Of a stretch of 48,427 bases of DNA, positions 1 through 48,427 are shown in pieces. This stretch comes from a virus (Duplodnaviria; Caudoviricetes). The notes under the pieces are model-generated. The model had not been told where the DNA came from. It searched no databases and saw nothing but the letters and a program-made list of their open reading frames with translations. Where the stretch lies: the IMG/VR virus record IMGVR_UViG_3300033067_002291, positions 1 to 48,427 of that record; one strand, written 5' to 3'. Position numbers and translations under genes: made by a program. Positions within the stretch are counted from its first letter, which is position 1; the number at the start of each line of letters is the position of its first letter.

Positions 1-302
1 GGGTGAGTTTTTGCCTCAACGTCCTTAGTTTCTCCATAAGTCCAACCATCAACCTCTTTAACTTTAAGCCAACTTTCGTGACTTGCACTTGCAGGGGCAC
101 CCGGATTTTGGAAGTTAAACAAAACTCCCTGAATTGCTGATTTCTTTTGCCATTCCGGAGCAAGTTCCCAATCAACTTGAGAGAAATCACCAAGATTTTC
201 GCAATATGCTTTATTAGCTTGGTGAGTAATCTTAGCCACGTTTTCTACATGGGTTAACTCATTATCGTCGAACTGTTGTGTGTTGTTTGTTTTGTTATTC
301 AT
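1..302 (-). CDS. RyR-domain phage protein, allele A (3' end cut by the window edge)
   Basis: Translated by hand as MNNKTNNTQQFDDNELTHVENVAKITHQANKAYCENLGDFSQVDWELAPEWQKK...HESWLKVKEVDGWTYGETKDVEAKTH; homologous to 47959-48354. Confidence 0.8.
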   Translation of the reverse strand, partial: MNNKTNNTQQFDDNELTHVENVAKITHQANKAYCENLGDFSQVDWELAPEWQKKSAIQGVLFNFQNPGAPASASHESWLKVKEVDGWTYGETKDVEAKTH

Positions 303-376
303 TTATTTTTCCTCAACCCGTGGTTTTCCCGTGGGTTCTTTAACTGTGGGGTTTCCCCTGTCTTTTGCTTTCGCTA
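1..376. repeat. Left copy of an imperfect terminal repeat (circular overlap with 48044-48427)
   Basis: Positions 1-77 are identical to 48044-48120, and 326-376 are identical to the last 51 nt. The middle is diverged, mostly at synonymous sites. Confidence 0.9.
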
Positions 377-1919
377 AATCTGCTTGGTGTTTTTCTTTTT
401 CCATTGCTAACTTTTCTGTTTTCGCTGTTTCGATTTCCTTAACTTGCTTAGCAATCCAAGTGTCAATGTCTTTGTCAATCCCTTCAAGGGCGCTAATTTT
501 CCTAATAGCGTTCTCGTTAGAAATTAGTCCGGCGTCAAGTTCTCTAAGAATTCTTTCAACTTCATAAAGCTTTTGTTGTTCATCAACTGGAGCAGTGACT
601 CCCCACTTTAGCTTAAACGTTGACAAAAGTTCTGTTTCGCTCTTAGCTAACTTCAAAGCAATACAAAGCTTCTTCAAAAGGGGAATTATGCCAAAGTCGC
701 CATATTGAATTTGGTAAGCTGTTAAGCCAATTTGCATTGGAGAATACATTTGCCCCATAACTGCCGGAGTTAAGTTGCCTTTGTTAGTAATGTCTTCCGC
801 TCGCGGCAAAACCACGCCTACTGTTTCATAAAGCATTGAACGAAGGTCACAAGCAAATGTAGTCATGTGAGTTCTCATTCCACCAATTGCTTCTAATTGT
901 TGAACGCTCGCCGGGAGAACAATTCCATCTTCTGTAACTGCGCTCTCTAACTCAATTGTAGCTCCTGGGCCAACCATTGACGGAACTTCTTCTTTGTCAA
1001 CTGCGTTAATAAAAACTTTGGTTGGACGTGCTTCAGTTTGGTTAGAAATATCCATGAGGTGATAAACTAAGTCTAACCGCCTAAGAATGTGGCGCAAGTT
1101 AAAAAGATCGCCGTGTGGGTAGTTAGCGGCAACGTCAAGTTTGTTAGTTATTTGAACAAACGGCAAAACCCCTAAACCATGTTCGGTTGTGCTTTCTATG
1201 TTATCTTCACTAAGGTCGCCAATAAACATTTGTTCCCAGGCTTGGGAATACATAAATGGAAGGTCGTCCCCATAGTTAAAGCCAAAGTTTTCAATTCCAT
1301 CGCCTCTGCTCTTTAAGGTAATGCAAACTTTATCTGTCCAAATTTCGGTATGCCAAATCCACGACGACGAACCACTTTTCGGAGTTGGGTTAAGAATTGG
1401 GTAACGAAGAACAATTGCAAGAACTTCATCAACGTTAATTGGGTTAGTAATTGCGTAATAGTGGCGGCAGTCGTGAAGAGTGAACTTAACTTCTTTTAGG
1501 GCAGTGACCTGGAATTGAATTAGCGCACTTCCAAAAACTCCACCTTTATTTCTAATGGTTTGAAGCATTGGAACAAGTTGATATTCCCAAACAGGCCAAA
1601 GTGCCGACTTAACTTTTTCATTTGAACAAAGTAATTCTGGAACAACTCCAAACAAGTTAGTAGTTATTTGGTTAATAATTGTTCTCGCCAAAGGCAGAGG
1701 CGTAGGCAATGGGCCTTCTTTATCAACTCGCGCTGATTGAAAACCAAAACGGGGATAACAAATTCCCTTAACATGGCTCCACACTGCGGCGGCTTCTCTC
1801 CGTTGAGAAAGGTGCCAATAATTAGGCTTACTTAAAACCAAAGAACCAATCTCCAGATTAAACGAATTGCTTAAACTAGACGGCGAAACACTTAACGAAA
1901 TTCCTTCTTTTCCACTCAT
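303..1919 (-). CDS. Portal protein (SPP1 gp6-like)
   Basis: About 538 aa, directly after TerL. Portal-like segments PLARTIINQITTNLFG and EHGLGVLPFVQITN...GDL. ATG 1919 is preferred over the ORF-track start at 1943. Confidence 0.8.
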   Translation of the reverse strand: MSGKEGISLSVSPSSLSNSFNLEIGSLVLSKPNYWHLSQRREAAAVWSHVKGICYPRFGFQSARVDKEGPLPTPLPLARTIINQITTNLFGVVPELLCSNEKVKSALWPVWEYQLVPMLQTIRNKGGVFGSALIQFQVTALKEVKFTLHDCRHYYAITNPINVDEVLAIVLRYPILNPTPKSGSSSWIWHTEIWTDKVCITLKSRGDGIENFGFNYGDDLPFMYSQAWEQMFIGDLSEDNIESTTEHGLGVLPFVQITNKLDVAANYPHGDLFNLRHILRRLDLVYHLMDISNQTEARPTKVFINAVDKEEVPSMVGPGATIELESAVTEDGIVLPASVQQLEAIGGMRTHMTTFACDLRSMLYETVGVVLPRAEDITNKGNLTPAVMGQMYSPMQIGLTAYQIQYGDFGIIPLLKKLCIALKLAKSETELLSTFKLKWGVTAPVDEQQKLYEVERILRELDAGLISNENAIRKISALEGIDKDIDTWIAKQVKEIETAKTEKLAMEKEKHQADLAKAKDRGNPTVKEPTGKPRVEEK

Positions 1920-1920
1920 T

Positions 1921-3753
1921 TTATTGAAAACCCCCAACAACACCTGGCCTAACTTTAATAGGCCTACTTAACGAAACCCGAGCAACTTTTTCCTTTTCCT
2001 GCTTAACCACGTTTTCATAAGTAACGTAGTAAGCTAACATTCTCAAGCAGGAAACGTCGTCGTCATGGTTTCCTGAACTAGCTCCACTTGTTCCACCTGC
2101 AAACTTCCGGTAGTCACTTAACTGCAGGAAAGTTTCTGCCGATCTAATAATTAAACTTTGGTCTTTAATTAAAAGGTCAAGGCAGTCGAGGGAGAGCTTT
2201 TTAGTTTTAACGCTAGAGGGAAAACCTAATTGCCTAACCTCTGCATTTTTCCGTGCAGTTCGAGCGGCTCCTCTGCTTTTAGCAATTTTAGCCGTTTCAA
2301 AGTCGGTATGGTGGTAAACACGCTCAAGGGGATAAAGCGGGGAATTCGTTAAGGGGTCAATTAAAGTTAGCCCTTGGAGAACTGCATGTCCGTGGTTGTT
2401 TCTCTCAACCATTACCACTGCAAGATTATACCAATTTCCAAGGTCAACAAGAATTTGACTGCTTTCTAATGGGCTGACGCGGCGAGAAGAAACCCTTAAA
2501 ATAACTTCCCACGAACTAAGGTCAAAAACCATAAACGAACTAAAGTCGTGGTTTTCGTCTTTGTTAATTCCTTCCGAGGGGTCGTTAACAACTAAATAGT
2601 TGCCGCCAACTTTAGGCAGTTCGAAAATTTCAATTTCGTCTTGGGCAATTAAATTTAAGAGCTTAGAGAATTGTGGAGGAATTCGATTCCTACCAAACTT
2701 ACTAGCACAAGAATTCAACTTCATCTTTCCTAGCGAATCAGCGTCGAAGTAGCCTTGGCCTGAGCCAACAAAAGCTTCAGCGGCAGTAGCTGGATATTCC
2801 TGCTGGAAACTAAGCAAAGGTTTTAAGCTTGCTGGGGTAGAGGCAATTTTAAGCCTTCTAAAAGCCATTTGCTCAAGGCTTAGGTTAAACGTTGAACAAA
2901 TTTGCTTTTCGTCTCCAAAAACTGAATCAAATTTTCCGCGTAAAGCCTCAAAACCGCCTAGCTCCAAAAGTTTTTTAGCCCCTTCAAAATCTTTGTATTC
3001 TTCCATCATAAACCATGGATAGAAGTGGGCAAGATATTCGCTCTTGTTAGCTAAGGCGTCAACAATCATTCTGTGAAAAACGTCGCCCTCTCCATTAGCA
3101 GTGCTTTCAAGTGTAACGTTTCCACTTAACGGAACGCTTTCAAACACGCCTTTAAGGATTTGCGCGGCGTTAGGCCAGAAAGCAACTTCCGTTCCTAAAA
3201 AGTTATGGTAAGTAAAACCCCGGCCTGAATCCCCATTCATTGCAGTTGCAATTTTAATTGTAGAATTGAGTTCCGGGAAAGAAATCATTTCAAAGTTGTC
3301 AATTCCTTTTTGCGGAGCAAGTTCCCCTAGAAACTTGTGAAAAGTTCTACACTTGTCTAAAAGGTTAGCGGCAGTTTGTTTCTCATGGGCAAGAATAAGC
3401 GTGTTAGTGTTTGGGACAGTAATTGAATCTAGGAAGTAAATTCCAGTGAAAAGCGTAGAAGAGCCAATTTGCCTAGGCTTAAGAATAATGTGCCTTTGAG
3501 AGTTTAGGCCAGCAACCTCAGAAGTTGTTGCATTTAAGCCCTCTTCTAAACTGGTTCCGCCCGGCTTTTTTGCGCTAAGAATTGCTTTTTGGGGCGCATT
3601 AAGGTTCTCACCTAACGACAACATTTCTCGCTGTTTGTTAGCAATAATTAAATCCCGTAAGGTAAATTTAGTTCCTTGCCGTTTAGCCTTTTCTGCACTT
3701 AACGCAGTTAAGCCAGTTAAGAATTGGGTAGCTAGGTGGGCGGGAATTGCCAT
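1921..3753 (-). CDS. terL: Terminase large subunit
   Basis: Walker A KPRQIGSST, Walker B FLGTEVAFW, motif III LESTANG, and RNase H-like nuclease acidic residues VNDPSEG...HDFS and NHDDDV. Confidence 0.93.
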   Translation of the reverse strand: MAIPAHLATQFLTGLTALSAEKAKRQGTKFTLRDLIIANKQREMLSLGENLNAPQKAILSAKKPGGTSLEEGLNATTSEVAGLNSQRHIILKPRQIGSSTLFTGIYFLDSITVPNTNTLILAHEKQTAANLLDKCRTFHKFLGELAPQKGIDNFEMISFPELNSTIKIATAMNGDSGRGFTYHNFLGTEVAFWPNAAQILKGVFESVPLSGNVTLESTANGEGDVFHRMIVDALANKSEYLAHFYPWFMMEEYKDFEGAKKLLELGGFEALRGKFDSVFGDEKQICSTFNLSLEQMAFRRLKIASTPASLKPLLSFQQEYPATAAEAFVGSGQGYFDADSLGKMKLNSCASKFGRNRIPPQFSKLLNLIAQDEIEIFELPKVGGNYLVVNDPSEGINKDENHDFSSFMVFDLSSWEVILRVSSRRVSPLESSQILVDLGNWYNLAVVMVERNNHGHAVLQGLTLIDPLTNSPLYPLERVYHHTDFETAKIAKSRGAARTARKNAEVRQLGFPSSVKTKKLSLDCLDLLIKDQSLIIRSAETFLQLSDYRKFAGGTSGASSGNHDDDVSCLRMLAYYVTYENVVKQEKEKVARVSLSRPIKVRPGVVGGFQ

Positions 3754-3781
3754 TAAAAACTTTTAGCGTTAACCTTTAAGG

Positions 3782-4366
3782 TTAATCAATGCTAACTCCT
3801 TCGCTCTGTTGTAATGGGCCACTTCCAGTTTTCTGGATTCCAGCTTGAATGTCAGTAATTAAAGCCTGCAAAACTTTTGCGTCTCTAACGTGACGATTTA
3901 AGCTAGAGGTAACCACCAAGAAGAGTTTGTGCATTTGGGCCTGAGTAATTCTATCTTCTTTAGCCATTCTATGATCGCCACCAACTTTAACCATTTTAGT
4001 TAAGGAATCAATAACAATTTTCCAAGTTTGAATCCAGCCTTGGTGAACAATTGTCTCAGTGGCAATTCCGCGCAACTCAGCAACAATTGCCCTTCGCTTT
4101 GCCTTAAAATTAGGGTCACTAATTATTTGGGGATTGTCTTCGAGAATTTCAATAACTTTCCAAATAGTGTCATTTGGGACAACTGGAAGAGGTTTAGTTA
4201 GAACTTCATCAATTCTAGTTAAGACAGCCTTAGCATTCCTAATGGGAGTAGATAGGTCATAAATTCCCCCATTATCGAAAGGGTCGGCGTCAATTATGCT
4301 AACTACGTTAGCAACGCCATTATCAACAACTAAGTTGTTAGCAACAATTACTTCTTGACCTGCCAT
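3782..4366 (-). CDS. Probable terminase small subunit
   Basis: 194-aa helical protein immediately upstream of terL; positional inference only. Confidence 0.45.
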   Translation of the reverse strand: MAGQEVIVANNLVVDNGVANVVSIIDADPFDNGGIYDLSTPIRNAKAVLTRIDEVLTKPLPVVPNDTIWKVIEILEDNPQIISDPNFKAKRRAIVAELRGIATETIVHQGWIQTWKIVIDSLTKMVKVGGDHRMAKEDRITQAQMHKLFLVVTSSLNRHVRDAKVLQALITDIQAGIQKTGSGPLQQSEGVSID

Positions 4367-4794
4367 TAATTCACCAAGCCGTTCTCTCGGGAGTAAGTTT
4401 GAATTCGGCCAATCAAAACTAGGTCGTGTTTGTTAATTCTTTTTCCGTGGAGCTTTAAGAACATTATTCTTTTGCAGTGAGTTCGTAGATTTAACGGAAG
4501 GCTCTCAACTAACTCAACTAATTCTAGAACAGTTGAATTACCAAAACAAGCTTTCAGAACTAACGCCTCACTTTCCTCGGAATTTCCTGAAAGCAATTGG
4601 TTGCGTTTATAAGTTCCGCTCTCTGGCCAAAATTGAATTTTAGAAATGAACTCAACGCTGACGTTGCCTGAGTTAGCAATTTGCTCCATTATGTGATCTT
4701 CAACTTGTTCAATAGTTTTAGTGCCTCGAAACCGTTTAAACAAAACATTAGTTCGTTTTTGAATAGCGGCTATTGGAGAAGTTTGAGAAGCCAT
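4366..4794 (-). CDS. Hypothetical protein, first gene of the packaging/morphogenesis operon
   Basis: 142-aa ORF downstream of the 4850-4880 promoter; TAATG overlap with the next gene. Confidence 0.65.
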   Translation of the reverse strand: MASQTSPIAAIQKRTNVLFKRFRGTKTIEQVEDHIMEQIANSGNVSVEFISKIQFWPESGTYKRNQLLSGNSEESEALVLKACFGNSTVLELVELVESLPLNLRTHCKRIMFLKLHGKRINKHDLVLIGRIQTYSRENGLVN

Positions 4795-4849
4795 TGAAAA
4801 ACCCCTAAGGGAAAAACCTCGAAGCTGTTAAAGCAATTCTACCTAGGTA

Positions 4850-4880
4850 GTTATACCCTATTTACCTGGTTAAAACGCCA
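4850..4880 (-). promoter_or_regulatory. Class 2 (putative late) promoter TGGCG-N17-GGGTATAAC
   Basis: Same elements and spacing at 5777-5807 and 7565-7595; points into the terminase operon. Confidence 0.75.
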
Positions 4881-4900
4881 ACAAAAAAGGGAGGGAGGAA

Positions 4901-5188
4901 ACGGAAAGAGGTTCGACGGAAGAAAAACCGAACGGAAGAAAAACCGCTTTCGTCTGTCGCTTACTTATCACTTACCTTTGGGAGGCTCAGCTAGGTTCAA
5001 AATGGGGCTCGATTTGAACGGAAGAAAACAACGGAAGAAAAAACCAGGGAGGCTTAACAGGAGAAATTTCTCCCGTTGCCCTTTTGGACTTTCTCCTGTC
5101 AACGGAAGAAAGTAAATTTCCTTCTTCTGTCGGTTCTCCAGTGTATCAACGGGAGAAATATCCCCACACACGTAGTGTGGGGGATTTC
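4901..5188. repeat. Iteron-like array of RACRGRAGAAA units in both orientations plus a hairpin (candidate origin or packaging site)
   Basis: Direct units at 4915, 4931, 5017, 5030, 5056, 5101 and 5148; inverted units at 5067, 5090 and 5121 (imperfect); stem CCCCACAC/GTGTGGGG within 5155-5188. Confidence 0.75.
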
Positions 5189-5443
5189 GCCTGTTAGATA
5201 CTCGGAGAGACGAGGTGGTGAGTGAATGAAGGAGAGGGATTAAAGGGAATTGACCCCGGCCTGAATTGAACCTAAAATGGCGCCTTTTCGACAAAACGGG
5301 CCAGTTTTAGGGGGGTTACAGGGGACGTGAATATTTGTCCAGGTGCCTCGGCGGAGGGGCCGCAAATGGCAATTCTAAGCCAAGAAATTGTTTGAATTAA
5401 GAAAACAAACCCTTTTTAAGGGATTAACTTGTTTTTAAGGCAC

Positions 5444-5480
5444 AAAAAAGCCCCTAACCGGAATCAGACGGCAGAGGCTT
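5444..5480 (-). terminator. Intrinsic terminator closing the ncRNA
   Basis: AAGCCUCUGCCG-loop-CGGUUAGGGGCUU running into a U6 tract. Confidence 0.75.
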
Positions 5481-5771
5481 AATTGAAACCCTCAACGTTT
5501 TTAAGCTGTTGGGGGCTTAGTTTTTAGGTTTTCTTTCAGTTGAGCAACTATTCCGAACCCCAACTAATTGAACTAAGAAAGGCTCTGAATTGGAAAGGAG
5601 CTAGCCAACTCTTTTTCTTCCTAGAGAGGGAAATTTAGCAAAAACCCTCTAACCTAAAATTGTTGGGAAGGCGGCTAATAACTTCCTAGTGCCAGACTCA
5701 TTGGGGAACGCAGGGGAACGCAAACGTTCCTAATTCCATCCCTGTTTCGTAGTAAGCGTTCAGTGCCTTCC
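5444..5771 (-). ncRNA. Putative ~330-nt structured non-coding RNA of unknown family
   Basis: Starts 5 nt after a class 2 promoter. 5' GGAAGGC pairs with GCCUUCC (5672-5666), there are further nested stems, it ends in a hairpin plus U6, and it contains no ORF in the track. Confidence 0.7.
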
Positions 5772-5776
5772 ATATA

Positions 5777-5807
5777 GTTATACCCGTTTCGAGGCCCAAA
5801 AACGCCA
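5777..5807 (-). promoter_or_regulatory. Class 2 promoter driving the ncRNA
   Basis: TTGGCG-tttttgggcctcgaaac(17)-GGGTATAAC. Confidence 0.75.
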
Positions 5808-5838
5808 AAAACAAAAGAAAAACTAAAAAACTTCTCAC

Positions 5839-6813
5839 CTATGGCCTAATTGCTTGTTCCCAATAAAGGCTGTTTTCGGGGGTTGTGTTGTTTTCAGTTG
5901 CTCCGAATTGTTGATCTCCATAAGCCCAAAACGCACTTCTAACGCCGAATTCTTCACTAACATCTTTACTTGCTTTAAGGAACAATTCCCGGCCTTTAAC
6001 CTTTGAATCACAAGCTACTTCTCCAATCCAAGGAGCACAATAGTTAGTGCTTGCCCAACTGCATAACTTCTGCCGGTGAAGTTTTCGGTTGTTGTCGTCA
6101 ATCTTAGCAAAGTTAAGGTCAGCTACTTCTTGGGGGCTTCTAGGAGTTAATACTTTTTCTAGTGGGTATTCTGTAATTTGTCCACTTGTTAAGGCGTTTG
6201 GGCGGTAGTCGTGAATGTCAATTATTGTTGGCCCATTTGCTTGGAATTGAAAAGTGTTTAGTGGGCCATTTAACCAATCAATGTCAGCTAGTGGGGGAGT
6301 TACTACAACAACTCTTTGGGGGTTAATGTCCCAAACTCCCTCTGCGGCGGCTTGACAGAGAAGTTCCCAAATTCTAGGGGTAACTTCTTTCGAGGCTTCC
6401 CATTGTTGGGTTTTCTTGTTAAATTGTTTTCGGCCACGGGCTTCGTTACAAACGCTTAGGGCAATTAAGGGCTGGAATTCTTTAGGAATTGCCGCAAAGA
6501 AAATGCTTTCTATGTCTCTGTTAATCTTCGGAACGTCCCAAATTTGGTGAAGAGCCTCTGGCATGTCGGGATGGAAGTCTAAAACAACTTTAACGTTGTT
6601 AGTTACAAACTCCCTAACTAAAGTTAAAAACCCACCTGCTAGAAGTGTTCTAGTTGAGTAAGGGAGCCTTACGAGGCCAACTCCTAACTTAATTAAGCGC
6701 TGGGCGTTAGTAACGGTTTGCCAACTTTGGTCAAGGTTAATGTGGAAACCTTTAGTAGTTAAGAAGGCTGTTGCAACTTTTAGTTGTTCTGCTTTTTCGG
6801 TGGTTGTTTTCAT
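5839..6813 (-). CDS. Glycoside hydrolase family 5 (cellulase-like TIM barrel)
   Basis: Ordered GH5 motifs: KGFHI, GVGLVRLP, VVLDFH, acid/base NEA (usually NEP), IHDYRP, nucleophile PWIGEV, AFWAY. Confidence 0.75.
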   Translation of the reverse strand: MKTTTEKAEQLKVATAFLTTKGFHINLDQSWQTVTNAQRLIKLGVGLVRLPYSTRTLLAGGFLTLVREFVTNNVKVVLDFHPDMPEALHQIWDVPKINRDIESIFFAAIPKEFQPLIALSVCNEARGRKQFNKKTQQWEASKEVTPRIWELLCQAAAEGVWDINPQRVVVVTPPLADIDWLNGPLNTFQFQANGPTIIDIHDYRPNALTSGQITEYPLEKVLTPRSPQEVADLNFAKIDDNNRKLHRQKLCSWASTNYCAPWIGEVACDSKVKGRELFLKASKDVSEEFGVRSAFWAYGDQQFGATENNTTPENSLYWEQAIRP

Positions 6814-6827
6814 TTGTTTGTTTTGGT

Positions 6828-6861
6828 AAAAGAAAAGCCCCTCTTTTTACAGAGAGGCTTT
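6828..6861 (-). terminator. Intrinsic terminator between the 199-aa gene and the GH5 gene
   Basis: Stem AAAGCCCCTCT/AGAGAGGCTTT with a U-rich tail on the minus strand. Confidence 0.65.
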
Positions 6862-6889
6862 AATTGGGTTGTTGGGTTGTTAGGGCTAA

Positions 6890-7489
6890 TTAATTAGCTG
6901 GGGGAACGTCTGCTGGGCTTCCTTTTGTTGAAGTTCCTTTTTGGCCTCTTGTTCTTGCAAGTGGTTCGCCGAAAGCCTCTGCAAATTTCACTGGGAAACC
7001 AGCGGTTAGTTGCTTAATAGCGGCTCTAACAATTGCTTTGTCCTTATCAGTTGCAAGGTCGCGAGCGGGGAGCAAGTCCCAAAGTTCTCCAGTTGCAAGT
7101 GCTTTAACCCGCCCACCAATTTCTGTAAGGTTGTAGCCGTTTGAAAGGATTTCTCCGACTTCTGCAACGTTTCGAGTTCGTGGAGCTTTTAGAACGAAAA
7201 CTGCTTTGCCAATAAAAGCCTTAACCCACTCAATTAGGTTCTGGTCGCCAAAAGCAAACTTTTTGTTGTCGTCCTTAGGGAGTGCGTCTTGAATTGCTTT
7301 CGGCAAAACCGAAAGAATTCCAACTTTAACTCCATAAGTTGCGTTGTTGTCGTACATTGGCTCTACCATGTTAATTGTAGGAATGGAGCTTTCTGTTAGT
7401 TGGAGCATTTCTGCTTCGCTAAGTTGAATTGCTTCGGGGTTAGTTGCCTGGTCGGCTGTTGCGAATTGTGGGTTTAGTTGTTTTGCCAT
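6890..7489 (-). CDS. Hypothetical protein with its own class 2 promoter and terminator
   Basis: 199-aa ORF; no family recognised. Confidence 0.75.
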   Translation of the reverse strand: MAKQLNPQFATADQATNPEAIQLSEAEMLQLTESSIPTINMVEPMYDNNATYGVKVGILSVLPKAIQDALPKDDNKKFAFGDQNLIEWVKAFIGKAVFVLKAPRTRNVAEVGEILSNGYNLTEIGGRVKALATGELWDLLPARDLATDKDKAIVRAAIKQLTAGFPVKFAEAFGEPLARTRGQKGTSTKGSPADVPPAN

Positions 7490-7564
7490 GTTTGGTTGTT
7501 TCCGTTAAGTTAAGTTAGCTAATTAAGGGCTGGTTGGCTTGCTTGTCTTAGCCGGGCTCACTTA

Positions 7565-7595
7565 TTTATACCCGTTTTTAGGGCCGGTTTCGCCA
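7565..7595 (-). promoter_or_regulatory. Class 2 promoter
   Basis: TGGCG-aaaccggccctaaaaac(17)-GGGTATAAA upstream of the gene starting at 7489. Confidence 0.72.
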
Positions 7596-7684
7596 CTTTT
7601 GGAAGCTGGTTTCGCCAATTTTTAGCTTTTTTGGGGAAAATTTTTGAAAATTTTTCGTGTGAACGTTGAAAAGGGCGATGGGTT

Positions 7685-7728
7685 AAAAAAAGCAAAATTC
7701 CCCTAACGCGAACCGTAAAAGGGGAATT
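7685..7728 (-). terminator. Possible terminator after the 7751-7984 gene
   Basis: AATTCCCCT/AGGGGAATT stem followed by U-rich sequence on the minus strand. Confidence 0.45.
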
Positions 7729-7750
7729 AAGAGGCATTAAGGCAGGGAAC

Positions 7751-7984
7751 TTAGGCTACTTTAGTTTCACGTCCGAAGATTGGCAGGTTGGGCAATTGTT
7801 TTGAAGTTCGCTTAATTGCCCTACAATAATCCCGATAACCTTTTGACGCGCTAATAACGGTAACGGCGTTTAGGGTTGGACTGACATGGCGGGAACAAAG
7901 GTTTATCCGGTGCTCCCACAATAAGCGAATTGCGTTTTTGTCGTTGGAAAGTTGATTGATAGTGTAATGATTGATATGGTTCAT
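7751..7984 (-). CDS. Hypothetical protein
   Basis: 77-aa ORF with AAAGGAAA upstream. Confidence 0.5.
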   Translation of the reverse strand: MNHINHYTINQLSNDKNAIRLLWEHRINLCSRHVSPTLNAVTVISASKGYRDYCRAIKRTSKQLPNLPIFGRETKVA

Positions 7985-8006
7985 TGTTTAGGTTTCCTTT
8001 TGGAAT

Positions 8007-8055
8007 TACCCGGTTTAACAGGTGTTAAGCAAACGTTAGTTAAACCGGGTATAGT
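8007..8055 (+). promoter_or_regulatory. Class 1 promoter copy (8026-8055) embedded in a perfect 13-bp inverted repeat
   Basis: TAAGCAAAC-N12-GGGTATAGT; arms TACCCGGTTTAAC (8007-8019) and GTTAAACCGGGTA (8039-8051). Confidence 0.65.
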
Positions 8056-8071
8056 GGGGGTTGGCGCGTTT

Positions 8072-8881
8072 TTAGGCGGTTGCGTTTCCCTCTTTTGGCG
8101 CGTTTCCACCTGGACGCGGTTCTGTGTTTTTGAGTTTTGGCAGTTCCTCACTTCGACGCGCTTGGAACTTCTGGCACAACTTCATCACCGCTTTACTTTC
8201 CATAATTGAAGTTTCTTTGTCAACCGGGCCGAGGGCGATGAAAAAATCCTCAATCGTTTTAGTGATTAGTTCCTCTAGGTGCTCCGGCAAAGGTTCACGT
8301 GTTCCCTTACTTTCCGCACCGTCTGCAAGTTCTTGCCACTTCTCAAAAGGTAGGGTTAAGGCAAACTCAAGGCAAATAATCGTCCCGTCTCTAAAACTTT
8401 CCAGAGTCTCACCTTTTTGAGTTTTGAATCCGTCAATTAGTTCACCGTGAAAGTGTCTCAGCCAGCGGTTAATAGTTCGGGCACTTGAATTGGGAGTAGC
8501 CTCAAGGTTCAGTTCAACCTTTTGGGCACTTGCAACATCACTAAACCATGTTTTAAGGCTATCGGCGGTACAATCCAATTGATCAATAAAGGGCGCAATT
8601 AACATTCCCTGAATAACCGGGGGCAAACTTGGCAACTGCAAAACAGGTTCAGGAATTGCCTCAAGCTGAGCCAAAACGTGACTAACTTTTGCCTTACAAA
8701 TTGCGTAAACCCAGTTTAAGTAAGTTTCAGATGAAGCACTTGGAGCTTTTTGGGTTAGAAGTGCTTTGGGCAAGTCAAAAGCGTAGTCCTTCCAGGTTAA
8801 ACCGTTTGCCCAGAAATCAGTTGCGTTAATTGAATTAGTGTCGCTAATTGGCGTTTGTTGAATAGTTATTTCTTTAGACAT
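8072..8881 (-). CDS. Hypothetical protein
   Basis: 269-aa ORF downstream of a sigma70-like promoter. Confidence 0.75.
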   Translation of the reverse strand: MSKEITIQQTPISDTNSINATDFWANGLTWKDYAFDLPKALLTQKAPSASSETYLNWVYAICKAKVSHVLAQLEAIPEPVLQLPSLPPVIQGMLIAPFIDQLDCTADSLKTWFSDVASAQKVELNLEATPNSSARTINRWLRHFHGELIDGFKTQKGETLESFRDGTIICLEFALTLPFEKWQELADGAESKGTREPLPEHLEELITKTIEDFFIALGPVDKETSIMESKAVMKLCQKFQARRSEELPKLKNTEPRPGGNAPKEGNATA

Positions 8882-8937
8882 AATCTAGTTTCCAAAAATT
8901 GACTTTTTTCAAGCCACTAAGATAAGTTCTTTACACT

Positions 8938-8956
8938 GAAACAGTTTAACTGTTTC
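8938..8956. promoter_or_regulatory. Operator-like palindrome GAAACAGTT-T-AACTGTTTC
   Basis: Perfect 9-bp arms in the divergent control region. Confidence 0.45.
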
Positions 8957-9032
8957 CATTTATTTTTAACCTTTTGCGCATTTATTTTACATGTATTTAC
9001 CGTTCCCGATTGAATTTTTTCCTTACCCTTTA

Positions 9033-9061
9033 ATGATACCACAATTAATTCGAAAAGCCAA
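9033..9061 (-). promoter_or_regulatory. Host sigma70-type promoter TTGGCT-N17-TATCAT with an extended TG
   Basis: Canonical spacing and TGgTATCAT; faces gene 8072-8881. Confidence 0.55.
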
Positions 9062-9462
9062 AAAAAAGGGCTAAATTAAGTAAATTTACCAGTTCTCTAT
9101 TAACTGACATTAAACCGTTTAATTCACAATTCGCCACTGAGGCCATTCTGAACCGTCCCGCCATAAGAAACACGTAACGCCACTTAAAACCCCGCAAACG
9201 GGCAAACAGCAAGTAAAGAACCTAGTCCATGAACCTGAACGCGCCACCGATTCAATCCCGGCGAACCTGCGCAAGCCAAGCGAACTCGAAAACGCCACGA
9301 CCATAAACAAAGGTGACAAATGAACCAACCAATTCCACAACCTCCCATCAAAAGGAAAACAACTAACCAACCAACAACAAAACAAATGAACAACTCCACA
9401 AGAAAACAACTCACTAACCAACTAGCAAAAGCCCACAGCAATTGCCAAGAACTGTTTCGACA

Positions 9463-9496
9463 TTTCCCACTAAAAAGCCTTTCCCACTAAAAAGCC
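9463..9496. repeat. Perfect 17-bp tandem duplication TTTCCCACTAAAAAGCC x2
   Basis: Seen directly at 9463-9479 and 9480-9496. Confidence 0.9.
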
Positions 9497-9518
9497 AAGC
9501 TAACCAGTTAAAAAGGGT

Positions 9519-9548
9519 TAAGCAAACAAAAAGCCAATCGGGTATAAT
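9519..9548 (+). promoter_or_regulatory. Class 1 promoter TAAGCAAAC-N12-GGGTATAAT heading the plus-strand arm
   Basis: Same elements and spacing at 8026, 15735 and 21677. Confidence 0.8.
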
Positions 9549-9610
9549 AGGGGTGTGCGAAAAGGCGGGAGCCCTCTACCCCCAAAACAAAAAGGTGAAC
9601 CGAATTAAAA

Positions 9611-10024
9611 ATGATTGAATTAAACACTACCCCCAAAACAAAACCAACTAACAAATTGGAACTCTTAAGCCAAACAGAAGGAATTCTAATTGGAACTCTT
9701 CGAGAACAAAGAATTACCTCCCAACAACTTGCTAGCCTGTGGGACATTTCCCACAGAACCGTAGAAAGCCACCTTTTAGCAATTTACAAAAAACTAAAGG
9801 TGAACAACTTGGTTAGCGCAATTAATGCAGTTACCCTCAAACCCGGAGATCAAGTTTTCACCAATCGAGGAACAAACAAACAAACTCCAGCAACTATTGC
9901 AGAAACACAAACTCGTTACAAAGTTGTTTTCGACGACGGTTCCCACAATTGGATAACAATTAACCAATTAACTCCGATGGACGCAAACCTCCAAGCAACC
10001 TACCCAAAACAGGAAACAGTTTAA
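9611..10024 (+). CDS. LuxR-type HTH regulator with a C-terminal SH3/Tudor-like domain
   Basis: LSQTE...SQQLASLWDISHRTVESHLLAIYKKLKV matches the LuxR HTH pattern; the C-terminus is LKPGDQV...RYKVVFDDGSHNWI. Confidence 0.8.
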   Translation: MIELNTTPKTKPTNKLELLSQTEGILIGTLREQRITSQQLASLWDISHRTVESHLLAIYKKLKVNNLVSAINAVTLKPGDQVFTNRGTNKQTPATIAETQTRYKVVFDDGSHNWITINQLTPMDANLQATYPKQETV

Positions 10025-10027
10025 TTA

Positions 10028-10330
10028 ATGAGCAAGCCTTTAAGATTCGATCAAGCCAAAAAGACAATGACTGTCTCCGACACAGAAAGTTGCAACCATT
10101 ACCTAACTAAACTTTACTTTAGAGCCCAACAAATCTACAACCAGCCGCCAACTTTCCCAAACAAAAAGCCCACAACTTATGAAGCAATTCTCCAAGCAAG
10201 CAAAGAACAAAAAATCAAACCAACTAAACAGGTTCTTGAATCGGTTAAAAGCCAGTTAATCAAACAAACAAACCAACCAACTTTTGTAATTCGAAACTTT
10301 GAACTAGAAATTTCCTTGGAGCAAAATTGA
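10028..10330 (+). CDS. Hypothetical protein
   Basis: 100-aa ORF in a tightly packed operon. Confidence 0.65.
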   Translation: MSKPLRFDQAKKTMTVSDTESCNHYLTKLYFRAQQIYNQPPTFPNKKPTTYEAILQASKEQKIKPTKQVLESVKSQLIKQTNQPTFVIRNFELEISLEQN

Positions 10331-10605
10331 AGAACCCAACAAAACCCCAGCAAAGAGAACTAACTAACCAAGCAGTTATAAAAAGTAAACCAGGTAGTGT
10401 TCCAGTAATCAAATATGTTCACTCTGCAAAAATCAAAATTGGAACAATTCTAGTTGGTGGAAACAACGAAAGTTATGAAGTTACTAAAATTCACACCCGA
10501 AAAGTTAATGTCTTTTCTGAATTCAGTTTCGACATTCTCGACACTTCTGGATTAACTAACCACACAAAATGGTTTGACAGCTTTACCGACATTGCAACCT
10601 ACTAA
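10327..10605 (+). CDS. Hypothetical protein
   Basis: 92-aa ORF overlapping the upstream stop codon. Confidence 0.6.
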   Translation: MKNPTKPQQRELTNQAVIKSKPGSVPVIKYVHSAKIKIGTILVGGNNESYEVTKIHTRKVNVFSEFSFDILDTSGLTNHTKWFDSFTDIATY

Positions 10606-10607
10606 CC

Positions 10608-11033
10608 ATGAACAACCCTTTTGAAACTCTTCTCGACGTAATCAACAACCCAAAGAAAAGATTTGGAGAAAACCTAAAGTTTAACAAAATTTGGGATGGA
10701 CAAAAAGGTAACTCAATTGTTTCAGCAATTGAAGTTGTCTACTACAAAACAACTATCATCACTTTAACTCCATCAACAATCTCTTTCAACGCCGGTGGCT
10801 GGAAAACAGTTCTAACTTACAGAACAATTAACAAAATTCTCCGCCTTGCTAACGCCCCTTTCAAACTAACAAGCAAAACGCTTAGACCAAAAGGAGTTAG
10901 CAAAACTTATTGGTACATTGAAAACAGTTTCTCAATTTGTGAGTTCTACAACGGAATTACTTTCTCCCTTGAAACTCGACGGCACATTCCAACAGAAGCT
11001 CGTTACGACCAAAACAACTACTTAACCCACTAA
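10608..11033 (+). CDS. Hypothetical phage protein (GGWxT motif)
   Basis: 141 aa; ISFNAGGWKTVLT resembles a recurrent uncharacterised phage family. Confidence 0.65.
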   Translation: MNNPFETLLDVINNPKKRFGENLKFNKIWDGQKGNSIVSAIEVVYYKTTIITLTPSTISFNAGGWKTVLTYRTINKILRLANAPFKLTSKTLRPKGVSKTYWYIENSFSICEFYNGITFSLETRRHIPTEARYDQNNYLTH

Positions 11034-11071
11034 TTCCAAGCAACTAGACAAAATCCCCCAACTTTTCAACT

Positions 11072-12580
11072 ATGGCAAACCAACTAACTCAAGAACAAAC
11101 AACAATTATTGAAGCCTACAAGAACCCCGAGAACGCTTCCAAGAACTTTCTTATTAACGCAAGAGCTGGCTCAGGAAAAACTTTTACCGCCGTTAAAATG
11201 AGCCAATTCTCTCCAGAGGGAAGTCGTTTCCTAGCGTTTAACAAAACAATTGCTACTGAATTAGAAAGCAGAATTCTAACCGCTAAGTGCCAAACAATTA
11301 ACGCATTTGGCCACGAACTTTGCAGAACTAACCTCAGAACCTTTAAGGTGAACACAAGTAAGTACAAGTTCATTCTTGAAGACCAACTAAAAGCAACCCC
11401 GCTTTCAAACAAAGCAAAGTTCAAACAGGGCCAACAAAAAGCCGCTTTAGAAATAATTGACGACTACCGGGCTAATATGGGCTTAATTCCAATGAAGCAA
11501 TTAGTTCAAATTAAAGGCTTTAGCGACGACCAACTCAATGAAGTTACCAACCTTTTAAGTGATTGCATTGAAATCGGTTGCTCAAAAACTTCAACTGTTG
11601 ACTTTATGGATCAACTTTGGTTGCCAGTTCTCCACCAAAACAAAATTAATTGGGCTCGCTTAGGAATAACTGACCTCTTTGTTGATGAAGTCCAAGACCT
11701 TACTCCAATTCAGTTCGAGCTAATCAAACTAACCAACGCAAAAAGATTCATCTTTATTGGTGACCCTTATCAAGCAATTTACGGATTTGCTGGAGCCACA
11801 ACTGACGCTTTCAACCAAATTGAGAAAACATTCAACGCAATTAACTTTCCACTAACAGAATGCTTTAGAGTTCCTAATAACATTCTTGCTGAAGCCCGAA
11901 AGTTTTGCCCTGACATTCACTCAACCTTTGAACTAGAAAACAAATCACCTGAGCCAAGTGACAAAGTCACCCCAAGAGCCCGACTTTTCCGAAACAATGC
12001 AAGCCTAATTGGCTATTTCCTCTCCCTTTCCCCAGAAGTTCAAAACGATTGCGTAGTTCGTTGCACTCCTAAGTTCTGGCACGTTATTTACCAAGCAATG
12101 AACTTTGAGGACAGAAAACTAGCCAATGAAACAAACGAAAGCAACCAAACTGGAAGTTCCTTTAACTCCACTCAATTGCCTAGCCTTGAAACCCTTTCTC
12201 AACTTAAACCAACTGATGAAGTTAAGTTAGTTGCCTTGCTTTTGCCATTAGCCCAAGCCGAAGGAAAAGCCAACAATTGGTTTCAAGTTGGAACGTTCAT
12301 AACTGATTACTTCTACGCCCTCAAACAGAAAACAAGTGGCTTCCTAACCCTTTCAACAATTCACCAAGCTAAGGGACTTGAGTGGGATCATGTTAGCGTA
12401 GAACTAACTGAACTAACTCAAGAAGAACTAGAAGATTCCCAGAGCCAAGAAGTTAACTTGATTATTATTGCTCTAACGCGCAGTCGAAAGAGCCTCGATG
12501 TAACTTGGGTAGAAGCTGAGAACACAGAAGACGACCCACTAGAAAGAATTAACCACACACAGCACCAACTAAACAAATGA
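11072..12580 (+). CDS. UvrD/Rep-type SF1 helicase
   Basis: ARAGSGKT, FVDEVQD, IGDPYQAIYGFAGA, CFR, STIHQAKGLEW, ALTRS. Confidence 0.92.
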   Translation: MANQLTQEQTTIIEAYKNPENASKNFLINARAGSGKTFTAVKMSQFSPEGSRFLAFNKTIATELESRILTAKCQTINAFGHELCRTNLRTFKVNTSKYKFILEDQLKATPLSNKAKFKQGQQKAALEIIDDYRANMGLIPMKQLVQIKGFSDDQLNEVTNLLSDCIEIGCSKTSTVDFMDQLWLPVLHQNKINWARLGITDLFVDEVQDLTPIQFELIKLTNAKRFIFIGDPYQAIYGFAGATTDAFNQIEKTFNAINFPLTECFRVPNNILAEARKFCPDIHSTFELENKSPEPSDKVTPRARLFRNNASLIGYFLSLSPEVQNDCVVRCTPKFWHVIYQAMNFEDRKLANETNESNQTGSSFNSTQLPSLETLSQLKPTDEVKLVALLLPLAQAEGKANNWFQVGTFITDYFYALKQKTSGFLTLSTIHQAKGLEWDHVSVELTELTQEELEDSQSQEVNLIIIALTRSRKSLDVTWVEAENTEDDPLERINHTQHQLNK

Positions 12581-12620
12581 TTGCCCAATTCAACCTTAAC
12601 CGAGGAGGAAACAAAAACAA

Positions 12621-13163
12621 ATGAACGAAAATAACAACCCAATAGAAGGGAACCTTAACAACCCACACGGAAACCAAAAGCCTTTGACTACCCAAAGTTA
12701 CGACCCTTCCTTAATTGGTCAGCCAATCAACCAAATAACAATGTACGACCTAATTTCCCTTGACGCTTGTTTAAAGGGAAAAGAACTTTTCTTTACCCTT
12801 TTTGAGGAGGCAATGGAAATTAATGAAACTTGTGTAACAATTGCCCTTAACAACAACCTTCCATTTAATTGGCTATTGGAAAGCCTTGACTTAGTTAACG
12901 TTTGTTGTGAAGAACTTCCAGAATTTGCCAAACTAGACAGCGACCAAAGAGCCAACTACGTTGACAAAATAAGTTGGCTAAGAGAAAACCCAGAAGCCGA
13001 ACCAAAATTCAATTGGACTGATTTCTTTAACAAGCAAACCCAAGAAGTCAACGAACTGTTCAAAACAAAAGTTCCTGAGCTAACTGCTTTCCTTAACAAC
13101 CATTTCCCTAAAGCAATGGAGCAATTCCTCGACGACAACCGAGAAGACGACTACGAAGATTAA
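12621..13163 (+). CDS. Hypothetical acidic protein
   Basis: 180 aa with GAGGAGG upstream. Confidence 0.7.
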   Translation: MNENNNPIEGNLNNPHGNQKPLTTQSYDPSLIGQPINQITMYDLISLDACLKGKELFFTLFEEAMEINETCVTIALNNNLPFNWLLESLDLVNVCCEELPEFAKLDSDQRANYVDKISWLRENPEAEPKFNWTDFFNKQTQEVNELFKTKVPELTAFLNNHFPKAMEQFLDDNREDDYED

Positions 13164-13180
13164 CCCCAAACAAAACAAAC

Positions 13181-13432
13181 ATGGCAAAACTTCCCTTTCC
13201 CTACACCCTCTACCCTAACCGACAAAACCCACAAGACAAAGGAACAACTCATTGCTATTGGAGCCCTCTTACTGACCCCACAAAGAAAGCAACAACCGAA
13301 GCAGAAGCGATTGAACTAGCCCAGAAAATGTTATCTGATAACCCAGAACTCTACTGCATTAAAATTAACTTCAAACAATTCAAAACAAAAGACGCAGTTC
13401 ACGTCACAACAATTCTCCAACCAACCAACTAA
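13181..13432 (+). CDS. Hypothetical protein
   Basis: 83-aa ORF in the operon. Confidence 0.6.
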   Translation: MAKLPFPYTLYPNRQNPQDKGTTHCYWSPLTDPTKKATTEAEAIELAQKMLSDNPELYCIKINFKQFKTKDAVHVTTILQPTN

Positions 13433-13437
13433 ATAAA

Positions 13438-14730
13438 ATGGAAACTCAAATTAGCCAAACCCAACAAATTTACAACCTTAACCTTTCCAGCGACTATCTC
13501 CCCAATTGGGGAGGCTGGGAAGTTGCACGAGAAATCATTTCCAACGCAATAGACGCCGACCCAAACCTAAAAATAACCTACCCAAGTCCCGACGTTCTTG
13601 AGGTAATCACCTCAACAGTTCCTAGCCTTTCTGAAATGTTCATCATTGGACAAGGAACTAAAAGCGCGAACGGAGAAACAATTGGGCAGTTTGGAGAAGG
13701 CAGTAAAATGGCCGCTTTAGTTGCAACTCGTTGCGGAGCAATGGAACTTTTCCTACCAGAGCAAAGAGTTAGTTTTGCTTTTGAGGAACAAGAAAGCATG
13801 GGAGTTAAAACCCTTCACGCAAAAGTAATTCCTAGCGCGAACCCCAATGAGTTCCGAGTTAAAATCACCTATCCCGGAATTAGCATAATTGCTAAAAACC
13901 GAATTCTTTTCAACGTAGTTGAAGGGCCAATTAAAAAGGCAAGCAATAAAGGCGCACAGATTTACTGCAAAGGAATTTTCATTTCTGAAATTACCTCAGA
14001 AGAAAGCAAGTATCCTTTCCTTTATGATTGGAACCTAAACAAGTTAACTCTTAACCGTGACCGTAACATGGTTAATGCTAACTCAATTAGTGGAGCAATT
14101 AGCACTTGGCTCTGCTCTAACTTAACTCTTGAAATTGCAGAAGAACTAATTAGAAAAGACACATGCATTGAAAGTTCCGCCCTTTACTATGCCGATGGAA
14201 GCGACCACGTTAGGGGTTTAATGTATCAAGCGTGGACAAACGTTCACGGAGACAGCCTACTTTCAACAGGTGAAGAAACCACTAAAATTGCCAGAAGAGA
14301 AGGAAGGAAAGTTGTTGAAATTCAAAACAACTACTACTTCCTAAACGCCTTAATCAGATGCAAGATTCCCCTGGACAGTTCAGTTGTAACCCACAAGAAC
14401 CGTTTCCTTCGAGCAACTAACCAACAAGAAAAAGCAATTGCCCAACTCCGTAAACTTGACGCCTTAATTGGAGCCCCGACCCTTAACGAAGTAATTGTCT
14501 ACCAAACCACCAAAGAAACCCACTTTGGAAGTGCTGATTCAGCCAACCTGACAATTTACCTTAGTGAAGACCTCTTTGCTCCAGGAAATCAGTTTAACTT
14601 AATCAGAACTTACCTTCACGAAATGGCTCACATTATGAGCAACGGCGCAAACGACGAAACAAGAGAGTTTGAAAGCGCACTTGATAACTTGTTGGGCAAG
14701 CTCGGAACTTTCGCCCTCCAAAACCTTTAA
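13438..14730 (+). CDS. GHKL-type ATPase fused to a C-terminal HExxH zincin-like domain
   Basis: N-box REIISNAIDA, G-boxes IGQGTK and IGQFGEGSKMAA, and C-terminal YLHEMAHIMS. Confidence 0.75.
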   Translation: METQISQTQQIYNLNLSSDYLPNWGGWEVAREIISNAIDADPNLKITYPSPDVLEVITSTVPSLSEMFIIGQGTKSANGETIGQFGEGSKMAALVATRCGAMELFLPEQRVSFAFEEQESMGVKTLHAKVIPSANPNEFRVKITYPGISIIAKNRILFNVVEGPIKKASNKGAQIYCKGIFISEITSEESKYPFLYDWNLNKLTLNRDRNMVNANSISGAISTWLCSNLTLEIAEELIRKDTCIESSALYYADGSDHVRGLMYQAWTNVHGDSLLSTGEETTKIARREGRKVVEIQNNYYFLNALIRCKIPLDSSVVTHKNRFLRATNQQEKAIAQLRKLDALIGAPTLNEVIVYQTTKETHFGSADSANLTIYLSEDLFAPGNQFNLIRTYLHEMAHIMSNGANDETREFESALDNLLGKLGTFALQNL

Positions 14731-14751
14731 CCAAAAACAACAAAAAAAACT

Positions 14752-15186
14752 ATGGGAATGTATACAGAACTTAACATTGGTGTTCAATTCAAAGAGAACA
14801 CCCCAATTGAAATCATCAACGCCATTACTTATATGGCAAGTCAGGAAACAGAACAAGGAGAGATTAACTTTCCAACAACTCACAAACTGTTCGACGACAG
14901 CAAAGGCCGTTGGACTTGGATGCTTAACAGTGGGGGAAGTTACTACTTCGACGCAAAGCCTACTAAAATTTGGGAATTCGACAAAATTTCTGGAACCTGG
15001 TTCCTAACTCTTTGCACTAACATTAAGAATTATGACAGTGAGTGGGAGAATTTCCTTGACTTCATTGCTCCTCATGTTGATGAAGGGTACATTGGAACTT
15101 ACCGCTATGAAGAAGACAAACTTCCTACTTTGCTTTTCATTAAAGATGAAAAGTGTGAATTCTGCCAAGTCGAGGTAATTAATTAA
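14752..15186 (+). CDS. Hypothetical phage protein
   Basis: 144 aa, MGMYTEL...KNYDSE...GTYRYEE. Confidence 0.7.
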   Translation: MGMYTELNIGVQFKENTPIEIINAITYMASQETEQGEINFPTTHKLFDDSKGRWTWMLNSGGSYYFDAKPTKIWEFDKISGTWFLTLCTNIKNYDSEWENFLDFIAPHVDEGYIGTYRYEEDKLPTLLFIKDEKCEFCQVEVIN

Positions 15187-15188
15187 CC

Positions 15189-15524
15189 ATGAACAACCCA
15201 CAGCAACTAACAACCCTTTTAACCCTAGCATTTGCAGTTAGCGCGATCACGTTAACAATTACCAAAACTGAAGCATTCCGACCCGTTCGTTATTTCTTCA
15301 ACTTGCGTTATTCCAAAAACTCTAAAAATCCCAGCAAAAAGTTTTGGGATATTTCTAGCTACTTTGTCCATTGCTCTTTCTGTTTCTCTTTCTGGGCGTC
15401 TTTAATAATTCTAGCCTTAAAGGGCTTTACTGGCTGGGCTTTAATTCAATCCATCTTCGTTGTAATGGGAATGGCTTGTTTAATTATGGCCTGGACAATT
15501 CCTACTTTCTTTGGAGAAAACTAA
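15189..15524 (+). CDS. DUF1360-like membrane protein
   Basis: Hydrophobic helices plus FRPVR and CSFCFSFW (CxxCxxxW). Confidence 0.6.
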   Translation: MNNPQQLTTLLTLAFAVSAITLTITKTEAFRPVRYFFNLRYSKNSKNPSKKFWDISSYFVHCSFCFSFWASLIILALKGFTGWALIQSIFVVMGMACLIMAWTIPTFFGEN

Positions 15525-15528
15525 AAAC

Positions 15529-15708
15529 ATGGCAGAACCAAAAAGAAACATGCTTGACAGAATTGCTGACCGAAACGAACAAATTAACGGGCCAGGAATT
15601 CTAGGTGACCTTAGACAAATTGAAATTGATCTAATAATAGAAGATGTTATGGATAGAATGCCTGATGGAATTATGGAACAGTGTAGTGGCCCACCTGATG
15701 ATTATTAA
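15529..15708 (+). CDS. Small hypothetical protein
   Basis: MAEPKRN... ORF ending just before a class 1 promoter. Confidence 0.5.
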   Translation: MAEPKRNMLDRIADRNEQINGPGILGDLRQIEIDLIIEDVMDRMPDGIMEQCSGPPDDY

Positions 15709-15734
15709 GCTTGAAAGTGTTTTTTAGTTTCCAA

Positions 15735-15764
15735 TAAGCAAACAACAACAAAATTGGGTATAAT
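15735..15764 (+). promoter_or_regulatory. Class 1 promoter
   Basis: TAAGCAAAC-aacaacaaaatt-GGGTATAAT(TACCC). Confidence 0.8.
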
Positions 15765-15797
15765 TACCCTATTCCAACAAAGGCCCCCTCTTAACAA

Positions 15798-16631
15798 ATG
15801 GCAAAAACTATTCTTTCCGTCACAAATGCTTTCTTAGGAGTTGTTCCTCAAACAACAGCCCAACTCAAAAACTTTCCCGAACTTAACCTTCTAACAAAAG
15901 GCCCCCAAGCAATAATTGTTCCAGAAGAAACCTACCCAAAATTCGTTGAACAATTTAATTCAACTGCTCACGCACCACTTTTAGCCTACCGCCAATTAAA
16001 AGGCTTCGACGAATTGGCTACCCCGCTAACTGAACATGGCCCCCCAATTAGTTGGCTTGATTGGCTTGCTCAATTTAATTGGTTAGTTGCTCCAGAAGTT
16101 AAAACAGTTCACTTTGATTCCCCTAATGGAACTCGCTACTTTATCTGTAAATTCCACGTTGACCCAACTACCCATGAACCTTTTGGAGTTGAAGTTAGGC
16201 AAAGGCATAAAGAAATTGAAGTTCCTTACACCACTTTCACTTTCTGGGATGAACTAAAGAATTTTCCCCGTTGGAAGAATTGGGTAAAAGTTAAACGAGA
16301 AACTCACGGAGCAATGTGGGTTAAAATTCAAAGAACAAGTTTCAACGCTTTTACCCTCTCAAGCGGTTATCGGTTTAATTCGGGCCTCTACCTTAAAAGC
16401 CTCTATTGCCCAATGCTTCCAACTCAGCGAAAGTGTTTAACTGATTCCGATATTTCTCTTTATTGTCTTCAAGCGGCTAACTTAGCTGAGCAATTCTTTG
16501 AGCCCCTTGGAGAAGTTCTAGCCGAAAAGCCCCACCTAATTCCTAAACAGCAAGACCCGACTCCAGTTCAATTTGCCCAGCTTTTAACTAACGCCCAACA
16601 ATTCTTTCCCGAAGGAGTTTTCCACAAATGA
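15798..16631 (+). CDS. Hypothetical protein
   Basis: 277-aa ORF; no family recognised. Confidence 0.75.
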   Translation: MAKTILSVTNAFLGVVPQTTAQLKNFPELNLLTKGPQAIIVPEETYPKFVEQFNSTAHAPLLAYRQLKGFDELATPLTEHGPPISWLDWLAQFNWLVAPEVKTVHFDSPNGTRYFICKFHVDPTTHEPFGVEVRQRHKEIEVPYTTFTFWDELKNFPRWKNWVKVKRETHGAMWVKIQRTSFNAFTLSSGYRFNSGLYLKSLYCPMLPTQRKCLTDSDISLYCLQAANLAEQFFEPLGEVLAEKPHLIPKQQDPTPVQFAQLLTNAQQFFPEGVFHK

Positions 16632-17209
16632 GTGCTTTTCCAGTTGAACTAATTGACCGAAACGTTGACCGCCCTTTAACAAGCTTTCTAGCCTTTTTAG
16701 CCAACAAGCTCTCCTACAACTATTCAATTCCCCTTGAAGACGTAGAGGACTCAATCGCAATTAGCGTTCAAAGTTGGCTAAGACTTAGAGAAGAAAAGGG
16801 CCAACCCATTCGTAACGTTAATAGGCGCAGTCCAGAAGAACATAATGAACTTCACATGAGAATAACTGGTGACCTTAAAAACTTTTATTCTAGGAAGTTT
16901 GCTAGTGAACGGTTTAGAATTCAAAGTGAGAACGTCCCTGAAATTCGCAGTAAAATTCTTGCTATTTCCTGCCCTCAGGAGATCGTTTTAGGCCCCTCCG
17001 AGTTGGAGGCCGTCTTAAGAGTGCACGGCTTGAGTAAACGCCCAGAAATGACCGCTAGGGCCATACAATTAAGGGCTATGGGGGCAACCTTTTCTGAGAT
17101 AGCCGAAGAGCTAAAAACAACTTCTTCAATTGCTGAGAAACTAATTAAGAAAGTTGGAATTAAAATAGAACAAAAACAACTGACTTTAGAGGAACTAGGA
17201 ATTTGCTAG
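16628..17209 (+). CDS. Sigma-70/ECF-like protein 1 (region 4-type HTH)
   Basis: DVEDSIAIS (region 2-like) and RAIQLRAMGATFSEIAEELKTTSSIAEKLI (region 4 HTH). Confidence 0.55.
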   Translation: MSAFPVELIDRNVDRPLTSFLAFLANKLSYNYSIPLEDVEDSIAISVQSWLRLREEKGQPIRNVNRRSPEEHNELHMRITGDLKNFYSRKFASERFRIQSENVPEIRSKILAISCPQEIVLGPSELEAVLRVHGLSKRPEMTARAIQLRAMGATFSEIAEELKTTSSIAEKLIKKVGIKIEQKQLTLEELGIC

Positions 17210-18654
17210 TTACAACTTTCCAAAAAGGAAATAAAACCTTTGCCCTTAACTTCCTCACCCATCAACTCTGTGACATTACCACTCAAATGGAAGGAGCTAA
17301 ACAGTTAAAGGCCGGCCACAGAATTGGTTTAAGCGATGGAATTGGAACAGGTAAAAGCCTAACTGCCTTACTAGCAACTCAGGACGTTAACCCAACTCAA
17401 ACCATTTTAATAACTGCTCCCGGCTTAGCCACAACTGTTAGTTGGCCTAAACAACTTTCTACTTGGCTCCCACAGGCAACCTTTACTTTAATTAAAAGTG
17501 AGAAAGAACTTGCCGCCCTAAGCCAACCAACTACCAGATTTGTAATCATTAGCCTACAAACCTTCTACAACAACACTGATTTGGTTAGCAAGTGGAAGAA
17601 CGTTGGAGCAATTATAATTGATGAAGCCCACAAAATTCCTTTAAGAAAAAGCCGGGGATTTGCTTTAATTAAAGGCTTTCTTGCTAGTGGAAAGTGGGCG
17701 GCAACTCAACTAATTCTAGTTACCTCCTCCACAATGAAGAACAAGCCAAAAGAAGTCTGGCGACTTTATCATTTAATGTTCCCACACATTTTCAGAAGTT
17801 ATTATGATTGGGAACAGAAACACTTCGCTCCCGAACTGTTAAATGTTGGCTGGAACCGCCCAGCTAAGAAAGTTAGCGGCAACCAACTAATTAACTTAGG
17901 CCGCTTTCAGGAACAATACTTCCGGTTTTTTGTTCAACGTCCTGCTGAGGAGTTCCCTACCCGAATTGAAGAAGTCCAACTAGAATTGAATTCTGAACAA
18001 AAAACTTTTTACAAACAGTTCACCGAAGACAAATGGCTAGAACAAATCCAAAGCATTGAAAACAATTCCCCCGCGTCGGGTTTTCTCTACAATCAAAGCC
18101 ACCTTTCTGAGCTAGGCAGGTTAAACTTAATCAGCCTCTGTCCACAAGTTCTCCAATTACCATGCAAACAGAAACCAATCAAACTACAATGGCTCGAAGA
18201 GTTCCTGGAAGATTCAATCGAAGAAACTGTTTTAATAGGTTCAAGCAGTGCGACTACCTTACGAGAATTAGAGCGACAAGGAATTATAGAGAAGGCAATT
18301 ACTGGAGACATAACGAAAGCAGAAGCCCTTAAAATTGCTGACGACTTTGACCAAGGCCGAATTAAAAGTTTAGGAATGAGTTTCCGTTTGGCTGAGAGTA
18401 TTACCCTAACTAACAACCGTTTAATGGTGGCCCTTGACTTCTTTTGCACTCCAGAAGAATACAGGCAATGGATCGGGAGAAGTGCAAGAAAAGGGCAAAA
18501 TAAAACGGTAGTAATTTACAACCTTTTGGCTAGTGAAACTGACAAACGCCTTTACAACAACTTAGGAAAGAAAGACGACATTATTAGTGAAGTTCGCCAA
18601 AGAACCGACCTCGACCTAACAGAACAAGTTACAAAGAAAAAACAAAAGCTATGA
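17203..18654 (+). CDS. SNF2-like SF2 helicase/ATPase
   Basis: DGIGTGKS, IIIDEAH, QWIGRSARKGQNKTVVIYNL. Confidence 0.85.
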   Translation: MLVTTFQKGNKTFALNFLTHQLCDITTQMEGAKQLKAGHRIGLSDGIGTGKSLTALLATQDVNPTQTILITAPGLATTVSWPKQLSTWLPQATFTLIKSEKELAALSQPTTRFVIISLQTFYNNTDLVSKWKNVGAIIIDEAHKIPLRKSRGFALIKGFLASGKWAATQLILVTSSTMKNKPKEVWRLYHLMFPHIFRSYYDWEQKHFAPELLNVGWNRPAKKVSGNQLINLGRFQEQYFRFFVQRPAEEFPTRIEEVQLELNSEQKTFYKQFTEDKWLEQIQSIENNSPASGFLYNQSHLSELGRLNLISLCPQVLQLPCKQKPIKLQWLEEFLEDSIEETVLIGSSSATTLRELERQGIIEKAITGDITKAEALKIADDFDQGRIKSLGMSFRLAESITLTNNRLMVALDFFCTPEEYRQWIGRSARKGQNKTVVIYNLLASETDKRLYNNLGKKDDIISEVRQRTDLDLTEQVTKKKQKL

Positions 18655-19157
18655 ACCCATTTGAATTTAATTCACAAACTGTCATTTCAGTTTCAGCCGA
18701 TAAACTGGAATTAACTCCAGAACTTCGAAGAATTTCCGGGCTTTCTCCAGAAGAACAATTTGAAATCCATGAGCAGGCAGAACGTTTTCGTTACTTTGCC
18801 CTACAAAACCAATTCCGAGAGATGTTCCACGTTAGCTTAGATGCTTATTGGAACCTTGATCGTAACCCACTTCATTTCTCCCTAGACATTTTTGTTGAAG
18901 AAGTAATTATTCCTCAATTAGAAGGAAATCCACTACTTCCCAAACAATTTAGTTCAGCAATGGCAACAGAGTTAACTTTTGGTAAAGAGGCAACTTGGAT
19001 TATTGACAAATTAGTTGGTTGTCGAAGGCTTACCCCAGAAGAAATTTTAGTTGGAATTGCAAATTGTCCAGAAGAAGGCCCTTACGAAGCCTATGAAAAT
19101 GTTTTGTTAATTCGCCAAGCAATCGGCTTACAACTTTTGGAGCCAACTCAAAAATGA
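18651..19157 (+). CDS. Hypothetical protein
   Basis: 168-aa ORF with ATGA overlap. Confidence 0.7.
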   Translation: MNPFEFNSQTVISVSADKLELTPELRRISGLSPEEQFEIHEQAERFRYFALQNQFREMFHVSLDAYWNLDRNPLHFSLDIFVEEVIIPQLEGNPLLPKQFSSAMATELTFGKEATWIIDKLVGCRRLTPEEILVGIANCPEEGPYEAYENVLLIRQAIGLQLLEPTQK

Positions 19158-19195
19158 CCAACGAACTTAACAACTTGTCCCCTCTTTCCTAACTA

Positions 19196-21019
19196 ATGGT
19201 TCTTCCATATCTTAACCTAATAAAAGAGTTCCTGGTTTCCTTTAACGAGGAAACTGGGGAAGGGGAATTGCCTAAAAAGCTAACAGTTAACCTTGCCACC
19301 GGAAAACTAAGCAACAATTCCACCGCAATTAGTTATTGCATTTCTCAGGGAATGAGCTTACTTGAGGTAAGGTTTAGGTTAGGCCGTGGGGAAAGCCCTA
19401 AAGAACTTTTACGGGATTATTCACTGGCTAAACCTTTTGGAGAATTCTGTGAGGAATGGTGTTTGTTACGGGGAATTCCTTTCTCAGTTGGAAAAGCCGC
19501 TAAGCTGAGAGAAGCCCTAATTGACGGACTTCCAACAATTCTCCTACCCTATTTCGACATTCATGGCAATTTAATAGACGTTGTTTACCGCAACCCAACT
19601 ACCGGAAAGAAACTAAGAAACGCAAGTAATGTTGCCAGCCTTTTTAACCCCTATGAGAAACGGGGGAGTTTTTCAACAGTTGTAATAATTAAAGGAGAGA
19701 GCGACGTTCTCAGGTTAAAGACGGCCCTTGAGGAAAACAACGTAACTGACGTAGGGGTTTATGGAATTCCGGACAACTCTATTCAAAGGGAGTTTATTAG
19801 AGAACTTCAAGCCTTTACTAGAGTTGTAGTTGTTCCGGCAACTGATAATCATGGAGCCCTTTTAGTAGCTAACGTTACTAAGTTAGCTCCTGAGTGGGAA
19901 ATAGTTGAACTTCCTTGGCAACCTGGTCAAAGAGGTAAAGACTTCTCCGATTGGATAACTTTCCCAGAAAACGATTTCTCTGCTTTTCTTCAACAACTAC
20001 GCCCTTCCCACCCCCCAAGAGAAATTCTCGACGACAACCAATTTGCAAGTGAAACAACTAACCCATTGGAGGCGAAAACCTGGATTGTTTCTAACCTTAT
20101 TGCTAAAGGCGACATTGCTATTTTAGGTGGAGCCCAAAAGGCTAGGAAAACTTGGCTAACAATGAACCTAATTAAGGCAATTGTTAACGGCGAGCCTTTG
20201 TGGGGAATTCCTAACCTAATTGGGAACCCTGCTACCCGAATTCTTTTCATTGAAGAAGAAGGAAACATTCACGACTTCAAAGAGAGACGGCGAGTTGTTC
20301 TTGGCAACGTTAACGCTGAGAATGTTTTCTGGCTCCATGACTCAGGGCTTAAATTTGATAACGATGCAGACATTGAATGGCTTCTAAGAAAAGTTAAGGA
20401 ACTAAGAATTGACTTAATTATTGGCGACCCAATGCAAAACTTAAGAAACGTTGTTAATGAAAATGCTTCAGGAGACGTTCACCACTTTTGGGAAAACGTT
20501 AAAAGACTTAAACGTGAAACTGGAATTGCCTTATTCTTTCTTCACCACTTTAACCAAGGTGGAGAAGCTGAGAAAGGTTGGGCGGCTCTTAGAGGAACAA
20601 CCCGTGATGCTGGACAAGCTGATGTTGGCCTATTCACCCAAAAAATTGAAAAACCTTACCACTTTAACAAACTCTGCATTGATGGAAGAGAAGTCCATTT
20701 AGAATATCCAAATGGGCGTTTCTTCCAATTAAAGTTTAATGCAAGTGTTAGAGACAATAAGTTAATTAGAGCGGAGTTCAAATGCGTTATGGAGGGAACT
20801 ACTAAAGCTACGCCAGAAACCCTTCTAAATGAATTCATTAACTCAGGCAGAGAGACTTGGCTACTTGAAGAAGCCGCCACCCACTTTGACAAAGACCCTA
20901 AAACAATTAAGAACTGGATTGAAAAGTTGCCACAATTAACAACCACCCCACCTGCCCCAGGTTGCCAAGTTAGAATTATTAAAGCAGGAGAGAAGCCACA
21001 ATTAAAGATAAGCGAATGA
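19196..21019 (+). CDS. Primase-helicase (degenerate TOPRIM + RepA/AAA_25 helicase + C-terminal HTH)
   Basis: KGESD and GKDFSDW (TOPRIM-like), WIVSNLI, GAQKARKT (Walker A), LIIGDP (Walker B), LHHFNQ, LRGT. Confidence 0.8.
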   Translation: MVLPYLNLIKEFLVSFNEETGEGELPKKLTVNLATGKLSNNSTAISYCISQGMSLLEVRFRLGRGESPKELLRDYSLAKPFGEFCEEWCLLRGIPFSVGKAAKLREALIDGLPTILLPYFDIHGNLIDVVYRNPTTGKKLRNASNVASLFNPYEKRGSFSTVVIIKGESDVLRLKTALEENNVTDVGVYGIPDNSIQREFIRELQAFTRVVVVPATDNHGALLVANVTKLAPEWEIVELPWQPGQRGKDFSDWITFPENDFSAFLQQLRPSHPPREILDDNQFASETTNPLEAKTWIVSNLIAKGDIAILGGAQKARKTWLTMNLIKAIVNGEPLWGIPNLIGNPATRILFIEEEGNIHDFKERRRVVLGNVNAENVFWLHDSGLKFDNDADIEWLLRKVKELRIDLIIGDPMQNLRNVVNENASGDVHHFWENVKRLKRETGIALFFLHHFNQGGEAEKGWAALRGTTRDAGQADVGLFTQKIEKPYHFNKLCIDGREVHLEYPNGRFFQLKFNASVRDNKLIRAEFKCVMEGTTKATPETLLNEFINSGRETWLLEEAATHFDKDPKTIKNWIEKLPQLTTTPPAPGCQVRIIKAGEKPQLKISE

Positions 21020-21651
21020 AAGAACTAGAAAACAAAACCCCAAGCGTTCGTGCTAAAAAGGTAATTAACCGGCCAATGGCCCCAAACGTTGAAAAATTTG
21101 AAACTTTCCTTCATAGCCAAATGAGCAACTTAGTTAGTTGGGGAAGTTTCAAAGGGCTACCAAAAGAACAAGCAGAGGACGTTGCTCAAAACGCAGTTAT
21201 TCGCTTCCTGCGCCATTACGATCCAGAGAAAACCAAACCAAAAACTTTTCTCTACTTCTGCATGAACTTGGAGATTTACGAACACAAAAGAAAACTTCGA
21301 AGCAAAGAAAGCGGTGGGCGGCCTACTAGCGTTCCAACAACTCACCTTGACCCAGAAACTTTAACTAAGTTAAGTGATGCCAGAGGGAACGTAAACCTTC
21401 CAACTGTTTTTGATAACTTCTCAACTGAAAACACTAAAAGCCTTTTAACTAAATTAGGCCAAGTTCTAACTCAAAGAGAACTTCTAGTCTTCTGCTTAAA
21501 GGCTCTGGGATATAGCGAAAGTTCAATTATTAAATTGATTCCTGGAAATTTGAGTAGAACAGTTATTTACAAAATTTGGAGAGAGGCAAAATTCAAAGTT
21601 GCTAACAGTTTGCCCCTCTTTGAAGAAGAGCTTTTGAACTTTGTTGCTTAA
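21016..21651 (+). CDS. Sigma-70/ECF-like protein 2
   Basis: AEDVAQNAVIRFLRHYDPEKTKPKTFLY (region 2) and LTQRELLVFCLKALGYS (region 4). Confidence 0.78.
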   Translation: MKELENKTPSVRAKKVINRPMAPNVEKFETFLHSQMSNLVSWGSFKGLPKEQAEDVAQNAVIRFLRHYDPEKTKPKTFLYFCMNLEIYEHKRKLRSKESGGRPTSVPTTHLDPETLTKLSDARGNVNLPTVFDNFSTENTKSLLTKLGQVLTQRELLVFCLKALGYSESSIIKLIPGNLSRTVIYKIWREAKFKVANSLPLFEEELLNFVA

Positions 21652-21676
21652 TCCACAATTAAAAAGTTGTTCAACT

Positions 21677-21706
21677 TAAGCAAACAACAAATAAATGGGG
21701 TATAAT
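21677..21706 (+). promoter_or_regulatory. Class 1 promoter
   Basis: TAAGCAAAC-aacaaataaatg-GGGTATAAT(TACCC). Confidence 0.8.
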
Positions 21707-21738
21707 TACCCTATGCGAAATCAAGGAACGCCTTAAAA

Positions 21739-22224
21739 ATGAGCCCAGATAAACCAATTAGTTTTCCTTATCGAATCTTAGCAATTGACCCAGGCGAAAG
21801 AACTGGAGTTTCTGCAATAACAGTTGAAAGCCCAGAGCGAGTAATTGTTTCTCAAGCCTTAGTAGTTGTTCACCCGGAGTTTCCAAAGTGGCTACTTCCA
21901 AGAAACGCAAGCGTTTACCAAAAAGTTGTTGTTGAAGATTGGATTAACTATTCAGGACTTGATTCAAACATAGTTAACCAAGTAATCGGAAACGTTCAAT
22001 TGTGGACACTTCAAGGCAATTCAGAAATGGTTCTTAGAACTCCACAAAGCCGGGAACTTGCTAGAGGAGTTTTCAAATTCAAGAAACCTAGCCATGACCC
22101 AGACCACCTTAGCGCAACCCTTCACGGATTAAGCTACCTTCTAACAAACAACCTAATTAACCCACGAACAAAACTTGAATTCTCAGGACAAGCCGATCTA
22201 ACCAACTACCTAAAACCCAACTAA
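21739..22224 (+). CDS. RuvC-like (RNase H fold) Holliday junction resolvase
   Basis: ILAIDPGERTGVS, VVVED, C-terminal DHLSA. Confidence 0.7.
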   Translation: MSPDKPISFPYRILAIDPGERTGVSAITVESPERVIVSQALVVVHPEFPKWLLPRNASVYQKVVVEDWINYSGLDSNIVNQVIGNVQLWTLQGNSEMVLRTPQSRELARGVFKFKKPSHDPDHLSATLHGLSYLLTNNLINPRTKLEFSGQADLTNYLKPN

Positions 22225-22233
22225 ACCCCTGCC

Positions 22234-23199
22234 ATGCTAACAATCCACAAACTTCATCTTGGCGACATTGGAACTTTCCAACGTTGCAAACGAAAATTCT
22301 TCTGGGAGAAAATTGCCAGAATTAAGCCAATTAACTCCGAGAAACCTAAGTATCTTAACGACGGTACTTACGGCCACTTGCGACTAGAAGAATTCCACAC
22401 AGGCAACAGCACTTTAGAACAACGCCAAAAGTTCATTGAAGCCACCGCCCCACTTGACGGCTATTCTTCTATTAACAAGTTGTGTGACCTCTACGAGGAA
22501 CGCCACCAAAGTGACCTTAAACAGTTTCAAGTTCTAAGTTGTGAAGATTCAATTAGGTTGCCAATTTCCAATCAACTAGTTGCTTTCACAGTTGACCTTA
22601 AAGTTGTGAACACTGATTCTCACAAGTTGGAAATCATTGACCATAAGTTCTACAAAGCTGGAACTAAAATTGATGATGGCTACTTGTTCTGCATGAATCA
22701 ACCTTGGAGCTACCCAAAACTTCTTAGCATTGCTGGACAAGAAATTGCCCGTTTCCATTTGAACGTAATTTTCAAACGAACTCTAAAGTTCCCTGAACCG
22801 CTTAAAAGTGGAAAGCTCTCAACAGCAAAAACAAGCCTTGCAAACGTAACCGAAAAAGATTACCGTTCAGCCCTACAAGCAACTGGACAAGAAATAACCC
22901 CTGAAATTGCAGAAGTTCTTAACCAACTTCACGAAACTGACAGCCAAAGTTTTCTAAGGTTTACAGTTGGTAGGGACAAAGGCCGAGAAGAATGGGCTTA
23001 CAAAGAACTAACAGACAATATTGAAGAAATTGAAGCTAGAGGAACTGAAATTGAAAACTTTCCGTTAAACTTTGGCTATGGTTGTGAGAAGTGCGCTTTC
23101 TTTCTTTTGTGTAGTTCCCATATTAGGGGAGAGAGTGACCAACGATTAAAACAAATTAAAGGATTTGAATTTGAAGAAAAAGACAATGATGAAAGATAA
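22234..23199 (+). CDS. PD-(D/E)xK exonuclease (Cas4/RecB-like, four Cys)
   Basis: CKRKFFW, GTYGHLRLE, VDL...IIDHK, CEKCAFFLLC. Confidence 0.85.
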   Translation: MLTIHKLHLGDIGTFQRCKRKFFWEKIARIKPINSEKPKYLNDGTYGHLRLEEFHTGNSTLEQRQKFIEATAPLDGYSSINKLCDLYEERHQSDLKQFQVLSCEDSIRLPISNQLVAFTVDLKVVNTDSHKLEIIDHKFYKAGTKIDDGYLFCMNQPWSYPKLLSIAGQEIARFHLNVIFKRTLKFPEPLKSGKLSTAKTSLANVTEKDYRSALQATGQEITPEIAEVLNQLHETDSQSFLRFTVGRDKGREEWAYKELTDNIEEIEARGTEIENFPLNFGYGCEKCAFFLLCSSHIRGESDQRLKQIKGFEFEEKDNDER

Positions 23200-23220
23200 A
23201 TTAATTAGGTGGTTTGCGTA

Positions 23221-23997
23221 ATGGCAGTTAAAATGATTATTTACGGGGAACCTGGTAGTGGGAAAACTACTTGGCTAGGTAATTCAAAGAACGGAATTCT
23301 AACAGTTCCCAACGCCTGTCCGGTTCTTTACCTTGACTTTGATGACAAGATTAAGCCAATTAGAAGCACCGTTAACGACATTCCTATTAGTGAAATTGGT
23401 TCATGGGAAAGCTTTCAGCCAGACAAAATTAACCGGCTAAGTTTCCAAGTAACTGACCGAACTCTCGACGCGGTTTACAAACAGCTTAACCGTTTGTGTG
23501 GAGAGGCTGGGGCAATAACAGAGGACAACTTCCCAGCAAAAACAATTGTTGTTGATAGCTCAACCCATCTAAGCGAGTTGCTAAGCCGCTACACGCTAAA
23601 ATACCACAAAGTGAATCGAGTTAGCCCAGAAGTTTTGAGCCAACAAGACTACGGAATGGTTGCTAACTTGCAGAGCAGAATTCTCTCTAACTTAATTAGT
23701 TCAGGCCACAATGTAATTTTACTTTGTCATGTTCGCCAAGACCATTACAAAGACGGTTCCTTAAAGAGTGAAGAGCCTTTGTTCATTGGTAAGATGACAA
23801 GGCAAGTAATTCCAGGGAAAGTTGATTATGGAGGCTACCTCTACATTAACAAAAGTGGCAATCGACAAATTGATTGGACAGAAAAGAGCAACGCAGTTGT
23901 TCAACGATGGGTTAATCAAAGCATTGAAATTGGGGTTGACAAAGACCTTCCCACCGATGCAGACTTTAGCAAACTAGCCTACCTTTTCGACAACTAA
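23221..23997 (+). CDS. AAA_24 / Sak4-like ATPase
   Basis: IYGEPGSGKTT, TIVVDS, QQDYG, VILLCH; located between the exonuclease and the SSB-like gene. Confidence 0.82.
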   Translation: MAVKMIIYGEPGSGKTTWLGNSKNGILTVPNACPVLYLDFDDKIKPIRSTVNDIPISEIGSWESFQPDKINRLSFQVTDRTLDAVYKQLNRLCGEAGAITEDNFPAKTIVVDSSTHLSELLSRYTLKYHKVNRVSPEVLSQQDYGMVANLQSRILSNLISSGHNVILLCHVRQDHYKDGSLKSEEPLFIGKMTRQVIPGKVDYGGYLYINKSGNRQIDWTEKSNAVVQRWVNQSIEIGVDKDLPTDADFSKLAYLFDN

Positions 23998-24001
23998 CAA
24001 C

Positions 24002-24223
24002 ATGGAAACCGTTCAAACAATCCTTAACGTTCTTTTTGTAGTTCATGTAATTCTATCAACTGCCTCTCTTCAACGGCTCAACAGAATTACAACTACAACA
24101 ATCAAAACAGTTACCCGTCTATCCATTCAGCAAATGAACAAAGGGGCAGTAGATAAACTGATTCAAACCCTTCTGTCAGAAGAACCACCTACCCACCCCA
24201 CTCAGGATGAAACTTCCCACTAA
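24002..24223 (+). CDS. Small protein with a hydrophobic N-terminus; its stop codon lies inside the ribozyme
   Basis: 73-aa ORF; TAA 24221-24223 falls in hammerhead loop III. Confidence 0.55.
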   Translation: METVQTILNVLFVVHVILSTASLQRLNRITTTTIKTVTRLSIQQMNKGAVDKLIQTLLSEEPPTHPTQDETSH

Positions 24224-24259
24224 GGGAAGTCCACTAATTAAGTTAGTGCTGATGAGTCC
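24205..24259 (+). ncRNA. Type II hammerhead ribozyme
   Basis: GGAU-GAAA-CUUCCC-ACUAA-GGGAAG-UC/-CACUAAU-UAA-GUUAGUG-CUGAUGA-GUCC has all core nucleotides and three stems; predicted cleavage after C24231. Confidence 0.88.
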
Positions 24260-24323
24260 AATTGAATTAGCCAACAAGTTTGGCCTTTTCAGTTACTTTA
24301 TTTGCTTATAGGAAAAAACGATT

Positions 24324-24791
24324 ATGTCAAAAGACCAAAACCAAAACGTCCCGTTCAGTCTCTCTTTCAATGATGTTGTTGAGCAGGAAGCTAATAACAA
24401 CCCAAGTGAATCTACTGTCTACACAAGTGGAGTTAAAATTACCTCAGCAGTTGCTCAACGTTCTAAGCCTAAGGATGGCGCGGCTCAAGGAACTGCAATG
24501 ATTAAACTTACACTTGCCCATGAAGATTGGGGTTCACAAGTTAAGTATGTTTGGGCAATGTGTGAAGGTGGTGGAGCAGATATGGCTACCGGAATTAAGC
24601 GACTTGTTAAGGCCACGAAGGCCAATGTTGTCGTTAAGGATTTCGATAGTGGTGAGGAGGTTGTTACTTCTTTGATTGGTAAGACAATCCAAATTAAGGA
24701 AGAACTCCGAGACAACAAAGACCCTAACGGGAACACTGAGTTCGACGAGAAAGTTATGCGAATCACTGCAATTGGTGCAGATTCTGACTAA
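24324..24791 (+). CDS. Putative single-stranded DNA-binding protein (DUF669-like)
   Basis: GTAMIKLTL, LIGKTIQIK, acidic tail; standard position after exonuclease and Sak4-like genes. Confidence 0.6.
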   Translation: MSKDQNQNVPFSLSFNDVVEQEANNNPSESTVYTSGVKITSAVAQRSKPKDGAAQGTAMIKLTLAHEDWGSQVKYVWAMCEGGGADMATGIKRLVKATKANVVVKDFDSGEEVVTSLIGKTIQIKEELRDNKDPNGNTEFDEKVMRITAIGADSD

Positions 24792-24819
24792 CTAACAGTT
24801 AACCCTTAACCAAACAACC

Positions 24820-24841
24820 GGAGCCCTTTAATTAGGGCTCC
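24820..24841 (+). other. GC-rich stem-loop without a U-tract, 3' of the SSB-like gene
   Basis: GGAGCCCT-ttaatt-AGGGCTCC followed by A/C-rich sequence. Confidence 0.7.
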
Positions 24842-24864
24842 AACAAAAGCCCAAAAAGTAATTC

Positions 24865-25155
24865 ATGTCAAAACAAGCCCCCACTCCAATTTCTCCTGAT
24901 GCCGTTCCAATTTACATTTACGCCAACGACCTAACTCCCTTAAAGGTTAGCAACCACAGCCAAAGCTATTATAGCGTAGTTTTGCGTAGCCGTCCAGAAT
25001 TAAAAGTTGGGCTAACCGCTCAGTTTAAGTGTGGAGCTAAATTTGAAATTGTAGAGATTCACACTGATAACAAACAATGGAGCGAAGGTTTCCACAACTA
25101 CATTTTCTCCCCAATTCCAGAAGAAGAATTAACCAATGAAAAACAAAACAATTAA
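24865..25155 (+). CDS. Hypothetical protein
   Basis: 96-aa ORF. Confidence 0.6.
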   Translation: MSKQAPTPISPDAVPIYIYANDLTPLKVSNHSQSYYSVVLRSRPELKVGLTAQFKCGAKFEIVEIHTDNKQWSEGFHNYIFSPIPEEELTNEKQNN

Positions 25156-25342
25156 GATTAAATTTCAAGTTCCTGAAAAAGGCGACACTCTTTCTTTTAC
25201 AGTTTACCCAATTGAAGGCTACAGAGAAATTTGGTATGATGTTAGTGGAAATATTCAAACTCTTAATTCTTATGCGTTTGGTATAAAAGAACTACTTAAC
25301 ATCCCTACCTCAGTTGAAATTGAAGAGCCAACAGTAAAATGA
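25136..25342 (+). CDS. Hypothetical protein
   Basis: 68-aa ORF with ATGA coupling to the polymerase gene. Confidence 0.55.
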   Translation: MKNKTIKIKFQVPEKGDTLSFTVYPIEGYREIWYDVSGNIQTLNSYAFGIKELLNIPTSVEIEEPTVK

Positions 25343-27690
25343 TTTCCCTCAAAGTTCCACCAGCTTATCAAGTTTGTGATTGTTTTAGTTGCCCGTTAAA
25401 CTATCAACGAAGTGCAATTCCTGCAATGTTCGTTAATCCCCCTGAGCTAAGCCCCAACGTGGAAACTGTTTTCATTTTTTCCGCTCCTGATGAGGCTAGC
25501 TCAGTTGGTGGAACAGATAAGGGCGTTAAGTTAATCAATTCACTTGCCCAACAAATGGGCGCTGACCCAAACAGTTTTGTTTGTTTGCCTTTAGTTTCTT
25601 GCTCCACAACGGAAATTCCCTTCGAGGCTACAATTCACTGTAACACTTGGCTCAGGTTAGCCATTGACTCGCTTAAACCTTCTAGGGTAGTTCTAATGGG
25701 GGCCTTAGCTCAAACCGTCTTCCAGACCCGCTCAGAGGCTGAAAACACGTGGTTTTTGAGCCCAAAAAATTTCAACTTTGAATGTAACGTAATTAATTGC
25801 ATTGAACCTAAAGAAGTTCTTAGAACCCCAAAAAGAATGTCTAACTTTATAAGAGTTATTCAAAAGGCTCTCTTTGGTTCAACTGAATGGATTCCACCTC
25901 TTCCAGAACAACTAAGCCAAAGTCCAAAAGAAACCGCTGAATTCATTAGAAACATTTCAAAACAAAGCGCAACTAACCATTGCAGTTTGGATTTGGAGTC
26001 CACAGAAGGAACGGACACTTATTCCAACTTCTGCCTTAACTTAGGCTTCTACTACCCTGAAAGGGAAAGAGTTCCTTTTGTAGTTCCCGGCCTTCACTTA
26101 TTCCATTCCGAGGTTCGTGAAGCCTTTAACAATTGCCAAGCAACTTTTGTAGGGAGTAACTTTCAGAACTTTGACGCTAAGTTTGTTTTCCACCTTCATG
26201 GCATTGTAATCCCTAACCTAGTTGACCTTGGGCACATTGATTTCTGCATTGATGAAAGTGAAACAGGTGAAGATGGAATTGTTAGAAAAGGTTTAGGCTT
26301 TTTAGCTCCTTTGTTAATTAATGCCCCTGACTACAAAGCAGAAATGGCTCCATACATTAAACAAATGTTCACTGCGCCAATTGAACTAGCTAACAAATAC
26401 GTTGGCTGGGATGCTTATTGTTCTTGGGGTTGTTATGAAGTTTTAATGGCTCAACTTGATGAACGGGCTACAAACCTTTTAACCAAAACAATTATTCCTA
26501 ACTGTAAAGTTCTCCGAGAAATGAGTAACGATGGGGTTCTAATTGACCGCCCATACCTGACAGAACTAAGTAAAACTTTTGACGTTGAACTGCAAACTTT
26601 AGCGGACAACTTTGGTTGGAACAACGCAAGAAAAACCGGCGATTTTAACCCTGGAAGTTGGCAACAAATGCAAAAGTTTCTTTATGGCAAAATGGGAATA
26701 ACTCCCCTAGACGCTAAGAAAGGCACTGGAGAACCAGTTCTGCTACAAATTCTCGAAAAAGGCAACTTAGCTCCCGAACAAGTTCAGGCAATTAACAACC
26801 TCTTAGAACTCCGGGAAATCTCCAAACTAAAAGGAACTTACACTGACGGCCTCCGCTCTTTGCTAACTCCTGAAGACTTCCTCCACACTGACTACCTAGG
26901 AACTGGAACTAACACCGGAAGGCCATCAAGCAAAAACCCTAACCTGCAAAACATTCCTACTCGAACTGAATTAGGCCGAGCTATTAAACGGGCTTTCATA
27001 GTTCCCAGCGGCTTTAGGTATTTCTTTAATGCTGACTATTCCCAGTTGGAAGTTAGGCTAATGGCTATTGCTAGTGGCGACCCTAAGCTAATTGAGCTAA
27101 TTAATTCAGGTGAAGACATTCACCGCTATGCGGCAAGTATCTGGTTCGGTGTACCCCAAAATGAAGTTACCAAAGAAATGCGAGCTTTTCAGAAAACTGC
27201 TAACTTTGCAATTCTTTACGGCTTAACTGAGAAAGGGGCGGGCTATCAACTAGGCTTGTCACAAAGTGAAGGGGCTAGAATTGTTAGAACTTTCAAAAAA
27301 GAAACTTTTTCTGGCCTAGGAGCTTGGGTTGACGAACAACAACAATTCGCCCTTAAACACAACTATGTTCCTTACCCCCTGAATTCATTCCGCGTTAGGC
27401 ATTTTCCTTTAATAACTAACCACAACTTAGAAGACGTTCGCAAACATTGCGTTAACAGCCCAATTCAAGGCAGAGGTAGTGACTTCTGTTTAGCAGGAAT
27501 TCAACGGGTTAGAGCGGCAGGGCTTTCGGCCCGTTTAGTTGTTCACGATTCCGTTAGCGGTTATTGCAATTCAGAAGACGAGGCCCGTGAAGTTGTTAAG
27601 CTAATGGAAGTCAGGGATTTTGCAGTTCCGTTAGTTCTTGATTGTTCAATTGGGGGCAATTGGCGCGACCAAACTGAGGTAAAACTTTGA
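25339..27690 (+). CDS. polA: Family A DNA polymerase with an N-terminal UDG family 4-like domain and a 3'-5' exonuclease
   Basis: Exo I DLES, Exo II NFQNFD, Exo III YVGWD; TNTGRPSSKNPNLQNIP; motif A ADYSQLEVR, motif B KTANFAILYG, motif C VHDS; N-terminal CFSCPL...KPSRVVLMG. Confidence 0.95.
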   Translation: MISLKVPPAYQVCDCFSCPLNYQRSAIPAMFVNPPELSPNVETVFIFSAPDEASSVGGTDKGVKLINSLAQQMGADPNSFVCLPLVSCSTTEIPFEATIHCNTWLRLAIDSLKPSRVVLMGALAQTVFQTRSEAENTWFLSPKNFNFECNVINCIEPKEVLRTPKRMSNFIRVIQKALFGSTEWIPPLPEQLSQSPKETAEFIRNISKQSATNHCSLDLESTEGTDTYSNFCLNLGFYYPERERVPFVVPGLHLFHSEVREAFNNCQATFVGSNFQNFDAKFVFHLHGIVIPNLVDLGHIDFCIDESETGEDGIVRKGLGFLAPLLINAPDYKAEMAPYIKQMFTAPIELANKYVGWDAYCSWGCYEVLMAQLDERATNLLTKTIIPNCKVLREMSNDGVLIDRPYLTELSKTFDVELQTLADNFGWNNARKTGDFNPGSWQQMQKFLYGKMGITPLDAKKGTGEPVLLQILEKGNLAPEQVQAINNLLELREISKLKGTYTDGLRSLLTPEDFLHTDYLGTGTNTGRPSSKNPNLQNIPTRTELGRAIKRAFIVPSGFRYFFNADYSQLEVRLMAIASGDPKLIELINSGEDIHRYAASIWFGVPQNEVTKEMRAFQKTANFAILYGLTEKGAGYQLGLSQSEGARIVRTFKKETFSGLGAWVDEQQQFALKHNYVPYPLNSFRVRHFPLITNHNLEDVRKHCVNSPIQGRGSDFCLAGIQRVRAAGLSARLVVHDSVSGYCNSEDEAREVVKLMEVRDFAVPLVLDCSIGGNWRDQTEVKL

Positions 27691-28016
27691 GCAGAAATTT
27701 TGGGAAACTAGATGAAGTTACAAATGAATTAGCCGGTTTTGTTAAGAACTATTTAACTGTGTTCCTTTCGGTCAGAATTATCTGTGAAGATCAAAAACAA
27801 GCAGATAGAGCCGCAGAACGTGCAACTAAACTATTTAACAGCCCAGCTTTTATAATTAAGGCAGAAGATTGTGGCCCAGTTGGACAAATTGGCTTTTTTA
27901 CAGGAATGTGTGAGGAACTTTATAGAGAACCTAGAGGCCGTTACTTTGAATTTACGAAGAAATATTTTGCTATTAAAGCAATAATCACCAAAACTGGGGA
28001 GCTAAGTCGAAACTAA
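27687..28016 (+). CDS. Hypothetical protein
   Basis: 109-aa ORF coupled to both neighbours. Confidence 0.6.
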   Translation: MSRNFGKLDEVTNELAGFVKNYLTVFLSVRIICEDQKQADRAAERATKLFNSPAFIIKAEDCGPVGQIGFFTGMCEELYREPRGRYFEFTKKYFAIKAIITKTGELSRN

Positions 28017-28549
28017 TGGGCCTGGCCCCAACTAACCCAGAGTTCTCAATTGAGAAAAGCGTTAACAAATGGAGAAACATCTACATTTCTTTCATTATGA
28101 GAACTGCCCACTGTAACTTTGAAACAGCAGAAGACATTTTCTTTACTTACATAGCCTACCTTTTTGAAAGAGGAATTACTCACGCTTGTCCAGCCTACAT
28201 TAAAAGCGGACTGAGAAACAAATGCATTGACCACGTTAGACGAGATAGCAAAAGTGATTCTTACTCTCTTCAAGACATTTTAATTCACAACGGGGAACAA
28301 CTAAAAAAGCTCCACTTTGAAGATAAGTTCATTGACCGGGGGGCCGTTGTTACTTTAACTGACGTTGAATTTCAAAGAGGTTTTCTCGATCAACTAACTC
28401 CGAAACTTCTTGAAACTGCTTTAGCTTTAATCAATAACGACAAACCATCAGTTGAAAAAAGCCGAAGAAGCCGAAGAGCCCGTGACCGTAACAAATTGAT
28501 TGCTCTATTGGAACGCTATAACAAAGAAAAAGGAACCCACTCACAATGA
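28016..28549 (+). CDS. Sigma-70/ECF-like protein 3
   Basis: ETAEDIF...AYIKSGLRNKCIDHVRR is an ECF region 2 pattern; region 4 is degenerate (LDQLTPK...RSRRARDR). Confidence 0.65.
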   Translation: MGLAPTNPEFSIEKSVNKWRNIYISFIMRTAHCNFETAEDIFFTYIAYLFERGITHACPAYIKSGLRNKCIDHVRRDSKSDSYSLQDILIHNGEQLKKLHFEDKFIDRGAVVTLTDVEFQRGFLDQLTPKLLETALALINNDKPSVEKSRRSRRARDRNKLIALLERYNKEKGTHSQ

Positions 28550-29046
28550 AACTAAAAATAATCCCTAAACTCCTACAATGGCATAACAAACGGCCCAAGA
28601 ACGCAGTTGTAAACACAATTGTTCTTCACGCAACAGACGGGGCTTCTGCCCTTAGCTCTATTGCATGGCAAGCGATTAGCAGAACAAGTTACCACTTCAT
28701 TATTGAACGGGACGGAACTGTTTACAAGTGTTGCCCAATTAGCCTAAGAGCTTGGCACGCCGGGAAAAGCGTTGGCCCTTTAGGAAATGACGTTAACAAC
28801 TACTCAATTGGAATTTGTTTTGCTAACTTTGAAAGCCGACGAGAACACATTACCGGAGAACAACAAGTAGCCTGCTTAGATTTAATTAAGGAAATTATGC
28901 GAATTAGTTCATATAAATTTAAGTGGTTAACTCGCCATAGAACAATTGCACCTACTCGCAAAACTGACCCATTAATGCTTAACCAAAATGACATGAACAG
29001 AATTGCTCAAGAAGCCAATTTACAAATATGGACGTTACCAAACTAA
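28546..29046 (+). CDS. N-acetylmuramoyl-L-alanine amidase (Amidase_2), probable endolysin
   Basis: IVLHAT, SYHFIIERDG, AWHAG, NNYSIGIC, RHRTIAPTRKTDP. Confidence 0.9.
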   Translation: MKLKIIPKLLQWHNKRPKNAVVNTIVLHATDGASALSSIAWQAISRTSYHFIIERDGTVYKCCPISLRAWHAGKSVGPLGNDVNNYSIGICFANFESRREHITGEQQVACLDLIKEIMRISSYKFKWLTRHRTIAPTRKTDPLMLNQNDMNRIAQEANLQIWTLPN

Positions 29047-29609
29047 AAACTCCCACTACTAAAGCTGAAAACTATGAGCTTTACCACAAAGGCTATTACG
29101 GAAACCACTTAGCCTTTTGGCCCAGCTTAGGGGCTTTTTTGCAGGACGAAACTTGGGATCAAAGTAGGCCAGTTGCTTTACGAACTTCCTTTACCCCAGG
29201 AATTCAACTTCCTTATTATTGTGTTCCAACAATGCCAATTGCAGTTGGAACCATAGCTAATGAATGGGAATCATTAGGGGTTCCTCTTTCAGCAATTGTC
29301 CTAAATGAAATTGGCCCCGATGAATTCATTGCTATTCAAGGAGAAGTAATGCTCTCGATCAATGGAATGGATTTGCGCTATTCAACTGAAAAACTGTTAA
29401 TGAGACAGGCTCTAGCCAAAAGCCAGAAGCATGTCTCGGGGTTAGTTGCCCAACAAACCTTATTAGCTTTTCTCGACCCAACGAGTTACGACAACTTGCA
29501 AAGGTTGTTTGACGATTTTCCAGATGCTATAATTGAATTCAGCACTTACTCTAGACCAGTAGGCGTTCTGCAAAACAACACAGTTATCTGGGAAGTAAGG
29601 AACTACTAA
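29028..29609 (+). CDS. Hypothetical protein, possibly with an ATP-grasp-like fold
   Basis: PVALRTS, IVLNE, IIEFS, VIWEVR recall PPDK/PEP synthase ATP-grasp motifs (weak). Confidence 0.45.
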   Translation: MDVTKLKTPTTKAENYELYHKGYYGNHLAFWPSLGAFLQDETWDQSRPVALRTSFTPGIQLPYYCVPTMPIAVGTIANEWESLGVPLSAIVLNEIGPDEFIAIQGEVMLSINGMDLRYSTEKLLMRQALAKSQKHVSGLVAQQTLLAFLDPTSYDNLQRLFDDFPDAIIEFSTYSRPVGVLQNNTVIWEVRNY

Positions 29610-29611
29610 AA

Positions 29612-30118
29612 ATGACAAGACGACAAGAAATTTTACTTGCTCAGTTAGCAGAAGAAGCCGCAGAAGTAATTCAGGCAGTTGCCAAAATCCAACGCTTCGG
29701 CCTAGAAGACGTTTATGAAGAACAAACAAACAAACAAAAACTTTTCCTAGAGGTTACTGATTTCTTTTCTGTAAGAAATCTTTTAGTGGGTGAAGGAATT
29801 CTAAGATTTCACGAACATGAAGAAGAGGCCCTTAAAATTGCTAAAGTTGAAAAATGGCTTAAATATTCCCTGGAAGACAAACTAGTTTTTGAAAAAATGG
29901 CAAAGGCATTAGGAGCGGAGCTTCGAGCCAATAACCTTGGAGATAATTTAGTTGAAGAGGTTCTAAGCGTTAAAGGTTCAGAGGGCTTTACTCCAATGGT
30001 GGGAGGAAAAGAAGTTACCCCACTAGAACAAATGGTGGAAAGCCTAAAAGCTGAAAGCTCGACAAATAAAACAGATTATTTTGATCCAAGAAACCCAGGC
30101 CCAAAGGAGCTTCGCTAA
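29612..30118 (+). CDS. MazG-like nucleotide pyrophosphohydrolase
   Basis: LAEEAAEVIQAVAKIQRFG...LEVTD (ExxE...ExxD). Confidence 0.75.
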   Translation: MTRRQEILLAQLAEEAAEVIQAVAKIQRFGLEDVYEEQTNKQKLFLEVTDFFSVRNLLVGEGILRFHEHEEEALKIAKVEKWLKYSLEDKLVFEKMAKALGAELRANNLGDNLVEEVLSVKGSEGFTPMVGGKEVTPLEQMVESLKAESSTNKTDYFDPRNPGPKELR

Positions 30119-30121
30119 CTA

Positions 30122-31120
30122 ATGTTTAATTCACAAATTCTCGCAGATACGCTCTTTCAAAATGGCGCCCGTGTAACCACAGTTGCCCTAACTTTCCCCA
30201 GGTCAATTCTTGCTGAGTTTAACACTCACAAGATGATTTCTAAGAACGCTGGAAGTAGTAGGGCTAAACCTTTCAAAACCCTTCTAAAGGAAATTCAAAC
30301 AAATCCTTTCATGCCAGTTTTCCGTAAGAATGGAAAAGGAATGCAGGCATACGAAGAACTAACTCCCGAAGAAATGGAAGGAGCTAGCTACCATTGGTTA
30401 AAAGCAAGTTGGTTAGCAATTGAGCAGGCTGAAAGGTTAGCCAATCCAGAAGGTTTCAACGTTCACAAACAATACGTTAACCGTTTGTTAGAGCCTTGGA
30501 TGTGGGTAACTGTAATAGCTACTGGAACCGAGTGGGCTAACTTGTTTGCTCAGCGTTGTCACCCAGCCGCAGAACCTAGCTTCCAAAAAATAGCAACACT
30601 TTTCTATGAACAATATAAAGCTAACGTTCCACTTGAGCCTTTAGACAATTGGCACCTGCCATATTGGACAGCAGAAGATTCCCAAGAACACCAATTTAAG
30701 TACAACTACAAGAACGTTTGCGCAAAACTAGGAGAGACTTTCCAGGCAACTCAAAGTGAAGTTGAAGCCTTTTACTCCTTAGAGCGGTTTCAAAAGTTCT
30801 ACGTTCAAGACGTAACTGCCGGAAGGTGTGCTAGGGTTAGTTACAGAAACGAACAAGGAGAAATTGATCACCTTAATGACATTCGTCTAGCGGTTCAACT
30901 CTCTAAAAACCATCCAGGACATTGGAGCCCATTTGAACACGTAGTTACAGAAGCCCAACAAGAAGACATGGTTTATAAATTGAGCCAAGTAGAAGTGGAC
31001 GGTTTAGATGATAAACCTTACCCTTTTGAAGGGGTGCTAGGTTTCTGTGCTAACCTTAGAGGAGCTAAAAGCTACCGACGATTTTTCCCGAACGAAAACA
31101 TTACGGAAATGCCAACATGA
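30122..31120 (+). CDS. thyX: Phage-type flavin-dependent thymidylate synthase
   Basis: PRSILAEFNTHKMISKNAGSSRA, VHKQYVNRLLEP, RCARVSY, GHWSPFEH. Confidence 0.85.
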   Translation: MFNSQILADTLFQNGARVTTVALTFPRSILAEFNTHKMISKNAGSSRAKPFKTLLKEIQTNPFMPVFRKNGKGMQAYEELTPEEMEGASYHWLKASWLAIEQAERLANPEGFNVHKQYVNRLLEPWMWVTVIATGTEWANLFAQRCHPAAEPSFQKIATLFYEQYKANVPLEPLDNWHLPYWTAEDSQEHQFKYNYKNVCAKLGETFQATQSEVEAFYSLERFQKFYVQDVTAGRCARVSYRNEQGEIDHLNDIRLAVQLSKNHPGHWSPFEHVVTEAQQEDMVYKLSQVEVDGLDDKPYPFEGVLGFCANLRGAKSYRRFFPNENITEMPT

Positions 31121-31293
31121 ACGAAACAACAACAACAATAAGAGAAGCAATTGCTAAATTAGTTGACGCCCTTAACGCTAATGAAAATGGAAGGCCCTCT
31201 ACAAGGGAACTTTCTTTAGCTAAAACCGCTTTACAAGAAGCAGGTTTTTGGGTAATTCAACATGAAGTCGAAACGGAGTCAATTGCTCTATGA
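31117..31293 (+). CDS. 58-aa Acb2/Tad1-hairpin-like protein (not in the ORF track)
   Basis: MNETTTTIREAIAKLVDALNANENGRPSTRELSLAKTALQEAGFWVIQHEVETESIAL; ATGA overlaps at both ends. Confidence 0.65.
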   Translation: MNETTTTIREAIAKLVDALNANENGRPSTRELSLAKTALQEAGFWVIQHEVETESIAL

Positions 31294-31496
31294 ACAAAAC
31301 AATCACAATTTATTTATCAGTCAAATTCCGGGCCTTTGGAATTACTTTTGGAACCATGAAGGAGGCATGGGAAGTTAACCTTAACAATGTTAGCAAGCCA
31401 TTTAACTCAATTCCTTGGACAGAGGCTCCAACTGGAAACAAGCTTTACGACAAGCAAGGCATTAAGCTAATTGTTGGAATAGTTAACCCGCTCTAA
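31290..31496 (+). CDS. Hypothetical protein, last gene of the plus-strand arm
   Basis: 68-aa ORF. Confidence 0.6.
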   Translation: MNKTITIYLSVKFRAFGITFGTMKEAWEVNLNNVSKPFNSIPWTEAPTGNKLYDKQGIKLIVGIVNPL

Positions 31497-31499
31497 AAC

Positions 31500-31524
31500 A
31501 AAAAAGCCCCTTTTTACAGGGGCT
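31500..31524 (-). terminator. Terminator at the convergence of the two arms
   Basis: AGCCCCT-ttttac-AGGGGCT with an A-run on the left (U-tail on the minus strand). Confidence 0.75.
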
Positions 31525-31552
31525 AAGTCAAACTGCCTTTAACCGTAAAAAG

Positions 31553-31762
31553 TTAAAGGCTTTTCTTTGTGTCAAGAGGAACAGTGGTCAACATTCGCAA
31601 AACGAACTGGAGAATTCCAATTATCGCTACAAAGGCTCCAGCAATTTTGGGGTTCTGCAAAACAAAAGTATCAGTTCCTAGGTAAGTCAGTAGGCCGATC
31701 ACCGAGGTAATAATTGCCATCCATAAAGTTTTACTTGTTAGTGGGTTTTTGTTTGGGGTCAT
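31553..31762 (-). CDS. Putative holin
   Basis: 69 aa, two transmembrane helices, SKTLW start, basic C-terminus. Confidence 0.65.
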   Translation of the reverse strand: MTPNKNPLTSKTLWMAIITSVIGLLTYLGTDTFVLQNPKIAGAFVAIIGILQFVLRMLTTVPLDTKKSL

Positions 31763-32106
31763 GGTTGTTTCCTTTTCTCTTTGAGAAGTTCGTTAATTCC
31801 TTTGTTCACAATCTCCAATTGTGCTGTAGTTCCTTTCTGTCGTTCCGACATAATTGCAATTGTTTTGTCAAGTTCTGTAACTTTATCAGCCCTCACCTTC
31901 TGTTCAAGAGCTAAGTTAGTAACGTCAGCTTTAACAGTGGCAATGTTGAAAGTTAAGTTAGCTACCCAAATTCCGAAGCCAAAAATGAGCACGGCTCCTA
32001 CGTAGATTGCGCCAACTATTTTTGGTAATAATTTAATGTACTCGAAAGTAGTGTGGTCTTCTGATGTAATTGTAAAAACAGGGGGAATAATTTCAGGTGG
32101 TGCCAT
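31759..32106 (-). CDS. Single-TM coiled-coil protein (lysis accessory candidate)
   Basis: TM segment IVGAIYVGAVLIFGFGIWV followed by a heptad-rich tail. Confidence 0.55.
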   Translation of the reverse strand: MAPPEIIPPVFTITSEDHTTFEYIKLLPKIVGAIYVGAVLIFGFGIWVANLTFNIATVKADVTNLALEQKVRADKVTELDKTIAIMSERQKGTTAQLEIVNKGINELLKEKRKQP

Positions 32107-32120
32107 AAGTTTTCCTCTTT

Positions 32121-33530
32121 CTATGCAGGTGCGCCTTCAATAATCAAGCTGACTTCAACTTGTGCCAAAGCGGCGTAACCGGAAGCACTGTAATGAATAT
32201 ATGCTCCGGCGGCGTCCGCTTCCCAACTTGTTGGGGTATCTCTTGTTGCAGTTTCTCCAAGGTAAGCATCGAAGTCCATCATAGCACAATGGGCAGTTCC
32301 ATTAGCAACGTTATAAACTGCCTGCTTCATAATGCGATAGTTAGTTAATCTTGCCTGTGGGGCAGGTGGAATTTTAAGAAGAACGCAAGGTTTAGAAGGT
32401 CGAGAAATAATTCGATCAACTAACTTTTGCAGAACTGCTTGGAAAATAACTAAGCCCTCTTCTGGAGTATTAGGAGTTGTTGAGTTTCCATAAGAACTTT
32501 GATCATTGATTAAGAATTCAATGGTAAACAAAGCCGCTCTCCCAGTTCCCCCAACAGTTGAAACATCGGTGTCAGAAGTCCAACTCCAAGCATCTACATT
32601 TGAATGAATGTCTAACTTGTTCGCAATGTTATTATCAAAGTTCAGTTCATCCATGTTAACAGTGTCATAGCCACTTCTGAGCATGGCAGAGGAACCACCA
32701 GAAGCATAAAGGTTCCAACCACTTCTTCCTAATCTATGATAACGAAGTCCGGCATTTCTATCTCCATAGTAGTGAATGAATCCATTAACATGAACACTAT
32801 CTCCACTTGGGTTAGAAACAGTAACAACTGTATTAGTCGCACTCGCAGTTGCTCCCAGCATGATGTTCTCTTTATGCAGGCAACCAGTTCCATTAGTTGT
32901 CCAACCAGGCAAATTAGTTGCCCAATTAGGAGCAACAGGGGCGGCAACTCTACAAGTTATGTTAGCTCCAACTGCTTGAGCAGAACCAGTTCCAGTAATT
33001 GCATAAGGAAGTGTTCTAACTGTTCCAGCCTCTTTTCTGATAACTAAATCAATGTCCGTACACCAGTTAGTTGTTAAAACAACTGTTGCCCCACTTCCAC
33101 TAGCAAAGCGGCAAGTAGCAAAAGCAACATGACCATTGGCCTTTGCAGGAGTAGAGCTAGTAAACGTTCCTGTATTTACAACAGTAGTGTTAGTAACACC
33201 GGAAGAAGTGTAAGAAGTAATGAACCCCAAACCGCCCTTAATTAGTGGCGCCCACTTTCGGTTAGCCCACTGTTGAAGTTGTTCTCCAACATACCGGCCC
33301 CAAGAATACAAAGCTCCATTACTTGCCCCAGTTCCTTCTTCTAAGGAATCTCCTAACATAACAACATCAATGCCCCCATTAGTTGCAATGCTGGGAAGTC
33401 TGGAATAGAAACGGCTTAACTTATTTGGATCGAACTTAGCCCTAACAGCCTGAGCAGACCTAATAGGAACTTGTGCCGAACCGTCAGGTTCTCTTGTAAG
33501 TTTGGGAATAGTAATAGAACCAGAAGCCAC
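32121..33530 (-). CDS. SGNH/GDSL esterase-domain tail protein
   Basis: Block I MLGDSLEEG, block II LGRSG, block III FLIND, block V YIHYSASGY; beta-rich insert between blocks I and II. Confidence 0.75.
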   Translation of the reverse strand: MASGSITIPKLTREPDGSAQVPIRSAQAVRAKFDPNKLSRFYSRLPSIATNGGIDVVMLGDSLEEGTGASNGALYSWGRYVGEQLQQWANRKWAPLIKGGLGFITSYTSSGVTNTTVVNTGTFTSSTPAKANGHVAFATCRFASGSGATVVLTTNWCTDIDLVIRKEAGTVRTLPYAITGTGSAQAVGANITCRVAAPVAPNWATNLPGWTTNGTGCLHKENIMLGATASATNTVVTVSNPSGDSVHVNGFIHYYGDRNAGLRYHRLGRSGWNLYASGGSSAMLRSGYDTVNMDELNFDNNIANKLDIHSNVDAWSWTSDTDVSTVGGTGRAALFTIEFLINDQSSYGNSTTPNTPEEGLVIFQAVLQKLVDRIISRPSKPCVLLKIPPAPQARLTNYRIMKQAVYNVANGTAHCAMMDFDAYLGETATRDTPTSWEADAAGAYIHYSASGYAALAQVEVSLIIEGAPA

Positions 33531-33533
33531 TAG

Positions 33534-33908
33534 TTATTCAACTCTCCCTAAATTAATTGGTGCAGAGTAATAGCTTCCAGCTGGAAGAGTAACTCCGGTT
33601 GTTGCAGTTGGAATTGTTCCAACATCTCCAACTAAACCAGTTGTTAACAAACCAGTCCAACTAGCATAAATGTCTCCACTAGCTAAAAGAATTTGCGCTC
33701 CAACAATTCTATCGGCCTCTGCCCCAATTCCTAAAATGCTTTCGGCAATTCCTTTCCCAGTAACTCCAGTTGTAGGGATTTCATAAGCCGCGCTAAAAGC
33801 TCTCTGTAACTGGCTTCCATCAAACAGAGCAATAGAAACTGTTTTATTAGTTGTGGCACTAGCCAAAACTATGTTTTGAAAATTTGCTTTCTCGTAAAGT
33901 TGTCCCAT
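33534..33908 (-). CDS. Putative virion structural protein
   Basis: 124 aa, G/T/A-rich, in the tail module. Confidence 0.55.
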   Translation of the reverse strand: MGQLYEKANFQNIVLASATTNKTVSIALFDGSQLQRAFSAAYEIPTTGVTGKGIAESILGIGAEADRIVGAQILLASGDIYASWTGLLTTGLVGDVGTIPTATTGVTLPAGSYYSAPINLGRVE

Positions 33909-33911
33909 CCC

Positions 33912-34511
33912 TTAAGTAATTGCCTCCAAAGTCGTGGGAGTAACGTAGAAAATCTTAGTAACTCCAGTTGCCTGAGTAATTGTAGTTGCTCCCAATTTAA
34001 CGCTTAAGGTTTGGCCTGTTGAATTTTTAAAAACAATTTGGCCTAGATAGCAAGTTGGAAGGTTAAGGTCACGTCCAGCCGTTAATGTTCCAGTGAATTC
34101 CATGAAGTCATAAAGAAGAACGTCTGTAATAACTAACGTAGTGTTTGCATCAGCTAGAGCCATTGAACCCCGGCTTTTCTTAACGTTTCGAGCCAAGAGC
34201 GTTGTTCCAACTTCAATAACATTGACGCCAGTTAACAGTTGAACTGCCGTTCCGCCAGTGGTTTTAATCTTTAAGGTGAAAGCTCCCGTTGCTTCGTTGT
34301 TAACAATTAACTGACCCCCAAGAGTGTTAGGGATTTCCAGAACTGTGTTTCCCGCCATTGCTCCGGTAACTGTTAGAATAGGGCTTTCATATTGAGCGGC
34401 GACTAAAACAACTGTTCCAGTTGAGGCGGTAACGTCCACCGCAGTTACCTTAAAATGTAAAGGCTTAGTGTTTCCACTAAGGCCATCTGTTGAAGTGTGT
34501 TTAAGCGACAT
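33912..34511 (-). CDS. Putative tail fiber-associated protein
   Basis: Two internally similar beta units (LTVTGAMAGN...VNNEATGAFTLKIK and MEFTGTLTAG...FKNSTGQTLSVK). Confidence 0.6.
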   Translation of the reverse strand: MSLKHTSTDGLSGNTKPLHFKVTAVDVTASTGTVVLVAAQYESPILTVTGAMAGNTVLEIPNTLGGQLIVNNEATGAFTLKIKTTGGTAVQLLTGVNVIEVGTTLLARNVKKSRGSMALADANTTLVITDVLLYDFMEFTGTLTAGRDLNLPTCYLGQIVFKNSTGQTLSVKLGATTITQATGVTKIFYVTPTTLEAIT

Positions 34512-35211
34512 TGAGAGTTCCTCCGATCATAAAGTTTCCTGTAACGGTAAAATCTTCCGTTACATTAACGGAATAAGTTTCGGGAAGGTAAAAGTTTTCA
34601 AAAACCGTGGGTGGAGTTAGACCGCTAGTTAAGAGGAACTGTCCATCTAGCGTTACAACATAAACTCCATCAGCAGTAATTACGTAGTCCGCCGTTGTAG
34701 TAATGGCTGAGGGACTTCCTAGAATGGGAATAGTCACCCAAGTTGCTCCATTAACCAATTTCAGAACATAGCTAGAAGTGTCAATTACATAACCTGCTCC
34801 AGTGTTAGTAATAACTCCTAATCGAAGGGAAGAAGCTGGGGGAGTTTCAGTAGCAGAAGTAGTAATGACTCCTTCACTACCTAAGAAAGCGTAAAGGCTA
34901 TTTCCACTTGTAGGTAGAGTTACTGCAACTCCACTTACTAACTCAACAAGTCCCCCAATAACTGCCTCACCTGCGGCAATAACTACGTTAGCCCCAACAA
35001 CAGTTAAGCCCAGCCCAGAAATAACTCCATTACCACAGGTGTAAAAAGCGAGATGCTCAAGAACCGCCGCATTTCGGTTCATGGAAGTAACTACGTTAAC
35101 TGTGTCCCCAGAAGTCCAACTCCTAACAAAGTCAGAAGCAAAAGCCGCTGAACTTTCCGAATTGGAAATAGTTACAGGACTAGAAGGCTCAGAAACAGAA
35201 ATATCAGCCAT
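34501..35211 (-). CDS. Putative tail/baseplate protein
   Basis: NGVISGLGLT...VVIAAGEAVIGG resembles the N-terminal domains of tail fiber/upper baseplate proteins. Confidence 0.6.
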   Translation of the reverse strand: MADISVSEPSSPVTISNSESSAAFASDFVRSWTSGDTVNVVTSMNRNAAVLEHLAFYTCGNGVISGLGLTVVGANVVIAAGEAVIGGLVELVSGVAVTLPTSGNSLYAFLGSEGVITTSATETPPASSLRLGVITNTGAGYVIDTSSYVLKLVNGATWVTIPILGSPSAITTTADYVITADGVYVVTLDGQFLLTSGLTPPTVFENFYLPETYSVNVTEDFTVTGNFMIGGTLNVA

Positions 35212-35233
35212 GAGTTAAAGGGCTTAGTTGAAG

Positions 35234-36880
35234 TTAAGTGGTTTTCCAAGTTTCGCCAAAGTCGTAAGAAAAATAATTTACTAAATTAGCAGTCAGAAGA
35301 AACCGTCCATTAGTATATACGACGTCATAGAAGTTTTCTGCAACAAGTAAATTTACGGAAACGTCTATTCCGCCATCATAATTAGCGAAGAGGTTCCCGC
35401 TAGAGTCTTGCCAAACAGTTAGGACTAATCCTCTGTCATCGGCGGCGTTACGAAAAGAAGTCATTGCCATGTTAGTTGTTAAAGTTTGGGTTTGTCCACC
35501 AGAAATAAAGCGGGTGCGGGTTCCATCCAAATAGAGAACGTCAATAAAAGTTAAAGCAGGTAAACAGAGAACGTCAGCCCACAAAGCCCCAGAAGTAACT
35601 AATTCAGTTGTTCCAAAGTCTTTATACCAAGTAACGTCCCCACTCCCATCAACTACTACACAATGCCAATCCCCGCCAGGGTGACAATCAATGTCTAACA
35701 TTCCTGTTTCTGGTGGGTTACAATCAACTGGGTTGTGCCAACTAATTCCCCCAACAGTTGTAGTACAACAAAGAATGTCGTATTGTTGAGGAAAGTCTGG
35801 AAGACAGGGAATTGGCCCCTCATCCAATTCTAAGCAATTGTCAGTGTGAAGGGGGTATTTACAAGCAATTGTACTGTCCCGGTTATCAGTTCTAAAGGTT
35901 GTTGCACAAACAGTATCAATGCTTCCAGTAACAATCGTTGTTTCTGTGTCTATGTGGCTATTACAATCAACAGTGGCAGTTTTAGTGTAAGAACTAATTC
36001 CACTTGTTTTAGGCATCGAGCTAACGGAACATTCTTTCTTGTAGTAAAGTTGGTGATGGCTCCAGTATTGCATTTCCTTATAGGCCGGCCCAACTCCTGC
36101 ACAGAGGCAAGTGTGGAGAGTTCCTAAAGTTTTAACATCAATGTTAGAGAAAAGGGCTTCTGTGTGTTGGTCATAACTATCTGTGTCGAAGTAAGGTTGT
36201 AGATGACTTCCCTGACAGGTACAAGCAGAACTAACTGTAGGAACTGTTTCCATAACAATTAAATCCCCAGTCCACCCTGCTCCAGTGTTGTATTGGTAGC
36301 CCCCTTCTAGGGCCGCACTAACTTGGAAGTTAGTGTCAGTAAACGTTGGGAAAGTTTCTCCTAAACAAGTTCCGCTAGTTGGAAAAGTTCCATTAAGAAA
36401 CAAACAAGTTGGCTGAGTAATTCCAACTAAAGTTTCACTGATTAATTTACAACGGTTCCGGCGAAGGTCGAAATTAATTCCCCCCTCAACTTTTGCGGGA
36501 ATTGTTAGAAAGAGAACTCCATCAAGGTAGAACCTTGCTTCACTAAAAGTGAAAATCCATTCACAAGCCGCATTAACCAAAAGTAGGCCGTTGTCAACTT
36601 CTGCGGAGACAGTTCTAGTTCCGTCCCAACTAGCCAATGGAAAAGTTAGTGGAGAGAACCAAGGAGAAGTAACAACAATTGTTGTGCTTTCACTTGTTCC
36701 ATCATCAGCATTAATATTGAAAACTTTTACTCCATTATTAATTGGATCGCCCCAATTAAATTCAAAAGAATTAGTGGAGTTGCAAATAGTGTGGAGTGGG
36801 CTATGCGCCGCAACCAAATCCATTTTATAACGGTAATTAGTTGCGGCCTCGTTAACGTGAAATTGTCCCCTAAACGCCAT
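35234..36880 (-). CDS. Cys-rich tail protein with a C-terminal Asp-box
   Basis: 21 Cys in 548 aa when started at ATG 36880; ends in SYDFGETW. Confidence 0.7.
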   Translation of the reverse strand: MAFRGQFHVNEAATNYRYKMDLVAAHSPLHTICNSTNSFEFNWGDPINNGVKVFNINADDGTSESTTIVVTSPWFSPLTFPLASWDGTRTVSAEVDNGLLLVNAACEWIFTFSEARFYLDGVLFLTIPAKVEGGINFDLRRNRCKLISETLVGITQPTCLFLNGTFPTSGTCLGETFPTFTDTNFQVSAALEGGYQYNTGAGWTGDLIVMETVPTVSSACTCQGSHLQPYFDTDSYDQHTEALFSNIDVKTLGTLHTCLCAGVGPAYKEMQYWSHHQLYYKKECSVSSMPKTSGISSYTKTATVDCNSHIDTETTIVTGSIDTVCATTFRTDNRDSTIACKYPLHTDNCLELDEGPIPCLPDFPQQYDILCCTTTVGGISWHNPVDCNPPETGMLDIDCHPGGDWHCVVVDGSGDVTWYKDFGTTELVTSGALWADVLCLPALTFIDVLYLDGTRTRFISGGQTQTLTTNMAMTSFRNAADDRGLVLTVWQDSSGNLFANYDGGIDVSVNLLVAENFYDVVYTNGRFLLTANLVNYFSYDFGETWKTT

Positions 36881-37100
36881 TGCCACCACAACAACCTTTC
36901 TTTTTAGAAGAGGTTTTAGCTGGAGAAACGACCAAAGGCGAGTTAACATTAGCTAATTGAACTGCAACTAACGGCCCTTGGAGGCTCTCAAAGATTTCTA
37001 GAACTTTTGCCATTTGTTCGTCAGGCCCTTCAACTGTAATAGTTACATTAACTCCAATTGAAAGTAAAGTAGCAGTGCGAGTTTTCTTAAAAATTTGCAT
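36870..37100 (-). CDS. Small protein ending in KKKGCCGG
   Basis: ATG 37100 gives 76 aa and avoids overlap with the upstream gene. Confidence 0.55.
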   Translation of the reverse strand: MQIFKKTRTATLLSIGVNVTITVEGPDEQMAKVLEIFESLQGPLVAVQLANVNSPLVVSPAKTSSKKKGCCGGNGV

Positions 37101-37110
37101 GGATTCAAAA

Positions 37111-37329
37111 TTACGGAAGGGGGTCGTAGCCAGCCATGTAGAAGAAATCTCCATAGGTTGCGCTTAGTGGATTAGTGTCTTGCAAGGGAGTTAGTGGAAT
37201 TGCGGGAAGAGCTTTAACCCCTCCTTGACTATCTCTCAAACGGCCTTCCATAGCAGTCCCCCCAACAATTGACTTTTGAATAGAGTGACCCGCTAAGAAG
37301 TCTTTAACTGAACTTTCTTTTATTCTCAT
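37111..37329 (-). CDS. Small tail-module protein
   Basis: 72-aa ORF. Confidence 0.6.
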   Translation of the reverse strand: MRIKESSVKDFLAGHSIQKSIVGGTAMEGRLRDSQGGVKALPAIPLTPLQDTNPLSATYGDFFYMAGYDPLP

Positions 37330-37337
37330 GGCTAAGC

Positions 37338-40157
37338 CTAAGCGGGAATAATTCCTTTCCTATCAAGAATTCTTTCTGAAATTACTGCAATTGTACTCAT
37401 TGAACTTTTGTTCCAGGCTCCGTTAATTTCCCTAATGAGAAAAGTGTCACCGTCTGGGTCAAACCTAATTGGGTCATCGAACCGTAAAGTCCGTAATTTA
37501 GTTGGTTCTTCTGGGGAGTGTGGGAACAATGGCATTGGAATTTCTTCTGTAACTCTAGTATAGCCATTTCCTGCAAAGTCTCCAATTCGTCGAGCAATTA
37601 ACTTACAAGCGTTTCCAACTTGGTCACCCTTAGAAAAGCAGTTAAGAGTTGGGTTAAAGTAATAGAAAGGAACAATTCTTCCTAACCAACTAGGCCCTTT
37701 AAGGCTGTCGTCTAGCTCAACTAATTGCCCACCGATTTTGAAGTTTGCACTATCTGGGTTAATCCAAACTGCCTCCGCACTTCCCAAGGCTTTAGTTCCA
37801 TCAATGTTTCCGACTGCCGTAACAATTAGATAATTGAAGTCAGGAGTAATATTAGTTTTGAGAGAGCGTCTATGAATCCAAGGAATTCTAGGAACAACAG
37901 TAGAGGCGTTAGTTGTAGAGCCAGTCCAAATCTCTGCCAAATTATAATAGCGTGGAATCATCATAGGCAATAACTTTTGCCCCCCTACAATTTTAGGAGT
38001 TCCAATTATAAACAAAGGTAGAGCGTCTTTGGCAGTTCGAGCAATTGTTCTCCACTTCCCTAAACAATGATCCCAGAAGAAGTAACTCCTTAAATAAGTG
38101 TCAAACATTCCCAGCAGAAATTCTCCAATGTTCTTTCCTGGGTTAACAATAGCAGGAGTTGGGCTATCACTGTCAATGAAAATTGTAGAGCTATCCGCAA
38201 CTAAGTCAACGTATAGAGCTGAATTAAAGCCAGCCAACTCTAAGAACTCAGTTATAATTGCATTAAGTGTCCGCCCGTAAACTCCGCTGGTATCTCCATC
38301 AGTTCTGAAAAGGTAGCGTGCTTCTCCAGTTACCTGGGTCTTAACAAGGTGCCAAAAACTCCTAGCGGAAATGTTGTAGCGAGTTTTTCCCTCCTCTAAT
38401 TGCCTTTCGTCAATGTTTGTAGTAACTCCGTCAAACAGTGTGTGCCACTCGCCAAATCCAAGCTCCTCGGCTAAAGTTGTTCCACTAACAATTGCATCTC
38501 CGTCAGCTACGCTAACTTGAAATTTGAAACGCCAAAAAGGGCGAACTTTTAGAGTAGCGGCGTGAGCAGAAAGGTCAGTAACTTCATAGCTCATTTTAAC
38601 TGCATCAATGTCTTCAGAATAGGGAACAAAGTCGCTAACTTTTCCGCCCCAACCTTGAAGAATTATTTCCAAAGGAGTTTCAACAGTTACAAACTCCCCA
38701 CTAATTCCAGTTGAGTAGCCGTAGATAATTGGAGAGAAAGAACTCAAACCAAAAGTAAACGAATTTAACGTAAAAACAACTCGATAGGTGTTAAATTGTT
38801 CAGTGGTGTTCAGGCTAAAATGGGCGTGGCGGCCTTCATCAGTTGTGTAGAGTTGAGTAAGTTCTTCTCCGTAAGAAGTAAAGACCTGTGTAGTTATAGA
38901 AGTCCCGGCGGGAACATTTGCAAGAATGTTTACAACTAATGGGTTAGTGTCACTGGGATCATTTCCAATTGGAAAATTGACACTAACCAATTCATCAGAA
39001 ACAAATCCAGAGCAAGCATAGGGAAGATAACCGCACTTGAAAGCGCAATAAGTTAAGTAAGGAGCAATTCCTACTGCAATTGATTTTCGGACAGGAGTCC
39101 CCGGAATTGTCTTAACAGTCATTTCCCCAAAAACACTTGTAGTTCCAATAACTGCCATAGTAGTGTTGAGCATTTCACTTGTCCAACCGCCCATTCCGTA
39201 ACGCATTCCCTCACCTACTTCTCTATCCATCGGCCCCATAGTTGACCTAATGGACATAGAATTTCCTTGACGATAAATAACCCACATTGACGGAATTTGT
39301 GGGTCAATTCCTAGGCTTTTATCAGTCATTTGTCCAACTACAAACAACTTGCTTTCATTAACAGGAGCCTCAGTAGTTCCAGTGTTAACAATTACCTGAG
39401 CCAAAACCTTAGTTATATGGTTTCCATAAACACAGAGAATATAATAACCAGTTGAAATTAGAGTTCTTCCATTCTCAACTACTTCACAACGATCGGCAGT
39501 AAAATGAAAACTTGCAACCATCTCATCTGCGTGGTTATGGCGGTCTTTAGTTCCAAGCAAGGTAAAAGCTAGTGGGGTTAGCCCGTCATCATAAGCAGTT
39601 GTGACAAATCTAATAGGTAAGTGTGCCGCCGCCTCAGTTGCAGTGAACAAATTGTCTTTAGGACTATTGTTCCACTTTGGAGCAATGTGACTCTCAAACC
39701 TCAGCTTTTGAGTTCCGTCTGTAATGTCTCCGTTAGTGGGAAGAATTCCTGGCAGTTCATCGTTAAGGAAAACCGTAGTAATTAATTGGTTAGGGAGTTT
39801 ACGATAGAGCCATTGAACTGAATTAGTTTGTTCAATATAACTTTCTCCGGCATTTGGATATTCTCCTGGCTTATAGCCATACCACCAAGTTCCTACATGA
39901 AAATCATTAGTGTGCGCACCATCTCCAGGCAACTGAGTAAAGTCAATTAACCAATTAGTATCACTAACAATTAATCCACGCCAACGAGCATCCAACATTA
40001 TTTCAGTTGGGGTTTTGTGAATGTTAAAGAATTTCTGACAGCCATTAGTGATTTGCTCAGTTGTGCGAACTGCCGCCGCAACTGGCGCACTTAATCCTGG
40101 GAGGTCGTCACTAAGAACAACTCTAAACTTCCTATTTCCACCTGCAAACAAACCCAT
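37338..40157 (-). CDS. Large tail tip / baseplate hub protein
   Basis: 939 aa directly after the tape measure; C-terminal half has hub-like segments (LFDGVT, YNISARS, LRFDDPI). Confidence 0.6.
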   Translation of the reverse strand: MGLFAGGNRKFRVVLSDDLPGLSAPVAAAVRTTEQITNGCQKFFNIHKTPTEIMLDARWRGLIVSDTNWLIDFTQLPGDGAHTNDFHVGTWWYGYKPGEYPNAGESYIEQTNSVQWLYRKLPNQLITTVFLNDELPGILPTNGDITDGTQKLRFESHIAPKWNNSPKDNLFTATEAAAHLPIRFVTTAYDDGLTPLAFTLLGTKDRHNHADEMVASFHFTADRCEVVENGRTLISTGYYILCVYGNHITKVLAQVIVNTGTTEAPVNESKLFVVGQMTDKSLGIDPQIPSMWVIYRQGNSMSIRSTMGPMDREVGEGMRYGMGGWTSEMLNTTMAVIGTTSVFGEMTVKTIPGTPVRKSIAVGIAPYLTYCAFKCGYLPYACSGFVSDELVSVNFPIGNDPSDTNPLVVNILANVPAGTSITTQVFTSYGEELTQLYTTDEGRHAHFSLNTTEQFNTYRVVFTLNSFTFGLSSFSPIIYGYSTGISGEFVTVETPLEIILQGWGGKVSDFVPYSEDIDAVKMSYEVTDLSAHAATLKVRPFWRFKFQVSVADGDAIVSGTTLAEELGFGEWHTLFDGVTTNIDERQLEEGKTRYNISARSFWHLVKTQVTGEARYLFRTDGDTSGVYGRTLNAIITEFLELAGFNSALYVDLVADSSTIFIDSDSPTPAIVNPGKNIGEFLLGMFDTYLRSYFFWDHCLGKWRTIARTAKDALPLFIIGTPKIVGGQKLLPMMIPRYYNLAEIWTGSTTNASTVVPRIPWIHRRSLKTNITPDFNYLIVTAVGNIDGTKALGSAEAVWINPDSANFKIGGQLVELDDSLKGPSWLGRIVPFYYFNPTLNCFSKGDQVGNACKLIARRIGDFAGNGYTRVTEEIPMPLFPHSPEEPTKLRTLRFDDPIRFDPDGDTFLIREINGAWNKSSMSTIAVISERILDRKGIIPA

Positions 40158-40160
40158 TAA

Positions 40161-41444
40161 TTAAATTGCTCCAAGTTTTTTAAGTTGTGTTTTAAGGGCT
40201 TCATGGTCGCCGTTTCTAAAATCTCCAACTCCGCGCAAGGCTCTAGCCGCTCTTTCTCCGGGGCCGTAGCTACCAGCCGCTCGTAACTGTTTGTCAGCCG
40301 CTTCCATTTGTTTCTCAGCCGCCTTCTTTAACTTGTCTGCCGCAGAGTTCATTCCGGGAATAAAGCCACTTAACCAATTAGCAAAAGCTTGAGCCATGTC
40401 AGTTAAGAACCTGAGCCCACTAAACAACATTCGCAATTGCATAATTAGTGGAGCTAGGGCAGCAATTATTCCCTTAACTAACAACTCCCTCAGGGCGTTA
40501 AAGTCGGCAATTAAACCGGAAATTTCTTCTCCGAGTTTTCCAACAATCGCATCTCCAATTGGATTCTGTGCCTTTTGTGCGCCCTTCATTCTTTGGTAAG
40601 TATCTTCACTCATGGAGCCTTTATTAACTCCAGCATAGTCACCCATTCCCATAGAGTTAGCCGTTAGTTTAGCCGCTTTAGGGTCAGCATTTCTAATTGC
40701 TTCAATCATTGCCCAAAAAGCCGCAGGGTTTCCGAACTTAACGGAATCGTTAGCAACCTTTTGCTTGTCAAGCCCTAAGTTAGCCGCTAATGCTTCAACC
40801 CTTCCTTGTTCACTGGAGCTTTTTCCAGTAGTTAGGTTAAAGTCTTTTAGCTTAATGATTGCGTTATGAATTGCAACAATCATGTCGCTAATTGCTTGAA
40901 TGAACTTAACAACTGCATACCCGATTGCCGCAAAAGGAGCTAGAATTAGTCCAGCCGCCGCACCTAAAGCCGTTAACGTGGTAGAAGCCCTAACCAAAGA
41001 GCCAATAAAACCGTTGCTCTTTCCTAAAGCCCCAGCTAGGTTTCCACCTGCCCCTGAAACATTTCCCCTAGCAATGTTAGCTTTAGCATCTTGCCAAGCC
41101 TTAGCCATGTGGTTAATTAGAGGAGCCACAATTGGGGGCTTGTTCTTAGCTAGGTAATCGTCCAAAGTTGGTGGGCCAACAAATTGTTTAGCTCCGGGGG
41201 GAGCAGCTACCTTTCCTGAACCACTTCCCCGGCCATTTCCACCCCCGCCTGAGTTAGCGTAGCGAACTTTAGGAACGTCTTTAAGAAGTTCCCTGATCTT
41301 AGTAACATTCTTAGATAGGTTTTGGTTTAGTCGGTCAACTGCGTCAGAAAAGTCCGTCACTGATACTCTGAGGGCCCGAATTGCTCTCATTGTTTCCTTG
41401 ATTTCCTGTCCCGCTATCCGAATCTTTACTGTGTGATCTGCCAT
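40161..41444 (-). CDS. Tape measure protein (short)
   Basis: 427 aa, Ala/Gly-rich and helical with a hydrophobic stretch; follows the tail chaperone. Confidence 0.75.
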   Translation of the reverse strand: MADHTVKIRIAGQEIKETMRAIRALRVSVTDFSDAVDRLNQNLSKNVTKIRELLKDVPKVRYANSGGGGNGRGSGSGKVAAPPGAKQFVGPPTLDDYLAKNKPPIVAPLINHMAKAWQDAKANIARGNVSGAGGNLAGALGKSNGFIGSLVRASTTLTALGAAAGLILAPFAAIGYAVVKFIQAISDMIVAIHNAIIKLKDFNLTTGKSSSEQGRVEALAANLGLDKQKVANDSVKFGNPAAFWAMIEAIRNADPKAAKLTANSMGMGDYAGVNKGSMSEDTYQRMKGAQKAQNPIGDAIVGKLGEEISGLIADFNALRELLVKGIIAALAPLIMQLRMLFSGLRFLTDMAQAFANWLSGFIPGMNSAADKLKKAAEKQMEAADKQLRAAGSYGPGERAARALRGVGDFRNGDHEALKTQLKKLGAI

Positions 41445-41658
41445 ATTCTGTTAAAAACTCCAATTGTAGTTGACTTATGTTAGGGCAGAAAACATGAATT
41501 CCATTTCCCCCGCACAGTTCAACTAGCCTGGCTAAATTTTCATTAGTTGCCAAACGCAACTCAAGGTCTAATCTGTGTTCTCTTGCAGATTGCTTTCTGA
41601 CTCTGGCGAAGACATCTTTAATTCCAGGTTTACTACTGGAGCCATCTCTAGCAAAGGG
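41344..41658 (-). other. -1 frameshift extension of the tail assembly chaperone; slippery heptamer C CCT TTG at 41658-41652
   Basis: In-phase X XXY YYZ site; the -1 frame opens two codons upstream and stays open to 41344. Confidence 0.65.
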
Positions 41659-42068
41659 GTTGCCTTAGCCGTCACCTCCCGCATCAATTCAACAGCCGAC
41701 ATCATTGCCTCAGAGTTAACTACAAACAACCAAATTAGTTGGTCAACTGAATACAACTTAGTCGGCCACTGCATACAATAAAGAGTGCAACAAATAGAAA
41801 CAACATCTTCGGTTAACTCTTTGTAGGAGTTAATAACGTCTTCACCTTCGGCAGGCCTTCCGACAGGCCACTCATAGTTATTAGTTCCGTCAGGGTTAAT
41901 TAGCCGCAATAGTTCCCTTTCAGTTACTTCACCAATTGCGGCAACTTCAACTAACCCAATTTCATTAATTAGTTGAAGCTCTACACCAATTGCTTGAAGG
42001 CTTTTGAACCGCTTTAGTTGGGGCCGATAGGCAAATTGGTTTTGAAAATCCTTTAGGTTATTACTCAT
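41568..42068 (-). CDS. Tail assembly chaperone
   Basis: Located between tail tube and tape measure; contains the slippery site. Confidence 0.7.
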   Translation of the reverse strand: MSNNLKDFQNQFAYRPQLKRFKSLQAIGVELQLINEIGLVEVAAIGEVTERELLRLINPDGTNNYEWPVGRPAEGEDVINSYKELTEDVVSICCTLYCMQWPTKLYSVDQLIWLFVVNSEAMMSAVELMREVTAKATPLLEMAPVVNLELKMSSPESESNLQENTD

Positions 42069-42076
42069 TAATTTCC

Positions 42077-42601
42077 TTAAACTGCTGTAAAGCCTTGCTC
42101 AAGCATTTGAAGAACGCCAGTTGTATAAACTGCAATAACGTCAATCTTAATTGTTCCCATTCCTTTGCCCTTAGTGAAGTTTTCCTTGTAAGAGGTAATT
42201 CTTCCCCAGAAACCAATCGTATCATAGGTTGAACCTTCTCCCTCTCTCCACTGAACTAGAACAATATTGTTAAAGGCTTCCCCAGCAACTCCAGAACTTT
42301 GAAGGATATATTTCCTTATTCCATTAGTTCCACTGACACTTGTTCCCTTAGAACTTAGATAAATGTCAGCAGTTACTTGGTAAGCAACTTCATTAGGAAC
42401 TGGGTTAGCTAAGGGAGAGTTCATGGGGCTAAGGTTTTCAGTTGTTTCCTCATAGCTCCATTCAAAGTTCTCCAAACTTCCGTAAAGTTGGTCAGTCCTA
42501 ACCGCAGAACTGACAACACAATCAGTACCAACAGTATAGGAAGCAATAGTTGCAGAAGCAATAGTTTTTCCTGTTGCAAAACAATCGAGTATAGTAGCCA
42601 T
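42077..42601 (-). CDS. Probable tail tube protein
   Basis: 174 aa, beta-rich, at the standard position. Confidence 0.6.
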   Translation of the reverse strand: MATILDCFATGKTIASATIASYTVGTDCVVSSAVRTDQLYGSLENFEWSYEETTENLSPMNSPLANPVPNEVAYQVTADIYLSSKGTSVSGTNGIRKYILQSSGVAGEAFNNIVLVQWREGEGSTYDTIGFWGRITSYKENFTKGKGMGTIKIDVIAVYTTGVLQMLEQGFTAV

Positions 42602-42613
42602 TTATTTCTTTTC

Positions 42614-43072
42614 CTATCTGAAAGCATCACTAATTGATTTAGCAATTCTTTTTCCTGTCTGTTCGAGTTTCGCTTTTTCATAGCGAGCCTCAATTTTAGC
42701 AAGTTCCCTCAAACTTTTCGGAGAACTTAAAACGGGTCGGGGGACTGTAAGTCCGGGAATTCCATCAAACAATTTGTTAGCATAAGGGGCTAGGTTAATT
42801 AACGCCATTTCAGTTAGCCCACTTTCATTGTCAGTTGCTTTAACAACCATCCAACTTTTTCGAAAGGTTCCAGTTTGGTCGTTAATGAAACGGCTTTCTC
42901 CCATAAACATTTTGCCATTGCCAACAAACCTTCCACCGGCCCCACGCTTTAACTTAACTGCATAAGGAAAACCTCTCCGGCGAAGTTCCTTAGAAGTTAG
43001 GTCGCCTGAACTCATTTTATCAGCCCAAGCTAAAAGATCAAGTTCTAGTTGTTCCTCAGCAGTTCTACTCAT
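42614..43072 (-). CDS. HK97 gp10-like tail completion protein
   Basis: NDQTGTFRKSW and NLAPYA...DG...PRP. Confidence 0.65.
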   Translation of the reverse strand: MSRTAEEQLELDLLAWADKMSSGDLTSKELRRRGFPYAVKLKRGAGGRFVGNGKMFMGESRFINDQTGTFRKSWMVVKATDNESGLTEMALINLAPYANKLFDGIPGLTVPRPVLSSPKSLRELAKIEARYEKAKLEQTGKRIAKSISDAFR

Positions 43073-43769
43073 AGAAGCAACTCCATTTCAAAGTTAAACA
43101 ACCAGCCCAAAGGTCAGAACGGTTCCCAGTTAAAGCCTGGTTAAGGTCAAGATTCCTACTAACGTTAATTGGTCTAGTGGTGTGAAGTTGAACGTTATCA
43201 GTTCCTGCACAAACACTAGCTTGAGTTAAGCTAGTCCGTAAAAGGTCTAGCCAATAATCACAGTCAAGTTTTGGTTCACTCTGAGCTGGAACACTAAAAG
43301 TCCCAGTTTCAGTTCCTGGACTAGCAACTGTAATTGTAGACGGAACAGCTTGAAGGGCAGAAGGAGCAACAGCAGTTACCTTAGAAATGTGGTCGTCCCA
43401 TGTAATTGTTTGACCAACGTATAAATTCTCTGCACTAACTACATCGTAGGTAGAACCAGTCCGAGCAATTAGCGAACTTTTCCAATTAGTTGTAGAGCCA
43501 AGAACCAAATAAACTTTAGTTGTTAAAACTTGAACGTTATGGCTCATTAACTCTCCCCAAGGACTGTCACTATCATCTGAACCGTCTTCTTCAACAATAA
43601 TAACTAATGGGGAAATTAAATTAATTAAGCCAGTCCCTGGCTCTTCTAGCAATTGCATCCATGCAAAATTGTCAATTGTTTGAGTAGAAAAAGTTTCAGG
43701 CGAAATAACACTTAACGACGAAGCAATTGCTCCGCGCAAATAAGTAAATACATCATTACGTGTAGACAC
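43065..43769 (-). CDS. Putative tail terminator / neck protein
   Basis: 234 aa in the head-tail joining cluster. Confidence 0.5.
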   Translation of the reverse strand: MSTRNDVFTYLRGAIASSLSVISPETFSTQTIDNFAWMQLLEEPGTGLINLISPLVIIVEEDGSDDSDSPWGELMSHNVQVLTTKVYLVLGSTTNWKSSLIARTGSTYDVVSAENLYVGQTITWDDHISKVTAVAPSALQAVPSTITVASPGTETGTFSVPAQSEPKLDCDYWLDLLRTSLTQASVCAGTDNVQLHTTRPINVSRNLDLNQALTGNRSDLWAGCLTLKWSCFYE

Positions 43770-43781
43770 CTTTTTTAAACT

Positions 43782-44171
43782 CTAGGCTACTATTGTAATT
43801 GGTTCAACTCGCTTAGCCATTACACTCTGCCGTCCAAAAAACCAATCTGCTCTCTGTTCCCTACTTAAAACTTCAAACCAAAGTCCATCATCTTCACTTC
43901 CAGCACAGTTGTAGAGAATTACTGCGTTAACTGGACAATCAATGCTTGAATCCATATTAAATTGTTCAACTGAGAAAGGGGCCATTCCCGCCATCATTGC
44001 TCCATAACCAGTTGACTCCTCGAAGTTAGCTCTAGGAACCTTCGAGGCCGCCAAAGGGCCAACTTTGCTTGATTCCTTATAAACAACTTTCTTTTCCTGA
44101 AACCCTTGAACCAATTCAGGTGAATAAATTGTAATTGTGGCGTTGTCGAAAAAGGCCCCAAACTCGCTCAT
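43782..44171 (-). CDS. Putative head closure protein
   Basis: 129 aa, following the adaptor gene. Confidence 0.5.
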   Translation of the reverse strand: MSEFGAFFDNATITIYSPELVQGFQEKKVVYKESSKVGPLAASKVPRANFEESTGYGAMMAGMAPFSVEQFNMDSSIDCPVNAVILYNCAGSEDDGLWFEVLSREQRADWFFGRQSVMAKRVEPITIVA

Positions 44172-44187
44172 TGAACTAGCCTCCTTT

Positions 44188-44883
44188 TCATTGAATCATT
44201 ATTCTCCTAGCGCGTCTTGCTTTAATTCCTTTTCCAACTGAATAACGCTTAATGATTGAAGTCCAAGTAAGGTAGCGGGGAAGGAACTTCTCAGGGGCAA
44301 TTAGTTGAAAAGCCTTTCTTCGGTCAGTTTCTTCAACTTCCTTAACGGTAATAGCAGTTAATTGAGCAATTGCTGATGGCTTTAAGGAATTCTGCAACGT
44401 TAACAAATAGAGAAACATTGCCATTTGAACATCAGAGGGAACCAAAAGGCCCCAACCCCAACTAGCTTCCACTAAAATGTTACTGTTTCCACTTGGGAAG
44501 TTGGCGTAGTAAGGGCTTGTTCCTAGGTAAATTGGATAGCCACTAGCTCCGTGATTCTGCCTAAAATGAATTTCAGTGTAGGGCCGTTGAGCAAATTTAG
44601 GAGTAACTAAGTGAGTTAAATCAATGTCAATGAGCGTTCCGTCAAATTGCTCAACTTCCAACGAAGTTAAAGAAATAAACGGGTCAACAAAAAGTCTGTG
44701 GTTTTCATTCCCATCAAAACGACGAGTTTCACTAATAGGAACAAAGGAAATGCCTGTGTCAGTTTCTAAGGCAGTAATAAAAGCTTCAAGGGCTAACGTA
44801 ATTACGGCGTCGTCCAAAGTTGCAGCAACTCCTGTGGTATTCAGGATAAATGCTTTTGCTTCTGCTAAAGTTGGATACGCCAT
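44188..44883 (-). CDS. Head-tail adaptor (gp6-like)
   Basis: YPTLAEAKAF, ETRRFDG, NILVEASWGW..VPSDVQMA. Confidence 0.75.
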   Translation of the reverse strand: MAYPTLAEAKAFILNTTGVAATLDDAVITLALEAFITALETDTGISFVPISETRRFDGNENHRLFVDPFISLTSLEVEQFDGTLIDIDLTHLVTPKFAQRPYTEIHFRQNHGASGYPIYLGTSPYYANFPSGNSNILVEASWGWGLLVPSDVQMAMFLYLLTLQNSLKPSAIAQLTAITVKEVEETDRRKAFQLIAPEKFLPRYLTWTSIIKRYSVGKGIKARRARRIMIQ

Positions 44884-44893
44884 AGAAAACCTT

Positions 44894-44927
44894 AAAAGGG
44901 AAAGAGGGGGGCCGGTTAAAGCCCCCC
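44894..44927 (-). terminator. Terminator after the capsid and decoration genes
   Basis: GGGGGGC/GCCCCCC stem followed by a U/C-rich tail on the minus strand. Confidence 0.6.
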
Positions 44928-44978
44928 GAGCACTTAACTAATAGTTTTGCTCTTCATAAGAAACTCAAAGAAAATTTC

Positions 44979-45425
44979 TTAGATTTGACCAACAGCAGTC
45001 GGAGAAATGTAAGCTTCATAAGTAACACTTCTGCTTCCTGAGCCACCTGCAACAATGACAACCAAACGAACATATTGATGAATCGTTGAGAAAATCATGT
45101 TGTAGGCCGCAGGAATTCCAGTTGCAGTTCCAGCCGCAGAACTTGTTCCACTTGTAATAGTAAACAAATTAGCCGCACTAGCTACTGCCGCAGGGAAATC
45201 CCAAGGAGCCGCGATAATTCCGTCAGAAGTTGCTCCATCAGCAGAATGCTCTAAATAGAACTGAACTGTTACATCAGAACCTACCGCGCTCCCTTCTGTA
45301 ATGTGCAAGGCCGCATACATAGGAACACTATTATCAGTGTTTTGCAAGTCAAGCCAAGAACCGTTGAAAGTTGCCGCAGTAGTTCTTTGAACACTTGCCG
45401 CCAAAATGCAATTTGTATCTTTCAT
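44979..45425 (-). CDS. Probable capsid decoration/cement protein
   Basis: 148 aa beta-sandwich-like, QYVRLV motif, directly after the capsid gene. Confidence 0.55.
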   Translation of the reverse strand: MKDTNCILAASVQRTTAATFNGSWLDLQNTDNSVPMYAALHITEGSAVGSDVTVQFYLEHSADGATSDGIIAAPWDFPAAVASAANLFTITSGTSSAAGTATGIPAAYNMIFSTIHQYVRLVVIVAGGSGSRSVTYEAYISPTAVGQI

Positions 45426-45430
45426 TTCTA

Positions 45431-46450
45431 TTAAGCCACCCGGAAGTTGTAGATTTGTCCAAGACTAAGAAGGTTGGTTTGCGCCAAGCTAAATCCTAGG
45501 TCAATCGTAACTTTGTCAGTGAGTCCATCGTTAACAACACGTGGAATCGGAATAACTGCCTCTTCAAAAGAATGACGCATCCAAGGAATAACTCCATCCT
45601 CTTGATCGAAACGAACAGCAAACAAAGAGCTAGCACTTCCACCAGTTGTAGTAATTCCATCTGCATTCTCTGAGTTAGGCATAATTCGGTTCATTGATCG
45701 GTAAGGGTAAGCAAGTCCTGGGTTAATAATCTTAGCACCTCGATAAGTTTCAAAGTGTCGATCATAAGCATCAGTCGTTGTTCCAAAACCTGCACCAGCA
45801 CCCATCATTCTAATTGCTTGACTCATTGCAGTGATAACAGTGTCGTTAGCAAAGAGACAAACTTTTGAATAGTCTCCATTGCCACCACTAATAACCATTA
45901 GCAATTCGTCCAAAGCTCGCATAAATTGGTGCGCCATTGCCGCAGTCATCGTGCTTGCACGCATATCAATTGCACCCATGCTCTTACGAAGTTCGCTAGG
46001 AATTCCGTAGTCGCTTCTCTTGTTCATTCGTCCACGAAGGCCATCGAAGCATTTAGAGTTGCCGCTAATGTTATCGTTGTTAATGAACTTATCGTTAAAG
46101 TCGTGGGAGAATGCTCGAATAGCCATAGCTACTTGAGTTCCAATTGGGTCACCAATTGAATTAGGGTTCTCTTGTAGAACCTTATCAACTGAAACTTGAT
46201 GGCGAGAAAGGTACATGTTAGTTCTAACGCGTTCAAACTTACCACTTTCAGCAGTTGGACTTTCTCCAATGTTGTGCCAAGTTGACATAGAGGGGAAGTT
46301 CAAGCCATCAGTACGAGCAAACTCCTTATTAAGTTCCTTTCCAAGAACAAAATCCAGAGTAGTCATAAGAGGCGAGTGCATTCCCATGTTATAGATAACT
46401 TTCCCAACCAAGGGATTGTTACTCATTTGCATTGCTTCGACTAGGGTCAT
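45431..46450 (-). CDS. Major capsid protein (HK97 fold)
   Basis: 339 aa with a strong SD (GGGGAGG); VDKVL, FNDKFIN...FDGLR, SSLFAVRF. Confidence 0.85.
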   Translation of the reverse strand: MTLVEAMQMSNNPLVGKVIYNMGMHSPLMTTLDFVLGKELNKEFARTDGLNFPSMSTWHNIGESPTAESGKFERVRTNMYLSRHQVSVDKVLQENPNSIGDPIGTQVAMAIRAFSHDFNDKFINNDNISGNSKCFDGLRGRMNKRSDYGIPSELRKSMGAIDMRASTMTAAMAHQFMRALDELLMVISGGNGDYSKVCLFANDTVITAMSQAIRMMGAGAGFGTTTDAYDRHFETYRGAKIINPGLAYPYRSMNRIMPNSENADGITTTGGSASSLFAVRFDQEDGVIPWMRHSFEEAVIPIPRVVNDGLTDKVTIDLGFSLAQTNLLSLGQIYNFRVA

Positions 46451-46505
46451 TAGTTTAATTTTCCTCCCCGCCTAAAAAGGTTAAGACGAGCTATAAGTAA
46501 ATACG

Positions 46506-46559
46506 AAAAAGGACTTAGTTTGAACAACAAGTAAATTTACCGATTGACAAACTAAGCCC
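46506..46559 (-). other. Long stem-loop with a U5 tail in the capsid gene leader
   Basis: GGGCUUAGUUUG...CAAACUAAGUCC-UUUUU enclosing the palindrome GTAAATTTAC. Confidence 0.6.
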
Positions 46560-46583
46560 AAAAGCCCAGCCAAGAAAAATTAA

Positions 46584-46832
46584 TTAACCTGCTACCGAAA
46601 CCTCCTCAACTTCTGAAATGTCCAAATAATAAAACTTACCTGGAGTAAAGTAATCTGCTCTATCAGCAGGACAAACAGTCATACTAAAAGTTCCATTAGG
46701 AGTAGCAGTGAAAAATGCGTGGTCTTCCTTATTAATTCCAGAGTCGTGAACAGCTTGCAAAACTACTGTTGCATTGTGTTGGGTTGAGTGAATTGACTCA
46801 CATTTAAATTTACATCGTGTATTTGTTTTCAT
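46584..46832 (-). CDS. Small hypothetical phage protein
   Basis: RCKFKC...FFTATPNG...FTPGKFYYLD, a recurrent uncharacterised phage pattern. Confidence 0.7.
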   Translation of the reverse strand: MKTNTRCKFKCESIHSTQHNATVVLQAVHDSGINKEDHAFFTATPNGTFSMTVCPADRADYFTPGKFYYLDISEVEEVSVAG

Positions 46833-46836
46833 TGTT

Positions 46837-47421
46837 TTAAGTTTTTCCGTTCATAATTGCTGTAACATTAGCTTTAGCAAAGTAGGCCATTCTCTCTGCT
46901 GGCGTTTTTAACTTGGCTAGTTCTTCATTGACTCCTGCGGCAGGTGGGTTAGCTGGAGGAACTCCACTTGAAGGTGGTGGAGGATTAACTAAAGGCACTA
47001 CTGGAGCAGTTCCCATTAAAGCAATGAGGGAATCCAGCTTAGTTAACGTGGAAAGGGTTCGCTCAGTTCCCAACAGTTGAACAATTTGGGCTTTCTTTTC
47101 TTCATCAACAATTGTAGCCAACTTTGCATCCACACTTGTTGAAACAAAAGTAGCAACCTCAGCAACACTAGCATTAGCCGCCTCAGCAGTTGAAGTCGCC
47201 GCTGTTAGTTTAGCATTTGTTTCCTCAACAAGTTTAGCTAGTCTAATGTTCTCAGCTTTAATTGCTTCTGCATTAGCAGTTGCAGTTGTTAGTTGCATCA
47301 TTGTAGCTGGATCAACTTCAAAGTTAGTCTTGTTATGAATTACCGGCGGAGTTATCTGCGCTGGGGGACTAGCAGGGGGATTTCCGTCCCCGCCTTCAAG
47401 AAATTTCTTTCGAGGAAACAT
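46837..47421 (-). CDS. Probable capsid scaffold protein
   Basis: Start MFPRKKFLEGGDGNPP (ATG 47421), coiled coil, Pro-rich linker; upstream of the capsid gene. Confidence 0.7.
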   Translation of the reverse strand: MFPRKKFLEGGDGNPPASPPAQITPPVIHNKTNFEVDPATMMQLTTATANAEAIKAENIRLAKLVEETNAKLTAATSTAEAANASVAEVATFVSTSVDAKLATIVDEEKKAQIVQLLGTERTLSTLTKLDSLIALMGTAPVVPLVNPPPPSSGVPPANPPAAGVNEELAKLKTPAERMAYFAKANVTAIMNGKT

Positions 47422-47422
47422 T

Positions 47423-47959
47423 TTACTTAGAATCTCCAGTGGCCTTAACAGGTTCATTAGTTTTAACTGGGTCAGGTTTCCAATTCTTGTTAACAAAAAT
47501 TTGGGCTCGACAAGCTTCATCAAGTCCGCAATATTCCCAATCATTAGAGAAAGTATTACCTACTGTCATTAGCCGAAGGCGGTAAGTCTTTCCAGTGTGA
47601 TAGGAGTAAGGAGCGGAGGTTGAAAGGAAGCGCGAAGGGCGGTTAATTTGCAAACTTGAATAGCCGCTGTTTTCGTCTTCCACGCTTTCCCATTCAGTGA
47701 ATTCATCAGGCTTACGAGAATAGTGAAGGGCAATTGAATAAGTTCCCTGCATTCCCTCTTCAAGCTCGCTAACGCTAACCAATTGTCCATTACCAACAAG
47801 TCGGCAAGGGTAGTTAGTTCCAGCAAATTCTAGTTGGGCTTTGTTGCTCTCTAAGGCTTCTCCACTAGCTCCGTTCATTCCAGCTGCTAAGAATTGGTTA
47901 AGGGGGTCGTGAATCCCAAATTGGGTTCCTGGGCCATTCCCAAGGGAAGGGTTTTCCAT
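47423..47959 (-). CDS. Hypothetical head-module protein
   Basis: 178 aa between the RyR-domain gene and the scaffold gene. Confidence 0.6.
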   Translation of the reverse strand: MENPSLGNGPGTQFGIHDPLNQFLAAGMNGASGEALESNKAQLEFAGTNYPCRLVGNGQLVSVSELEEGMQGTYSIALHYSRKPDEFTEWESVEDENSGYSSLQINRPSRFLSTSAPYSYHTGKTYRLRLMTVGNTFSNDWEYCGLDEACRAQIFVNKNWKPDPVKTNEPVKATGDSK

Positions 47960-48354
47960 TAGTTAAACACTCCACAAATTGCCTTAAACAAGGAATCTTT
48001 TAGCTTTTGACTTTTTGGCAGTTCATCATAAGGAACAAAACAAGGGTGAGTTTTTGCCTCAACGTCCTTAGTTTCTCCATAAGTCCAACCATCAACCTCT
48101 TTAACTTTAAGCCAACTTTCATGACTTGCACTTGCAGGGGCATTTGGGTTTTGAAAGTTAAACAGAACTCCTTGAATTGCTGATTTCTTTTGCCATTCTG
48201 GAGCAAATTCCCAATCAACTTGGGAGTTGTCACCAAGGTTCTCACAATAAGCTTTATTAGCTTGGTGAGTAATTCGGGCCACTTTTTCTACGTGGGTTCG
48301 CCTTTCAAAGGCTTCTTGTGTTTCTGTTGTGTTGTTGTTTGTTTCGTTGTCCAT
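47959..48354 (-). CDS. RyR-domain phage protein, allele B
   Basis: HESWLKVKEVDGWTYGETKDVEAKTHPCFVPYDELPKSQKLKD matches the ryanodine-receptor repeat pattern H..W...GW.YG..D...K.HP..VPY..LP. Confidence 0.8.
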   Translation of the reverse strand: MDNETNNNTTETQEAFERRTHVEKVARITHQANKAYCENLGDNSQVDWEFAPEWQKKSAIQGVLFNFQNPNAPASASHESWLKVKEVDGWTYGETKDVEAKTHPCFVPYDELPKSQKLKDSLFKAICGVFN

Positions 48355-48427
48355 TATTTTTCCTCAACCCTTGGTGTTCCCGTGGGTTCTTTAACTGTGG
48401 GGTTTCCCCTGTCTTTTGCTTTCGCTA
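48044..48427. repeat. Right copy of the imperfect terminal repeat, including the portal 3' end
   Basis: Aligns to 1-376; the portal C-terminus reads EPTGTPRVEEK here versus EPTGKPRVEEK on the left. Confidence 0.9.

Follow-up and report, generated by a model that had tools for sequence, protein, structure and literature searches.

A Candidate Stand-Alone Two-Domain RNA Upstream of the Terminase Operon of a Tailed Phage

The Locus and Its Genomic Setting

The RNA unit considered here occupies positions 5444–5771, on the minus strand, of a window that is the whole record of the virus IMGVR_UViG_3300033067_002291 (Duplodnaviria; Caudoviricetes; 48,427 bases), and lies between a gene resembling GH5 glycoside hydrolases (6813–5839) and about 650 non-coding bases, beyond which the terminase operon begins; the genome is compact, and long non-coding gaps such as the one that holds the unit are few. 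Since the first ~385 bases (1–385) recur at 48,044–48,427, the record probably represents a full genome of 48,043 bp; CheckV assigns it a completeness of 65%, and it is classed as linear. The genes recognised in the window include those of a tailed phage (portal, large terminase, capsid, DNA polymerase, primase-helicase (19196-21019), ThyX, and a sigma-factor-like protein). As to the host, the sole organism-named match among the best 120 relatives of ThyX comes from Fimbriimonas sp. (42%), which may be a weak hint of an Armatimonadota host; the named terminase relatives, about 30% identical, come from phyla other than Armatimonadota.

The GH5-like gene (5839–6813, minus strand), directly upstream of the RNA, matches Pfam Cellulase at E 5.2e-05, just under the curated cut-off, which is passed by its 71% relative P0122; in a search of 5.8 billion proteins, its product had five near-identical cluster members and one other relative at 71%. 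On the other side, the late operon comprises, all on the minus strand, ORF 4794-4366, ORF 4366-3782, the large terminase, and the portal gene. The large terminase (ORF 3753-1921) was recognised by phrog_2 of PHROGs (E 4.9e-15) and also matches both Pfam terminase domains, weakly and below their cut-offs. Between the RNA unit and this operon, at 4914–5200 (plus strand), a repeat search found six direct repeats of the AACGGAAGAAA type, together with inverted degenerate copies and a palindrome (5162–5182); this array is a probable replication origin or packaging site. Elsewhere in the window, the gene for a RyR-domain protein (48354-47959, minus strand) comes right after the portal gene, on the other side of the genome join; no explanation was reached for a 142-aa ORF, and a 194-aa ORF has two clear relatives and no family.

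Promoter-Like Motif, Coding Content, and 3′ End

The promoter-like motif of the unit (5776–5807, minus strand) has the form TGGCG-N17-GGGTATAACT, with TGGCG at 5807–5803, GGGTATAACT at 5785–5776, and a T-rich stretch upstream; G5771 is the fifth base after it. Written as TGGCG-N17-GGGTATAA, the motif occurs three times in the genome (7595, 5807, and 4880, all on the minus strand), ahead of a 199-aa gene, of the RNA unit, and of the terminase operon, respectively, and is absent from 100 out of 100 dinucleotide shuffles of the genome; the last of these copies, at 4849–4880, precedes ORF 4794-4366 and the genes that follow it. In all three copies the fifth base beyond the final T of the motif is a purine, which makes G5771 (or G5770) the likely start of the RNA. 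The initial annotation, according to which the unit starts 5 nt after a promoter of the type used by the packaging operon, is borne out by the motif on both points; its term “class 2” was a label of its own, and two promoter-like classes do exist in the genome, the second, AAGCA-N14-16-GGGTA, having five matches, three of which precede replication-arm genes. Since the first class of motif sits before the terminase operon, it is presumed to be late and to be read by the phage sigma factor. A generic promoter and terminator scan listed neither the promoter nor the terminator of the unit.

As separate observations, a LuxR-type helix-turn-helix protein (9611-10024, plus strand) and a sigma-70 region-2 protein (21016-21651, plus strand) are the candidate readers of the two promoter classes, and a second-class promoter-like motif at 8027-8060 (plus strand) points into the 3′ end of ORF 8881-8072 (minus strand), where it may drive an antisense RNA or a 98-aa frame (8124-8420, plus strand).

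The reading frames of at least 20 aa that overlap the unit are only 20–46 aa long, and the lone one with an ATG (32 aa) begins at 5773, two bases ahead of the predicted start; a small protein encoded by the unit was therefore rejected, no frame being credible, as had been annotated. Likewise in agreement with that annotation, ARAGORN found no tRNA or tmRNA gene in the whole window. The unit ends, as also proposed at the outset, in an intrinsic-terminator-like hairpin followed by U6 (5444–5480, minus strand; −15.0 kcal/mol, z −3.1), whose arms are identical to those of the terminator-like hairpin at 6860-6835 and which is predicted with a probability of 0.997, versus 0.003 for the alternative pairing. 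It is preceded by hairpin 3 (5486–5518, minus strand), a weaker look-alike of the terminators of the phage, and a third small terminator-like hairpin (5410–5422, minus strand) lies downstream of the unit; the next gene has its own promoter ~600 nt beyond the terminator. A conformational switch at the 3′ end was rejected, the alternative 3′ fold being 3.6 kcal/mol worse.

Predicted Fold

The pair probabilities given here were taken from the ViennaRNA ensemble, and the fold is a prediction from its energy model, drawn through complementary segments that are present in the sequence. Domain 1 (5666–5771, minus strand) is predicted to open with a 7-bp helix that starts from the first base (GGAAGGC/GCCUUCC, 0.98–1.0) and to continue into a long irregular stem and a multiloop carrying the hairpin GGAACG-UUUG-CGUUCC, whose GGAACG/CGUUCC stem has a pair probability of 0.70–0.76. 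Pairing from the first base is a layout typical of stable RNAs; a perfect partner for the opening helix was found in 164 of 5000 shuffles. The interior of the domain is ambiguous, since it holds three near-copies each of two complementary 8-mers, which permit several alternative registers. Taken alone, domain 1 has a z of −1.58, with no strand preference (sense −1.58 versus antisense −1.8).

After a predicted single-stranded linker, CAACAA (5660–5665, minus strand), domain 2 (5522–5659, minus strand) is modelled as a four-way junction with no unpaired junction bases, closed by a 9-bp helix (UUUUAGGUU/AACCUAAAA, 0.70–1.0) and composed of arms a (5650-5625), b (5624-5573), and c (5572-5531), all on the minus strand. 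Of the pairings proposed by the initial annotation, both closing helices, three inner stems (the GGAACG/CGUUCC hairpin already mentioned, AGAGGG/CCCUCU at 0.85–1.0, and AGUUGGG/CUCAACU at 0.97–1.0), and the last two hairpins, including GCCCCCAAC/GUUGAGGGU (0.92–0.98, with one C-A mismatch), were recovered; GAACG/CGUUC (0.001), CAGG/CCUG (0.004), and GAGUU/AGCUC (0.001) were not, all of them staying below 0.005, and the partner of GAGUUGG is CCAAUUC (0.99) rather than AGCUC. The nested fold that had been drawn for domain 1, when forced, reaches −26.1 versus −31.9, that is, 5.8 kcal/mol worse in the energy model, which may be mistaken for this domain, and was rejected as the main state. Arm c could form a 7-bp pseudoknot with the terminator loop (−8.2 kcal/mol), but this pairing was at chance level and was rejected as well.

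Folding energy alone is a weak signal, and much of the whole-unit z belongs to the terminator: the unit as a whole has a z of −2.47 (0 of 100 shuffles; −2.53 and 1 of 60 in a repeat run), and without the terminator the value is −1.67 for nt 1–290 and −1.21 for nt 1–251. Domain 2 reaches −2.12, and a z of −2.1 or lower was seen in 68 of the 686 140-nt windows into which the genome was divided (~10%, with 12 shuffles each). Within the energy model, the junction shape of domain 2 is the best signal, above folding energy. A gap-free four-way junction was obtained in 1 of 1000 shuffles (5 of 1000 when up to two unpaired bases were allowed), in a test whose boundaries were picked after the fold had been seen; with this taken into account, the probability of a chance origin is estimated at one or two in a hundred. 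The joint probability of the junction is 0.45–0.48, and, among the 7 gap-free junctions present in 4792 overlapping windows across the genome, it is the sole one that persists in a 100-base flanking context (0.48 versus at most 0.004). The observation that domain 2 folds in the sense strand only (z −2.12 versus −0.3 for the antisense), together with its 5 G-U among 47 pairs, favours an RNA over a DNA cruciform.

Known RNA Families, Homologue Searches, and Relatives

When the 4227 models of Rfam 15 were run, the check that the initial annotation had suggested, no match reached the gathering threshold in the whole window and none was found at E ≤ 10 in 5430–5790, the six weak matches in the window all lying outside 5444–5771. 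Ten core motifs, drawn from ribozymes, RNase P, SRP, T-box, and group II introns, matched only short common words. A hammerhead or hairpin ribozyme was rejected, the hammerhead 5′ core and the hairpin loop-B words being absent and Rfam giving no match, so that the catalytic role once suggested finds no support among known ribozyme families. Sponges of the CsrB/RsmZ type carry many GGA words in loops; such a sponge was also rejected, as the unit has 7 GGA versus 5.7 expected, most of them within predicted stems. Elsewhere in the window, words like the 5′ half of the hammerhead core occur in a short intergenic gap at 24245-24258 (plus strand), where the 3′ half is absent and Rfam gives no match.

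The collection of homologues envisaged by the initial annotation gave none, whether by blastn, by DNA pattern, or by covariance model. With the whole unit and each domain as queries, blastn returned only chance matches of 22–24 bases (E 4–5) from 50,697 phage records and no RNA homologue from 72,556 plasmids. Three DNA-pattern scans of IMG/VR yielded, respectively, 44 loci, none of them resembling the RNA downstream; a single locus, where a hairpin separates two reading frames and the flanks are unrelated; and 105 loci, which are repeat arrays and of which 79 were scored by the model (best E 0.01, in this pre-selected set) and all 105 were checked by blastn and nhmmer. Scans led by the terminase, capsid, portal, and ThyX proteins found no locus with an RNA homologue, and two scans of genome contigs found no prophage relative. 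Single-sequence covariance models of each domain matched the window alone in 97 and 98 chosen sources (1.27 Mb), gave nothing under E 0.46 when run unfiltered on 5 loci, and had no match in 50 whole virus records; search models built from one sequence are insensitive, and these negatives are to be read as no close copy within reach.

Judged from its proteins, the phage is isolated: its closest terminase relatives share 52% and 47% identity, and the capsid protein has no match among the 50,697 GenBank phage records. The near-identical cluster members and the 71% relative of the GH5-like protein show that nearer kin do exist. The closest relative fetched (L082; 47% in the terminase) starts just before the terminase gene, without the DNA upstream. 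G002, a distant relative with a complete genome of 48,987 bp, 16 genes in common, and the same head module, carries at the matching position small ORFs and no such RNA; the three small ORFs neighbouring the RNA show no detectable homology to the same-position ORFs of the relative L002.

Three further features were seen in L002, G002, and L213. A 335-nt leader, found in L002 (1712-2046, plus strand) and also in G002, follows a promoter-like site, folds well (z −3.3, 0 of 100 shuffles), and has hammerhead-like words and no Rfam match; it is a separate candidate RNA. A 180-nt intergenic stretch in L213 (7998-8180, plus strand) and in G002 (~46,000) forms two neat domains and more hairpins, with a z of just −0.69 when flanks are included, no Rfam match, and no likeness to the RNA of the window. 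A tandem of about ten paralogous genes of 90–105 aa with the common motif CP(I/V)ALA is found at 11-1428 of L002 and 22,900-27,000 of G002.

Proposed Role and Alternative Explanations

A real folded transcript probably exists at this locus, and the RNA is probably an uncatalogued phage ncRNA known from one lineage. The initial annotation had described an uncatalogued stand-alone RNA co-regulated with the packaging genes, a description that gains from the empty Rfam search and the shared promoter class and to which the search for homologues added nothing. In the reading tentatively preferred here, a stand-alone RNA gene would be transcribed late, from a promoter of the type used by the terminase operon. 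The product, of 328 nt, would have a core of ~250 nt folded into two compact domains; as an accessory RNA it would serve in trans as a decoy or scaffold for a protein, which it would bind by virtue of its shape, and its two or three 3′ hairpins would also keep transcription from entering the repeat array. Few long unpaired stretches are predicted in the RNA, so that protein binding would fit better than antisense pairing; an accessory rather than core role is suggested because G002, with its 16 shared genes, has small ORFs in place of the RNA. The decoy role, already proposed as a speculation, is the most plausible of those remaining, solely through elimination of the others.

The foremost alternative, although rather unlikely, is that the unit is an attenuated late leader, in which promoter, short RNA, and terminator form a cassette that feeds the late operon by antitermination, the fold acting in cis. 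The unit and the late operon share a strand and a promoter class, the unit being ~650 nt upstream; the GH5-like gene, which has no promoter of either class and sits after a terminator-like hairpin, suggests that read-through of such hairpins occurs; and hairpin 3 can pair with the 3′ arm of the terminator. However, a separate promoter at 4880 serves the late operon, the alternative 3′ fold described above is unfavourable (probability 0.003), and no antiterminator was named among 62 ORFs compared with PHROGs, a comparison in which most ORFs matched nothing.

A somewhat smaller chance is given to the absence of any functional RNA, the unit being either a promoter followed by stacked terminators and fortuitous stems or no more than the 3′-terminal part of the GH5-like mRNA. 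The weak z without the terminator (−1.2 to −1.7), the high genome background, and the empty homologue searches agree with this explanation, as does the scan, which listed no terminator-like hairpin between the GH5-like gene and the unit; what speaks for a functional RNA is that a single non-coding gap combines an exact copy of the promoter with pairing that begins at the first base and with a gap-free junction that is stable.

It is doubtful that the RNA controls the neighbouring array, either by pairing with the repeats or by titrating their binding protein, through GGAAGAAAAA, the 3′ ten bases of the array repeat, which recur in arm b (5612–5621, minus strand), inverted relative to the array. 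The unit is transcribed towards the array; a 9-mer of the repeat has five copies in the genome, four in the array and the only other one in arm b of the RNA; some 10-mer of the repeat occurs in 75 of 5000 shuffles (p ~0.015, in a post hoc test); and the domain-2 closing word AACCTAAAA recurs at 5269, between the RNA and the array. On the other hand, the arm b copy is without the 5′ AAC, is half paired, and is not among the top 30 matches of the full repeat matrix; the 8-, 9-, and 10-mers shared with the whole region are not clearly above chance (67, 137, and 325 of 1000 shuffles); and arrays of other repeats with a palindrome precede the terminase module in L002/G002 (L002 about 4040-4330) and in L206 (about 580-960), no such RNA having been found in G002 or L206. 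The repeat of G002 also recurs just after its primase-helicase gene.

Two observations concern the arrays themselves. The DNA upstream of the terminase module holds a TTGAACCT-like word in the window (4993-5000 and 5266-5273, that is, twice and inverted), in L002 (4187-4195 and 4320-4328), and in L206 (~886-893); the word is a candidate for a conserved packaging signal. Many IMG/VR records (L295-L399) contain arrays of the GGAAC/GTTCC word in both orientations, often around a palindrome, which resemble origin repeats.

Equally doubtful is a riboregulator that would mask Shine-Dalgarno sites by base pairing, using either the tip of arm b, which is rich in pyrimidines, or UCCCC words in domain 1. 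An exposed, conserved loop of pyrimidine-rich sequence is the mark of sRNAs with a C-rich anti-Shine-Dalgarno loop. The tip of arm b holds the anti-Shine-Dalgarno-like CUCCUUUC (5593–5600, minus strand), which resembles the 16S tail; this 8-mer was matched in 113 of 5000 shuffles, and UCCC occurs 4 times versus 1.9 expected. Against this, the 7-mer was present in 572 of 5000 shuffles (11%), CUCCUUUC is just partly unpaired, and the complementary 8-mer is nowhere else in the genome. A host-wide masking that would spare the phage genes was rejected, as these genes, the late ones included, themselves use Shine-Dalgarno sites (19 of 57 versus a background of 6.5%).

A more elaborate proposal, which must be regarded as quite improbable, is that the RNA, made late, encoded beside the array, and bearing the repeat core in an arm of its four-way junction, guides or decoys the repeat-binding protein and thereby switches the genome from replication to packaging; were this true, genome processing would involve an RNA in a phage whose terminase is canonical. 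A pRNA-like part of the packaging motor, as the initial annotation had speculated, is highly improbable: the unit is close to the terminase and portal genes and shares their promoter class, and the loop of arm a is complementary to that of arm b over 4 bases (GCUA/UAGC), but the phage has a large terminase (ORF 3753-1921), the loop–loop energy is at chance (506 of 1000 shuffles equal it), and G002, with the same head module, is without the RNA. That the four-way junction is the basis of a new class of ribozyme or ligand-binding RNA is just as improbable; the hairpin ribozyme and metal riboswitches offer examples of tight four-way junctions whose neighbouring arms carry internal loops, but Rfam gave no match at E ≤ 10, the ten core motifs matched only common short words, and no gene lies directly downstream to be regulated.

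If the unit is transcribed, a sizeable two-domain RNA unlike any Rfam family would join the short list of stand-alone phage ncRNAs; its importance would be greater if it acted on the neighbouring origin or packaging array or blocked a host defence protein. The sharp predicted ends and the compact domain 2 should allow the RNA to be made in vitro for probing, pull-down, and structural work.

Comparison with Known Systems

One analogue in layout is the pR′-6S RNA-tR′ unit of phage lambda, which consists of a promoter, a short non-coding RNA, and a terminator upstream of the late genes, and which, like the unit described here, is a same-strand cassette. Here, by contrast, the late operon is preceded by a second promoter of its own, with a repeat array in the intervening DNA, and the predicted RNA is the longer and more extensively folded of the two. 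In a lambda-type leader the promoter of the cassette is the sole one of the late operon and read-through of the terminator depends on a factor; in the phage studied here a second promoter of the same class lies at 4880.

The prohead RNA of phi29 resembles the candidate in having separate domains and a multiway junction (PMC5066667), and the candidate gene lies beside packaging genes. The same source describes the pRNA as unique to phi29-like motors, which work without a large terminase, the latter being the equivalent of pRNA plus ATPase, and as built on a three-way junction with interlocking loops (PMC5066667); here, by contrast, a four-way junction is predicted, loop pairing is at chance level, and the terminase is canonical.

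A search of titles and abstract openings, covering few subscription papers, found no paper describing the RNA at 5444–5771. Among viral intergenic RNAs, the candidate structured RNAs predicted from IMG/VR sequences, 14 of which lie upstream of a putative large terminase gene (PMC10690425), are comparable in origin; they measure 29–151 nt and were required to have at least three distinct copies with covariation, whereas the RNA here has 328 nt. One 16-base motif was absent from three supplement files of that work, and one domain of the RNA may yet match a candidate described there.

The ROOL and GOLLD RNAs (PMC12286853) are like the candidate in being multi-domain structured RNAs of phages or prophages with no known function. 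They differ from it in size (the ROOL studied has 659 nt and GOLLD often exceeds 800 nt, versus 328 nt), in being often near tRNA islands, the window having no tRNA gene, and in their richness in tertiary contacts (PMC12286853); the candidate matches no Rfam family. A further group comprises the late, abundant ncRNAs of about 120–210 nt of phage PAK_P3 (PMC10914365), although the blastn comparison of the candidate with the phage records revealed no sequence likeness. Like the candidate, for which late expression is presumed from its promoter class, ncRNA1 and ncRNA2 of that phage are intergenic, phage-encoded, within 100–300 nt, late, and of no known function; they are described there as lacking a start site of their own and as arising by processing of 3′ UTRs (PMC10914365), whereas the RNA described here is predicted to be transcribed from its own promoter.

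Follow-up and report, generated by a model that had tools for sequence, protein, structure and literature searches.

A complete type II hammerhead ribozyme was confirmed, as judged from sequence, at 24205-24259 (plus strand) of the analyzed DNA (the window, 48,427 bases), a tailed double-stranded DNA phage record with portal, terminase and major head protein genes, and cleavage is predicted after C24231. It lies in a recombination and replication operon, between the genes for a Sak4-like ATPase and a likely single-stranded DNA-binding protein (SSB), and we regard it as a working, probably slowed, mRNA-processing site, with a probability of about 0.58. The phage is uncultured and the element is uncommon in its details, yet it is of no new kind, hammerheads having long been known in phages; what is particular is the combination of a G10.1-U11.1 pair, a stop codon in loop III and a lone position between Sak4-like and SSB-like genes. 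The role of hammerheads in phage genomes is described as still open (PMC6155905), partly because most of them flank small genes of unknown function. In the window the ribozyme parts the genes of two proteins that are known partners, and an effect of cutting on the SSB-to-Sak4 ratio should therefore be measurable.

Structure of the ribozyme

The ribozyme, identified by descriptor search and by our own covariance model, has an open stem II and loop-closed stems III and I. Stem II consists of 4 bp between GGAU (24205-24208) and GUCC (24256-24259), and its 5' strand is followed by GAAA (G12, A13, A14 and A15; 24209-24212), by stem III, in which CUUCCC (24213-24218) pairs with GGGAAG (24224-24229) across loop III (ACUAA, 24219-24223) to give 6 bp in addition to A15.1-U16.1, and by U16.1-C17 (24230-24231), which precedes the predicted scissile bond. 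Stem I joins CACUAAU (24232-24238) and GUUAGUG (24242-24248) in 7 bp around a 3-nt loop I, the core CUGAUGA occupies 24249-24255, and the 3' tail, AAUUGAAUUAG, extends over 24260-24270. All 13 core positions (C3, U4, G5, A6, N7, G8, A9, G12-A15, U16 and H17, by the criteria in the methods of PMC3088659) are unchanged, and the core-flanking pairs 1.1-2.1, 15.1-16.1 and 10.1-11.1 are all paired, as C-G, A-U and a G-U wobble, respectively. An earlier note on this DNA had described such a core and stems at these positions on the plus strand, and every element was found there by inspection of the sequence and by the descriptor search; its assignment to type II, in sense orientation and with the cut after C24231, is likewise supported.

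When both strands were searched with descriptors of all three hammerhead types, this was the only site identified in the window. Shuffling the window 150 times with its dinucleotides preserved yielded 0.013 matches per genome to a relaxed descriptor (stems of at least 4/3/3) and no match with stems of at least 7/4/6. In addition, the ribozyme sequence was identical in contigs from six of seven public runs (X1-X6; two studies, which may include the window's own source), and G10.1-U11.1 is therefore unlikely to be an assembly error; the remaining run (X7) had no contig over the ribozyme, and there was no RNA run among those listed for the window.

Relation to other phage type II hammerheads

A scan of IMG/VR with a type II pattern free of loop constraints, covering 13 of the 64 parts of the collection, returned 130 loci, to which a structure filter was applied. 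The resulting general sample comprises 106 distinct G10.1-C11.1 ribozymes, including same-locus neighbours and two from one locus (L002), in which related phages are counted separately and are not independent events. Separately, a match at L001 was rejected as a chance one in coding sequence. Of the ribozymes in the general sample, 58 whose stem I has 7 bp and whose loops are short were used to build a covariance model. With this model, 24202-24265 of the window scored 59.2 bits (E 3e-14), in the upper part of the range of hammerheads outside the model-building set (25-64 bits), with no second site in the window as good as E 1. Two-sided changes occur at 13 of 17 stem pairs in the 58-member alignment, which describe the class and do not test it, as the set was chosen for pairing. 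The class signature (a 4-bp stem II, an A directly 5' of it, U1.7 and a U-G pair there) is kept in full by the window.

The Rfam scan that the earlier note had suggested as a check did not recover the ribozyme: no hammerhead match was returned in the window at the gathering threshold (37 bits for RF02276, Hammerhead_II) or at E <= 10. This miss is due to the narrow stem II of the RF02276 model, which misses most members of the class, as only two of 41 members in 20 test loci pass it and 12 of 41 appear at E <= 1. A match to PK-repBA (16.5 bits against a threshold of 45) was rejected as chance.

The window ribozyme shares the core consensus, the open stem II and the closed stems I and III with RF02276 and with the type II hammerheads of Perreault et al. 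(PMC3088659), which also lie between phage genes in polycistronic messages; it differs from RF02276 in its 4-bp stem II, 7-bp stem I and 3-nt loop, which fit a U1.7-A contact better than a pseudoknot of loop I with the 3' tail, in its G10.1-U11.1 pair and in escaping detection by that model, and from the prophage members (PMC3088659) in being a single copy rather than part of a cluster. Closer likeness was found to the short-loop phage type II hammerheads of IMG/VR (L002-L133, L230-L254), with which it has in common the stem lengths, U1.7, the U-G closing pair, the A at -5, a small upstream ORF and a GUC site. However, the upstream stop codon of the window is at +12, in loop III, whereas theirs are mostly at -9 to -4, and the next start codon is 64 nt away instead of about 24. 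Members of the class typically lie between a stop and a start codon, the next ATG being at a median of 24 nt downstream (n = 99). The next gene also differs: it is SSB-like in the window, whereas no SSB or Sak4 was found among 92 ORFs downstream of class members. Only 34 of these 92 have a PHROG match (58 have none), 11 of them with named functions (such as HNH, anti-restriction, helicase, ATPase and integrase), and the blank is a weak one, as the SSB-like protein of the window has no PHROG match itself. As a separate observation, phrog_1221, a family of unknown function, is encoded directly 3' of a type II hammerhead in eight of the 92 cases (L010, L024, L037, L047, L053, L058, L120 and L124).

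The G10.1-U11.1 pair

The earlier note had also pointed out that G10.1 (24256) faces U11.1 (24208) instead of the usual C, which is borne out: all 106 members of the general sample have C at this position. U11.1 is the third base of an Asp codon (GAU) in an upstream 73-codon ORF on the plus strand. A scan for a 3-bp stem II with U11.1 gave 78 loci, of which four passed the structure filter, and these represent two lineages, L166/L202 (the same as L002/L003) and L159/L205; this corresponds to about one in 100 when compared with the several hundred G-C copies expected in the collection. When 185,579 prokaryote genomes were scanned for the G-U pattern, none of seven matches passed the structure filter (one, L226, had a weak score of 20.5 bits), and the supplementary alignments of PMC3088659 may contain G-U examples. 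The second G-U lineage (L159:694-767, minus strand, and L205, plus strand) has a 9-bp stem I and a 6-bp upstream helix that can cover the core.

L166 and the near-identical L240 differ within the ribozyme at one base, a synonymous GAC/GAU change. Because of this single difference, and because four of five other ribozymes into which an upstream ORF reads have G-C, the G-U pair looks like a tolerated, sporadic synonymous change. A linked design of G-U and loop III stop codon, suggested by L002/L003, was rejected on the same four of five G-C ribozymes and on L159/L205, which combine G-U with a stop at -4. In the folding model, the G-U version costs 1.3-2.6 kcal/mol relative to the G-C version. 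No measured rate for C11.1U was found in the open-access literature, including the accessible text of PMC9901934; a natural U10.1-U11.1 mismatch and stems II of 1-2 bp have been reported in active hammerheads (PMC3088659). The window offers a natural G10.1-U11.1 variant, for which the near-identical G-C/G-U pair L240 and L166 may serve as a control.

The upstream ORF and the stop codon in loop III

The 73-codon ORF (24002-24223, plus strand), which has a hydrophobic N-terminus, starts 4 nt past the stop codon of the Sak4-like gene and spans stem II, GAAA and stem III, ending at UAA (24221-24223) in loop III, at +12 and 8 nt before the cut. Its codon score exceeds those of all 806 off-frame windows and lies at the 10th percentile of 403 in-frame windows, the last 33 codons scoring below the first 40, and a protein search returned only the ORF itself and no homologue. 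From its start position and codon score the ORF looks real, which agrees with the earlier note in placing the stop codon of an upstream ORF in loop III. The further claim that translating ribosomes run into the ribozyme holds as to the overlap, given that stop, but not as a special feature, because overlap is the norm of the class. Among the 102 ribozymes with enough flank, upstream ORFs of at least 40 codons have their stop at -9 to -4 from G12 in 67, at -30 to -10 in 25 and inside the ribozyme in one, with none in loop III and nine elsewhere or absent. A terminating ribosome, from its usual footprint, would normally cover stem II in such arrangements, and the upstream stop often supplies the conserved A 5' of stem II. 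The window has CAG at -6, where members of the class often have UAG, and the ORF continues for six codons to its UAA, so that the upstream gene extends nearly as far towards the cut as it can.

In a targeted census of the whole IMG/VR collection, restricted to ribozymes with URR at +12, 27 loci with 17 distinct ribozymes were found. A true stop is present in 11 of the 17, and the upstream ORF reaches it in five of these 11 (L237, L240, L166, L244 and L250), which represent three lineages, whereas the other six upstream ORFs end at -6 to -10. In one lineage (L237, L240 and L166), the stop at +12 is kept while the codon alternates between UAA and UGA. From these sequences, read-in to a loop III stop is a rare but recurrent layout. 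No paper on stop codons inside phage hammerheads was found in the open-access literature. In a group of related G+C-rich phages (L166, L202, L237, L239, L240, L242, L245-L249 and L254, at about 690-770), a gene ending in ...HKDETGN reads into the hammerhead with UAA or UGA as the loop III stop, and both G-C and G-U versions of the 10.1-11.1 pair occur; this group provides a ready set for testing read-in and wobble.

Competing folds and the tertiary contact

Stems I and III are predicted with probabilities of 0.97-1.0, and the competition concerns the core and stem II. In inactive folds on the plus strand, ACUCA (24200-24204) pairs with UGAGU (24253-24257) of the core and stem II, and GAUUCA (24160-24165) pairs with UGAGUC (24253-24258). 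Upstream anti-core helices of at least 5 bp are present in 42 of 88 class members and are thus not special, and helices of at least 6 bp on the 3' side occur in 16 of 93. The active fold costs 1.7-4.7 kcal/mol relative to the ensemble, a value inside the span seen in the class, where 16-55 of 87 members fare worse. When 60 nt upstream are included, the probability of stem II is 0.002-0.005, compared with class medians of 0.01-0.15, in a model that omits tertiary contacts and Mg2+, and at 15 C the competing folds are predicted to gain further. On the 3' side, AUUAGC (24266-24271) competes for GCUGAU until a downstream hairpin is complete. The transcript that the earlier note had proposed for an in vitro test (24195-24275) is predicted to misfold in this way, with the core GCUGAU paired to AUUAGC, and a negative cleavage result with it would therefore not refute the ribozyme.

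This downstream hairpin (24260-24294, plus strand; predicted pair probability 0.94-1.0) absorbs the 3' tail, for which a probability of 0.94-0.96 was computed. The tail had been suggested to compete for stem I, which the folding does not support (predicted probability 0.00 at every transcript length tried), or to form a pseudoknot with loop I, a contact described for most type II hammerheads (PMC3088659). In the window, such a pseudoknot could reach 4-5 bp only if the upper end of stem I opened, and it would be no longer than in 41 of 93 members of the class, which reach 4 bp by the same count. In solved hammerheads, U1.7 forms a Hoogsteen pair with L2.4, the last base of the stem II tetraloop (PMC11875169). 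U1.7 of the window (24238) stands opposite G (24242) and closes the 3-nt loop I; it is present in 85 of 89 class members with a stem II of at least 4 bp, and the U-G pair in 53 of 58 aligned members. Similarly, A lies directly 5' of stem II (24204) in 85 of the same 89. Because the A before an open 4-bp stem II occupies the L2.4 position, we infer that A24204 is equivalent to L2.4 and is the predicted tertiary partner of U1.7, and this contact, by analogy, is more likely than the pseudoknot to be the conserved one of the class.

Operon context and relatives

The operon is headed by a promoter-like motif, TAAGCA-N18-TATAAT (21677-21706, plus strand), which is repeated three to four times in the genome and presumably acts as a promoter. 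It contains, in order, a 161-aa ORF, a PD-(D/E)XK exonuclease gene, the Sak4-like gene, the 73-codon ORF, the ribozyme and the SSB-like gene, with a family A polymerase gene further on; the earlier placing of the site in a recombination and replication operon is supported. The 161-aa ORF, which has no Pfam match, presumably begins in a RuvC-like manner. The Sak4-like single-strand DNA-annealing ATPase (23209-23997, plus strand) matches phrog_124 (E 6.5e-26) and Pfam AAA_24 (PF13479; E 1.4e-19). The 155-aa product of 24324-24791 (plus strand), whose start is 64 nt past stem II, is likely an SSB with an OB fold, DUF669-like: it has no PHROG or Pfam match, its Atlas neighbours include DUF669 clusters, and one homologue (P0011) has a weak DUF669 match (E 0.01, under the cut-off), while its structural model (pLDDT 64) matches PrgE with Z 7.7 (rmsd 4.3, 99 aligned residues) and many SSBs at Z about 4.

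Sak4 has been reported to be stimulated by a neighbouring SSB (PMC5928155), and in Healer a DUF669 SSB together with an AAA protein repairs CRISPR breaks (PMC13687109). As in these systems (PMC5928155, PMC13687109), the window has an exonuclease gene and a Sak4-like AAA_24 gene, here next to a candidate for an OB-fold, DUF669-like SSB gene, but a ribozyme parts the two partners, and the DUF669 membership of the 155-aa protein is tentative. The word ribozyme is absent from PMC13687109.

Scans of IMG/VR proteins (SSB-like and Sak4-like) and a tblastn search of GenBank phages returned no relative. One syntenic relative (L212) was found, with identities of 48% for Sak4, 53% for the primase-helicase and 31% for the SSB-like protein, and with TTGACA-N17-TATAAT at the place of the promoter-like motif. 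Neither the descriptor nor the covariance model detected a hammerhead in its 155-nt gap between the Sak4 and SSB-like genes, and this one relative cannot tell gain from loss of the ribozyme. In place of the 73-codon ORF and the ribozyme, L212 (8137-8265) carries a hydrophobic ORF of 32 codons together with a 6-bp hairpin, GCUGAA/UUCAGC, which loosely resembles the window sequence just past the core and is too short to be called a remnant. Hammerheads as a regular part of Sak4 modules were rejected, as the descriptor found none in 38 Sak4-like loci (L212 included); Rfam gave no match in 20 of 27 Sak4-like loci.

Proposed role and alternatives

In the preferred reading, that of message processing, the operon message would start at the promoter-like motif, stems III and I would fold locally, the 4-bp stem II would close the junction and U1.7 would dock on A24204, and the RNA would then be cut after C24231, probably more slowly than in G-C relatives. 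Ribosomes finishing the 73-codon ORF would melt the ribozyme in passing, as is expected for nearly every member of the class, which would lower the rate without acting as a switch. Cleavage would likely part the nuclease and Sak4-like genes, on the 5' side, from the SSB-like gene and the replication genes that follow it. The upstream piece would retain its stop codon, with the stem III hairpin and a cyclic phosphate at its 3' end, and no stop-less message would arise because the stop is 5' of the cut; the downstream piece would carry a 5'-OH, start in the stem I hairpin and have the SSB-like start codon 92 nt further on. The downstream message should thereby receive its own, probably longer, lifetime, giving more SSB than Sak4. 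5'-OH ends resist RNase E; in hosts with RNase J such an end may be degraded instead of protected, as in the glmS case.

Several published results are consistent with message processing, which has been proposed for prophage hammerheads in polycistronic messages since 2011 (PMC3088659). Hammerheads next to prophage genes cleave native transcripts of about 2 kb, both in vitro and in E. coli; of 18 consensus candidates, 14 proved active; and in a halovirus a mapped transcript end lies no more than 3 nt from a hammerhead cut that precedes a helicase gene (PMC3088659). In E. coli, a synthetic hammerhead insulator whose product starts with a 5' hairpin increased mRNA levels about 2-fold and protein levels 2-10-fold (PMC6206723). 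HHphage of haloviruses HF1/HF2, like the window ribozyme, is a lone hammerhead that precedes a replication gene in the transcript of a lytic-type phage, but its core contains an insertion and it stands at the head of its transcript, 13 nt from the helicase gene, as described in PMC3088659, whereas the window ribozyme has a consensus core and lies inside an operon. The full core and three stems, the 59.2 bits, the class signature, a cost of the active fold that is usual for the class and the stops at -30 to -4 upstream of 92 of 102 class members argue for message processing; the cost of G-U and its absence from 106 of 106 members, the low stem II probability in long context, the competitors at 15 C, and the lack of hammerheads in L212 and in the 38 Sak4-like loci, which means that no conservation at the site was seen, argue against it.

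An unlikely alternative is that the ribozyme is a decaying or neutral passenger, which came alone or with a small-ORF cassette, has lost the abutting stop and the G-C pair and cleaves too slowly to matter. Its single copy, its absence from the syntenic L212, the joint presence of two rare departures and the competing folds would all suit such a history, as would an upstream ORF of 73 aa, exactly the median length upstream of class members (69 complete ORFs), and a G-U pair that is sporadic in another lineage, where near-identical relatives keep G-C (L166/L202 versus L240). Against it speak the intact state of the core, of stems I and III and of the signature positions (U1.7, its U-G pair and the A at -5), though the stems are A+U-rich like the genome, a score in the upper class range and the tolerance of weak 10.1-11.1 pairs in active natural hammerheads (PMC3088659).

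A translation-gated switch, in which ACUCA and GAUUCA of the upstream coding sequence hold the core off until a ribosome on the last codons of the ORF frees it, appears distinctly unlikely, as does its detailed form, in which a pause (for example at Pro-Pro, 24185-24190) would fire the ribozyme, a terminating ribosome would block it and SSB supply would track translation of the ORF. Masking 24150-24204 raises the stem II probability from 0.00 to 0.95-0.97 in transcripts ending at 24264-24294, and when a footprint of 30 nt is moved along the ORF, the probability is highest, 0.64-0.85, at the first Pro of Pro-Pro; the stop at +12 is, moreover, kept in another lineage across a UAA/UGA change (L237, L240 and L166). 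However, the peak is one codon wide and depends on an assumed footprint, the gain reaches only 0.09 for a transcript to 24330, which makes the effect fragile, upstream anti-core helices as long as these are present in 42 of 88 members, and low stem II probabilities in long context are usual for the class. The G-C pair in four of five other read-in ribozymes likewise speaks against linking G-U and read-in. It is quite improbable that a stem II weakened by G-U and a ribosome pause at Pro-Pro together would switch the ribozyme on and so set SSB relative to Sak4. If gating were true, the window would contain a natural hammerhead of a phage for which both the regulatory input and the output are defined. 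Very improbable is a decay trigger or attenuator, with a cut that starts downstream decay or exposes the weak U-tailed hairpin at 24270-24294, lowering SSB and polymerase. Ribozyme-triggered decay is known from glmS, which counts in favour of such a trigger. So do the toxicity to E. coli of phage SSBs, including a DUF669 one (PMC13687109), and the inner stem at 24270-24284 with its U run, a weak terminator-like site; but such sites are not above shuffles in the window (6 versus 4.9 +/- 2.4), class members lie mostly just ahead of start codons, and cleavage hardly alters access to the SSB-like start region (4.46 versus 4.01 kcal/mol). For the same lack of change in computed access, release of the SSB ribosome-binding site by cleavage was rejected.

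Other features of the genome

The promoter-like motif, in the form TAAGCA-N18-TATA(A/G)T, occurs four times on the plus strand ahead of gene blocks (8026-8055, 9519-9548, 15735-15764 and 21677-21706), and in two of the four copies TATAAT lies within a GGGTATAATTACCC palindrome. A sigma-70-like protein is encoded at 21016-21651, which L212 is without. The ends of the record (1-376 and 48044-48427) are direct repeats of about 380 nt that are 87-91% alike, with an 8-nt offset between their two parts, whereas identical copies would be expected of a true terminal redundancy. In the family A DNA polymerase (25339-27690), the first 170 residues weakly resemble a uracil-DNA glycosylase (E 0.004, which does not pass the cut-off). 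In addition, an 11-bp hairpin follows the SSB-like gene (24817-24844), with a U run on the minus strand only, and may be a stabilising end or a minus-strand terminator.
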